Below, piece after piece: positions 1 to 64,000 of a DNA stretch of 64,000 nucleotides (position 1 is the stretch's first letter; each line of letters begins with the position of its first letter). The position numbers and the translations under genes are program-made. The stretch covers positions 6,572,001 to 6,636,000 of the forward strand of contig CM075989.1 in NCBI GenBank assembly GCA_038087875.1, read 5' to 3'. A model generated the notes under the pieces. That model did not search any database, was not told the DNA's origin, and was given only the letters and a program-made list of their open reading frames with translations. Source of the DNA: Malacoraja senta (Eukaryota).

Positions 1-1591
1 TTCATCATCGTTGACATGTGTGGGCTTTTGAAATGCCTCGGGTTTAAATTTCTTATCCTTTATTTGGAATATCTTTAAGTTTGCTGGTAGCTATCTCCGT
101 AACCACCTTCAGCAAGAAAATCTTTTCAAGACGTGCACATTTCCATTTCTGGCCCATTTTGCACCTGTGGTTTACCTTGTTAGTTGCTAGGTCATTATTT
201 GTAATTATAAGGAGTTTTGTCTAAACCTCTGCCTTGTACCATCACTTTTTGGTCTCCAAATCCTTTAGGGTTCTCTAGAAGTCTAAATCATTTTCCAAGA
301 GTTTGGTTATCTGTTTAATATATCGATCTGTGTTTAGTGTCAGATATCGTCTTGTGATTCTTTTGTGAAGCATTTGGAGGTTTTACTGCAGTATACTTTA
401 TAAATATCAGTAAAAGTTCATGGTTAGTAGTTTAATAATTGTCCTGCGGCAGGAAGATAATGTTACTTCTGCGATCTGTGTGGGGATTATTTACTTTAAT
501 ATGTGCATTAATGATTTGAAGCTAGTAGCTAGTTTACACATTCACCGCTGATGCAAATATGGTTGATTTGAGTGGAATGAAATAAACCACAGAGAATTTG
601 AATATGTTAGCTGGAAATCGAGCAGAAAGATCGCACCTTAGATTCAAAGTGGTAAAATGGGGCTTTTACAGCAGTCCCCAATGCCAGTGAATAAGTTTAT
701 TGAATGTTGAGATGTACCAAGAGGTAATTAAAAAAGGCCAAAATATTGAAACAATCTAGCTACATAATAAATTATTTGAATAGTTCTGGTCACCTCAGAA
801 TAAGGATGATGTTGGAATATTAAAACAATGGATGTTGAACTATTAAAATAATATCAAAAAGAATAAGTAAAGTTATTGAGGAGGGTGGAGGAATACATTT
901 CTAAAGTAGACATGTTTTTTGCTAAGAGGTGGCAGGTTGTGGTAAATTGATTAATGTTTCAGCCCAAAGGGGCTGCTTAACATAAACCATGACAAGCCAT
1001 TTCACTGGTCCAGGTGAGGACCACAAAGCAACATCTCTGCTCCAAGTGCAGGTACATGGAATACTGATGCCGCAAACAGGATTTCAATGAGTGAACGGTC
1101 AAGTTTCAGGGAATGGGTGAAAGATGGTATTGATTTAAATGCAAATTTGTTTTTGAAAAGAATAATTTGAATTTGAATACTGCTGTAATTCAAATGGTGA
1201 CAATGTAGTTGAGAGTAGCATGCTTGAACTAGTGATACCTCGCGACAAGAACTGACTACATGAAACAGTATTTAAAATTCATCTGAATTTACGACTCCTA
1301 TAGTTTGGGCTCTTGTTTAATTTTGATCAAAATTAACCTTGCCTAGATTATCATTCCACCATTCAAGTTGTTATCTAATATATAGTTGCAAGCTTTAATT
1401 ACAAGATAAACTAAAGTAAAACAATCTGCCTTGAAGATGAGGGAGTGGAAGCAAAGAGCTGCAGATGCTGGTTTACACCAAATGAAACGATGCTGGAGTA
1501 ACTCAGCAGGACAGGCAGCATCTCTGGAGAAGAGGGATAGGTGATGTTTTGGGGAGGATCCCTTGTTCATTCAGGCTTAACGGTGAAGTCT

Positions 1592-1905
1592 GGGCGGCAC
1601 GGTGGTGCAGCAGTAGAGTTGCTGCCTTACAGCACCAGAGACCTGTGTCCCACCCTGTCCATGGGTGTTGTCTGTATGGAGTTTTTACATTCTCCCTGTG
1701 ACCTGTATGGGTTTTCTCTGGTAGCCCCGGTTTCCTCCCGCACTCCAAAGACATCAGATTTATTGGTAAATTGTCTTCAGTATAATTGTAAATTATCCCT
1801 CGTGTGTAGGATAGTGTTCGAGTGCGCTGATCGGCAAGGTATTGCTGATCGGCATGGACTCACTGGGCCGAAGGGCCTGTTTCTGCACTGTATCTCTAAA
1901 CTAAA
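1592..1905 (+). mobile_element. tRNA-derived V-SINE (HE1-like), full length
   Basis: tRNA-like head, V-core (GGAGTTT..A.GTTCTCCC.GTG...GGTTTCCTCCC.CACTCCAAAGAC), CR1-like tail GGGCCGAAGGGCCTGTTTC and CTAAA repeats. Representative of about 25 copies, e.g. 6631, 7397, 9327, 13161, 18632, 31297, 38581, 42096, 46578, 48427, 53221 (+) and 22712, 28440, 33679, 47350, 51752, 61590 (-). Confidence 0.9.
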
Positions 1906-4900
1906 TTATTGAATGCTTTGTTCTGTTGCTTTTTTTTAATGGAATTTGGCTAGATACTCAAATTCTAGATAATACAATTTCCCATGATATAAAATAATCA
2001 GTTTGAAGCAGTGCTGACAGAAGAGGATGGCTGTTTAAAGTTCCTGGAAGATAATGACATTTGTTTCTCTGACCTCTCTTCCTTTCTTTCCCCAGGTGAA
2101 GGTTTGTTGGAAATGCCCGTTGTATGGATGGCCAATCGCACTGTGCCAACCACCAGCCACAATTACCATCTGAAAAAAACTGGGTTCCACTTGTCATCTG
2201 TGTGTTAACTTTTCATTCAGTATCTTGCGTAAGAGACAGAAGCGCAAAGGAGATTATTACATTGTCATCACCAGCACAATATTCACGTCTGTTTCCCATG
2301 GACTTTGTAGAAAGGTTTTTTTCTCTCCAAAACTCAAGATATTCGGGTGTACAATTTGAAATACGTAGTATTGTATCTTATGGTAGAAACTTTGTATTTA
2401 TTCTCTATCCAGAATATATTATCAGTACCACAATGCTAAGGTGAAGTGGAATATCGATTTAAGTGTTTTGCTTGGATACATTTTAGTTTATTCTTTGATT
2501 TTAAAAGAATATATGTCTGCCACTAGGTCATGATAGCTTTCAGAAACAGTCACTTTAGCTGAGCGTACAGTATAGAATACCTGCTGCTGTGTTGTGCTTT
2601 CAGAATTCAGTTCTATTATCAGTGAAACTCCATTTTGAAAGTGGAATGCAATGCGCAGCCACTACTTTATGTGCATGTTTAGCACAAGCAAGACAGGGCA
2701 ACTTTCTATCCCCTGGTTTCTAAATGTACCTACAGTTGGACAGGTTAACATTGCCTCTTCAGTTGGGGATCAATTGACGAACAGCCGGAATTGGTATGCA
2801 TTGTGCACTCTTGATGTGGTCTAATCATAATGATCAATATAAGCAGAGTAAGAACAGAAGCTGTGAGTTTTCTGAGGAGCTGGCTTGATATTTATAACTT
2901 GGCCAATTTGATAACTTGCTTTTGCTTTTATTACCCGGGTGCACAATGAATTAGAGCTACATAAATGGTTTTTCCAAAGTCGTTTTACTGAAATATGGAT
3001 CCAAGTATTCAATTGTAGTGGACTGACAGCAATTCATTCAAATGGTAACCAAGCTCGGCTTGATGTAGAGAAGCAGGTCCTGTTATAATTTAATAATGCC
3101 TTTCAAGTTGAGTTGAATTACTCTAATCATTTCACATTCAGACAATACACTGGCTGACTGCTTTCTTTAAAAGAAACATACTGTGCTCCAGCATGAACTT
3201 TGTTTAGGGTGGGTCACCTGCACGATTCTTCAAAGGAAATCATGCATTATATAGCATTGTTGTTGCTGGTGTACATCATGGACCAGTACTATTAAATAAC
3301 AGGGAAAGCAACATCATGTCAGTCATGGGTTCCAATATCTTTTCACTTAGTTGTGGTTTTGTTCAATGTAAAAGTTTCCAGCACTGCCTCTGATGATAAC
3401 TGACTTGTTATCAGCATCCTATTCAAATATTTCACAAGTTGTAATTTTCTTTGCAGGCTGAACCTATAATTGGATGAATGCAATCATAAATTTCTCAAAT
3501 TTCTATTTTACTTTAATTTTAATGAAGGGCAAGAGATTTTCTACTATGTAGCAAAATTCATACTACACTCGTTTACCATAACACTATATATTGCTCCTAA
3601 AATATGTTTCTGAGATGTTCAATTTTTTAACTGTTAGCTCAATTCTATTTTATTTTGTTAGCTCAATGGAATCTTCTGGTGGTAGAATATAAATATATAG
3701 TATACTGTGAAAAAAGGGGGGTGGTATAACAAAAGGTGATTGTATCTGAATTATTTAAAGAAAACTTAAAGCACACTGTCTACAGACATTTTAATCAGTT
3801 CTCTAATTAGATTTTGGCCTCAGTGAAGTGGGAAAAAAAGAAAATGCTTAAGCAATGTTGCACTAATTCTGCAAGAAGAAGAATGCTCCTACTTTTTACA
3901 GCGTGTTTTAATCTGATGACCCAGTACTAAAGAGCATGACTGAGAAAGGCAGCCAAGCCCTGCTGGAATAGCAGGGCGATTAAAATCGACTGAAATATTT
4001 CTACGGAAAGTTGTAGTTGCTAGAACTCTCTTCCACTGCTGCCCCCATTGGCGAAAACCCAAACTATTCTTTCGGGATGCTACTGCCTGAACCAACTAAC
4101 TTGGCAGGTTAGTTAAATTATTACTCTGTCAGTACCTTATAAACCACTCTTGCCAGCTTTTTTTTTTGTTCTTTACACCTCCACAGATATAATGCTCAAA
4201 AGTCAGCACTGGTAAAGAATACCGATGCTCATTAATGGGGATTATGCTGCAATGTGCTTACAATTCCCTAAAGTGCAGTCAAAGATAGGAGGGATGAAGT
4301 CTACGGTTAGACAATTTTCATATCATTTCAAGTGAGCCTATTTCAAAGATTTTGCACCCTTTGCCATACCTGCAATCCTGGTAATAGTGCTCATTGTAGT
4401 CTGTCCTGAATTTGCTAGACTGGGTTCAGCAAGCTTCCCTTTTCTACCTGCTATTAATTATGTGCATCTGAACATTGATCGAGAAGACGACGGAACCTTT
4501 TCTGGCTAACAACTTGGTCACTTTGAAGAGGTACCAGAGGATGGGGTCAGGATTAGTCCCTGCCATGTTGTCCCAACAAATGAACATTTTGCTGCTCTTT
4601 GTCAAGAAATGTGTAATCCTTTCACAATGTTAGACATTCTCTTCTAGTCATTGAGTTACACTTTAGAAATGCAGCCATTGATGCCGTCAGCACTTGTCAT
4701 CAGCACTTGGATATACAAATGTCATCAGCACTTGGATATACAAAGTTCACTTTAGTTTATTGTCATGTGTGCCGAGGAACAGTGGAAAGCTTTTGTTGCA
4801 GGAACAGTGGAAAGCTTTTGTTGCGTGCTATCCAGTCGGCGGAAAGGCAATACATGATTACAATCGAGCCATTCGCAGTGTATAGAGACATGATAAGGTA

Positions 4901-7900
4901 ATAATGTTCAGTGCAAGGTGAAGCCAGCAAAGTCTGATCAAGGATAGTCCGAGGGTCACAAATGAGGTAGTTTAAGAAGATCATAGTTAAAATAAGAAAT
5001 GTTGCTGTCGGAATAGAGATTTAAGAGTGTGGAGCGATTGTAATAATGTGATTGTAGAGCTGCTTCTGTGGCTAGCACGCAAATAATAGCCTGCGCTGGA
5101 TACCATCTTGGAAGCAGACAAAGTGCCCAATTATAGGAGATGGAACTTTATTACAACCATGTCCCTCAATGAGGCAATATTTTAGAAGAGGGATAATATT
5201 TAAGCAACAAGATTGAAGTCTCTTTAAACGGAGTAATGCGAGGACTGTCTTGAGAGGAGTAGGTGGGAGAGTATATTTGCCTTAACTTGACTTAGGAGTG
5301 GACAGAAAAATAGCCAGCAATCCTGGACACACATTCATGTACTGGGTATGGTTACTCCTTACTCAGAGTAATCATAGTTGAGGGAGATCAGATTGAGGCA
5401 GATACACATCTACAAAAAAATTTCAATCATGACACATGACCAGTTTAAGTCGGGTTGAAGTGCCATTTTGTACAATATATTGACATTTCCTTGATCATTG
5501 ACATTTTAGTCAATGGGCTTTTATAACCTTTGTACAACCAATCTTTCAGAAGAACTTGGAAATGAACAGAAATTATATGTGTTTGAAATGTTTAAAATTA
5601 GTTATTAATTGCATCACTTTATTCAATAATGAAATAACCCTAGTCTTATGTTTACAGTTTGTGGAAAATAATATTTTGTCTAGATTTTACGCAGCATACA
5701 TTTTTCTTTTGGAGTATTGTGATGCTTGTATTCGGAGCAGTTAGTTGGAGTTGCTTGGACAACTGAATAGAGAACTGGAGAACGTTCATAGCAATGTTGT
5801 TTAATTCCTTCAACATGCCTTAAGTCAAAGTGAAATGAGCTTGTTGATGAATGAGGCCAGTCCATCTTCAGCCATTTATAATACATAAGGACTTTTGGAA
5901 ATTATTCACTTCTATTTTACTACTTGCAAGAATATAAGGATCTAGTTTATAGGGACACAGTTTTAAGAGATAGTTATATTATGGGAAGTTATGGGAACAT
6001 TTTTCTCCTTTTTGTAATAGTCGTTGGGCAAGATAGTACAAACAGAATTTGAAGCTGACCATATAACTGTATTCAAAGATGAAACTAAAAGTGTCTTGAG
6101 AGAGCACCAAGTTGATAGGCCACTTATCATCCTCAACTTGGAGTCTTTTGTCTCATTGGCATTATCCTTCATTCTTCTCCACTGTTGGCCAACCTTATTG
6201 ATTCCCTTTATAGGATATCCCACTCACTTGATAATCAATGCAGTGATAATCAATTCATACAACACTAACTCCACTGCACGTGTCTCCTTCATATTTCAAA
6301 ACCATTGTAGATACTGAGGACAGATTAAAACCTCTTAAGCAACCAGAAAACAATGAATTTACCAAACTTGGAATACCTTACTGTGGTTAGCACTTGTAAT
6401 CGATTTGTGAATCGAGCAGTCAGAGCAACTTTCTGCTGTGAGATAATCCATGTACACTTGCGATCGGTAAAACAAGATAAAGCCACATAGCCTTACTGTC
6501 CTGTAAGGTAACTCTCTTTAATCGTTGAAGGCTTTTGTATTTAATTCCATTCAGGAATTTGCCCAAGAACTGAAGGCCATTGGAATGACACTTCCTTTAC
6601 TTTCTCATCGTATTTACTTTCTTGAGTTTTGGGCAACACAGGTGAGCAGCTGGCAGAGCTGCCTCTCAGCGCCAGGGGCCTGGGTTTGATCCTAACCTTG
6701 GGTGCTGTCTGTGTGGAGTTTGCACGTTCTTCCTGTGAGCGTGTGGGGTTCCTCCGGGTACTCCAGTTTCCTCCAACATCCCAAAAGATATGCAGATTTG
6801 TAGGTTAATTGCCCTTAGTGTGCATGGAGTGGCATAACATAGAACCGGTGTGAACAGGTGATTGCTGGTTTGTGTGGACTCGTGCTGCAACTTTTCAATT
6901 CAAGTGCTGCTGCTTGTGTGTCCTTTGCATTCCATGTATACAAATAGCCACCAGGTGGCATCTGTGGAACAATTGTGTCAGACTGATCCTTTCCAACCAG
7001 GGTATGAAGTCAGTCCCATCAACTCATTGTCACGCCTGGAACTAGCACCAGAGACAGCAAGGGGATGGGAGAAACTTATTTCAAGCTTGTCCTGAGATTG
7101 AAACAAAAGTACAGTGTATTTTCAAGGATTTGTTTATTGATAGAAAAGAGCAAAATCTTGACGTGGAATGTTATTTAGTTTGAAATTTTTTTAAATTGCA
7201 GCTCTGGAAATCTGCAATAAAACAAAATGCTGGAAATACGTGACTGGTCAGGCAGAAAGTTGGAACATTTCAGGTCTAAGATCCATCAGGCTGAGAAAGA
7301 AAATAAGCTAGTGTAGGTCACAGTGAAGGTGGGGGAGTGCAGAGGGTAGAGCAAAGGGAATTTTCTAGTGTAAAATATTGCGGCTATAATTATTAAGGGG
7401 CGGGGCAGAGGTAGAGTTGATGCCTCACAGCGCCAGAGACCCGGGTTCAATCCTGACCACGGGTGCTTGTCTGTACGGAATTTGTATGTTCTCCCCATGA
7501 CTTTGTGGGTTTTCTCTGGGCGCTCCGGTTTCCTCCCACACTCCAAAGACGTGCAGGTTTGTAGGTTAATCGGGTTTGATGAAATTGTAAATTCTCCCCA
7601 GTGTGCAGGATAGTGCTGGGGTGATCGTTGGTTGGCGCAGAGCGCCTGATTCCGCGCTGCATTTTTAATGTCTAAAGTAAAGGGCAGTTTAGCTCCTTTG
7701 TGTTAACTACATTTCACCCTATCAGGGAAATTCCCTCAACGTTAACATTTTGTCCCTCTAGATGCTGCCTGACTTGTTGAGTTTTTCCAGCGATTTCCAT
7801 TTGTTAGTTTTGGTCTTGGATTAGGTGGAATATGACATTGGAAAGTCATATTATCAATTAATTCCTCTTGACAGACTCATGGCATTAATCCTTTTATCAA

Positions 7901-10279
7901 CATGCTGTGCAGCCACTTGCTTTGTCTTGTTTCACAAGTCGATGACATTGCACAATGAAAACATACTTTGAAGTCCCTTCTCTTTCTTTTGATTTATCAA
8001 ATTCTACACTTACTAGCAGTTAGAGATAAAGATCCTAAAGGTGGTGTTTAACCTTTTGTTCTCAGACTACACCTGAGTGGATTGTTTATTTGATGGAAAA
8101 GTCCCATCTGTAAGAATACTCAATTGCTAAGGTAAGGCAAACAGGATATTTTCAGGTTGGAGTTAAAATCGAGGGGGGAAACATTACATCCCTTAAGTGC
8201 GTCCAGCACTTTGTGTTTTGTTCAGGATTCCAGCATCTCGTGTCTCCACAATTACATGATTGTTGGATATTGTATTTTTTTTTTAATATCTTCAAAGAAA
8301 GTAATTGTAAAGCATCTACTCCAAATGTGTATGTACTATTGAAATGGAACATATGGCATCGCTGACAAACTTTGGACAAGTGAGTTGAGTATAATCACAG
8401 ATGCATACTTGTAAGAACGTCCCTCAATGTATCTTTCAGAGCATACAATATCTATTTTAATTCCTGATCTTAAAATTTTGTGTTCTGTTCTTTCTTACTT
8501 ATTTCTGTTTGTTCTCAACTGATATGGAAGTGTCTTATTTCCCACATGTGTTGACCAAATGTGCGAAGCTACTGATTCCTAGTGATTTTAAACCGTAAAT
8601 TATCTTGACGCTTTTTATCATATCTAATCTATGGGGAATTGGGACAATTATTTTGCACTTTGACCTTTTAATACTGTTACAGTAGCTGTCTTTGTAATGA
8701 TTATATAACACTAGTTTTTGGGTTGGACTTTAAATGCAACTAATTTATGATCCATTTGGTATGTGTTACACTGGAGAATTATGTCGGTGAGAAGGCTCAT
8801 GTTTGTCAAACTATATCAGCTTATTTTGTGTAGTTTCTGGAATAATTCACACTGGATGGTTTGGGTTGATTTTTTAGGTCTTATTTGAAAAGAATGTAAA
8901 ATATATAGAAAATAATATGTATTATTAGCAAATCTCTGATTTGATTATCTTGATTTCTGTTGTAATGACTTAATCTCATCTACCAATAAATATCTTTATT
9001 GCATTATTTATTTCAGTTTATGGGCATTCACTCATCTCTAGTGAATGCACAACTTTACATGAGCTTCTTTCCCAGGAGAAATCGCACAATACAGGGCATC
9101 TCTGCTTCTCTGCTTCATTATTGAAAATGTCAAATTACCAATTGAAGGAAAGGGTTACATTCATATCTGTTCTTGCATGTTCTCCAACATTTAACTCCCA
9201 GTAAGGTATAATAACTGAAAGTTATCGTCATAGCACATTACATAACATCAAATTTCTCTATAGCAAGTATTTTTGCAGTATTCAGTTTGCGGGCAATTAA
9301 TCTAGATGTACAGGTTCAAGTGCCTAGGGGTGGCAAGGTGGTGCCGTGGTAGAGCTACTGCCTACAGCACCAGGGACCCGAGTTCAATCCTGGCTATGGG
9401 TGCTGTCTGCATGGAGTTTGTACATCCTCGCCATGACCATGTGGGTTTTCTCCGGGACCTCCGGGTTTTTTTCCCACACGTACAGGTTTATAGGTCATTG
9501 GCTCGATAAAATTATAAATTCCCCCTAGTGTGTAGGATAGAGTTAGGATCGCTGGTCACACCGACTCAGTGGGTCGAAGGGCCTGTTTCCACGCTGTATC
9601 TCTAAACTAACCTGAACTGAAGGGTCTTGATCAGAAACGTCACCCATTCCTCCTATCCAGGGATGAATGAAATTCTTTATTATCATTATAACATGTAAAC
9701 ATGTACAACGAAATTAAAAATGCCAACCAGTCAGTGCACACATTCACACATTATCTAAAAGCTAACGATACGTAAAAGAGAAATATCTAAAATAAACAAC
9801 TAAAATAAATAACATGAAAAAAAACAAGCATAAACACAACCATACATTCTTCTGTCGATTTCACAATCCCTTTGGTGTGTAGCGCACCTGCACTCATTTG
9901 GTGGCTACATTAAGTGTAGTTATTGCTGTGGGATAAAAACTGTTTTAGAGTCTGTTTGTCCTTGTCCTCGTTGATCTGTACCGTCTGCCTGACGGCAGCA
10001 GTTCAAACAGGGAGTGTCCGGGGTGGGAAATGTTCATTATAATGTTCTGGGATGCTGCCCGTCCTGTTGAGTTACTCCAGCATTTTGTGTCTATCTTCGG
10101 TTTAAACCAGCATCTGCAGTTCCTTCCTACACACATCGATCTCCCTCAGTCTGTTTGCTCCAAAGCTTAGGGAAAGGATGCAGTGGTCTTTGTTGTGATC
10201 CATCCCATTGCAGTGCGCTTGTGTTTTATGCGTTAGTCAGAGGCACACAGTAAGTCCATTACTGGAAAATCAGGAGTAT

Positions 10280-10905
10280 TTTATTGTTGCCTGTTCCAGA
10301 AAGGAACAATGAAATTCTTACTTGCAGCAGCACCAGTTTGTAAACACAGTACTCAATAGATAATATCAGAAATGAATCGATGTAGTGCAAAAATAAAACA
10401 CAGCCCAAAGTCCCTGGTGTAACCAATGCAGTTTATAGTTTGGAGTTTAGTTGAAGTTCGTAATTTTCAATAGACTGATGGTTGTTGGGAAGAAGCTGTT
10501 CCTGAACCTGCATGTCACTGTTTTCAGATTCTTATAACTCCTTCACGATGACGGGAGGGAAATGAGAGTGTGGCCATGGTGGTGTGGGTGCTTGATAATG
10601 CTGTCTGCCTCTTTAGACACTGTCTTCAATGCTGGGAGGTCAGTACCCGCGATAGATGCCTGGGCAGTGTTCACCTCCTTTTGTAATTTTCTTAATTCTG
10701 GGACGTCCGAGTTGCTAAACCAGGCCGTCATGCAACCAGTCAATGTGCTCTCTACCGTGCACCCGTAGAAGTTCAAGGCAGTGTCGAGATACCAAATCTC
10801 CTCAACCTTCGAAGGAAGTAGTGGCGTTGATGAGCTTTCTTTACGATTGTGCTGGGTCCAGGACAGATCTTCAAATATATACTGCTTTGACAATTCATTG
10901 AAAGA
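10280..10905 (-). mobile_element. Rex1/Babar-type LINE 3' fragment
   Basis: NFYGCTVESTLTGCMTAWFSN...LQKEVNTAQ...HPHHHGHTLISLPS, homologous to 16280-16600. Confidence 0.75.
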
Positions 10906-11831
10906 CACTAACCTATCTTAAATTTGCAGATCTTGCAGTGCAAGGAGTTAGAAAACAGGTGCAGGAGTAGGCCATTCGGCCCTTCGAGCCAGCCATTCAA
11001 TGTGATCATGGCTTATCATCCACAATCAGCACCGCGTTCCTGCCTTCCCTCCATATCCCCTGACTTTGCTATCTTTAAGTTATCTCCAATTGAATAGAGG
11101 AGGACTTCATGCTGAAGCTGGGTCCACAGAGGCTCTGGGGTAGGTCCTCCTATGGTAGAGCAATAGCCTCAAATTTTGTACTGATGGTGTACAGGTCCAC
11201 CACTGATTTTCCAGCACCCTTGGTTCCAGAGTCTTTCTGTATTATTCATTTTGCCAGACCAACAGAGGTCACCAGGAGGGACCTGGTGGGAAGGGGGAAG
11301 TGCCGCTGAGAACATGTTATGATCAATGGTACTTTATTTCTCACATGTACTGAGGTACGGTGACATTCTCTTTTGTGTACAGTTTAGTAAAAGTAGTTAA
11401 ATCTTAGATAAGCGTCTCAGACGTGGTACAGGTGTATAGCAGTAGTACACTGAGACTACGCAGTGTCGCCAATGTGGTTCCATTTTTAAGGCCTGGCTGT
11501 AAGTGCAGGGATCTTGGTCTGACCATGAAGGTCCTCTATCCTGATGGTGTTGCAGGGTCGGCCTGGCTTAGCGTAGCCGTGGCAGGGACGCAAAGGGAGG
11601 GTGGGGGGGGACAAAGAGGGACCATTGGAACTCTGATGAGTACTTTGTAACTTTGTCGGCATCTGATAAGTGCCGATTCTTTATGTACTTTGTATCGAAT
11701 GTAAAAACAAAGAATGTACAAGTGACAATAATGTATCATTGCACCCGCTGAGATTCTCCAGCACTTTTGTCTACCTATAATGTATCATTGGTTGACTAAA
11801 ATAGATACAACAATACCTCTGACCCACTAAG

Positions 11832-12868
11832 TAGCAAAGTTACAACATTTTGAGATTTTAAAAATCAAGTCTGTAATTTATCCCATCAGATAAAGCATAA
11901 AAGAAGTTTAATTTGACACCTAATTCACTTTCATATCTTCAGTATTAAAAAAGTTATGGCCATTTTCATACTCGGAAATTAGCATCTTGTTCCCTATTGC
12001 TTTTTCATTGACTTAACACAAAAGCTGTGATCGAGGACAGTCAAAAGCCTATAACTTTCTTAAAAATTAAGAGAACTGAAAGAAATTTTCAGTTATTATA
12101 GATTGAAGCATTCTGAAACAAATATGAAACAATCTTACTTAGACGACGTGAAATTAAAGCATATAATTAGTTAGTTACCTAATTGTAGCTAATTACAAAG
12201 TTCAATTACTAGATCTAAACATCTATCAATTTCTTAAGAATAGATTAACATTTTTAAAAAGCCTAAGTGTCCAAATAACATTCACACAAGAATTCACAAT
12301 ATAACATAATTTTTAAATCTCATTGTCATGGATTTATAGGCCAAATGGAAGGAATTTAATGTTTAATACCTGTAAATGAATGGCCATTTAAATCATCTTG
12401 CAAGTGGGTTTTTCTGGAACGCGATCGATTGGAACGTTGCATTTACGGTGAATTTACACCCGTATCGGAATGAAAAATACTGCCGGTTCATTCGAGGAAA
12501 AAACTCACCGTTTCGCAACTTAAAATGTGAAATAAAGGCATCTTAAGGAGCACTTTTATACATAAAATAAACAGCTTTCATTTACCTGTCCCGTGCGTGA
12601 AATCCGTCCCCGTTGTCGGCGTTGACGGCTTTAGAAGCTGATTTTAAAATAACTCCAGCGCTGAAATTGTCGGGGGATTTTTAAAACAAAATACACAGAA
12701 CGCCCGTCGGAACGATTCTTCAGCAAAAACTTGCACTCCAATATAATCCAGGACAAGGTAGGAGAAGCCCGCGTTTTAACCCCCCCCCCCCTCAAAGGCG
12801 CCAAAATCGCGCACACGGCCAGTGGCAGAATTGCAGCGCCACTGAAGGTAAGTATTGTAACATACCTA
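11832..12868 (+). mobile_element. About 1.04-kb non-autonomous DNA transposon with TAG...CTA ends and a 7-bp TSD
   Basis: TAGCAAAGTTACAA...TTGTAACATACCTA; flanks CACTAAG/CACTGAG; colinear with 52142-53183. Confidence 0.8.
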
Positions 12869-13589
12869 CACTGAGTATATGCCCCCCCCACCCTATCTCT
12901 AAAGCACCACGGACAGGTGGAAACATAAATAAAACAAATATTAAATGTGCTTATGCTTTGCACCATGAGTGTGACTTGGACCTTACTTGGAAGCCATAGC
13001 TTGGGTCAAATGTAAGCAAAATAAGCTAAGAAATGTTATTTGCAGGGAGAGATGAACTTGAGCTTCCTTCTGCCAACTTTCTCATGAAGCGCACCCAGTG
13101 GAATCCCAGTGCAGTACAGTGTACCTCCTTGGTCAATCTCAACCAAATTGCTGCAATTAAGGGCAGTACGGTGGCGCAATGGTAGAGTTGCTGCCTTACA
13201 GCAAAGAAATTGTCCCGAGTGTAGGATAGTGTTCGTGTGTGTGGATTGCTGGTCGGTGCAGACTCTGGGCTGAAGGGCCTGTTTCCACGCTGTATCTCTA
13301 AACTAAACTAATCCAGTGGACCGAACAAGAATAAACAGCAATAGCTTATTCCTTGCCTAATGCAGCAACGGAAACCAGTTCCTGCCTGATCATATTTACA
13401 ATGGAAAATAAATTAATTTCTCTCACAAATTGGTGTTGAAAATTAAAACACTGCTGACAGGTTTTAAGAAATTGACAAGAGTTTGGAGACTGCTGAACCA
13501 TTGCAACATTATAAATACAGGAGCACATGTTTGCAAAGCACAAATAGAAATGCTGATTGTTCAAGGCAAACCAATGATGTATTTACTGA

Positions 13590-13945
13590 TTCTTACTGAT
13601 TGTATGCCACCTTCCCCTCTTGTTGTCACCTTCCCCTCAGCCAACAATGATCCATTCCTTATCACCATCCTCTGATCTGTCGTTTTCACACCTTACCCTT
13701 CCAAATCTCCAGACCCTCTCCCCTGACTTATGTGTAAGAAGGAGCTGCTGATGCTGGTTTAAACCGAAGAGAGACGCAAAATGCTGGAGTAGCTCAGCGG
13801 GACAGGCAGCATCTCTGGAGAGAAAGAATGGGTGACGTTTCGGGTTGAGACCTTTCTAAGAAGGGTCTCGGCCCAAAACGTCACCCATTCCTTCTTTCCA
13901 GAGATGCTGCCTGTCCTGCTGAGTTACTCCAGCATTTTGCGTCTA
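13590..13945. mobile_element. Penelope 3' region plus inverted terminal-repeat palindrome
   Basis: Same repeat as 51055-51269 in inverted arrangement, with a degenerate hammerhead core near 13856-13883. Confidence 0.6.
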
Positions 13946-15149
13946 GCAATGATTTCATGCATGCAGCATGCTGGGAGGGTTGTGCCCCTTTAAATGTTGC
14001 ACAAAAGCATTAACTTGAAACTGTTTGCCTGCAAAAGGTCGCCCTAAAAGAGCTGCTAACCCTAAATTGAAAAGCCCAGCCAGAAGGTCACATTTGGCAA
14101 TGAAAGAATGCATTGTTGCCTCCCAGAAAAAGAAAGCACAGAAAGATATTGCGAGTGGAAGTGTGACCTTTAACAACTTAAACTGCAGATAAAGCAACTT
14201 GACTTTTCATTTGAAAACTTTGTATTATTTTCTTGTGGAAATAGAATGTGAAGGTAATGCGAATGGAAGTTATTGAATCTGCGTTTATTCATCAAGTGAA
14301 AGATGCCCAAAAATGTCCACATCTGAGCAGCCCTGAGTAAGGAAGAAGTTGTGGGAGTTGTCATCGTTTCTTCTCCCGATTGATACATTGTGACCCCAGC
14401 CGGAAAAAATGTGTACGCTGCCAAGAATCTTTGATGAGGGGACTATTAAACTGACCCCGGTATTTGGCAAGGTCCTGCCTTAAGGTCCTGTGGGGAACCC
14501 ATTAAGCTGCATGCCATTAAGAATTAACACCTTCGAAGTTCGAATTAGCCTTTTTTTTCCAGATTGGCGGTGCCTTGTGGCAGCGTTTGGTTTATTTTTA
14601 TGTGGGGGGGGGCGGGTGGGGGAAACTTTATAACCTCTTCCCTGTACGGGGACGCGACCTTTTCCTTCTCATGTCCCCATTGTCGTTGGGGCCTAACATC
14701 GTAGAGCCGGCGGCCTCCAACCGGATCGACCTGAGGGCTCCAGTCGTAGAGCCTGCGGACTCACCATCGGCTGGCTGACTTCGGAGCTGTGGTGGCGCTG
14801 TGGCTGTGTCCCGACTTCGGCCGCAGGCCCTGTGGACGGTAAAAATCAGGAGCTCGCAGGTGCCTGGTGGGAGACCGATTTTCGGAACTCCTGCAATGGC
14901 AACTTCGACCCAGCCCGAATCGAGGGGTTTGAATTAGCCCAGAGCAGGGCCTTAGACGCCCGGCGCGGCTTAAATGGTCGCGGGACTTACCATCGCCCGC
15001 CGGGGGCTTTAACATTGGGAGCCCCGGTCGCCTCGATATTGTAGTTTGGATGCCTGACCGCGGGAGAAGAACAAAGGACAGGGAAGATATAAGACTTTTG
15101 CCTTCCATCACAGTGAGGAGGCTGTTATTCATTGTGTTATTCACAGTGT

Positions 15150-16820
15150 CAGGCTGTTATTCGTTGATTACAGCTCGGCATTTAATACAATCATCTCCTC
15201 CAAGCTGGTTACCAAACTCGCAGAACTGGGTCTCTGCACATCCCGCTGCAATTGGATCCTCGACTTCTTCATCCACAGACCATAGACTGTTCGTATTGGT
15301 GGAAATATGTCAGACTCGATAACAATCAGTACGGGAGCACCTCAAGGCTGCGTGCTCAGCCCCCTGCTGTACTCACTCTATACTCATGACTGCGTAGCCG
15401 GTCATAGTGCGAACTCCATCATCAAGTTCGCTGACGACACCACTATTGTGGGACGTATCACTGATGGGGATGAGTCAGAGTATAGAAGAGAGATCGAGCG
15501 ACTGTCCATATGGTGCCAGCACAATAACCTGGCCCTCAACACCAGCAAAACCAAGGAACTGATTGTGGACTTTGGAAGGAGTAGGATGGTTGAAAGGTAT
15601 CAAGAGCTTCAAATTCTTGGGCATGCACATCTCTGAAGATCTTTCCTGGTCCGAGAATACTGATGCAATTGTTAAGAAAGCACATCAGCGCCTCTACTTC
15701 CTGAGAAGGTTACAGAGAGTCGGTTTGTCAAGGAGGATTCTCTCTAAAAGGCCTGTCTCACGGGTTTGCGGTCATTGGCGGTGAAACAGGGAGTTTCTAC
15801 CGCTCGTGGACCGCCAAAGACTGCGGGGTCGGTCCAACGCACACCGCCGGGGCCGTGCGGTGTAGGTCCCAACACCGCACGGTGCTCACAAAAAACCGAC
15901 AATTTCGGAAAAACCTTTCCTACTGCACAGCCGCCGCCAGTGCGGCACGAGCGCCGTGAGTCCAACTTTCACCGCCACCAGTGAGGCACGTGTGCGGCAC
16001 GGGCACCGCCACAGTGCCGCGATCACCACCAGCACCGCCACAGCCCCGCGAACCGAAATGACGTCATCGCGTAGCGCGTCGTGTTGCGCGATGTCGTCAT
16101 CACCTGACGCCGCAAGCTCGTGGAACCGGCCGTACGGAGATCACTCGGCCCCCGCGCAGCATCCGTGCGGCGCTCCCACGGCATAGGCGCGGCGCTCTCG
16201 CGGTTGCCGTGTGGTCCCCTCTTCCGGCGACGCCGCGCTTCACCGCCAATGACCGCAAACCCGTGAGACAGAGCCTTAACTTCTACAGGTGCACAGTAGA
16301 GAGCATGCTGACCATTTACATCATGGCTTGGTTCGGCAACTTGAGCGCCCTGGAGAGGAAAAGACTACAAAAAATAGTAAACACTGCCCAGTCCATCATC
16401 GGCTCTGACCTCCCTTCCATCGCAGGGGATCTATTGCAGTCGATGCCTCAAAAAGGCTGGCAGCATCATCAAGGACCCACACCATCCTGGCCACACACTC
16501 ATCTCCCCGCTACCTTCAGGTAGAAGGTACAGGAGCCTGAAGACTGCAACGACCAGGTTCAGGAATAGCTACTTCCCTGCAGCCATCAGGCTATTAAACT
16601 TGGCTAGGACAAAACTCTGAACATTAATAGCCCATTATCTGTTATTTGCACTTGATCAGTTTATTTATTTATGTGTGTATATATTTATATAATGGTATAT
16701 GGACACACTGATCTGTTCTGTAGTCAATGCCTACTATGTTCTGTTGTGCTGAAGCAAAGCAAGAATTTCATTGTCCTATCAGGGACACATGACAATAAAC
16801 TCTCTTGAATCTTGAATCTT
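15150..16820 (+). mobile_element. Rex1/Babar-type LINE 3' fragment, interrupted by a Harbinger-type MITE
   Basis: GAPQGCVLSPLLYSLYTHDC...IIKFADDTT...LYFLRRL, then FYRCTVES after the MITE; AATAAA and a (CTTGAAT)n tail; frameshifted. Confidence 0.85.
15748..16276. mobile_element. PIF/Harbinger-type MITE, GC-rich with long imperfect TIRs
   Basis: TIR CTGTCTCACGGGTTTGCGGTCATTGGCGGTGAA at both ends; TAA TSD. Removing it restores the host LINE frame ILSN-FYRCTVES. Confidence 0.85.
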
Positions 16821-19646
16821 TGGAGATTCACTGTGATGGGTGTTTATGTGGAATTGTATTCATTGTGTGTTTTGGTCTTTTGCTGTAATGACTGCAGGAA
16901 TTAACTTTCGTTCAAAACTTGCATGTTTGAATGACAATAAAGAGCTATTGAATTGAATTGAACAAGGAATAAGAGTTATTAATCACTGTCCCTCAATAAC
17001 AATGGATTAATTTTCTTCTATTAAATAATTAGCAAAATTCGACGAGTATATTCTATAATCATTTTGACCTTTTGGTTTGGTAATCTTTGAATGTGGAAAC
17101 AAATACAATCCAAGATGGAAATATCATTAACCTTGCACAGAGGGTCTGGATTCATCCATTTATTTGCAGGCTAGTAATTTGATTCTATTTTTAGGAGCAG
17201 CAACAAGCTTGAAATATAGAAAGCAGCATGTGAATATTTTTAGAATATCTGTAAAAACACTTTAAGCCTTTAAAATGTATTAAAATATTGCTTACAGTAA
17301 GGATCACTCTTCAGGGCTGCACGTCGCAGCAACCTATACTTGTGGAAGTATTGGGCAGCTTGAATTATTCATCTGCCTTGTAATATTGAGCACACACTAA
17401 AGCAGTGACCTACATCTACGCATAGCTGTAGATGATTTCAAGTTAGAGAAACATTATCCTAGTCGTGCCAGAGAGTATAATAAACAGAATAATGCTCATG
17501 ACTGAGGGGAAATTTTACCCTGAAAACTCCTTTCAGATTCCTTTGGGCAGTCAAAACCCATCCATAATATAGTCATCGAGTTATACAGCGTGGAAACAGG
17601 CCCTTCGGCCCAACGTTCCCACACCGACCCACATATCCCGGCTACACTAGTCCCACCTGCCCACGTTTGGCCCATATCCCTCCAAGCTATCCATACACCT
17701 GTCTAACTGTTTCTTCAACATTGTGATAGTCCCTGTCTCAACTCCACTGGCAGCTCGTTCCATGCACCCACCACCTTTTGTGTGAAAAGGATACCCCTCA
17801 GAGTCCGATTAAATCTTTTCCCCTTCATCTTAAACCTAGGTCCTCAATTCCCCAATTCTGGGCTAGATACTATGGGCATCTACCCGATCTATTCCTCTCA
17901 CAACTTTATACACCTATATAAGATCTATATTATACACCTCTATAAGATTACTCATCCTCCTCCTGCGCTCCAAGTAACACCCAGCCTACTCAACCTCTAT
18001 AACTCAGACGCTCAAGTCCCGATATCACATGACTAAGGTCAGTGTGTTAAACCATTAGACCATGTCTAGTGTGCACTCAGATATACGTCACAGTGATAGG
18101 CGAAGCCTTTGGTAATGTCCCAACATTCTGTGTTCAATTGCTTACATTGATAAATATGATTCAGAAGTGCATTGCCAGTATCCTAGAGGAATAGTCCGAT
18201 AGAGTTAAAGATATATCTCTATAAGCACCCTTATGGTATCTGTATAGAACAGTTAACATCCTTTAATAGGCATCACAAAATGCATTACACCGGAGGAAAC
18301 CTATGTCACCACAGAAACAAAAATAATTCAAACTCCACGCAGACAGCACCTGAGTTCAGGATCGCACCCGTGTCTCTCGCACTGTGAGGCAGCAGCTCTA
18401 CCAGCTTAGCCACCCGGCCACCCTTTTGGGAAGAAAATCTATCATCTTTGCCCAGTTGGTCAGTATTACCCTCCAGGTCCACAGCAATGTGTAGTGGACG
18501 CTTAATTGGTCAGGTTCATCAAACCAAGGGCAATTAGGGTTGGGCAATGAAAAATACATTCTATGGTTCAATGGTTTCATTATTATCACATGTACGCAGG
18601 TATAGTGAAATACGTTTTTTGCATACAGCAAGGGCAGCACGATGGCGTAGAGGTGGAGCTACTGCCTTGCACTGCCAGACGACCAGGTTCGATCCCGACT
18701 ATGGGTGCTTGTCTGTACGGAGTTTGTATGTTCTTCCCGTGACCTGCGTGGGTTTTCTCCGAGATCTCTGGTTTCCTCCCACACTCCAAAGACATACAGG
18801 TTTGTAGGTTAATTGGCTTCGGTATAAATGTTTAATAAAAGGCCCTAGTGTGTGCAGGGTGGTGTTAATGTTTGGGGATTTCTGGACGGTGCGGACTCGG
18901 TGGGCCGAAGGGCCTGTTTCTGCACTGTACTGAGCTCAGCGAGACTCTCACCAAAGATAAGCACAATTCCCCCAGTTAGACCAGATTGTACAGAACAGCA
19001 CACTGAGTCTAGAGACAAGAGGCGCCATTTTACAGTCCCAGCTGCATATGGCCACAAAGGCAGATTGCAGCAGTCGCCTGCATCCTGGTTGCCCCCTGAA
19101 CTGTTTGTCCTCTCCTGGCACAGTTTACACCCTGTGAGTGAGTGAATGAATGAGTAGAAAATGCTGAAGACGTGTGTGTCTTTTAGTTATTCATTGACGT
19201 CTGCCTTAATTTATGTTCTCAGTTAATGTGAAACTCCTGGGATACTTGTTTGAAGATCAGGCTTCGAAGCACGGAATCCGATTGAAACCTTGCTAAACTC
19301 AACCCCAAGGGACTGCTGAAGACACGGACAACAGGACAGCACTTCTTAAAACGCCAAATGTGGCTGATTGGTGTCACAATGAATACAATTGCTTCACGTA
19401 AAATGTGCTCACTCTCCACAATCTTTACGGAGTAATTAATGCTTTGTGTCAAGTGTGTATGTTAAATGTGCTGGCACAATTATTAACCTGTCAGTATTAG
19501 CCAACTGCTGCTTAAAAGTAGCAGGGAATAGGACTACTTAATGGTCACATGTGACTAGGCACAGTGAGATTCTTTGCTTGCATACACACGTATACAAATA
19601 GCAGCCACCGACAGAGCTGACAGTTACAAAGCACGCCGGCTCCTCC

Positions 19647-19678
<32 letters not shown>
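19647..19678. repeat. (TG)n microsatellite
   Basis: Direct reading. Confidence 0.95.
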
Positions 19679-19681
<3 letters not shown>

Positions 19682-20031
19682 CACCAGCGGTTCCCCCCAT
19701 ACCTGCTCCATTGTTCTTCCCGTCCCCCCTCACGGCAGTTCCTCCAAGCTCTCGCCGACCACGGGTCTACCCGCGAGGCATCGCCGCAGCTGCCACGAGG
19801 CTTCACCACCGCCTAGGCCCCATCGTCGCGAGGCTTCGCCTGTCGACGCCCCACCTCACACCTCAGTCGTGCCGATCCGGGCCCCAGCCGCGGGCTCCGT
19901 CGACCCGGACTCCGACCTGCGAGGCTCCAGCCAGGCACCGACCCGGGCTCCTACGCGGCCATCCGGGAGGCATCGAGACAGCGGCGCCTCGATGAAGGCT
20001 TCCGGCCGTGTTCCCAGTCCACAGCCGCGGC

Positions 20032-20757
20032 CCGTCGGGAAGCCTTCTGGCCCCTGGGGAGAGGCGCAAGCTTTCACCTGATTTGCACGAGATTACCTGT
20101 GCACTGTACCTGACTGTACCTCTCCATATAACAAAGAAAGTTACCTGACTTGTGGAACCACAAAGAGTCATCATTACTGGTTTTCAGGTTGGTTCTTTTA
20201 AAGCTCATACATAGATCCATGGCCTGTATATGGCCTCTGATAAGCTGGCACTGAGAATGTACTAATTACAAGGATATTGTCAGCAACTGCAGGGATATGT
20301 ATTGTGTTCTACGGAAAAATGGCTTGGGCATTCATGCTGTCCAGGTAATCATGGGACAGGGACTTGATGGGATGACGTTAACTATTAATGCAGTGGTAAT
20401 TAACTTTCAAAGCAAGGACAGCATCAAATTACCTGGACAGCATCAATGCCCAAGCAATTTTTCTGTAGAACACAATACGTCTCCCTGAAGTTGCTGACAA
20501 TATCCTTGTAATTAGTACATTCTCAGTGCCAGCTTATTTTAAATTCTATCAGAGGCCATATACAGGCCATGAATCTTTGTATGAGCTTTAAAAGAACCAA
20601 CCTGAAAACCAGTAATGATGACTGTTTGTGGTTCCACAAGTCAGGTAACGTTCTGTGTTATATGCAGAGGTAGAATCAGGTACAGTGTACAGGTAATCTT
20701 GTGCAAATCAGGTGAAAGCTTGCGTCTCTCCCCAGGGGCCAGAAGGCTTCCCGACGG
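20032..20757. repeat. Long inverted duplication (arms about 320 bp, spacer about 78 bp)
   Basis: 20032-20349 is the reverse complement of 20428-20757, with scattered substitutions and one small insertion. Confidence 0.9.
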
Positions 20758-21289
20758 AAATTACCCGTGGAAATTCTTGTGGAAATTACCCGTGGAAATC
20801 TTGCTTATGTGGCATCAAAGGGATATAGACTCAGATAGCAAACAAAAACATAAATTATACATATGCGTAGGAAGGAATTATGCTGCGGAAGGTGTGATAA
20901 CAAGAGGGATACAAGAATGTGAACAGTCAAACTGGTAGGACAACAGTGGGCCATTATGGGCTCCACCCTTCCTGAGGTCATCTGTTGCAGGCCCTGATTT
21001 GTTTTGGCCTTCTCTCACCTCCCCCCACCTCTTTTCCCCTCCCCCCACCTCTACTTTCAATCTGTAGAAAGGTTCCGAACCGAGACGTCACCTATTCTTT
21101 TCTCTCCAGATATGCTGTCTGACCCACGGAGTTACTCCAGCATTTTGTGTCTAAACTCTCCATATGCTCTGTGAGACATTAAACAAGAAAAAATAATTGT
21201 GCAAAACAAGAAGATAATTGGGGGGGGGGAACGAGTCTAATGGTCGTACAAGCGGTGGTCCATGGTATTCTGTTGTTGAGTCAGGGTTA

Positions 21290-21988
21290 AGGGTCTGTCC
21301 CACTTACACGACCTTTACAGGCAACTGCCGGCACCCGTGATAAGTCACCGAAATTTTCAATTTGTTGAAAATTCAGCGGTGACCGGAAAGACGCTACGAC
21401 TCTTTGGAGACCTCTCACGACCATAGGAGACCACTCACGACCATACTGGCCGTGAGAGGTCACCCGCGACATGTCGCCAGGGGTCGCATGTATGCAAGAG
21501 CGGAACTCGCTATCAAAACATGGAGGGGACGGGACACAATTTTTTGGCGGCCACGCGCACATGCACACACTCACCCACACACACACACGCACACCCGCGC
21601 GCATGCACACACACACACACACCTGCGCGCATGCACACACTCACCCACACACACACACACACCCGCGCGCATGCACACACTCACCCACACACACACATCA
21701 GTCCCACCTCCACTGTCTCGCGGAATGCGGAGATTTTAAAATCCGGATCACAAAAACTTGGGTAGGGGGGGGGGATGTCCCCCACCTCTCAAAACATGGA
21801 GGGGACGTGTCCCCACTGCCCCCCCCCCCCGCGGGTTTTCCGCCCCTGCATGTATGGTCGTGAGAGGTCTCCAAAGAGTCGTAGCGTCCTTCTGGTCGCC
21901 GCTGAATTTTCAGCATGTTGAAAATTTCGGCGACCTATCACGGGTGCCAGCAGTCGCCTGTGAAGGTCGCGTAAGTGGGACAGGCCCT
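21290..21988. mobile_element. PIF/Harbinger-type MITE containing a nested hAT MITE
   Basis: AGGGTCTGTCCCACTTAC...GTAAGTGGGACAGGCCCT; TTA TSD. Confidence 0.85.
21495..21848 (+). mobile_element. hAT-type MITE with CA-rich interior
   Basis: CAAGAGCGGAA...TTCCGCCCCTG; exact 8-bp TSD CATGTATG. Confidence 0.85.
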
Positions 21989-23020
21989 TTACGATTGTGC
22001 GTTGGAAGGAACTGCAGATGCTGGTTTACACCGAAGATAGACACAAAATGTTGGAGTAACTCAGCGGGACAGGCAGCATCTCCGGATAAAAGGAATGGGT
22101 GACGTTTCGGGTCGAGACCCTTCGTCAGGATTGTGTGGGTGTGGGATCAGTTCAAGAATTTGATGGCTCGCAAGGAACACTTGAACAGGTCAGGAACTAG
22201 CGACATAAATGCTTACAAAGGAAAATGAGCATTTGAGAGACAAAGGTACAGAGAGACTTGCTGAAAGACTAAGATAAAAATAGGCAGATTAGATGGGAAG
22301 TAATCCAGGACTGATTAGTCTTCATTCTCTACTATGTACAGTATATATTACTATGTCCTTGTATTTTGTCAGGAGCTGCCAAAAGACAATATTCGAATCT
22401 GTCAACACCTCAGCACCTTTCAGCATCCAGTCAACTGACCTCCAGCAGTGCTTCTTTGTAAGACTGCCACACGCATGCAGTTTTTTATAACTCATGTGAA
22501 TCTGTTGCTATGGAGATTTCCCATTAAAAATAAAGGCTCAGTCTGGTTTATTAACTTCCACCTTTAATGCAGAGAACACAGTCTAAGCTTGGGATTGTGC
22601 CTCTAGCGTTTGGTCTCTGCTGAATCTCACGCTGGTTATTTTACAATTAAGGAATAATGATATTTTGCAGAATCACATTGAACATCAACTTCTTTAACAA
22701 GGTCTCTGTTTAGAGGTACAGTGTGGAAACAGGCCCTTCGGTCCACTGAATCCATGCCATCCAGCGATCCCTGCACACTGACACCATCCTACACACACTA
22801 GGGACAATCTACAATTATACCACGCCAATTATGTACGCCTTTGGAGTATGGTCAGAAAACCGAAGCACCTGGGGAAAACCCACATGGTCACAGGGAGAAC
22901 GTACATACACCGTACAGACAGCACCCTCGTAGTCAGGATTGAATCTGGGTCTCTGGCGCTGTAAGGCAGCAACTCCACAACTGCGCCACTGTTTACTTAT
23001 TTGAGAGATCGGATTTAGGC

Positions 23021-23417
23021 TTCTTCTGTCGTGTGTCTTTTAGACCTGCAGCTCCGTCGAGGCGAGCCAGGCCAACGTGTCATCGTCCAGGTCAATCAGA
23101 CCTCGGTGGCCGGTGTTTGGGGCAACTGGTAACTATGTGCTCCACTGTCTGTGTTGGGTCCCCCACACTCGCAGGAGGCACTCGCTGTCCACGAGGCCCC
23201 ACCTCTTCCTCGCTACTCCATAGCGTCCGAAGCCTGTCCTCATGCGGTTGAGGGTTCTCCACTGCTTTCGGGGCAGGTCCTGGCCAGGGACGTCCATGGG
23301 GTCATCGATGTAATGGTGTAGCCTCGATGGTTCCACTGACTTCCGTCTTGACCCAGGCGGCCTTGGAAGCGTCAGCCGATGTTGTGCAGAGCAGCTCTTG
23401 GGCTTGCGTGGCAAAGG
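23021..23417 (-). mobile_element. 5'-truncated non-LTR retrotransposon 3' end (Ingi/Vingi- or RTE-X-like)
   Basis: Encodes DLPRKQWRTLNRMRTGFGR...WGLVDSEC, the C-terminal region before a zinc knuckle. Tail CACACGACAGAAGAA; 10-bp TSD GGATTTAGGC at 23011-23020 and 23418-23427. Confidence 0.7.
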
Positions 23418-24263
23418 GGATTTAGGCAAGGGTTCCTCTTGTGTTGTGTGGAATGTGCAGCACAGGATCATGTCATTTGGCCAATCAACATTTGCTGGGC
23501 TTTCTGTGCAAAGGGTCTCGTCCTTTCACCCAGTTTACCACATTCCTACCGCCCTCCCAGCCAAGTTGTTGCTCCAGTATTTTCCCTGGGATTTATTAGT
23601 GGTGGTCATAATTGGCAAAATGAAACAGTGGCAACGACAGCAAGCAAAACAAAACTTGCGGCAGATTCCTTCTGATGTGGAAGATACTGTGGTGGAAGCA
23701 GTTTCATTAATCGCTTTCAAAGGGAATTGGATACATTCTTTGAAAGAAGCAGTGGAGGGAAGGGACAGGCAACGTGTTGGCTCTTCAGACTAAAGAAGGG
23801 TCTCGCTTCAAAACATTGTCCGTCCATCCCCTCCACAGATGCTGCCTGAGCTGCTGAATTCCTCCAGCACCTTGTGTTTTGCTCCAGATTCCAGCATCTG
23901 CAGTTCGTCGTGTCAGTCTGAGGCAGGTCCCCGACCTTAAACATGTACATTCCCGCCACGGATGCGGTCTGACCCGTTGAGTCCTTCCAGCGCTTTGTGT
24001 TTGGCAGTCGACGTGGAAAATCATTGGGGAAAAGATTGGGAAACTCTGTCATATCCGACCATAAGAAAGCTCCTGAGAAGGCAGGGTGCCTTTTATTTCG
24101 GGTCCTGTTACCAGACTGGCTCAGCCCCCACAGTACAGAGATAAGGAAACACTTTGTGTAAAGTAAATGGTAAAAAAAATCCAGCAAGGAGATGGGGTAG
24201 AATTTTATTTAAAGCAGTGTGTGAATGGTGTGGAGTGCAATGCTTGGAAGGTGCTGTTTTAAA

Positions 24264-24654
24264 AGCCCCTGTCCCACTTAGGAGACCTAAACAGCAATCT
24301 CTGGTGACCTTGCCCGCCACCCAAGGTTTCCATGAGGTCACCGGAGGTTTTGGTCACTCTCCCTAATGGTCGAAAGTGGTTTCCGCGTGGTCAAGGCTTC
24401 ATCTCGGTTGCTGCTATTTTTTCATCATGATCAAAACTGTCCTCGACTAAAAATAGGTTGCCGTTTTAAAAATCGATCATTTTTTAGTCGCAGGTCTAGT
24501 CGAAGCCGGTTTTCTTCATAGTCGAGGAAGGTTTTCAACATATGCGTGGGAGGTGGTAGGAGGTTGCAGGTCACCTCGACTTTGATTTTTCTTTTGGGTG
24601 GCGGGCAAGGTCACCACAGGTTGCTGTTTAGGTCTCCTAAGTGGGACAGGGGCT
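24264..24654. mobile_element. PIF/Harbinger-type MITE
   Basis: About 55-bp TIRs starting AGCCCCTGTCCCACTTAGGAGACC; flanks AAA/TAA. Confidence 0.8.
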
Positions 24655-25418
24655 TAAAATGGTAACTTGCAAAAGGTAGCATGAAACCGTTCAGGGAGAG
24701 AAGGGAAAGAAAAGGTCAATGAAACTGTCATACAGCACCCATGCAGCATACATTAGCCAAGGTCAGGATTGAACGCGGGTCTATGGAGCTGTGGGGCAGC
24801 AGCTCCACCATCCTCATTGCATTGCATCCCAGCAGTTTGAAACCTGTTGACGTTCCCTGTGCATCACACCAATTACTTGTATCATTGAGTAAAGAAGTCC
24901 CATGTAAAACTTCCCAGTTCTCACACCAGTCTGGTTGTCCCCCTGATTACATTTGATCTCTGTTTGCTTTGTTGTCACCTTCTCCCAGCTAACAAGGATT
25001 CTATCCTGCCTTTTCCTTGATCCCCATCTCTTTTGAGGTCTTGTTTTCCCACCTTACCCTGTGTCTCCCTCTCCCCTGACTATCAGTCTGAAGAAGGGTC
25101 GCGACCCAAAATGTCACCCGTTTCTTCTCTCCAGAGATGCTGCCTGACCCGCTGAGTTACTCTGGCATTTTGCGTCTATCTCCCAGTATTAGGGCACAGT
25201 GTACACAATATTTTCATGAAATGCGTCCTCTATATTTGGTTGAATCACTGACTCTATACTATGGGGAGATACAAACCCTGCATAATGTGGAAATCACAAA
25301 CCATGGCAATTACAGACAACCCTGTTCTGGATTGAATTTCAGACCCAATATTATGGGGAGATCACAGTCTCTCTATTCCTTTAAAAAAAAAAACTATTCC
25401 TTCCTATTTCGAGCCGTT

Positions 25419-25645
25419 TGGGCCTGTCCCACTTTCACGACCTAATTCATGACCTCTGCCGAGTTTGCCCTTGACTCATACTCGCAGCATGGTCGTCACT
25501 AGGTCGAAGGAGGTCGTAGCAGGCCGTGATGCTAGTCGTAGGTACTCGTGGCATCAAGTAGGTCGGGGCGTTTTTCCTAGCCTGATGAAAAATGTCCACG
25601 AGTAAAAAAGGTTGTGAATTAGGTCGTGAAAGTGGGACAGGCCCT
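25419..25645. mobile_element. PIF/Harbinger-type MITE (short)
   Basis: GGGCCTGTCCCACTTTCACGACCTAATTCA TIRs; TTA on the right only. Confidence 0.75.
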
Positions 25646-26231
25646 TTAGGCCGTGTTTTGTGCGGGAATCCTGGATCCCCCATGACAATTAAAGAGCTCA
25701 GTCTGAGGCAATAGACTCTCTCCATTTGGCCACTGCAGTCCTTATACTGCGGAGAAACGCTGACCCTGTGTTGTGCTGTACACATTGACGGCCTTTGCAT
25801 TAAGAACCATCCAGAGTTTACGAGGATGTTGCCAGGACTGGAGGTTCTGAGCTATAGGCAGAGGTTGAGTCGACGGGGTCTCTATTCCTTGGAGCGCAGG
25901 AGGCTGAGGGGTGATTTTATAGAGGTGTATAAAATCATGAAGAATATATCAGGTAGATGCACAGAGTCTCTTGCCCAGCGTAGGGGAATCGAGGACCAGA
26001 GGGGTAAGGTGAGGGGGAAAAGATTTAATAGGAATCCGAGGGGTAACGTTTTCACACAACGGGTGGGGGGGGGGGGGGTGTATGGAACGAGCTGCCAGAG
26101 GCGGTAGTTGAGGCAGGGACTATCCCAACGTTTAAAAAACAGTTAGGCAGATACATGGATAGGACAGGTTTGGAGGGATATGGGTCAAACTTGGGCAGGT
26201 GGGACTAGGGTAGCTGGGATGTGCTGGCCAG

Positions 26232-26859
26232 CAAGAGCGGAACTCGCTATCAAAACATGGAGGGGACGGGGGACACCATTTTTTTGGCGGCCGCGCGCGC
26301 ATGCGCACACTCACACACACGAGCGCGAGGCTTCGGAGGCTCAATCCAGCGATAATGCAGCTCAACGCTGCCTGCCTCACTGGGTTAACTACAGCCCTGC
26401 CTGGACTGACGGGACACCAGCGCTGCTTCTCCGCGCTGGCCATATTTCCCACAAACCCAGGCAGGACAGGCTGAGTTGAGCTGGGTTTAGCGCTGTTTCT
26501 CTGCGCTGGCTGTGGGCCTGGGGGTACAGCTCGCGTCTGACCCCCGACCTCTCTGGCCACTCGGGGCAGCGCCGGAGACCCAGCCGGGATCGATCCTGCC
26601 TGCGGATGAGGTGCAGGTCTGTGCCACGTCTCCCTCCTCCAATCGCCGCACTCTATCCTCATTCCCCCCCCCCCCCACTCCCTACTCCTCTAATCATCGC
26701 GCCCTCGATCATCGGTCCCACCCCCACTGTCTCGCGGAAAACGGAGATTTTAAAATACGGATCACAAAAACTTGGGAGGGGGGGGATGTCCCCCACCTCT
26801 CAAAACATGGGGGGGGGGGACGTGTCCCCTCTGGCCCCCCCCCGGGTTTTCCGCCCCTG
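26232..26859 (+). mobile_element. hAT-type MITE inserted in a CR1 tail
   Basis: Same ends as 21495; exact 8-bp TSD CTGGCCAG. Confidence 0.85.
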
Positions 26860-27505
26860 CTGGCCAGTGTGGGCAAGTTGGGCAGTTTTCACACTGTATC
26901 ACTCTATGACTCTATGAGTAAGGAACTGCAGATGCTGTGTAACACAGACTGTGCGACAGTCCATTACAAATTCCATGGCAGGTTGAAGACCAACTATTTG
27001 ATTAAAGCATCTGGTTTTTCAGTCGATCATTTGAATTATTCTCTTAGTTAATCCAAATTTCTCTTCGTCAAGTAACTCTTGCTTTCCCTCTCTCTCCGTG
27101 CCTCCCCCATTCCCAGTTCTCTGACTAATTTCACTGTCCTCCCGATTGCATTTTACTGATTGTATGCCTCGTTGTCACCTTCCCCTCAGCTAACAATGAA
27201 CCATTCTCCATTTTCCTTCAGCATAGTCCCCTTTGATCTGCGCTTTCACACCTTACCCTTCCCTATCTCTATGTCCCCCTCTCTCCTGAATCACAGGCTG
27301 AAGGGTCTCGACCCAAAACATCGCCCATTCCTTCTCTCCAGAGATGCTGCCTGTCCCGCTGAGTTACTCCGGCATTTTGTGTCGATCTCCAATTGTCTCT
27401 TACTCAGTTTAGATGAACCAGTCAGACCATCTCTCTCAGTAGTATTCCAATGTAAGTGCTTTTCTTTCGTTGCTCATTCTAAAATCACTTCAGCTGGCAA
27501 CAATG

Positions 27506-27511
27506 TTTATT
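27506..27511 (-). terminator. Candidate polyadenylation signal (AATAAA) for ST8SIA2
   Basis: TTTATT on plus strand about 395 nt downstream of the ST8SIA2 stop, just before repeat-derived sequence resumes. Confidence 0.4.
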
Positions 27512-27905
27512 GTGTTTCCTTCAAAGTCTGTCACAAGCTTAACTAAGAGAGACATCTTTAATCAAGCGTATCGGTGTTAAAGTTCCTGACACTTGGGCCT
27601 CTGGTTTGGGGCCTAGTTCTGAATGAAGCCTGGTCTTTCCTGATAGAAGGAATCTCCGCTCCGTTCTGCAATAGTCTAGTCCTGCTGTGGGCGGTCTCTT
27701 TGCTGTCACGCCTCATACATCAGAGAACAAAAGATCTGACTTCCCTTTCTGATGTTTGTGCGCTCAGAGTGTTGGTGCCTTGTCCACGAGGGCCGTTCTC
27801 GCCGTGATCGATCCCCCCACATGTGAGGTTGACTGGATCTGTCCAGCTTCCCAATGACGCCACAGTATTGGCTGTGGAGAGCCTCCCTCCTTCCTTCATT
27901 TACCT

Positions 27906-28197
27906 CTAACCCTGCGTTGCCATGTTGCACTCTCCAACGTTTAGCTTCAATGCACCCCGCAGGTGCAGGCTCTTCAGTGTCTTGAACTCCAGAGGCATTG
28001 TGTGCGGCGTAGCCCGGGAGTTGTACTCGTACGTCAGACTGTCGTAATAGTGATACTTCACTGCCTTTCCCCTTTGGTCCTTGGAGAAAGGCCAGAAGCC
28101 ATAGAGGTGGATCTCATCGCAGAAGCGAGTGGCGAGAGTGTACATCAAGAGGCCGGTGGTGGGACGTTTGATCAGCACCCTGTTAGTCAGCCAGTAC
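27906..28197 (-). CDS. ST8SIA2: ST8SIA2 terminal coding exon (equivalent to human exon 6)
   Basis: Acceptor cag|G at 28200-28198. Reads [37 protein letters not shown]...KYHYYDSL...[15 protein letters not shown]...[10 protein letters not shown] then TAG (27906-27908). Contains sialylmotif S, motif III (HYYD) and VS; phase matches the upstream exon (GG|G). Confidence 0.95.
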
Positions 28198-29807
28198 CTG
28201 GAGAGGGGACAGGACGGAAATCAGTCACATTACTAATCCAACATTTTTTACACAGGTGCCTGGAACGCACAGTGATGGAGGCAGATACGATAGTGGCGTT
28301 TAAGAGGCTTTTGGATAGGCATATGGATATACAGGGAGTGGAGGGATATGGGTTACGTGCAGGCAGATAAGAGTAGGTCTTGGCATCATTTTCCGACACA
28401 GATGCGGTGAGGACACAGAGCCTGTTCCTGTGCTGTAGACTTAGCTTTTAGAGATATAATGCGGAAACAGGCCCTTTGGCTCACCGAGTTCCCGCCGACC
28501 AGCAATCACCACAAACGTTAGCACAATCCTACACACTAGGGAGAGTTAACAAATTTACGGAAGCCAATTACCCTACAAACCTGCACGTCTTTGGAATGTG
28601 GGAGGAAACCAGAGCACCCGGAGAAAACCCACACGGTCACAGGGAGAACGTAAAAAACTCTGTACAGACAGCACCCGTAGTCAGGATGAAACCCGGATCC
28701 ATGGCATTGTAAGGCAGCAACTCTACCGCTGCGCCACCATGCCGCCCGTGTACTGTTCTATGTCCGATGTTCTAATTGTATTTGAAGGGATATATATGCC
28801 AGCATTGGTAATAAACTTCATGATCAGTACTGGTGTCGGAGGTTATGGGGAGAAGGCAGGAGAATGGGAGAGATAGATGAGGCATGATTGAATGGCAGAG
28901 TAGACCTGATGGGCCAAATGGCCTAATTCTACTCCTATCCCTTATGGCCTTATGAAAGGAAGAAAAACTCTACCAGCTACCAAAACATTGTGGTTCCCAT
29001 CTAACTGATAATTGTGACTACAGGTAAGATTACAAGCGTGTCCAATGTACTGTAGAAATAATTGCATGGACATCTTAACTTATGGCTTCAGCAACTTCTC
29101 CTTGGTTACACATTTCAGTTACTATTTGGATCACACCTTAATAGGATGTAACAATTACATATGAAAAATCAAAGGACAGCTAATATAGAGTGTCTTTATA
29201 GTAAAATCCCCTGAGGTGATTCCCAGCAGAGCAGACAGATTAAAAAATTGACCTTGAATCCACGATTGCAGTCTGAGTGATATCCTGACCAGAGCAATTA
29301 ACAAGCGGCGTTCTGAGAAATTTGCGGCAGACACTCCGGGCTTTGCAGTTTCAGGCAGATAATCACAACAAATTTAAAATTATCATTTAAAATCTCATGC
29401 TAAGATTCAACACTTTTATTTCTTTGAGGAATATTTTTAATTGATGAATGCAATACCAGCCAGCTACCATACTACCTTATTTTCTTCTTCTAATTAGCTC
29501 AGGAATAACTTCTGTGGCTTTGCCTCCAAGCATATTGCCATGAAACATCCCCTGCACCGTCGCCAAGTCTAATCATGTGTCAAAGTATTTTTCTAAAGCT
29601 GGACGGCTTTCAGGGTTTTAAAATGATTTTCTTTCTGTACGCAGCAGTGATCGGCCAACTTTATTAAGGAGGACGCGGTGACTCAAGATGGCAACACTTT
29701 CTTCTGATCATTTTAGATACATTTCCCTCTACACTCTTGGAAGCTGGGGGATGACACCTAAGGCCTAAAATAAGGCCTTAAAATAAGATAAGGCCTTAAA
29801 AACGTTC

Positions 29808-30520
29808 AGTCACACTACACCTCCATCCCCCACCAGGAAGGCCTTAAAGCCCTCTGTTACTTCCTCGACCACAGAACCATCCAATTTCCCTCTACTAACA
29901 CTCTACTCCACCAAGCAGAGCTGGTCCTCACCCTCAACAACTCCTTTGACTCCTCCCGCTTCCTCCAAGTCCAAGGCGTAGCTATGGGAACCCGCATGGG
30001 CCCCAGCTCTGCCTGCCTCTTTGTAAGGTCTGTTGAACAATCCCTGTTCCAGGTGTACACTGGCCCTATCCCCGAACTCTATCTCCATTATATTGATGAC
30101 TGCATCGGTGCCACCTCCTGCACCCATGCAGAACTCACGGACTTCATCAACTTCACCACCAATTTTCATCCTGCACTCAAATTTACTTGGACCATCTCTG
30201 ACACCTTCCTCCCCTTTCTTGATCTCAGTCTCGATCACAGGAAATAGACTATTGACTGACATCTATTACAAACCTACTGACTCCTACAACCATCTCGACT
30301 ACACTTCTTCCCACCCTGCTTCCTGCAAAGACTCTATCCCCTACTCCTAATTCCTCCGACTACGCCGCATCTGCCCCCAAGATGAGATGTTCCATACTAA
30401 AACATCCGAGATGTCCTCAATCTTTAGGGAATGGGGGTTCCCCTCTCCCATGATAGATGAGGCCCTCACTCATGTCTCCTCGGTACCCCGCAGCTCCGCT
30501 CTTGCCCCCCCCCTCCCCCT
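29808..30520 (+). mobile_element. Decayed Penelope-like element reverse transcriptase fragment
   Basis: YTSIPHQEGL...GVAMGTRMGPSSACLF...EQ...YIDDCIG...LPFLDL and, after a frameshift, TDIYYKPTDS..HLDYTSSHP: PLE-type RT motifs with frameshifts and stops. Confidence 0.85.
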
Positions 30521-31870
30521 AGAAGGGACCTCATTGAAACAATACAGAATAGTGAATGGCTTGGATAGGGTGGATGTGGAGAGGATGTTCCCACTAGTGG
30601 GAGAATCTAGAACTAGAGGTCAGAATTAAAGGACTTTCTTTTAGGAAGGAGATAAGGAGAAATGTCTTTAGTCCGAGGGTGGTGAATCTGTGTAATTCTT
30701 TGCCACAGAAGGCAGAAATAGATAGATTCTTGATCAGTACGGGTGTCAGGGGTTATGGGGAGAAGGCAGGAGAATGGAGTTAGGAGGGAGAGATAGATCA
30801 GCCATAAATGGTGGAGTAGACTTGATGGGCCAAATGGCCTAATTCTACTCCTATTCCTTATGACCTTAGTCCTCCACATATCCCTCACGTGCCCATCAAC
30901 TCCACCCTGACTGTCCTACCATAGTCTGCAGCAGCCCACTAACCCACTGAGTAGCAGGTCTATGGGATATGGGAGGAAACGGGAGCACCCAGGGGGGAAC
31001 CTGTGCGATTACACAAAGAACATCCAAATACCACATTTACACCCAGTCCGCTCATTCCCTGCTGTGTTTCCGACCACGTCTACACAAAAATAACTAGTTC
31101 CCACTTAATTAATCTCATCCAACCTTCATCAGTGGCTGCGTTATTCACTGACTACAGTCCGCACACACTTTGAACACCCGGCTACGCCCCTGCCACTTCC
31201 CCTAAACATAAGATCATCCAAAATTATTTTGCCCATATCCCACCCTTCACTAAATCCCATTCACCCACCAACCCCCCCCCCCCCTCCCCCAATAGTGGTG
31301 GCGGCACAGTGGCACAGGTGGTAGAGCTGCTGCCCAACAGTGCAGAGACCCGGGTTCGATCCCAACCTTGGGTGCTGTCTGTGTGGAGTTTGCACGTTCT
31401 CCCTGTGGCTGTGTGGGTTTCCTCCGGGTGCTCTGGTTTCCTCCCACATCCCAAAGACGTGCGGGCTTGTAGGTTAATTGGCCCTCTGCAAGTTGCCCTG
31501 AGCATGCAGCGAGTGGATGTGAAGGTTGGATAGCATAGAACTAATATAAATCGTTGACGTGAACTTGGTGGGCCGAAGGGACTGTATCTCTAAACTCGTA
31601 TGCTCTTAAGCACTCTAATCGGGTGATGTTTCTGTTCATGACTCTCCTTCAGACAGAGTCAGGGGAAACAGAAACGAGAGATATGGAAGGTAGATAGAAA
31701 TAATGAATGAAAGATAAGCAACGATGATCAAGGACAGGTGGAGCCCACAATGGTCCATTGTTGGCTGTGGGGTAGGTGATCTATGCAGATGCCTTTCGAG
31801 TGCTGCGACTGTTCCTGCCTCCACCACCACCAGCTCATTCCTACATCTCGTTGTGTGAATAAATGAACTC

Positions 31871-32145
31871 TGGGGGGCACGGTGGTGCCGCGATAGAGTT
31901 GCTGCCTCGCAGCTCCAGAGACCCGGGATCCATCCTGACTACGGGCGCTGTCCGCAGAGTTTGCACGTTCTCCCTGTGACTGCGTGGGTTTTCCCTGGGC
32001 GCTCCTGTTTCCTCCCACATTCCAAAGATGTGCAGCTTTGTAGGTTAAATGGCTTCTGTAAATTGTCTGTAGGATAGAATTAGTGCACGGGTGATCACTG
32101 GTCGGCGCGGACTTGATGGGCCGAAGGATTTGTTTCCACACTGTT
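31871..32145 (+). mobile_element. V-SINE copy on one side of the 294-bp ST8SIA2 exon
   Basis: Head, V-core and tail match the other copies. Confidence 0.85.
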
Positions 32146-32310
32146 TCTCCAAACCTCCTTCCTCTCACCTTAAGCCCATACCCTCCAGGTTTGGACAGCT
32201 CCAACTATACTCTGCCAATCTTCCCTGCCTCTGCCTCCCTTCATATTCTGTGCACTCTGAATTCTACCATGCACCTTGGCGGTTGGATCTGGAGTGGGTG
32301 TGGAACTCAC

Positions 32311-32604
32311 CCCCGCACTGCGTGTAGGAGCCTCAGTGATGGGTAGGCGGTCTGCACGTGGATCTTGTGCTCAATGATGAGGTTGTTCACCCACTCGACA
32401 CGCTCCTCTCCCCCTTTGGCCATGAACGCTGGGATCCAGAGGATGGCGCTGTCCAGCATCTTCAACCGGTGCAACAGTTTCTCCTTCCACGTCTCGTTCT
32501 TCAGATCCTCAAACGCACGCTGCACCACCGAAGGATTCATCGTCACCAAATCGGTCTTCTGACCAACATCCTGTGCGTACACTTCCACTGGGGCAAGGTT
32601 GCAT
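32311..32604 (-). CDS. ST8SIA2: ST8SIA2 coding exon, 294 bp (equivalent to human exon 5)
   Basis: ttttag acceptor and GTGAGT donor. [34 protein letters not shown]...[18 protein letters not shown]...[14 protein letters not shown]: end of sialylmotif L plus the polysialyltransferase domain. [15 protein letters not shown] and RLLHAVRG are ST8SIA2-type. Confidence 0.95.
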
Positions 32605-32734
32605 CTAAAAACAAATTAAGTTGCAATGTTACCATATGCAGTTTTTACAACTGACGTGAGTCTAGCATTGTGCTGGAATATAAGGTAGCATCTTTACTTT
32701 AGTTTATTGTCACGTTTTGTCACGCTTTTTAGTT

Positions 32735-33011
32735 TATTTTAGAGACACAGGCCCTTCGACCCACCGTGTCCGCGCCAACCAGCGATCCCCGCACACAAAC
32801 ACTATCCTACACACACACGGGACAATTTACAATTTTTTTACCAAAGCCAATTAATCTACAAACCTGTACGTCTTAGGAGTGTGGGAGGAAACCGGAGCTC
32901 CCGGAGGAAACCCACACGGGCACAAGGAGAACCTACAAACTCCGTACGGACAGCGCCGGTAGTCAGGATAGATCCTGGGTCTCTGGCGCTGTAAGGCAGC
33001 AACTCTACCGC
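32735..33011 (-). mobile_element. V-SINE copy on the other side of the 294-bp ST8SIA2 exon
   Basis: Reverse complement of the SINE consensus; interrupts a LINE-tail repeat. Confidence 0.85.
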
Positions 33012-35350
33012 TTGTTGCGTGCTAACCAGTCAGTGGAAAGACTATATATGATTACAATCGAGCCGTCCAAAGTGTACAAATACAGGATAAAGGGAATAAC
33101 GCTTAATGCAAGATTAGTGTCCAGTAAAGTCCAATTAAGGACAGGCCGAGGGTTTCCAATGAGATAGATGGTAGCTCAGGACCGCTCTCTAGTTGGTGAG
33201 AGGACGGTTCAGTTAATAATAATAATAATAATAGATTTTATTTAAGGGCACCTATACAAAAGTCTCAAGGACACCTTACAAAATTTAACAAAGAAACATA
33301 TAATCAGAGTAAAATAAGTTATAAAGACATCACAAATACACAAATTAAAGACAGAAATTCGATCCAAAGAAGACAACAACAAAAATTCAGAAACACAATG
33401 TGAAGGGAGAGCAGCGGCAGCCAAACCGCGCCAGCGTACACTCTCCCTTCCGACCGCCATCTTGGACATAGACTAACATAGACACTACACACTACACACA
33501 AAATCATCCCCCCACAGTGGTTACCACAGTGGGGGAAGGCACAATGTCCAGTCCCCAACCCCAGTTCTCCCCAAAGTCAGGCCTACCAGTTGCCTGATAA
33601 CAGCTGGGAAGAAACTATCCCTGAATCTGGGGGTCTGCGTATTCATACCACTGTCACTCTTGCCTGATGTGAGAATTGGTTTAGTTTAGTTACGTCTAGT
33701 TTAGAGTTGCAGCGCGGAAACAGGACCTTCGGCCCACCGAGTCCATGCCAACCAATTGACATTTATACCAAGACAATTAACTTACAAACCTGTGCGTCTT
33801 TGGAGTGTGGGAGAAAACCGAAGATCTCGGAGAAAACCCACGCAGGTCACGGGGAGAACGTACAAACTCCGTACAGACAGCACCCGTTGTCGGGATCGAA
33901 CCTGGGTCTCCGGCGCTGTAAAGCAGCAACTCTACCGCAGCACCACCTGATGTTGACTGATCAATTCCCATAATCTATAAAATCTACATGACAACATAGA
34001 ACTGATGGTTCGTGCCAAACTTCAGGATGCAAGCGAATAATCTAGCCTGAAGCTCCAGTGAAGCGCAGTGGGAGTGCTGTGTTACCAGCAGTGCTGCTGT
34101 TCAGCAAAGGTATTAAAGTCTCACTTCTTTGCTTCAGTGAACATTGACTGTCACATGTACTATTTGCGGAAGGAGTTGAAAGCTTTAAGGAATGGGCTGA
34201 ACATCCTGAAAAAATAACAAGATCTATTAACCTGCCATTCACCTCACTCTCGTTGGACTTAATGAAACCAATGTCTTTCGTGTCTTTTAACTTATCCTCT
34301 CTTTGGCCTTTTAAAATTCCTGTAATTGGCTGATCATCCAAAATCAGTACCCTGTTCCTGTTTTCTCCCCATATCTCTTGATTCCATTCGCCCTAAGAGC
34401 TTTATCTAACTCTCTCCTGAAAACATCCAGTGAATTGGCCTCCACCGTCTTCTGTGGAAGAAAGTTCCACAGATTCACAACTCTCTGGGTGAAAAAGTAC
34501 TTCCTCATTCCAGTCCTAAATGGCCTAACGCTTATTCTTAAACTGTGACCCCTGGTTCTGGACTCCCCCAACATGGGGAACATTTCTCTTGCATCGAGCC
34601 TGATCCAATCCCGTGAGAATTTTATATGTTTCTATAAGATCCCCCCTCATCCTTCCAAATTCCAGTGAATACAAGCCCAGTTAACTCCTGGAATGAAGAC
34701 ACATCTCCAGACAAAAAGGCACGCACAGGCCCTTCGGTCCACCGAGTCCGCACCGACATTAACACTATCCAACACACACTGAGGACAAACTCCGTACAGA
34801 CAGCAACCGTAGTCATGATAGAACCCGGGTCTCTGGCGCTGTCAGGCAGCAACTCTACCACTGCGCCACTGGGCCATCTCTCTAGGACAAGGACGTATTG
34901 CTCTGAACTCTGTATTGGAATTATTCTATTTCCAACTCCGACATCTGTATAATGTTGGATACCTCAATCAGGCCATTCTTCAGCCTTCCCATTCTCCAGT
35001 TTTTCTGGTTGGAATCATTTCCAATTTCTGGTATAATTCTCGTTAATCCTTTCCATACTCTCTCCAACAGCTCTGTGCCCTTGCTGTGATGTAGGGGAAC
35101 TGTTTGCCATGTTTGCTGCAACCTTATCATGACCGTCCTACTTTTCAATTCAATTCTTCCAAAAATAAATACCAGCCTTTAAAAAAAAAATCTCATTAAT
35201 CTCCTTTCCAACTTTTACACTGTGCTAAATGAACACAGAATAATCAACCAACATGGTCATGGGTGGGGTGAATCTTGTAAATGATATCTGATAACAATTA
35301 CTACCCTGATCTGTTCATTGAATACCCCCACCCCCTCACCTGTATCCACC

Positions 35351-36083
35351 CAGGGGCGGAAATCGCTATCAAAACATGGGGGGGGGGGACACAATTTCTT
35401 GTCGCCACGCGCGTATGCGCACACGCACACATGCGCGCGAGGCTTTGGAGGCTTCAGCCTGTGGACGGTAACATCGGGAGCTGACCCGGTTGGTGACCGA
35501 CTCCGAACGACAGCAACAGCTGCTTCGTCCGCCCCGAATCCTGGGGCTTCAATCGGCCCGTTCGCGGGGCCTTTCATCGCCCGGCGGGGGCTTCAACATC
35601 AGGAGCCTCGATCGCCTCGTCGCAGCAATTTGACCGCGGGGCGATGGAAGATCCAGTGGCCGATTTTAAGCCGCACCGCGCCGGGCGATGAAAACCCCGC
35701 GAACGGGCCGATTCAAGCTCCGCTCAATGATCTTTTTTTCCACCAGGATGTCTCCCTCCTCCAATCACCGCGCTCTATCCTCAGTCCCACCCCCCTACTT
35801 CCGCCTCTGACCGACACCTCCCTCCTCCAATCATCGTGCTGAATCATCACAGTTCCCTCCCCCCCGCCTGCTGACTGACGTCTCTCTCGTCCAATCGGCG
35901 CCCTCGATCATCAGTCCCACCCCCACTGTCTCGCGGAATGCGGAGATTTTTTACAGATTTTTCTTTCACCGAGTTTCAAAATCCAGATTACAAAACATGG
36001 GGGGGATTGTCCCCCACCTCTCAAAATACGGGGGGGGGGGGGGAACGTGTCCCCCCCCGTCCCCCTCGGGATTTCCACCCATG
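35351..36083 (+). mobile_element. hAT-type MITE, long form
   Basis: CAGGGGCGGAAATC...GATTTCCACCCATG with shared subterminal CAAAACATGG-G-run motifs; TSD degraded. Confidence 0.75.
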
Positions 36084-37001
36084 GCCCACCTATCACTCGC
36101 CAGGTTTTGTTCCAGACCCCGACCCTCCTCCCTCACCCGAACAATTTGAGGGGTCCCATCCCGACTACCTACTGTGTGTTCCTCCTTTCTGGCTTTATAA
36201 TTTATTCCTAATTTCTCCTTAATTGGCAGCCTTTTATCTCCTTTTAGGCACTATCTTTCGCCCACTCATCTGTCAATCTAATCCATGTGTATCCACCAAT
36301 CCCTTGCCCGTTCCCTTTCCATCTCCAGAGATGCTGTGTGATCCGCTGAGTTACGCCAACACTTTGTATCTTGATTTGTAAACCAGCATCTGCAGTTCCT
36401 TGTCCCTACCTTACTCTGAAATACGCTAAAGAACAGCAGAGTAAACTCGATGGGTCGAATGGCCAAATGCTACCTATGACACCTGTAAATTATCCCTGGT
36501 GTGTAGGATAGTGCTAGTCTGGGCAGTGATTGCTGATCGGTGTGGACTCGGTGGGCTAAAGGGACTGGATTTGGCCATTCAACCCAACGACTCCACTGTG
36601 CCATTCTTTAGACTTTAGACTTTAGAGATACAGCACGGAAACAGGTCCCTTGGCCCACTGAGTCTGCGTCAACCAGCATTCACCCCGTACACTTGCAGAG
36701 TTAACATTTAGGGCTGAAGCAAGGTCTCGACCTGAAACGTCACCTATTCCTTCTCCCCAGGGATGCTGCCTGTCCCGCTGTCCCGCTGAGTTACCCCAGC
36801 ATTTTGTGTCTATCTTCGGTGTAAACCAGCATCTGCAGTTCCTTCCTACACATTTTGTCTGCTCCGCTGAAAAATCTCCTAAAGTTATGCCGACTTTGAA
36901 GAAGTTCTCCTCCTCTCTCCGAACAGTCTGACAAAAGGTCTCGACCCCCTAACGCCACCTATTCCCTTTCCTCGGAGCGAACCTCCTGACCTGCTGAGTT
37001 A

Positions 37002-37332
37002 AAGCCCTGTCCCACTGTACGAGTTCATTCAAGAATTCTCCCCGAGTTTGCCCTGATTCGAACTCTGAGATTTACGGTAATGGCCACTCGTCGGTACTCG
37101 GGGCTCTCGTGGACATTTTTCAACATGTTGAAAAATCTACACGAGTCTTCCCGAGCTTACCTGCCATTAGCGAGTCTTCCCGAGTACCTGCCGTTAGCGT
37201 TACGAGCCGCTAAGAGACGTCCCCGAGCTCCGACGTACCCGCTACGTTCATTCTCCGTGCTTACCACGAGTTTGATTATTTTTTTTAACTCGGGAGAGCT
37301 CTTGAATGAACTCGTACAGTGGGACAGGGCCA
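37002..37332. mobile_element. PIF/Harbinger-type MITE
   Basis: GCCCTGTCCCACTGTACGAGTTCATTCAAGA TIRs; flanks TTA/CTA. Same family as 45337, 49789 and 63078. Confidence 0.8.
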
Positions 37333-37579
37333 CTAGTCTGGCATTTTATGTCTATCTTTAACATTTAGGTAAATCATTTCTCAGCAGACTGGAGTGAAAA
37401 ATAGTATTTGCTTCTAAATCTTCTCAGTTTGGATGACGTGTCGTCTACCTGCCAAGTTAACTCTGCTCCTCTCTCCACAGATACTTCCTGAACTGCTGGG
37501 GTTTTTCAGCTTTTATTTCACGTTTCCAGTAGCTGCAGCTTTTTTTGTTTTCCAAGGTGTAAAAACCCCAAGTTATTAC

Positions 37580-37837
37580 CTTATCACAAATTCATGTGAG
37601 TCTATCTCTCGCCCACAGCCACTGTTCAGCAGAATCCCAGAGTTCCCCACAATGGCGCACTGTTTGAAGTGCTTGTTCTTCATTGGCGATGTCCTTGGTA
37701 ATAGCTCATACAGGCTAGAGGATATATTCAGAGTCCTGTCCCTGTCAAAAATATAATGAATGATATCTCCCGGCTTCAGTTTGCCTTTCAGCACGGAAAT
37801 GTCCTTCTCTGCATCCAGAAACCTCAGAATGTCTTTC
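37580..37837 (-). CDS. ST8SIA2: ST8SIA2 coding exon, 258 bp (equivalent to human exon 4)
   Basis: tag|G acceptor and AG|GTAATA donor. [33 protein letters not shown]...[27 protein letters not shown] includes the start of sialylmotif L. Confidence 0.95.
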
Positions 37838-37976
37838 CTACGAATGGAAAGATAACAATCAGCATTAAGTGGAGAGGATATTCAGGATAACATTATCACA
37901 CTTGGATTCCATGAGAAGATCCAACACTAAATGTTAGATTACAAGCAATTCATTTGGGTTCTTCTATGTTATAGAG

Positions 37977-38170
37977 CAGTGGTTCTTAACCTTTTTGGCA
38001 CCAGTACGGGCATACGTGAACAATATACTGTATGTGGTATGTACCATTGTTAGGTTCCTAATCATGGGCTCAACAAATTGATATGTTATTTCTGTCCCCT
38101 TCATGACCCCCCGGCAAAGCCCCAAACGACCCCCCTTAGGGGGTCACCACCCCCAGGTTAAGAACCACAG
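37977..38170. mobile_element. hAT-Charlie-type MITE
   Basis: CAGTGGTTCTTAACCT...AGGTTAAGAACCACAG; TSD TTATAGAG/TTATGGAG. Confidence 0.8.
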
Positions 38171-39207
38171 TTATGGAGAGTCATACATGGAAACAGGCCC
38201 TTCGGCAAAACTTGCCCACGCCCCATCTACACTAGTCCCACCTGCCCGCGTCTGGCCCATATCCCTGTAAACCTTTCCCATCCATCTACGTTGCAATGAT
38301 GACAACCACAACAACGATGAAAGCATGACCTATTCCCTCTGGCTGGGCAGTCTAGAACTAGGAGGCAAGGTCAAATATTAAAACCTGACGTTTCTGCTGT
38401 GAAGTTAGTAAATAGTACAACAATCATGACTTTCCAGGGCTCGAGGGCCTGAGCTATAAGGAGAGGTTGGACAGACTAGGACTTTATTCCTTGGAGTGCA
38501 GGAGGGTGAGAGATGATTCTAATAGAGGTGTGTAAGACTATGAGGGTAATAGATAAGGTAAATACACAGTCTTTTACCCAGAGGGCAGCACGGTGGAGCA
38601 GCGGTAGAGTTGCTGCCTCACAGCGCCAGAGACCAGGGTTCGATTCTGACTGCGGATACTGTCTGTACGGAGTTTGTACGTTCTCCCCGTGAACCGCGTG
38701 GGTTTTCTCCCGGTGCTCCGGTTTCTTCCCACATCCCAACGACATACAAGATTGGCCCTAGTGTGTAGGATGGTGCTAATGTACGGGGTGATCGGTGGTT
38801 GGCATGGACTCGCTGAGCCGAAGGGCCTGTTTCCATGCTGTATCGCTAAACTAAACAAAGTAGGGGAATCAAAACTAGAGGATATAAGTTTAAGGTCAGT
38901 GGGGATAGATTTAATAGGAACCTTTTCACATAGTTTTATGGAACAAACTGTCAAAGGAGGTCGTTGAGGCAAATACTATAGCAACATATAAAAGACATTT
39001 GGACAGGTTCACAAATAGCAAAGGTATATGTATATGATGCTAAGCAGAAGTTGAGAACAATTTGTAATCCTCTTCCCAAACTTCCCAGCGTTAGTCACAT
39101 AATGTTGGGTAGCACGGAAACAGGCTCTCCCTATACCACAATCTGCCATCACCAGCAAATGCCCATTTAACACCATTCCCATTTTATTTTGCCCAGATTC
39201 CCCGTTG

Positions 39208-39530
39208 AGTGGCGACGGTGGCACAGCGGTAGAGTTGCTGCCTCACAGCGCTTGCAGCGCCAGAGACCCGGGTTCGATCCCGACAATGGGTGCTTGTCTG
39301 TACGGAGTTTGTACGTTCTCCCCGTGACCGCATGGGTTTTCTCCGAGATCTTCAGTTTCCTCCCACGCTCAAAAGACGTACATGTTTGTAGGTTAATTGG
39401 CTTGGTGTATGTGTAAATTGTCCCTAGTGTGTGTAGGATAGTGTTAATGTAAGGGGATCGCTGGCCGGTGCGGACTAGGTGGGCTGAAGGGCCTGTTCCC
39501 GCACTGTATCTCTAAAACTAAAAACTAAAT
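39208..39530 (+). mobile_element. tRNA-derived V-SINE (HE1-like), young full-length copy
   Basis: GGTGGCACAGCGGTAGAG A-box, GGTTCGATCCC B-box, V-core and CTAAAA tail. Confidence 0.9.
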
Positions 39531-42500
39531 TAAAGCTCGCTAGATTCCACTACTCATCTGCACACCAGGCGAAACTTACAGTGGCCAATTAATCTGTCAA
39601 CCCTGTCAGGTCATTTGCTAAGTTTAAATCGGGGATTAGTATCAGCAGCTGAACCATCCTACCAACAATTAGAGATCAATCCTGAACTACGATCTAAGTG
39701 AGTTCATGAGTGATAGGAGAAGAATTAAGCCATTTGGCCCATCAAGTCTACTCTGCCATTCAATCATGGCTGATATATCTCTCCCTCCTAACCCCATTCT
39801 CCGGCCTTCTCCCCGTAACCCCTGACACCCCTATCTACCTCATTGGAGACCCTCAGACTATCTTTGATGGGACTTTCCTGGAGTTTATCTTGCATTAAAC
39901 GTTATTCATGTTGTACCCTTCATCAAGAATCCGTATACAGTGGATGGCCCGCTTGTAATCATGTAATGTTTTTCCGCTGACTGGTTAGCACGCAACAAAA
40001 TCTATTCACTGCACTTCGGTACACGTGACAATAAACTCAACTCAACTCAAAAACTCAACTGCAAGGGATATGGGGAAAGGTAGGTGGTTAGAGTTAGATT
40101 GCAGATTCACTACAGTCTCACTGGAGTATGGATCAGTCTCAAGGAACTAAATGACCTTCTGCAGCTCCGTGACCTCTTTGTTCAAGAAGTTGGGACATTT
40201 GCTCGTTTTTAAACACAAGGAACTGAAGATCGTGGTTTACAGAAGAAGAAACAAAGTTCTGGACTAACTCAACGGGTCAGGCAACATCTCTGGAGAAATG
40301 GAACAGGTGACTTTTTCGGTCGACACCCTTCTTCAGACCAAGAGTCAGGGCGAAGGAAACTAGCGGTATGAAAAGATTCAGGATCTCTGGAGGACATGGA
40401 TAGGAGAGGGTTTTGGGTCGAGACCCATCTTCAGACTGGCCAGTTTTTTTCTTTATTGTCCACTAGAGGGCTCTGTCATAGCAGGGAAGAGAGATCCTGC
40501 AGTACTGTCCAGAGAAACTATTGGAAAGACAACCATTAATCCAAAGTCCAATGTTGAACCAAATCTTCATTAATTGCTGCTCACACCTTATCTGGAGCTT
40601 TTCTTCAATTTCTGGGTGTAATAATCTGCGAGGGTGTTACAATAGTATGGGTGATTAACACAGTGGTTGGTATGGGTGTTAGGGGCTATGGGGAGAATGG
40701 GGTTAGGAGGGAGAGATAGATTAGCTGTGACTGAATGGCGGAATAGACCTGATGGGCTGAATGGTCTAATTCTGCTCCTATCACTCATGAATTTCAGTCA
40801 GGTTGTAGATTGATTGACTAGAACTTTGCCACGGGTAGAAGTTCTGTCGTGTACAAGGGGTGGGGGGAGCTGGAATTATTTTACCTGCACAGACTGGAAA
40901 ATATTAATATGTATATGTGGCATTTATTTACACAGAAGTACCATACATGGAATCCAAAAGTTACTGAGGGATTACACAAATTGGAGTTTCTGTCCCTGGA
41001 ATTTAGAAGGTTAAATGACAACTGAATGATGTTTTTTTTTAAATGTAATTAGGCCTAATTGGATGTAGTGAGAGAACCCATTAAGGAATCCAGGAGTGGA
41101 GGCTGAATTCAAAAATAAGAAGCTTTCGTGAGACACGAAACGCTTCAACGCACATAATTCTCTGCATTAATTAAGCTGAAGAAGATATGGGAAGCACCAA
41201 TCAATCTGCTGGAGGACATCGAAGAAACTGCAGATGCTGGAATCTTGAGCAAAAGAAAAAGTGCTGGAGGAACTCAACGGGTCAGGCAGCATCCGTGGAG
41301 GGAAATGGACAGTCGATGACTCAGGTCAAGACTCTTCCTCCAGACTGAGCACCCGAATCAAACCCACATGGTCACAGAGAGAACGTTCAAACTCCACATA
41401 GACAGCACCCGAGGATGGGATCGAACCTGGATCTCTGGCACTGTGTGGCAGAAGCTCGACCAGCGGTGCCACTGTGCTGCCCTACGACTGAAGAGCAATA
41501 TGAATATAAAGAATATCCAGCACTGTTTTTGATATATATTTTCTATATATATTTTTTTGAAATATTAAACAACATATATCTCTGGGCGTTCTGATATTGG
41601 GAACAGGAGATATATCTGTTACCCTCGTTAGTTTACTCATGGAAAACTAGATATGTCCTAGAGTTCGGGCAACTGCAGTGCAACTGATCTTGGGCTGACT
41701 GCTGGAATGAAGAGGTGGAAAGATTGAGCCTATTCTCCCTGGGGCCGAGACGAATTAGAGATGATCTCACTGAAACACTCAAAGATCCTGAGCAGACTTG
41801 ACAGGGTGGATGATTCCCCCGGAGACGGACTAATCCCAGGATAACAAGGCAACGACTTAACGCTGAAACGAGGAGCAATTATGTCTGAAGAAGGGTCTCA
41901 CCCATTCCTTCTCTCCAGAGATGCTGTCTGTCCCGTTGAGTTACTCCAGCATTTTGGGTCTATCTTCAGCAATTTTCTTCTATGAGCGTAGCAAATCTTT
42001 GGAACTCTCTACCCCAGAGAACTGTGGCCCCAGATTCATTATATTGCGTTGCCTGCCTGGAAAATCGTTCATGTCGTCATTGTCACCTAACTAATGGGGG
42101 CCACGGTGGCGCAGCGGTAGAGTTGCTGCCTTACAGCACCAGAGACCTGGGTTCAATCCTAATTACAGGTGCTGTCTGCACAGAGTTTGTACATTCTCCC
42201 CGTGATCGCGTGGGTTTTCTCCGGGTGCTCGGGTCCCCTCCCACTCCAAAGATGTGCGGGTTTGTAGGTTAATTGGCCTCTGTAAATTGCCCCTAGTGTG
42301 TAGGGTAGAACCTGTGGACAGGTGATTGATGGTCAGTGTGGGCGGTGGGCTGAAGGGCCTGTTTCCATGCTGTATCCCCGAAAACCAAACCCCATCACAC
42401 AGCACACCATTGGAACATGGGAGGGACACAAAGGAAATCCACAGTGTGGGTCACAGAGAGAAGGTGGAAACTCTGCAAGGGCAGAACACACAGGCTCAAA

Positions 42501-43144
42501 CGAAACTCCGTTTCCACAGCCACACAAACAAAACAATTCCTACACGACACACAAACAGTTCAATCTACAGAAAAACATCCATCACAGTGAATCTCCTCCT
42601 CACTGTGATGGAAGGCAAAGTCTTTTCTCTCCCCTGCACCATTTTTCTCCCGATGTTGAAGCCCCAGGCGGGCAATCATGCCACCAATCTAACCATTACA
42701 TTCGCCTTGTGAGGCTGGGTGATACAATGATATAACAAGGCTTCAGAGCCTGGTGACTATGTGCAATGCTGTCCCAGAGGGCGATCTACTCTCATCCACT
42801 ATCATTGCTCCGCTCTTTTAAATCCCTGTTAGTTTAGCCTGGTGGGGAGGAGGGGGGGGGGGGGAGAAAGCTGAGAGAGAGGAGAGCAAGGACAAAGTGT
42901 AGCAGATAATTGGTGGGCACAAGCCTGTATCCACCTATTACCTCCCATGCTTTGTCCTGCCTCCCCTCTCCCCCAAGCTTTCTTTCCCATCCCCCCCCCC
43001 CCCACGTCTACAATCAGTCTGAAGAAAGATCTTAACCCGAAACGTCACCTATCCACGCTTTTCACTGTACCTCAATGTACCAATACCACTAACTGTAACC
43101 GGAATGCTTGGAAGGATCAGCTGTTACAGGTGTCAGACCCTTAC

Positions 43145-43261
43145 CTTATCCGTGCAGTCAGTGTGGCGTTAAGCTTCCACTTTGGCACCTGTGGTTCGGT
43201 GATCTCCCGATTCCCAGTCACTGGCCCTGTGCTGGATGAGATGTCTGTGATCGCTTCTCCC
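43145..43261 (-). CDS. ST8SIA2: ST8SIA2 stem-region exon, 117 bp (equivalent to human exon 3)
   Basis: tttcttcag acceptor and AG|GTAAG donor. GEAITDISSSTGPVTGNREITEPQVPKWKLNATLTARIR; the KW-x-x-N-x-TL-x-x-RIR end matches the ST8SIA2 stem exon and splices in phase to the 37837 exon. Confidence 0.85.
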
Positions 43262-43315
43262 CTGAAGAAACCACAAAGACTGATGCAAGTGCTGCCCTTT
43301 GTAACCGAACCCTTA

Positions 43316-43618
43316 TGGGCCTGTCCCACTTCTGCCACTTTTTCGGTGACTGCCGGCACCCGTCATAGGTGGCGTTGCAGGACGGCGAAAATTTTCAACA
43401 TGTTGAAAATCCAGCGGTGACCAGAAAGACGCGACAACTCTTTGGGCGACTGAGGAGACGACTCGCGACCATACAGGCGACACCCTGGCGCCCAAAGAGT
43501 CGTACCTGGTTCTGGTTGCCGCTGGATTTTCAACACGTTGACAATTTTCGGCGACCTGCAATGACCTATGACGGGTGCCGGCAGTCGCCAAAAAAGTCGG
43601 GTAAGTGGGACAGGCCCT
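43316..43618. mobile_element. PIF/Harbinger-type MITE about 54 bp upstream of an ST8SIA2 splice acceptor
   Basis: GGGCCTGTCCCACTT TIRs; TTA TSD; related to 21290. Confidence 0.85.
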
Positions 43619-45336
43619 TTACTGTAATGATGACATTTAACTGTGCGACGTAAAACTGTGATGACATTTCTCGAGAGGGACATCAGGTTAACTGAGGAAT
43701 ATCTCAACCCACGGGACATCAACGCCACGCTGAGACAATTGTACCTTCAGGGCCATAGATTACCAACAGAGCTATCCAGTAAATAAAAAGTATTAGAAAT
43801 AGATTAAGCAGTCATTATAGAATCAAGGAACTGCAGATGCTGGTTCACAAAAACTGACACAAATTGCTGGAGTAATTCAGTGGGTCAGGCAGTATCTTTG
43901 GAGAACATGAATGGGTGGCGTTTCGGGTCAGGACACTTCTTCAGACTGAGTTAGTCCAGCACTTTGTGTCTATCTTCGGTATAAACCAGCCTCTGCAGTT
44001 ATTTGCCTCCACTATAAGTAGATAGAAGCAGATTTAGGCTAGGATAGAACTAGCAGTCTATTCATAAGTGACAGGAGCAGAATTAGGCCATTTGGCCCAT
44101 CAAGTCTACTCGACCATTCAATCAAGGCTGATCTATCTTTCCCTCCTAACCCCATTCTCCTGCCTTCTCCTCATAACCCCGGACACTTGTACTAATCAAG
44201 AATCTATCTATGACTGCCTTAAAAATATCCATTGATTTGGCCTCCACAGCCCTGTGGCAAAGAATTCCACAGATTCACCACCCTCTGACTAAATACATTT
44301 CTCCTTATCTCCTTCCTAAAGAAACGTCCTTTAATTCTGAGGCTATGGCCTCTAGTCCTAGACTCTCCCACTAGTGGAAACATCCTCTCCACATCCACTC
44401 TATCCAGGCCTTTCACTATTCTCCCAGTTTCATGGCTCGTCTCAGGTGTATCAGAAACACTGTATCTCCAAACTAAACCCAAAACGTCACTTGTCCATCT
44501 CCTCGACAGATGTTGCGTGACCCACTGTGTTACTCCAGCACTTTGTGTTTTACTCCCGATTCCAGCAGCTGCAGTTCCTTGAGTCCGCTCCTAACTGTTG
44601 TTGTTCTCCTCAGCTCCCTTGCTGACGATTCCCAAGTCTGGTCTTCAGTGCCCCAAGACGAGTCAGCAGCAGTGTGGGAAGAGAGTCGACAAGGAGCAGC
44701 TGGGAGAAGAAGCAATTATTCAAACTATTTTGATGACAATTAAAACTAATTGGCATCTCGCGGTTACACCATTCTAGAGCACATTAACGGGTGCAATAGC
44801 AACCTTTCTTTGTGCTGTTTCAGTACATTTGACACTAAAGCAGCAATAAAACACAAAAAAGATGTTATGGAGGTGTACAAAATCATGAGAGGAATAGATC
44901 AGGTCGATGCACAGAGTCTCTTGCCCAGACTAGGAGAATCGTGAACCAGTGGACATAGGTTTAAGGTCAAGTCAAGTCAATTTTATTTCTCTAGCACATT
45001 TAAAAACAACTCTCGTTGACCAAAGTGCTTTACATCAGAGCAGGTACTAACATGCTACAAATGTGAGGGGGAAAGATTTAATAGGAACCCGAGGGGTAAC
45101 TTTTTTTTTAATACAAAAGGCGGTGGGTATATGGAACGAGCTGCTGGAGGAGGTAGTTGAGGCAGGGACTATCGCAACGTTTAAGAAACATTTAGACAGG
45201 TACATGGATAGGATCGGTTTAGGGGGATATGGGCCAAATGCAGGCAGGTGGGACTCGTGTAGCTGGGACATGTTGGTCGGTGTGGCCAAGTTGGGCCGAA
45301 GGGCCTGTTTCCACCCTGTGTGACACTAAGCTCTAA

Positions 45337-45653
45337 TGGGGCTGTCCCACTGTACGAGCTAATTCAAGAGCTCTCCCGAGTTTTAAAAAAAATCAAACTC
45401 GTGGTAAGCACGTAGAATGTACGTTGCGGGTACGTCGGAGCTCGGGACGTCTCTTAGCGGCTCGTAACGCTAACGGCAGGTACTCGAGAAACGCGGTAAG
45501 CTCGTGAAGACTCGTGAAGATTTTTCAACATGTTGAAAAATGTCCACGAGAGCCCCGAGTACCTACGGGCGGCCATTACCGTAATTCTCCGAGTTCGAAT
45601 CAGGGGAAACTCGGGAGAACTCTTGAATTAGCTCGTACAGTGGGACAGCCCCA
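45337..45653. mobile_element. PIF/Harbinger-type MITE
   Basis: TGGGGCTGTCCCACTGTACGAGCTAATTCAAGAG TIRs; flanks TAA/TTA. Confidence 0.8.
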
Positions 45654-48609
45654 TTAGACACTCTTGACTCTCGACTAACTGGGCTGATGTGCCTGAAAGA
45701 TGAGGCAGCGAGAGCCTGGACCTCGCACTTTCCCTGACCTTAAAAATAAAGCACGTTGTCCAAATAAAGAGTCCAATTATTCTGTCACACGCCGGGGTCG
45801 TGACTGAAACTCTCGCAGCTGGAAGAGTGGAGTTACACATCCAAATAAGGCTTTGCTACCAGTTTATCTATGAGTGTTCCACAGGGAGTCTGTCTGATTG
45901 ATGGGAGCAGGAGGTATAATTTCTGGATGAGGGGTCAGCATCAATACACATTCCCTTGCAGCTTGGGGTTTGATGGCAGTGCTTGGCGCTGGTCAGGTCA
46001 GGTCAGGTCGGGGGGGAGTTCCCCCACCACGGGTACCATGTAATCCCGTGCTACCTGCTCCATGGTCGGATAGTCAATGTCTCCCCCACCTGGTTTGCCA
46101 GGTGAGGAGGGGGCTGTGGACCCCCCCGCAGCATCAAAAACAAGACCCATCAAAGGGCGGTTGAGCTTCTAGCGATTCAACGGACATCCACACGTCAGTA
46201 GAAGTTGCGATCGCTGTCGTACACAACATTGTAAGGAACGATGATAAAGCACACACACACACACCAAAATCCTATACTTCCAGCGGCGGAAGTCCGCAGG
46301 AACTGGAGGACGGAGATGTGTGGTGCATATGTCACCGTTCCCATCGGAAACCAGCACCACGGCGTCGCTAATGTTTTGAACGATGATGAATGCTTGGCAC
46401 TGGGTAACATTCGGCACAGATCCATCGCTAGTGATGCCCAGACCCTTCTCTGGGAAGTCTGCTGCCAGCAACCATCACATAGTCAATGAGATGTCTGCAG
46501 CTTCTCAAGTAGAGTTGGTTCCCGGACAACAGCTCAAGAGCAAGAACCGCTGGCTTATAAAGATAACTCAACGCATTAGGGCAGAAGGGTGGCGCAGCGG
46601 TAGAGTTGCTGCCTTACAGCGCCAGAGACCTAGGTTTGATCCTGACTATGGGTGCTGTCTGTGCGGAGTTTATACGTTCTCCCCGTGACCAAGCAGGTTT
46701 TCTCCGGGTGCTCCAGTTTCCCCCCACACTTCAAAGACAGACAGGTTTACAGGCTAACTGGCTCAGTAAAATTGTAAATTGGCTCTAGTGTGTGTAGGAT
46801 AGTGTTTATAAAGGTTGGTTCGGATTCGGTGGGCCGAAGGGCCTGATTCCGTGTTGTATCTCTAAACCAAACTAACCATTTCTGCACAGTGACAAAGAAA
46901 GGTCAGTCAGCAAAAATTCAGTCATGTCAAGGACAATGTTATTGTCAACACGAGTGAAGAATCCAAAGACGTACAGGTTTGTAAGTTATTTGGCGTTGGT
47001 AAGTTGTACAGTTGCCCCTAGTGTGTGTAGGTTAGTGTAACGGGTTATCGCTGGCTCGGTGGGCCGAAGGGCCTGCTTCCGCACTGTATCTCTAAAATCT
47101 ATTGAGTTATATTGAAACTCCCAGTCTTGCTCGTTACTTAATAAAACTTTGAATAGACTGACCAACAACTGGAGGGCTGTCCTCAGCTACTAGCTACCTT
47201 ATTGGATACCCTCGGACTATCTATGGTCGGACTTTACTGCGCTATTCCTTTTATCCTGTATCTGTACACTGTGGACGGCTTGATTGTAATCAGTTATAGT
47301 CTTCCCACTGAATGGTTGGCACACAACAACGGTTTTTTACTGCACCTTTAGTTTAGTTTAATTTAGATATAGCGCGGAAACAGGCCCTTCGGCCCACCTG
47401 GTCCGTGCCGACCAGCGATCCCCGCACATTACCACCATCCTACACCCACTAGGGACAATTTTTACATTTACCAAGCCAATTAACCTACAAACCTGGACGT
47501 CTTTGGAGTGTGGGAGGAAACCGAAGATCTCGGAGAAAACCCACGCAGGTCACGGGGGGATACGTACAAACTCCCTACAGACAGCGCCCGTAGTCGGGAT
47601 CGAACCGGGGTCTCCGGTGCTGCATTCACTGTAAGGCAGCAACTCTACCGCTGCGCCACCGTGACCCGTCAGCCTGAAGAAGGGTCTCAACTCGAAACGT
47701 CACCCATTCCTTCTCTCCAGGGATGCTGCCTGTCCTGCTGAGTTACTCCAGCATTTTGTGTCTATTTACAAGAATGATCCCAGGTTTGAGTGGGTTAACG
47801 TATGATGAGCGTTTGATGGGTCTCTGCCTGTCTTCACTGCAGTTTAGACGGATGAGGGGGGACCTCATTGAAACTTACCGAATAGTGAAAGGCTTGGATA
47901 GAATGGATGTGGAGAGGATGTTTCCACTAGTGAGGTCATAGCCTCAGAATTAAAGGGTGTACCTTTAGAAAAGAGATGAGGAGGAATTTCTTCAGTCAGA
48001 GGGTGGTGAATCTGTGGAATTAATTGCCACGGACGGCTGTGGAAGCCTAGTCAGTGGGTATTATCAAGGTGGAGATTGATGGGGTTGAGAGGGAAAGATA
48101 GATCAGCCATGATTGAATGACAGAATAGACTTGATGGGCGGAATGGCCCAATTCTGCTCCCAGAACCTATTAGCATGCTTCCTCGGGTCCCGTAATATCA
48201 TTTGGACTGACTATGCTCCTCAACCCCCGCATCTCTCTGTTATTAGTCTGAAATAGGGTCCGGACCTAAAACGTCACCTATCCATGTTCCCCAGAGATGC
48301 TGCCTGACCTGCTGAGTTACTTCAGCATTTTGTGTTTCTCCCCAGGAGCTGTGATCACGATGTTAACCTCCCTGCCCTGATGTGAACAAGTTCAAGGAAT
48401 ATTTGTGCCAACTTTACGCAACACCTGGGGTGGCACGGTGGCGCAACGGTAGAGTTGCTGGCTCACAGCTCTTGAGGCCCGGGTTCGATCCTGACTTTGG
48501 GTGCAGTCTGTACGGAGTTTGTATGTTCTCCCCATAACCAGCATGGGTTTTCTCGGGGGGCAACACTTCAAAGACATACAGGTTTGGAGGTTAATTGGCT
48601 TCAGTATAA

Positions 48610-49048
48610 TTAGCCTGCGGATTTCACCATCGAGGAGCTCGCAGTCTCGGGTAGAGACTGATGTCGGGAAGCTCCAAAGTCGCAGGCGGTTAGACTAGCC
48701 CCGACCCAGCGTCTGATCGCCCGGCGCGGGGCAGCTGAGATCCCACCGATGCGGGAGCTTGATCGCCCCGACGCAGAGGCCCCGACTGCCGGCTACGGGA
48801 GCGAAGACTGTCCCGTCAACGGAAGGCTCGAGGCCCCTGACCGCGGGAGATGAAAGAAGGGAAGAGATTGAACTTTTTTTTCGCCTTCCATCACAGAGAG
48901 GAATGTGGAGGAGTCACTGTGGTGGATGTTTATGTTAAAATGTATTGTTGCTTTTTATTGGTATGACTGTGTGGCAAAGCAAATTCTTTGTATGTTGCAA
49001 AACATACTTGTCTAATAAAGTATGATTATGATGATTATGATTATGATA
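48610..49048 (+). mobile_element. GC-rich non-coding retroposon inserted in a V-SINE
   Basis: GC-rich body, CCATCACAG..CTGTGGTGG hairpin, AATAAA and an ATGATT-type tandem tail; related to 14561-15120/16821-16960. Confidence 0.55.
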
Positions 49049-49588
49049 AATGTAAAATTGTCCCTAGTGTGTGTAGGATAGTGTAAGTGTGCAGGGATCT
49101 CTGGTCGGCATGGACTCAGTGGGCCGAAGGGCCTGTTTCCTCGCTGTATCTCTGGTGAATAATTCCAGGGACCATGGGCTTGAGTGCATTTTCAAAGATA
49201 GTCAAACCATGGGAGAGGAGAACAAATGCAGTGGATTTTACCCACAGTGAGCCCGTCTCTCTGAGCAGAAATAGAACTGCTGTTAAAACAATGCTGGAGG
49301 CTGGGAGTGTATACACCGCACCGAGTGAATAGACTTAGCAGCTGGTGATCATTTCAGCTGTCAAAACGAGTGCTTTCCTTGGGCAACATTGAAACCGACA
49401 CCTCAGTCAGGCTAGCTGCTGGCGACAATGGTTACACCGTGCTCATCACTCCTCTTCTCTCTCCGAGATTCCTCACGCTCTCAGCATTTGGGCAATCTTC
49501 AGTTTAGTTTAGAGATACAGGCCTTTCTGCCCACCAGCACCGCGCCGACCAGCAATCCCCGCACACTAACACTATCCTACACACACAG

Positions 49589-49788
49589 NNNNNNNNNNNN
49601 NNNNNNNNNNNNNNNNNNNNNNNNNNNNNNNNNNNNNNNNNNNNNNNNNNNNNNNNNNNNNNNNNNNNNNNNNNNNNNNNNNNNNNNNNNNNNNNNNNNN
49701 NNNNNNNNNNNNNNNNNNNNNNNNNNNNNNNNNNNNNNNNNNNNNNNNNNNNNNNNNNNNNNNNNNNNNNNNNNNNNNNNNNNNNNNN
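49589..49788. other. Assembly gap of exactly 200 N
   Basis: Run of N. The left flank ends inside a SINE and the right flank starts inside a Harbinger-type MITE. Confidence 0.99.
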
Positions 49789-49891
49789 AGCCCCGAGTAC
49801 CTACGAGCGGCTATTACCGTAATTCTCCGAGTTCGAATCGCGGGAAACTCGGGAGAACTCTTGAATTAGCTCGTACAGTGGGACAGCCTCA
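49789..49891. mobile_element. Harbinger-type MITE truncated by the gap
   Basis: Nearly identical to 45551-45653; ends GTGGGACAGCCTCA then TTA. Confidence 0.8.
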
Positions 49892-51054
49892 TTACCCAAC
49901 CTCATGTCCTGCACACCTCCCCTTCTCCACCAGTGAACCCACTCCCTCTACACTACCCTTGCCAACCAGTAAACCCTTCCCAATGTCAACCAAAAAACCA
50001 CCCCATCCGCAACAGTAAACCCTCTGCCTGTCCCTCTTCCAGCAGATGCGAGATCAGTAAACCTGGTCCCTCTACATCAACGCTTACACACCACTAAACC
50101 ACCAGATAACCCGCTCCCCTGCACCATCACCGCCCACATTCCTGAACAGAGATCTCTTGGCTTTGATGCTCATTCCCCACTGGAATGAGCGGGAAAAGGA
50201 TTTCCCATCCTCACAAATGTTATATATCTTGTCATTATTTTATTTTATTTTAACTACCACTCCGACCTGCTCAAAGGTTCATCTATTATCACGTGTACCA
50301 AGGTACAGTAAAATAGTTTTTTTCCATACGGATCAGTAGGATTACTGGACAATCCCTCATTAAGTACAGAATGCAACGAAACAGCCCACGGAGTCCACAT
50401 GCAAGGCTTGTTCTCAAAGTCCCAGCTACAGCTGGCCACAAAGGTCCATTGCAGCCGCCGTCTCCATCCTGTTCGTCCTACGCGAGGGGAAGGACCATCG
50501 TCCTTCCCCTCACGTAGCCACCTTCATGCCCCGGGGACGCATACTGCAGCTGACCTTGAAGTTGTGACCCCCCCCCCCACCGAATCTTCTTACCGACCAC
50601 TTTATCCAGCATCCGCCACCATTGCCAACATCCTCCTCCCCCCCCCCCCACCCCCAACCATCGTCTCCAGTTTCCCGTCTTCGAGGGCAAGCAGGAGACG
50701 CTCCCACTCCAGGCTTCTTCCCAGTTCCCAAGTTCCAGCGGGTTTCCAACCTGCTGCGGGCAACACCTTGACTTTTCTCACAGTCGAACAGGAATTTTCC
50801 CCTCTCATCCCTTCTGCCATCGTTCAGTAAGCAGCGCCCTTATGACTGAGTCGAGAGGTAGAGGGTTCAATGCCCGCCCCAGAGCTTTGGTCACAATGTC
50901 AACTCTGGGGGGAGTGGAGTGGAAAGACAACAAGCCCTGCTTAGTTTCCGTAGGGTTTGCCCAATAAATCTCAACCCAACAAAGACTAATTTTGTGTCAA
51001 AACTGTTGATGGGATCTTTCTATGTGGAGGTTAGCCATCACATTTGCTTCACTA

Positions 51055-51269
51055 AGGTAGACACAAAAAGCTGGAGTAACTCAGCGGGACAGGCAGCATC
51101 TCTGGAGAGAAGGAATGGGTGACGTTTCGGGTCGTGACGGGTCTGAAGAAGGGTCTTGACCCGAAACGTCACCCATTCCTTCTCTCCAGAGATGCTGCCC
51201 TGCCCGCTGAGTTACACCAGCTTTTTGAGTCTATCTTCGATTTAAACCAGCACCTGCAGTTCCTTCCTA
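51055..51269. mobile_element. Palindromic Penelope terminal-repeat unit with a hammerhead core
   Basis: Inverted arms around 51135. Flanked by CACATTTGCTTCACTA (51039-51054) and CACATTAACTTCACTA (51270-51285). Confidence 0.7.
51139..51174 (+). ncRNA. Minimal type-I hammerhead ribozyme motif (dimer-type stem III)
   Basis: GGGU-CUGAAGA-A-GGGUCUUGACCC-GAAA-CGUC-ACCC: stem I GGGU/ACCC, intact CUGANGA and GAAA core, stem II, palindromic ACGU stem III and a GUC cleavage triplet. Confidence 0.65.
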
Positions 51270-51545
51270 CACATTAACTTCACTACTTCAGTCAAAAGTG
51301 TTTAATTGTCATGTGCACCGGGACCAGAACAATGGAAGTAGTTAGTTAATAGAAGTAACCTTTCAGGTTCAGGCAGCGTCTGGGGCAATTGAAACAGGGT
51401 TAGTATTTTGACCTGAAACATCAGCTGTTTCTCTCTCCACACCTGCTGAGTGTTTCAAGGATCCCCTGGTTTTATTTCGTCTTTTCGGCGTCTGCGGTGC
51501 TACTGTGTTGGTTTTCTCACTGCTGTGGTCTGGCTTGTGTTTCAG

Positions 51546-51710
51546 TGATTCCCAAGGTGACCAAGCACTTGCTGTCCAACCCGGTCTTCACCTGCATTGT
51601 TCTTGCCGCCTGTATGGAGATCGCGGTGGTCGCTGGATTTGCAGCCTTCCTGGGCAAATACCTTGAGCAGCAGTTCAACCTCTCTTCTTCCTCCGCCAAC
51701 CAGCTACTGG
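51546..51710 (+). CDS. SLCO3A1: SLCO3A1 (OATP3A1) internal exon, 165 bp
   Basis: tttcag acceptor and GTGAGT donor. VIPKVTKHLLSNPVFTCIVLAACMEIAVVAGFAAFLGKYLEQQFNLSSSSANQLLG is nearly identical to the mammalian OATP3A1 sequence as I recall it. Confidence 0.95.
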
Positions 51711-52141
51711 GTGAGTCGGCTCGCCGGTGGTGCCAGGGTTAACGCTAATGTGGTTTAGTTTAGAGATACAGCGCGGAAACAGGTCCCTCGGCCCACCGAG
51801 TCAGCCTCAACCAGCAAACCTCCCCACACTAACACTATCCTACACACACGAAGGACAATTTTTTATTTGATCAAGCCTGTTCGTCTTTGGAGTGTGGAAG
51901 GAAACCGGAGATCCCGGAGAAATCCCTCGCAGGTCACCGGGAGAACGTACAAACTCCGTACAGGCAACATCCGTAGTCAGGATCGAACCTGGGTCTGCGG
52001 TGCTGTAAGGCAGCAACTCTACCGCTGCGCCACCTGTGTTAAGCCATAGGGTTAACCTGATCTATCCGTTGTGTTGGAGAGCTGCTTGAATGGAAAATAA
52101 AGACCTATTCTTACCACAGTTAATCCCACTGCTTTATAATT

Positions 52142-53183
52142 TAGCAATGTTACACAATTTTGAGATTTAAAAAATAAAGTCTGCAATTTATCCCATCAGA
52201 TAAAGCATAAAAAGAAGTTTAATTTGACACTTAATTCACTTTCATATCTTCAGTATTAAAAAAGTTATGGCCATTATCATACTCAGAAATTAGCATCTAG
52301 TTCCCTATTGCTTTTCCATTGACTTAACACAAAAGCTGTGATCGAGGACAGTTAAAAGCCCATAACTTTCTTAAAAATTATGATAACTGAAAGAAATTTT
52401 CAGTTATTATAGATTGAAGCATTCTGAAACAAATATGAAACAATCTTACTTCGAAGACATGAAAGTAAAGCATATAATTAGTTAGTTACCTAATTGTAGC
52501 TAATTACAAAATTCAATTACTAGATCTAAACATCTATCAATTTCTTAAGAATAGATTAACATTTTTAAATAGCCTAAGTGTCCAAATAACATTCACACAA
52601 TAATTCACAATATAACATAATTTTTAAATCTAATTTTCATGAATTTACAGGCCAAATGGAAGGAATTGAATGTTTAATACCTGTAAATTAATGGGCATTT
52701 AATTCATCTTGTGAGTGAGGTTTTCTGGAACGCGATCTTTTGGAACGTTCATTTGCGGTGAATTTAACCCCGTATTGGCATGAAAAATACTGCCGTTAAT
52801 TCGGGGAATAAAATCACCGTGTCGCTTGACAAAATGTGAATTAAAGGCTTCTTAGGAAGCACTTTTATACATTTAAAGAAAGCACTTTCGTTTACCTGTC
52901 CCATGCGTGAAATCCGTCCCCGTTATCGGCGTTGACGCTTCAGGAGCTGATTTTAAAATTATTGTAGCGCTGACATTGACGATTTAATAAAAATAAAAAA
53001 TACACAAATCGCCACTAGGAACGATTCATCAGCCAACGCTTGTACTCCAACAAAATATTAACTAGGACAAGGGAGTAGAAACCCGCGTTTTAACCCCGCC
53101 CCCCCCTTAAAGGCGCCAAAATCGTGCACACGGCCAGTGGCAGAATTACAGCGCGACTGAAGGTAAGTTTTGTAACATACCTA
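52142..53183 (+). mobile_element. Second copy of the 1.04-kb TAG...CTA element, in an SLCO3A1 intron
   Basis: TAGCAATGTTACA...TGTAACATACCTA; exact 7-bp TSD TATAATT. Confidence 0.8.
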
Positions 53184-53671
53184 TATAATTCATTTGGAAA
53201 CGCGACCGGTTCACAACCAATGGCGTCATGGTGGCGCAGCTGGTAGTGCCTCTGCCTAGAGACCCGGGTTAGATCCTGAACTTGGATGCTGTCTGTGTGG
53301 AGTTTGCACGTTCTCACTGTCAAAACGTTGGTTTCCTCCGGGTGCGTCGGTTTCCTCCCACAAGTTTGTACTGTAGGTTAGTCTAGTTTAGTTTAGTTAA
53401 TTGGCCTCTGTAAATTGCCCATAGTGAATGTGAAAGTGGGATAACACAGATGGGATAACAATAGAACTAATGTGAAGAGCTGACCGATGGTCAGCGTGAA
53501 CTCAATGGGCTCAAGGGTCTGTTTCTATGTCTTTAAGATCATAGGTTAGAGGAGCAGAACTATCCCATTCAGCCCATCAAGACTACTCAGATGGACCAAA
53601 TGGGCTAATTCTGCTGCCAGAACGTATGAGCTTATGAACGTATGGTGATTGTTCTTCTCCCGATGCCACAG

Positions 53672-53870
53672 GAATGACGGCCATACCCTGTGCCTGTCTG
53701 GGAATCTTCCTGGGAGGGTTGCTGGTGAAGCAGCTAAGCCTGACGGCCCTGGGAGCTATCCGACTGGCCATGTTAGTCAACATGATATCCACCGGATGCT
53801 ACATATCCTTCCTCTTCCTTGGATGTGACACGGGACCCATAGCAGGAGTCACCGTACCTTATGGAAACTC
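53672..53870 (+). CDS. SLCO3A1: SLCO3A1 internal exon, 199 bp
   Basis: cacag acceptor and GTGAGT donor. MTAIPCACLGIFLGGLLVKQLSLTALGAIRLAMLVNMISTGCYISFLFLGCDTGPIAGVTVPYGNS; in phase with both neighbouring exons. Confidence 0.95.
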
Positions 53871-54409
53871 GTGAGTACCAGTCGTGTTCTGGCCCCGAGG
53901 AATTTTGGAGGCAACGATTTCCGTTCCTTTTTCCAAGCTTTGGGAAAGCTAAAATTGTTTTGCAAGAAATGCATGTTTGGGGGTATTGCTCGATTTACAA
54001 ACGTTCGATGTATGAATGTTTGGTAAACGCTAATCACTCTTTGGCGTATGAGTCGTCGGGTTTACAAATTAGTGTTTCACTGGAACAAATAGCGTCCAAT
54101 GCCCAATCAAGAGTCAAGAGAGTTTATTGTCATGTGTCCCAGATGGGACAATGACATTCTTGATTGCTGCAGCACAACAGAACATGTAAACATAATACAG
54201 AACGGGAGATAAAAGTTCAGTGCGTCTATAGACCATAGACCACATATATATACACAATCAATAAACAGATTAAGCGCTATAGTAATAATAGACAGTTGTT
54301 GTTCAGAGTACAATAGTGCATTCATTCTCATGTGTGTGCAGTGGAAACAAACAGTGACATTATTTTCTTACAAACAGTCCAGTAGAGAATTGCAGTGCCA
54401 AAGCACATC

Positions 54410-54820
54410 ACTGGGCCTGCACTCGCTGGAGTTTAGAAGGATGAGGGGGGGCCTCAATGAAACTTACCAAATAGTGAAAGGCCTGGATAGAGTGGATGTG
54501 GAGAGGATGTTTCCACTACTGGGAGAGTCTAGGCCTAGAGGTCACAGCCTCAGAATTAACGGACATAAAGGAGATGAGGAGGAATTGCTTCAGTCAGAGG
54601 GTGGTGAATCTGTGGAATTCATTGCCACAGATGGCTGTGGAGGCCATGTCGATGGATATTTTTAAGACGGAGATTGACAGAATCTTGATTAATACGGGTG
54701 TCAGGGGTTATGGGGAGAAGGCAGGAGAATGGGGTTGAGAGGGAAAGATTGACCAGCCATGATTGAATGGTGTAGTAGACGGGCCTAATGGCCTAATTCT
54801 GCTCCTATAACGTATGAACA
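54410..54820 (+). mobile_element. CR1-type LINE 3' fragment
   Basis: LGLHSLEFRRMRG...SQRVVNLWNSLP plus the conserved 3' UTR. Similar fragments lie at about 17570-18030(-), 25815-26910(+), 30520-30870(+), 34345-34690(-), 38430-39020(+), 44060-44420(-), 44860-45330(+) and 47765-48180(+). Confidence 0.8.
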
Positions 54821-55343
54821 TCACTGATTAGCAAATTGTACAGAAATAGTCTACTGATCCCGCGTGCAAGAGGCGCCATGTTTTGGCTCCATTTTCAGAG
54901 TCCAGTCCACGCTCTGGGTATTATGAGCGGCGGCCGTTCCAGGCGAGCCCCAGGCTGCTGCAGGGCCTCCAGCCATCGCCTTCCTTGGACGTACGGGTCG
55001 ACCTGAGAGCCGCCGTCCTTCTCCTCGCCCGTCCACCTTTGTGCCCTGGGGACAGCTCCCACTGCAGGTCCCGAGTGTGTGGCAGGGCAGACCCCGATCC
55101 CCTCACCTCCCCCACCAGACTCCCTCCACCCCGCTTGCATCTGTCATCATCTCCTAGTTGGCAGGTCCCCAGCTTCAAGGCCGCAGGCCGGCAGTGGACC
55201 GAGCGTGAGTGTTCATTAAATCTCGGTTGCTTTCGGTAGGCGAGGGAGAGGAGGAAGCAATGGACGATGGGGTGTGTACGAACATCTCCCTGGCTGTGCC
55301 AGTCGAACCATACAGAGGATAACCATTGCATTTATAATTGCAG

Positions 55344-55482
55344 CTCCGTGTCAGATGCAGATTTGGACCCTTACGCTCCTTGCAACAGTGACTGCAATTG
55401 CAAGACAACAGCTTATAACCCAGTTTGTGGATCGGACGGAATCACCTACTTGTCCTCATGTTTTGCGGGCTGCTCCAACGTG
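55344..55482 (+). CDS. SLCO3A1: SLCO3A1 internal exon, 139 bp, Kazal-like extracellular loop
   Basis: ttgcag acceptor and GTAAGT donor. SVSDADLDPYAPCNSDCNCKTTAYNPVCGSDGITYLSSCFAGCSNV has the OATP Kazal-type PVCGxDGxTYxSxCxAGC motif. Confidence 0.93.
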
Positions 55483-55619
55483 GTAAGTGAACGCACACAG
55501 ACATGGAGCGAGGTAGCTTTGGTTCAACCAACTCAGATCCTCTCTAAGCTTCTTATTCCTCAACTTAAACCTACGCCTTCTTATCTTAGACACCTCTACC
55601 ATGGGAAAGGTAGTCTGAC

Positions 55620-56790
55620 GATAACGATACGATACGATAGAACTTCATTTATCCCAGGAGAGAAATTGATCTGCCAAAAGTCATAAATACACGAAAAGTG
55701 ACGAGTGGAAAGGATTGGGGAGAGGGAGGGGGTGGGGGGCGGGGGGGGGGGGGTCAGTCTACCCCACGACAGAAGGGGGAGGAGTTGTACAGTTTGATAT
55801 CCACAGGGAAGAAGGATCTCCTGTGGCGTTCTGTGCTGCATCTTGGTGGAACCCGTCTGTTGCTGAAGGTGCTCCTCAGGTTGACCAGTGTGTGTCATGG
55901 AGGGGGTGAGCTGTATTGTCCAGGACGCTCCACAGTTTGAGGAATATCCTCCCCTCCAAGACCACCTCCCATGCATCCATGGGCAGAAATCCCGGTGGGG
56001 AGGGGGACATGGGGGACACGTCCCCCCCATGTTTCGAGAGGTGGGGGACAATCCCCACCATGTTTTGTAAACTGGATTTTGAAATTCGGTGAATAAAAAT
56101 CTATTAAAAATCTCCGCTTTCCGCGAGACAGTGGGGGTGGGACTGATGATCGATGGCGCCGATTGGACGAAAGAGACGTCGGTCAGCAGGCAATAGGGGG
56201 GGGGGGACCATGACGATTCAGCGCGATGATTGGAGGAGGGAGGTGTCGGTCAGTGACGGAAGTAGGAGGGTGGGACTGAGGATAGAGCGCTGTGATTAGA
56301 GGAGGGAGACAAAGATCATAGAGCGGAGTTTGAATCGACCCGTTCGCGGGGCCTTTCATCGCCCGGTGCGGCTTAAAATCGCCCGCGGGCTCTTCCACAC
56401 CCCATGGTCAAATCACTGCGTCGAGGCGATCGAGGCTCCTGATGTTGAAGCACCCGCCGGGCGATGAAAGGCCCCGCGAACGGGCCGATTCAAGCCCCAG
56501 GATTCGGGGTGGACGAAGCTGCTGTTGCTGGAGTTCGGAGTCGGTCACCAACCAAGTTGGCTCCCGATGTTACCGTCCACAGGGCCCACGGCCGAAGCCT
56601 CGCATGTGTGCGCGTGCGTGTATGTGTGTGCAAATGCGCACGCGAGCGGCCGCCAAGAAATTGTGTCCCCCCCTGTTCCGTGCCTGCATGAATCCAACTC
56701 CGCCCCCAGAGCAGAGCCAGCCTTCCTGATGAGCTTGTCTACTACTTGCCATGTCCATGACTCACACAACGTTGTGTACCTCCAGTGTTC
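55620..56790 (-). mobile_element. Rex1-type LINE 3' fragment split by a hAT MITE
   Basis: DKLIRKAGSALGAELD on one side of the MITE and the ORF end plus a short tandem tail on the other. Confidence 0.6.
55978..56686 (-). mobile_element. hAT-type MITE, long form
   Basis: Reverse complement of the 35351 element; TSD CATGCATC/CATGAATC. Confidence 0.8.
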
Positions 56791-57305
56791 TGCTGATAGG
56801 TCCAAGTGAGAGAGTGATCGGTGGTTGAAGGGTTTGAGCTTCATTGTTTTTCTATTTTTCTTTACTTTTTCTTTGTTCCTCCTGGACTTGTCTGGGAATG
56901 GAGGACATGCCCAGCCTGACCAGATGGGTTGTTCCTCCCGCATTACACAACTCCTTCATTCCTTTGTCCATGTTCTCACTCTCCAAATGCTCCCAGTCTC
57001 TCATCGACCAGATGACCTTGTTTACAGTTCACCAGTACAGTGGCCACTCCAGTTTTATTGGCAACATTTAGCTGGGGCTTTATAAGTTGCTGGTGAGGCC
57101 ACATTTGGAATATTGCGGGCAGTTTTGGGCCCCATTTCTGAGGAAGGATGTGTTGGCGTTAGAGAGAGTCGAGAGGAGGTTTACAAGAATGATCCCAGGG
57201 ATGATTGGGTTAATGCATGAGGAATGTTCGACGGCTCTCGGCTTGTACTCGCTGGAGTTTAGGGGATATCTCATTGAAACCTAACAAATAATGAAAGGCG
57301 TAGAT

Positions 57306-57541
57306 CAGGGGGTTCCCAACCTTTTTCGCCCCGTTTACCCCAGGCAACTTTAATAGCACATAACAATGTTATTTCACTTATTTATGAACAACTAATGATG
57401 AACAGATACCAGTATACCAGAACCAAACACAGTCAGCCAATGAGAAAAGATATGTACAAATCCAGAATCAACAAATTTACCCCCTGGGTAGGTGAAATTT
57501 AAAGCCTTTGGGATAGATTTACCCCAGGTTGGGAACCCTTG
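57306..57541. mobile_element. hAT-Charlie-type MITE inside CR1
   Basis: CAGGGGGTTCCCAACCT...AGGTTGGGAACCCTTG; TSD GCGTAGAT/GCATAGAT. Confidence 0.8.
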
Positions 57542-57785
57542 GCATAGATTGAGTGGATGTGTAAAGGATGTTTCTAGTAGTGGGAAAGTCTAGGACCAGA
57601 GGGCACAGCCTCAGATTAAAAGGACGTATCTTTAGAAAAGTGATGAGGAGGAATTTCTTTAGTCAGAGGGTGGTGAACCTGTGGAATTCTTTGCCACAAA
57701 CTGCTGTGGAGGCCAAGTCAGTGGGTATGTTTAAAGCAGAGTTTGATAGGTTTTTGATTGGCAAGGGTGTCAAAAGTTATGGTTA

Positions 57786-58351
57786 AGGGGCTGTCCCACT
57801 TGGGCGACCTAATTGGCGAGTTTAGAAGTTTTTGAAAAAATTACATGTTGAAGACCTCCTTCGACCATGTAGAAGACCTCCTTCGACCTCCTGCGACCTC
57901 CTTCGACTACGTTGAAGACTAGCTACGACTAGCTATGATTAACTTCGGGAAAATTGGACACCGAATAGTGGAGAGTGAAGACGACCTCCTTCGATCTCCT
58001 TCGACCTCCCTTCGACTATGATGAAGACTATCTACGACTACCTTCGACTACCCTCGATTACCTACGACTAACATGCCGACCTACTACGACCAACTACGAC
58101 TAAACCTACGAGTAAAGAAAGTATCCATTTTTTCCATGGCGACCTTTTTTTTACTACTGGTGGGCATTTTTCAGCATGTTGAAAAATATGCTGCAACCTA
58201 GCTGAAGCCTCGAGTATGCGGGGACTACTCTCGAGCACGAAGGAGAGTTACAAAGTCCTCCTAGGACCTCGTGTCGACCATGCTGCGAGTATGAGTCGAG
58301 GGCAAACTCGCCAGAACTCGCGGATTAGGTCGCCCAAGTGGGACAGCCTCT
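57786..58351. mobile_element. PIF/Harbinger-type MITE with internal CGAC(C/T) motif array
   Basis: GGCTGTCCCACTTGGGCGACCTAAT TIRs; TTA TSD. Confidence 0.85.
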
Positions 58352-59372
58352 TTAGAAGGCAGGAGTATGGGTTTGAGAGAGAGAAATAGATCAGCCATGA
58401 TTGAATGGTGGTGCAGACTCGATGGGCTGAATGGCCTAATCCCGCTCCCTTTTTCCTGGTCTTATTTCCCGTCTCCACCACCTGTCACTTCACAAGCTTC
58501 GTTTGTCTCCGTCCCAATTCAGATGAAGGATCTACACCCAAAACATTAACTCTGTTTCTCTTCCTGCAGATGTAGCCTGACCTGCTGAGTATTCTCAACA
58601 TGTGCCGTTTTATTTTAGATTTTCACTAATGAAGATGGAGTGTTTTCCTAATCTTGCATGAGTGTACTATTTGATGCATTTTGGCAGAAATTGGATGGCT
58701 ACCCAGAGAGAAGGGAATGTGATATATGGAGACAACAGAGGCTGCAGGTGCTGGAATCCTGAACAAATTACAAACTGCTGGAGGAACTCTATGGGTCAGG
58801 CAGCATCTGTGGACACTTTGGGTCAGGACTCTTAGTAAATAGAAAATAAGGAGTACAGCACAGGAACAAACCTATCGGCCCAAAAGGCATCTTGTGAACT
58901 TATCTCATCTGCCTGCACGGGATCCACAACCCTCCATTCCTTGTATGTCCATGTACCTATCTAAAGCTTCTTAAACTTCAGACGTACCCTCCACAGATGT
59001 TACCTGACCCACTGAGTTCCTCCAGCAGTTTTTTTCCCCAATGGGATATGTGGTAAGATATGGAGAATTGGAGCAGAGAACAGATACAACGCACAGAGAC
59101 CATTCAGCCCATCACACCGGTGATAGCCCCTGCTAGAGCAGCCTGTTTGTTCCATTCATTGTCTCTCCGCACAATCCTGCAATTCATTCTCTCTCAAGTG
59201 CCTGTCCAATTCTGTAAACTTCTGTAAACGCTGATTAAATCTGTTTCGACCCCCTCCCCCCACCTAAGGCAAAGTTTCAGATCCCACCATAAAATGTTTT
59301 TCCTCACATCTACCGTTTTACCTTTTGCCGCAAATTTTAAACCTGTTCCGCTGCCCCTGAAGCAACAACTTA

Positions 59373-59803
59373 AGGGCCTGTCCCACTTGGGCGACCTAAT
59401 CCGCGAGTTCTGGCGAGTTTGCCCTCGACTCATACTCGCAGCATGGTCGACACGAGGTCGTAGGAGGTCTTCGTAACTCTCCTTCATGCTCGAGAGTGGT
59501 CTCCGCGTACTCGAGGCCTCAGCTAGGCCGCGGCATTTTTTTCAATATGTTAAAAAATGCCTGCGAGTAAAAAAAGGTCGCCATGGAAAAAATCGATACT
59601 TTTTTTACTCGTAGGTTTAGTCGTTGTAGGCCGTAGTAGGTCGGCACGTTAGTCGTAGGTAATCGAGGGTAGTCGAAGGTAGTCGTAGCTAGTTGAAGCT
59701 GGTCTTCATCATAGTCGAAGGAGGTCGAAGAAGGTCTTCAACATGTCATTTTTTCAAACTGTTCTAAACTCGCCAATTAGGTCGCCCAAGTGGGACAGCC
59801 CCT
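59373..59803. mobile_element. PIF/Harbinger-type MITE, same family as 57786 in the opposite orientation
   Basis: CTGTCCCACTTGGGCGACCTAAT TIRs; TTA TSD. Confidence 0.85.
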
Positions 59804-60950
59804 TTACCTGTACACGATGTAAACCAGTCGCATGTAGAAACAAGGAACTGCAGATGTTGGTTTACAAAAGAAGATACAAAGTGCTGGAGTAATTCAGCGG
59901 GTCAGGCAGCATCTCTGGAGAACATGAAGAGGTGATGTTTCGGGTCGGGACCCTTTTCAGATGAGTCTCCATGTTCTCCAGAGATGCTATCAGTGAGTTA
60001 CTCCAGCACTTTGTGTCTCAACCAAGTCAAGGTTTTGTGCAGCTCTCTCTGGACATTTTTGCTGCAAGAAGAATAACTGCGGGGCAGAGTGGGAAAAGGC
60101 TGCATGACGTATAATTATTTGAATCCATGCATAAACTCTTCATCAATGCCTGAACTGAATTTCCAGTCTGTTCAAAATAGAAGAACATCAGACAGTGGGA
60201 TTGATTCTGCCGACTTAATGGGAACTTATGAAACAAAATCGTACTTTATTTCTATTTTTATGCACAGATGAAATTTTAATCATAACACTTAAGCATCTGG
60301 GACTCTGCTGGCTGCCACACTGTCTCACAGCCCTGGCATTCATTTGCTGCCGTAAAATTACATTTGCACCTAATCAGAAAATTAATGAGCTGTTTTATAA
60401 TAAATTGCAGCTGTGTGAAACCTTGGCAAAAAAAAAAAAAGATTCTCTTTGTTTCTATTGTGATGTAAAATAGTTCCTTTTCTATCCCTGCTGCCTGCCT
60501 CAGTCGGTAGATAGGCATTGTTGATAATGTGATGCATGCATCAGTCTCGCCCATTAACCAAGGTGAATGAATTGTTCCAGGCTAATATCAGCCTGTGGTG
60601 TACAAGAATGATCATCCTGGAATTACACTGAGAGGTTATTCACCATCAACCCACCTGTTGCTCAACAGGGGATGTGTTCATTCCCACTAGAATATCCCAT
60701 TACCAGAACAACACTGCATTTACATTGCATCTTTAGGTGTTTAGTGGTAATAGCGCCATTATTTGAAGAAGGGTCTCGACCTGAAACGTCACCCATTCCT
60801 TCTCTCCAGTGAGGCTGCCTGTCCCGCTGAGTTACTCCAGCATTTTGTGTCCATCTTCGATTTAATCCAGCATCTGCAGTTCTTTCCTACACATAGCACT
60901 ATTAGTGTTTGTTTGTTTGTTTTTTGTGTATAGGTAAAATATATATATAT

Positions 60951-61115
60951 AACATGTTTAAAAAAGAACTGCAGATGCTGGAAAAATCGAAGGTAGACAA
61001 AAATGCTGGGGAAACTCTGCAGGTGAGGCAGCATCTATGGAGCGAAGGAATATTCCTTCGCTCCATAGATGCTGCCTCACCCGCTGAGTTTCTCCAGCAT
61101 TTTTGTCAACCTTAA
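60951..61115. mobile_element. Palindromic Penelope terminal-repeat unit
   Basis: GCAGCATCTATGGAGCGAAGGAATATTCCTTCGCTCCATAGATGCTGC forms a perfect palindromic centre with extended arms. Confidence 0.6.
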
Positions 61116-61131
61116 AACAATATATATATGA

Positions 61132-61133
<2 letters not shown>

Positions 61134-61172
<39 letters not shown>
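61134..61172. repeat. (TA)n microsatellite
   Basis: Direct reading. Confidence 0.95.
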
Positions 61173-61175
<3 letters not shown>

Positions 61176-61186
61176 ATATGATCTAT

Positions 61187-61327
61187 CTTCTTCTTCTTGC
61201 GTATGGTGTACACAGCCTAAAGTTGTAGGACAACGTGTTCTATTTGATCTTACTTGATTGTGCATGCCAGGTTGATTGCATTCGTCGAAACAGGGCTGAC
61301 CACGTGAAGGTTGCAATCTCCCACCCC
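61187..61327 (-). mobile_element. 141-bp non-autonomous retroposon with ribozyme head and (AAG)n tail
   Basis: Flanked by the direct repeat ATATGATCTAT (61176-61186 and 61328-61338). Ends CATACGC-AAGAAGAAGAAG. No tRNA A/B boxes. Confidence 0.75.
61274..61327 (-). ncRNA. Minimal HDV/CPEB3-like self-cleaving ribozyme motif (54 nt)
   Basis: Minus strand GGGGUGG-GA-GAUUGCA-ACC-UUCACGU-GGU-CAGCCCU-GUUUCGA-CGAA-UGCAAUC. This gives P1 (G1.U wobble, one G.A mismatch), a perfect 7-bp P2, P3 ACC/GGU, L3 with the U..G pair positions, a single C-G P1.1, a mini P4 with UUCG and J4/2 CGAA with the catalytic C. Confidence 0.8.
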
Positions 61328-61716
61328 ATATGATCTATATATACTTGTATTTGTGAGTATGGGTACACACGCTGAACTTTTGTTTTCTCTCTCGCTTATT
61401 ATATTGTTTACAGAGTTCTGTGTTTACATATTGTGTTGTGTTGCTGCAAGTAAGAATGTCATTGTTCCATCTGGGACACATGACAATAAAACACTCTTGA
61501 CTCTAATAAAGTTGTGGAGAAACAAGCCCTTTGGCCCAACTTATTGTTGTTGATGATGATGTTGATACATTATTGTCACTTTTTTTTAGATTAGAGACAC
61601 AGGGCGGAAACAGGCCCTTCGGCCCACCGAGTCCACACCGACCAGCGATCCCCTCACACTAACAATATCCTGGAGACAATTGACATTTATACCAAGCCAA
61701 TTATCCTACAAACCTG

Positions 61717-61874
61717 CTGGAGAAACTCAGCGGGTGCAGCAGCATCTATGGAGCGAAGCCCGAAACGTTGCCTATTTCCTTCGCTCCATAGATGCTGCTG
61801 CACCCGCTGAGTTTCTCCAGCATTTTTGTGTACCTTCGGTTTTCCAGCATCTGCAGTTCCTTCTTTAACACAAC
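61717..61874. mobile_element. Palindromic Penelope terminal-repeat unit (second subfamily) inserted in a SINE
   Basis: Inverted arms; exact 14-bp TSD ATCCTACAAACCTG at 61703-61716 and 61875-61888. Confidence 0.75.
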
Positions 61875-63077
61875 ATCCTACAAACCTGTACGGCTTTGGA
61901 CTGTGGGAGTAAACCGAAGATCTCAAAAGTTGTACAGGTATATAGGTAAATTGGCTTGGCGTATGTGTAAAAAATTGTCCCATGTATGTGTAGGATAGTG
62001 GTAATGCACGGGGATCGCTGGTCGGCGCGGACCCGGTGGGGCGAAGGACCTGTTTCTCTAAACTGAACAAAACAAAAATTTCGGAGAAATCCCACGAAGG
62101 TCATGGGGAGAAGGAACAAACTCCGTACAGACAGCACCCGTAATCAGGATCGAGCCCGGGTCTCTGGCGCGGTAAGGCAGCAACTCTACTGCTGCGCCAC
62201 TTTGCCGCCCGTGCGTTTGATGGGTCCTTTTTGTGGGTCACGTGTACCTAGGTGCAGTGAAGTTCTTCGTTCTTGCAAACAAAGTACACAAATGAGCCGC
62301 CACAAAGTCGCACGCAAAAACACAAAGTACTCATCCCTTCTTCATTTCCCTCCCCTCCTCCCCCCCCCCCCCTCCCTGGCGGGTCCCCATCAGTTCTTGG
62401 CGGCCCCCCCTTGTTGTTATTGTACCTGCCTCAACTAACTCCTCTGGCAGCTCGTTTGTGATGTTTGGTGGACTGTGTGGGGTGGGACGAAACATAGAAA
62501 CATAGAAAATAGATGCAGGAGGAGGCCATTCGGCCCTTCGAGCCAGCACCGCGCCACCTGCTGCACGGGAGGAGCAACGGGTCCTCCCACCCCACACAGT
62601 CCACCAAACATCACATCGTTCCACTCCCACAAACCAACGGGGTCGATAGTAGATGCTTCATCTAGTGACCGGCACAAAGTGCTGGAGTAACTCAGCGGGT
62701 CACGTTTGGGGTCGAGACCGTCCCGACCGGAACCATTACCCATTCTTTTCTCCGGCGATGTTGTCTGTCCCTCTGAGTTACTCCAGCACTTGTGTCCATC
62801 TTTGGCATAAACCAGCATTTGCAGTTCCATGTTTCCACACTTCATCTGTTGATGTGGGAGATATTCTACACTGTTCTAGGGATGTGGGATTCTAACACGA
62901 GGAGAGATGGAGAGACTGGATCTCTTTTAACTTCAGGCTACTGAATGCCATTGAAACAGGCAAGCCCATTTTGTATAATTGGATAATGATTGATCTTCAG
63001 CCTGGGTTCTGTGACATAATAATAATCTTGCCTAAATCTCAGCTGAATAGGTCCTGCATTTTCTGATTTGAACCTAA

Positions 63078-63397
63078 TAGCCCTGTCCCACGGTACGAGT
63101 TCATTCCAAGAGCTCTCCCGAGTTGAAAAAAAATCAAACTCGTGGTAAGCACGGAGAATGAACATAGCGGGTACGTCGGAGCTCGGGGACGTCTCTTAGC
63201 GCTAACGGCAGGTACTCGGGAAGACTCGCTAACGGCAGGTAAGCACGGGAAGACTCGTGAAGATTTTTCAACATGATGAAAAATGTCCACGAGAGCCCTG
63301 AGTACCGACGAGCGGCCATTACCGTAAATCTCCGAGTTCGAATCAGGGCAAACTCGGGAGAGCTCTTGGAATGAACTCGTACCGTGGGACAGGGGTT
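63078..63397. mobile_element. PIF/Harbinger-type MITE
   Basis: CCCTGTCCCACGGTACGAGTTCATTCCAAGAGCTCTCCCGAGTT TIRs; TAA TSD. Confidence 0.85.
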
Positions 63398-63847
63398 TAA
63401 GTCCCTGGATCATTATCTTCCCAGCCTCTGGATTACTCGTCCAGTAAGTAACATAACCATTGTGCCACCGCATACAATGACTTGCAGAGCTGACAACGAT
63501 TTTGCACAGTTTTAAAAAATATATATTTAATTGAGAAGCTACTCTGTAATTAGTTAGGGTAGAAGGTATTATGAAGAACGATGGTAGCTTATATAATTAA
63601 TGACTACTCACTATTAAAGGCTATTATTTCAGTGTCTCAGCCAGTGACAGATTCATAATGGGTGAGTTATAAAGGATAGCGTGGGGAAAGTTCAACGGAA
63701 TTGTTCCCCTTTGTTGCATTGATCATGGAGTGGGTCTCTCGTTGGGCAAACCACATGAATGTGCAGTGCCACGTAAAGATTCATTAAAGGACACAAAGTG
63801 TCGGAGTAAGGTCAGCACGCTGGCATAGCGGAAGAGCTACTGCCTTA

Positions 63848-64000
63848 AAGGCCTGTCTCACGAGTCTGCGGTCATTGGCGGCGAAACGGGAAGAATCTAC
63901 CGCTCCTGGGCCGCCATAGACCGCGCACTCGGTCAAACGCACAATTCCGGGGCCGTGCGGCGTTGTTCCCAACACCACACGGTGTTAAAATAAAACCAAC
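63848..64000. mobile_element. Harbinger-type MITE (family of 15748) inserted in a SINE head and cut by the window end
   Basis: TTA|AAGGCCTGTCTCACGAGTCTGCGGTCATTGGCGG. Confidence 0.8.

What the first reader, a model, noticed from the sequence alone, without database searches (positions are those of the whole stretch)
61176..61338. 141-bp retroposon whose head is a minimal HDV-like ribozyme rather than a tRNA
Seen: on the minus strand the insert begins GGGGUGG GA GAUUGCA ACC UUCACGU GGU CAGCCCU GUUUCGA CGAA UGCAAUC. This maps element by element onto the HDV nested double pseudoknot: G1.U wobble closing a 7-bp P1, perfect 7-bp P2, 3-bp P3, L3 with U at position 1 and G at position 6, a single C-G P1.1 with U.U (as in the CPEB3 ribozyme), a vestigial UUCG P4 and C-G-A-A J4/2. 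The first base of the insert, next to the 11-bp TSD ATATGATCTAT, is exactly the predicted cleavage position G1. About 75 nt of linker and a CATACGC(AAG)n tail follow. Known: HDV-like ribozymes define the 5' ends of R2, RTE and L1Tc/Ingi elements and of R2-derived SIDEs. Inference: a promoter-less mini-retroposon that cuts itself out of host read-through transcripts and borrows a LINE's reverse transcriptase. I do not know of such a family described from elasmobranchs. This copy has a G.A mismatch in P1 and may be impaired.
Basis: partly seen in the sequence, partly recalled or inferred. Interest (0 to 1): 0.9.

Follow-up and report, generated by a model that had tools for sequence, protein, structure and literature searches.

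The report
Ribozyme-headed short retroposon, high copy
This is one worn copy of a 141-base mobile element, present in thousands of copies, whose first 54 bases fold like a very small HDV/CPEB3-type self-cutting RNA, so the element can trim its own front end out of longer transcripts instead of carrying a promoter.

Summary
Window 61187-61327 (minus strand) is a 141-nt insert between perfect 11-bp target-site duplications. Its genome holds at least 5,830 exact matches to a 20-mer of the body and 3,230 to the 24-mer head. Of 69 distinct copies, 60 start with GGGGTGG and 57 carry their own TSD (median 11 bp). All end in (AAG)n.

The first 54 nt fit an HDV-like nested double pseudoknot with no real P4. 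The family majority restores P1, so the G.A mismatch is private to this copy.

The new evidence is that the same genome holds at least five other retroelement families with CPEB3-type ribozyme heads. One is a 3.8-kb LINE with open ~1,010-aa frames and an (AAG)n tail. Across these families P1, P2, P3 and P4 covary while L3, the P1.1 C-G pair and the C, A, A of J4/2 are invariant. A covariance model built without this family finds only this site in the window (28.6 bits, E about 8e-6).

Self-cleavage is inferred, not shown: polyA RNA-seq gave no 5'-end pile, and the Rfam scores are below threshold. It is a new variant of a known kind.

The parts
61328..61338 (-). Upstream target-site duplication (ATAGATCATAT on the minus strand)
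   Evidence: family D6.
61274..61327 (-). 54-nt HDV/CPEB3-type ribozyme head. The predicted cleavage is 5' of G1 (window 61327). Window coordinate = 61328 minus element position.
61321..61327 (-). P1 5' strand, GGGGUGG (positions 1-7)
   Evidence: 60 of 69 copies are identical here.
61312..61318 (-). P2 5' strand, GAUUGCA (positions 10-16). It follows the J1/2 linker GA at 61319-61320.
   Evidence: P2 is 97% paired across families, with 6 of 7 pairs changed on both sides.
61299..61311 (-). P3 (ACC/GGU) enclosing L3 UUCACGU (positions 17-29)
   Evidence: L3 is identical to the Rfam CPEB3 consensus in the alignment. In one search, 2 of the 3 P3 pairs change on both sides.
61292..61298 (-). P1 3' strand, CAGCCCU (positions 30-36). 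A31 (window 61297) is a private mutation that gives a G6.A31 mismatch. The family majority is C31.
61285..61291 (-). J1/4 G37 U38 (G37 is the P1.1 partner of C22), then UUCGA, the vestige of P4 (positions 37-43)
   Evidence: The C22-G37 pair (alignment columns 22 and 38) is invariant in 15 of 15 ribozymes.
61281..61284 (-). J4/2 C44-G45-A46-A47. C44 (window 61284) is the predicted catalytic cytosine.
   Evidence: C, A and A are invariant in alignment A1. Position 45 is G, U or C among families and subfamilies.
61274..61280 (-). P2 3' strand, UGCAAUC (positions 48-54)
61199..61273 (-). Body (positions 55-129), unrelated to the LINE sequences examined. It is predicted to form a long-range GCGUGCAC/GUGCACGC stem around a small hairpin and ends in CCAUACGC.
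   Evidence: fold; no LINE match.
61187..61198 (-). (AAG)4 tail. Its length varies among copies.
61176..61186 (-). Downstream target-site duplication

Best explanation
The insert is a dead copy of a young, abundant, non-autonomous non-LTR retroposon, here called SINE1. SINE1 carries no recognisable promoter. Its first 54 nt form a P4-less HDV/CPEB3-type self-cleaving ribozyme. When a source copy is read through by a host transcript, the ribozyme cuts 5' of G1, so the RNA starts exactly at the element's first base. The (AAG)n tail is then used in trans by the reverse transcriptase and endonuclease of an (AAG)n-tailed LINE of the same genome for target-primed reverse transcription, which makes TSDs of about 11 bp. 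Shown here: the retroposon anatomy, the copy number, the 5' ends anchored at G1, the fit to the fold, covariation of that fold across sister families, and the existence of ribozyme-headed (AAG)n LINEs with open frames. Inferred: actual self-scission, read-through transcription of source copies as the RNA supply, and which LINE is the partner. The window copy has a G6.A31 mismatch in P1 and is probably impaired.
For: Family: one search gave 1,794 first-look candidates, and all 40 scored are 96-100% identical (38 over positions 1-141, one 3-141, one 1-139). Searches gave 3,230 and 5,830 exact word matches, with 0 for the reversed controls. 5' ends and TSDs: 60 of 69 copies start GGGGTGG. 57 of 69 have an exact TSD of 7 bp or more, with a median of 11 bp, and 50 of these abut G1. 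The TSD's first base is A or G in 48 of 57, against 49% A+G in the flanks, which fits priming on the AAG tail. One search sampled 10 copies by the body word alone and all 10 carry the head. Fold: L3 and J4/2 are identical to the Rfam CPEB3 consensus, and G1 aligns with the model's cleavage position. Sister families: 39 of 59 scored RF00622 candidates in this genome exceed the 35-bit threshold, the best at 64.2 bits. All 59 were fetched and sort into five families plus one odd copy. Covariation over 15 ribozymes from 6 families: 90.5% of cells are paired against 72.2 +/- 1.5 in shuffles (0 of 500 reach it), 18 of 26 pairs change on both sides, and slid controls give 33-45%. Model R1, built without SINE1, gives a single hit in the window at 61274-61327, 28.6 bits. 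The common variants in the head (at least 10% in some run) lie at positions 8 (J1/2), 31 (C to U, giving G.U), 32 (G to A, giving U-A), 42 (P4 vestige) and 45 (the N of C-N-A-A), all compatible with the fold. The exception is C44 to U, a CpG decay product seen at about 2-13%. Partner: the F1 LINE is 3.8 kb with a ribozyme head, Exo_endo_phos_2 and RVT_1 domains, an (AAG)n tail and an 11-bp TSD. It has copies with 1,008- and 1,014-aa open frames whose 3' ends read ...ACACGAA(AAG)n. RNA: 95% of what was laid from the polyA RNA-seq run continues into unlike flanks, so copies are embedded in longer transcripts. Literature: a review's passages state that RTE and Baggins elements carry HDV-like ribozymes, lack promoters and are co-transcribed (PMC6765202). 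Minimal HDV-like 'theta' ribozymes self-cleave in vitro (PMC10879173, abstract).
Against: No cleavage was demonstrated. In the polyA RNA-seq run, no place where many molecules begin was reported at G1, and 208 listed loose-end reads cross the G1 boundary. The strand of those reads is unknown and short non-polyadenylated RNAs would not be captured, so this neither supports nor refutes cleavage. Rfam scores are sub-threshold: RF00622 gives 16.3 bits against 35 for the window copy, with no hit at all in the 2.5-kb scan. For an intact copy, RF02682 gives 14.4 bits against 44 and RF00622 gives no hit. P4 is reduced to at most one U-A pair. Differences between the majorities of subfamilies A and B are not significantly rarer in the ribozyme (2 of 54) than in the body (6 of 74), Fisher p = 0.47. 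No LINE shares the body, the exact head or the unique 3' end. The partner is therefore inferred only from the (AAG)n tail, the TSD length and the kind of head. The 69-copy sample was selected by similarity to full-length queries, which under-represents truncated copies; one truncated copy, L044, was seen.
Confidence: 0.8

Rival explanations
1. It is a short internally deleted element (SIDE-like), meaning the two ends of a LINE joined by deletion. The ribozyme is then simply inherited from the parent. This rival concerns origin only; the mechanism would be the same.
For: The genome's LINEs carry the same kind of head and tail. One F4-type copy (L119) is a head followed almost directly by (AAG)3, so such deletions do occur. 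R2 SIDEs are a precedent (PMC3414825, abstract in the listing).
Against: No LINE was found with SINE1's P1, P2 or P3 sequences, its body or its CCATACGC 3' end. The pattern for the head followed by other sequence gave 3 hits: 2 are SINE1 copies with small deletions and 1 is a lone locus. The 3'-end patterns gave 0 hits, and 16 hits of which 12 are variant SINE1 copies and 4 are unrelated loci. BLAST against the F1 LINE matched only (AAG)n. The first 10 body-word-only loci are all SINE1.
Confidence: 0.3
2. The head is mainly something other than a self-cleaver, for example an internal promoter as with Pr77 of L1Tc, or a protein-binding or 5'-end-protecting fold. On this reading the G1 start is a transcription start.
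For: In L1Tc and NARTc the same 77 nt are both a promoter and an HDV-like ribozyme (PMC3383444, abstract). No read pile at G1 was seen in the RNA-seq.
Against: The positions conserved across the six families are those the HDV-like catalytic core needs: L3, the P1.1 C-G pair, and the C, A, A of J4/2. The helices vary freely as long as they stay paired, which is the signature of an RNA fold and not of a DNA promoter. No A/B box beyond chance was found: 1,790 and 1,342 of 2,000 shuffles do as well (the motifs are recalled). A dual role is not excluded.
Confidence: 0.1
3. It is a classical Pol III SINE with a diverged tRNA, 5S or 7SL head, and the resemblance to a ribozyme is coincidental.
For: It is short, very abundant, has TSDs and a simple-repeat tail, as many SINEs do.
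Against: ARAGORN finds no tRNA. The Rfam E-value scans list no tRNA, 5S, 7SL or U6 match over the element. A/B-box matches are no better than in shuffles. The independent covariance model hit and the cross-family covariation are not expected from coincidence.
Confidence: 0.04

Closest known systems
Mammalian CPEB3 ribozyme (Rfam RF00622)
   Same: It has G1.U closing a 7-bp P1, an identical L3 (UUCACGU), CCCUGU after P1, J4/2 CGAAU, and a single C-G P1.1 next to U.U. These come from the alignment; the P1.1 detail is recalled. Sister families in this genome score 35-64 bits on the model.
   Different: There is no P4. The P1, P2 and P3 sequences are different. It is a dispersed multi-copy retroposon head, not a single intronic locus. 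It scores 16.3 bits against a 35-bit threshold.
HDV-like ribozymes at the 5' ends of RTE, Baggins and R2 LINEs (Ruminski et al. 2011, known to me only through passages of the review PMC6765202, and from recall)
   Same: The role is the same: promoter-less non-LTR elements are freed from co-transcripts by cleavage at their first base. The F1 LINE here is a direct example.
   Different: This element is 141 nt, non-coding and present in thousands of copies. Its ribozyme is a 54-nt minimal form.
R2 SIDEs (PMC3414825) and NARTc, the non-autonomous partner of L1Tc (PMC3383444); abstracts only
   Same: They are non-autonomous elements that keep an HDV-like ribozyme head and use a LINE's proteins in trans.
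   Different: SIDEs are rDNA-specific deletion derivatives that share both ends with R2. NARTc shares Pr77 with L1Tc, and Pr77 is also a promoter. SINE1 shares only the catalytic core and the (AAG)n repeat with the LINEs found, inserts genome-wide, and sits in a vertebrate-sized genome.
Minimal HDV-like and theta ribozymes of bacteria and phages (PMC10879173, abstract; Riccitelli et al. 2014 seen only as a citation)
   Same: They have a reduced peripheral structure, and the abstract reports HDV-like self-scission in vitro.
   Different: They are prokaryotic or phage RNAs found in tRNA-processing contexts, not retroposon heads.
Hammerhead-bearing SINE-like elements of schistosomes (passages of PMC6765202)
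   Same: It is a short non-autonomous retroposon that uses a small self-cleaving ribozyme.
   Different: The ribozyme class is different. Those elements are Pol III transcribed and depend on tandem arrangement.

Membership tests
HDV-like (HDV/CPEB3) self-cleaving ribozymes | A nested double pseudoknot, with P1 and P2 crossing and P3 nested inside | tested here: met
   There is a 7-bp P1 (6 pairs in this copy, 7 in the family majority), a 7-bp P2 and a 3-bp P3. Across 15 ribozymes, 90.5% of cells are paired and 18 of 26 pairs change on both sides.
HDV-like (HDV/CPEB3) self-cleaving ribozymes | A G1.U wobble at the cleavage site | tested here: met
   G1 pairs with U36. 60 of 69 copies start GGGGTGG. 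G1 aligns with the cleavage position of RF00622.
HDV-like (HDV/CPEB3) self-cleaving ribozymes | A catalytic cytosine in J4/2 followed by N-A-A | tested here: met
   This is C44-G45-A46-A47. C, A and A are invariant in A1, while N is G, U or C.
HDV-like (HDV/CPEB3) self-cleaving ribozymes | A 7-nt L3 with conserved U, C and G, and a P1.1 pair to J1/4 | tested here: met
   L3 is UUCACGU. The C22-G37 pair (alignment columns 22 and 38) is invariant in 15 of 15.
HDV-like (HDV/CPEB3) self-cleaving ribozymes | A P4 helix | tested here: not met
   Only UUCGA lies between J1/4 and J4/2, enough for at most one U-A pair. From recall, P4 is dispensable for activity. Minimal forms are reported to be active (PMC10879173, abstract).
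HDV-like (HDV/CPEB3) self-cleaving ribozymes | A score above the Rfam gathering threshold | tested here: not met
   RF00622 gives 16.3 bits against 35. RF02682 gives 10.7 and 14.4 bits against 44. The sister 54-nt ribozyme of SINE2 passes in most scored copies, at up to 43.7 bits. Rfam models do not encode P2.
HDV-like (HDV/CPEB3) self-cleaving ribozymes | Mg2+-dependent self-scission that leaves a 5'-OH on G1 | not testable with these tools
   RNA-seq showed no start pile at G1, but the library is polyA-selected and the strand is unresolved.
Classical SINE | An internal Pol III promoter derived from a tRNA, 7SL or 5S RNA | tested here: not met
   No tRNA was found. No such Rfam hit was found. 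A/B-box matches are at chance level.
Classical SINE | A 3' tail shared with a partner LINE | tested here: inconclusive
   Only the (AAG)n repeat, and loosely ACG before it, is shared with the F1 LINE. Nothing longer was found.
SIDE (short internally deleted LINE) | Both ends identical to a full-length parent element | tested here: not met
   The search was limited to patterns and to a few LINE copies.
Non-LTR retroposon mobilised by target-primed reverse transcription | Variable-length TSDs, a 3' simple-repeat tail and no terminal inverted repeats | tested here: met
   TSDs are 7-14 bp in 57 of 69 copies, and the (AAG)n length varies.

The most novel reading that the evidence does not exclude
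CPEB3-type ribozymes are the standard 5'-processing module of a whole group of (AAG)n-tailed LINEs and their short parasites in a non-mammalian vertebrate genome. Some heads share long identical stretches with the mammalian consensus, such as AGAAGCGUUCACGUCGCG and GCGAAUUCU in the F1 LINE. On this reading the mammalian CPEB3 intronic ribozyme is a domesticated retroelement head. SINE1 and SINE2 would be a promoter-less class of vertebrate short retroposons whose only functional modules are a 54-nt ribozyme and a repeat tail.
Probability: 0.3. Interest if true: 0.8.

Novelty: new variant of a known kind. Interest (0 to 1): 0.66.

Why it matters
HDV-like ribozymes are already known to process the 5' ends of LINEs, and a few LINE-derived non-autonomous elements are known in insects and trypanosomes. 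This case adds three things.

First, it is a very abundant, recently active, promoter-less short retroposon in a vertebrate-sized genome that has replaced the usual Pol III head with a ribozyme.

Second, it is a natural 54-nt P4-less HDV-like ribozyme in a eukaryote, found twice (SINE1 and SINE2) with fully covarying helices. That gives a ready-made natural mutagenesis series for the minimal fold.

Third, it shows a genome in which the Rfam model of the supposedly mammal-specific CPEB3 ribozyme passes its threshold many times, on retroelement heads. This makes the origin of the mammalian CPEB3 ribozyme directly testable.

For genome annotation, such elements will be missed or misclassed by SINE finders that look for Pol III heads.

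Tried and rejected
1. The Rfam scan of 2.5 kb around the site gave no HDV-type hit at E of 10 or less. The top hits were miRNA-like matches to flanking palindromic repeats and are spurious.

2. I looked for a LINE sharing SINE1's 3' end. A pattern requiring different upstream bases gave 0 hits. A shorter pattern gave 16 hits, of which 12 are variant SINE1 copies and 4 are unrelated loci.

3. I looked for the SINE1 head followed by other sequence. This gave 3 hits: 2 are SINE1 copies with small deletions and 1 is a lone locus, L079, which I did not follow further.

4. The excess of body words (5,830) over head words (3,230) could have meant that a LINE shares the body. This is rejected: the first 10 body-only loci on C1 are all SINE1 with mutated heads.

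5. I tested for subfamily-level purifying selection on the head and it was not significant (2 of 54 against 6 of 74, p = 0.47). Within subfamilies, divergence from the majority is lower in the head (1.7%) than in the body (3.2%). The sample is biased and I draw no conclusion from it.

6. On RNA evidence, no RNA holder was listed by the look-up of sequencing runs. The one raw polyA RNA-seq run that was laid shows embedded copies in both mate orientations and no start pile.

7. I tried to assign the F1 LINE to a clade by names of homologues. Only generic names came back ('transposon X-element', 'transposon BS') from insects, echinoderms, fishes and other animals. 'RTE-like' therefore rests on the 3.8-kb size and the single ~1,010-aa frame, not on a tree.

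8. The 3' ends of three F1-related LINE copies were not in the stretches I fetched.

9. Earlier findings of this scan: nothing was on record.

10. Literature. No paper in the library holds HDV-like + ribozyme + elasmobranch, and none of the 15 papers listed holds HDV-like. Ruminski 2011, Webb 2009 and Webb & Luptak 2011 are not held, so I cannot exclude that they list such elements. Dfam and Repbase could not be consulted.
Full report
**1. What is at the site**

Read on the minus strand, window 61187-61327 is a 141-nt insert. It begins GGGGTGGGAGATTGCAACC... and ends ...CCATACGC(AAG)4. It is flanked on both sides by ATAGATCATAT. The repeat finder confirms the 11-mer at 61176-61186 and 61328-61338, and finds a third copy at 61126-61136 beyond a (TA)n run.

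| Element | Sequence | Note |
|---|---|---|
| P1 | GGGGUGG / CAGCCCU | G1.U36, U5.G32, and a G6.A31 mismatch |
| P2 | GAUUGCA / UGCAAUC | perfect 7 bp |
| P3 | ACC / GGU | 3 bp |
| L3 | UUCACGU | |
| J1/4 and P4 vestige | GU, then UUCGA | |
| J4/2 | CGAA | C44 = window 61284 |

In element numbering, window coordinate = 61328 minus position.

**2. It is a large, young retroposon family**

The window lies in an unnamed 1.94-Gb assembly.
- A DNA search returned 1,794 first-look candidates. All 40 scored were 96-100% identical; 38 cover positions 1-141, one covers 3-141 and one 1-139.
- Exact-word counts are 3,230 for the 24-nt head and 5,830 for a 20-nt body word. The reversed controls gave 0.
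- I aligned 69 distinct copies from 76 loci. 60 begin GGGGTGG and the other 9 differ by one base.
- 57 have an exact TSD of 7-14 bp (median 11). In 50 of these the TSD abuts G1 with no extra base.
- TSDs begin with A or G in 48 of 57, against 49% A+G in the flanks. This fits priming on the AAG tail.
- That sample was picked by similarity to full-length queries. As a less biased check, I took the first 10 places on contig C1 that have the body word but no exact head word. All 10 are copies whose heads merely carry point mutations or, in one case, a small deletion.
- 5'-truncated copies exist (L044) but look rare.

At least three subfamilies are visible:

| Subfamily | P1 3' strand | J4/2 | Other |
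|---|---|---|---|
| A | CCGCCCU | CGAA | |
| B | CCACCCU | CUAA | |
| C | CCGCCCU | CUAA | J1/2 is AA |

Contigs of three DNA-type runs labelled as three coded organisms each gave 9,000-10,700 pieces on the element, with boundaries at the same two ends. One run carries this exact locus.

**3. P1 is restored in the family**

The window's A31 is private to this copy. C31 holds 85-93% of contig depth in the three runs, and 282 of 327 RNA reads. The predicted 5' strand (GGGGCGG) was not.

The other common variants in the head lie at positions 8 (the J1/2 linker), 31 (C to U, giving G.U), 32, 42 (the P4 vestige) and 45 (the N of C-N-A-A). All of these are compatible with the fold. The exception is C44 to U, at about 2-13%, which is the expected decay of the CpG formed by C44 and G45.

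**4. Is the head really an HDV-like ribozyme?**

Rfam alone does not say so.
- The 2.5-kb scan gave nothing.
- A 116-nt scan gave CPEB3_ribozyme at 16.3 bits (threshold 35, E 0.033). G1 sits on the model's cleavage position, and L3 and CGAAU are identical to the consensus.
- An intact copy gave only HDV-F-prausnitzii at 14.4 bits, against a threshold of 44.

The decisive evidence came from searching the whole genome with RF00622. 39 of 59 scored candidates exceed the threshold, up to 64.2 bits. I fetched all 59 and sorted them by eye:

| Group | Copies | Description |
|---|---|---|
| F1 | 12 | full-size ribozyme, GGGGAUC...GAUCCCU, with an 8-bp P4 |
| F2 | 5 | full-size ribozyme |
| F3 | 5 | full-size ribozyme |
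| F4 | 7 | full-size ribozyme |
| L114 | 1 | degenerate odd copy |
| SINE2 | 29 | second short element, with a 54-nt P4-less ribozyme of the same design as SINE1 (…CCCUGUUUCCACCAAUCUUUCC) |

None of the 59 is SINE1.

Aligning 15 ribozymes from the six families shows that L3, the P1.1 C-G pair and the C, A, A of J4/2 are invariant or nearly so, while the helices differ. Counting pairs on the HDV-type pseudoknotted structure gave these results:
- 90.5% of cells are paired, against 72.2 +/- 1.5 in shuffles. None of 500 shuffles reaches the observed value.
- 18 of 26 pairs change on both sides.
- The covariation score is 0.448 against 0.157 in shuffles.
- Sliding the 3' partners by 1-3 columns gives 33-45% paired.
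- P2 is 97% paired, with 6 of 7 pairs compensated.

SINE1 is the most divergent member in P1, P2 and P3, and every difference is compensated.

I then built a covariance model from the 12 non-SINE1 ribozymes, with P2, P3 and P4 as pairs. It gives one hit in the 64-kb window, 61274-61327 on the minus strand, full length, 28.6 bits, E 8.1e-6 (the calibration is rough).

My own descriptor finds one site in the window and none in 60 simulated windows. It was written after seeing the sequence and rests on recalled rules.

The isolated 54-mer's minimum-free-energy fold is P1 plus P3 (-12.4 kcal/mol). P2 appears in the fold of the whole element.

**5. Rival heads**

ARAGORN finds no tRNA. No tRNA, 5S, 7SL or U6 model matches. 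The best A-box and B-box matches have 3 mismatches each, no better than 1,790 and 1,342 of 2,000 shuffles (the motifs are recalled). A promoter function of the head, as in Pr77 of L1Tc (PMC3383444, abstract), is not excluded. However, conservation of the catalytic-core positions together with freely covarying helices points to an RNA fold.

**6. The likely helpers**

One F1 copy (L101) is a complete 3.8-kb element with these parts:
- a TSD, ACCTTAGTAAT;
- a 73-nt ribozyme;
- an ATG about 30 nt later;
- Exo_endo_phos_2 (E 1.1e-8) and RVT_1 (E 6.6e-26);
- a 3' end reading ...CACGAC(AAG)3, followed by the same TSD.

A protein search of the genome found F1 copies at 93-96% identity with open frames of 1,008 and 1,014 aa and no stops. 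Their 3' ends read ...AAAGACACGAA(AAG)n. Another LINE family, about 52% identical in the reverse transcriptase, ends ...GGACTC(GAA)4. This resembles SINE2's ...GGACTCAATAAGAAG.

The genome therefore holds several (AAG)n-tailed LINEs, and at least one has a ribozyme head and intact frames. SINE1 shares only the tail repeat with them, and loosely the ACG before it. The partner is therefore inferred, not identified. The LINE's clade was not established. Homologues carry only generic names. 'RTE-like' is an inference from its size and single frame.

**7. RNA**

No RNA holder was indexed. One raw polyA RNA-seq run, of which about 6% was read, laid 524 reads.
- 454 of the reads fit only partly, and 95% of what was laid continues into unlike flanks.
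- Both mate orientations are present, roughly 40:60.
- No place where many molecules begin or end was reported.
- 91, 85 and 32 loose-end reads run past positions 61327, 61328 and 61329.

This shows that copies are embedded in longer polyadenylated transcripts, which is a precondition of the model. It gives no evidence for cleavage. It is not evidence against cleavage either: the strand of the crossing reads is unknown, most genomic copies are decayed, and a 141-nt RNA without a poly(A) tail would not be in such a library.

**8. Mechanism, with its status**

| Step | Status |
|---|---|
| Insertion by target-primed reverse transcription (TSDs, variable repeat tail) | shown |
| 5' ends fixed at the predicted cleavage base | shown |
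| HDV-like fold under selection across sister elements | shown |
| Self-scission of source-copy read-through transcripts | inferred |
| Use of an (AAG)n-LINE's proteins in trans | inferred |
| Internal priming on the AAG repeat, so that no defined RNA 3' end is needed | inferred |

The window copy is a dead end. It has the P1 mismatch, and it differs from the run majorities at positions 31, 63, 75, 93, 118 and 121 (window 61297, 61265, 61253, 61235, 61210 and 61207).

**9. Comparison with what is known**

Passages of a 2019 review (PMC6765202) state that R2, L1Tc, Baggins and RTE elements carry HDV-like ribozymes. They state that RTE and Baggins lack promoters and are co-transcribed. [quoted passage not shown] R2 SIDEs and NARTc are the documented non-autonomous cases (abstracts). 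The principle is therefore known.

I found nothing in print for the following, within the searches and without access to Ruminski 2011, Webb 2009, Webb & Luptak 2011, Dfam or Repbase:
- a genome-wide, multi-thousand-copy short retroposon with an HDV-like head in a vertebrate;
- a P4-less 54-nt natural form in a eukaryotic retroelement;
- retroelement heads that pass the CPEB3 model outside mammals.

I did not verify that the host is an elasmobranch.

**10. Verdict**

This is a new variant of a known kind. Interest is moderate to high, mainly for the minimal natural ribozyme pair (SINE1 and SINE2) and for the link to the origin of the CPEB3 ribozyme.

Noticed in passing
L100:29-205 (G000:C13:7158718-7158894); also L093-L099, L116 and L120-L140: A second short non-autonomous family (SINE2), about 175 nt long. 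It has a 54-nt P4-less ribozyme (GGGGUC..GGAAAGA GCG UUCACGU CGC GGCCCCU GU UUCCA CCAA UCUUUCC), a tail ending AATAAGAAG, and an 11-12-bp TSD. It accounts for 29 of the 59 scored RF00622 candidates. The base at the predicted position 1 is mostly T, or is variable, rather than G.
   Followed up: partly
L101:4165-7988 minus strand (G000:C2, about 157108164-157111987): A complete 3.8-kb LINE (F1). It has a 73-nt CPEB3-type ribozyme head (61.3 bits on RF00622), endonuclease and reverse-transcriptase domains, an (AAG)3 tail and an 11-bp TSD. Other copies have open frames of 1,008 and 1,014 aa.
   Followed up: partly
Genome-wide: The Rfam model of the mammalian CPEB3 ribozyme passes its gathering score in 39 of 59 scored candidates in this genome, out of roughly 100,000 first-look candidates. 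All 39 are heads of retroelements. F1 shares AGAAGCGUUCACGUCGCG and GCGAAUUCU with the model consensus.
   Followed up: partly
L119 (G000:C5093:883085-883353, minus strand): An F4-type ribozyme head followed almost at once by ...CACAAGAC(AAG)3 and then flank. This is an element of roughly 90 nt that is little more than a ribozyme plus a tail.
   Followed up: no
L104 (G000:C8:937455-937775, minus strand): An F1 head preceded by three to four tandem partial copies of its 5' half (GATCAAGGTAGAAGCGTTCACGTC...).
   Followed up: no
window 60983-61113 and 61708-61843: These are near-perfect palindromic repeats of about 120 nt (arms 51-62 nt, 94-96% complementary) of a family that also appears in many flanks of SINE1 copies. 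They produce spurious sub-threshold miRNA hits in Rfam.
   Followed up: no
window 61126-61186: A third copy of the 11-mer TSD sequence lies 50 nt beyond the 3' TSD, with (TA)n between them. It may be a local duplication of the target region, or chance in low-complexity DNA.
   Followed up: no
L152:449-492 (G000:C1:207263260-207263303): The 3' end of another LINE family contains GAGATTGCAAC, identical to SINE1 positions 8-18 (J1/2 plus the P2 5' strand), just before GGACTC(GAA)4. An 11-nt match could be chance.
   Followed up: no
L079:1431-1522 (G000:C2288, about 64581-64672): A lone SINE1-type ribozyme head followed by unrelated sequence instead of the SINE1 body.
   Followed up: no
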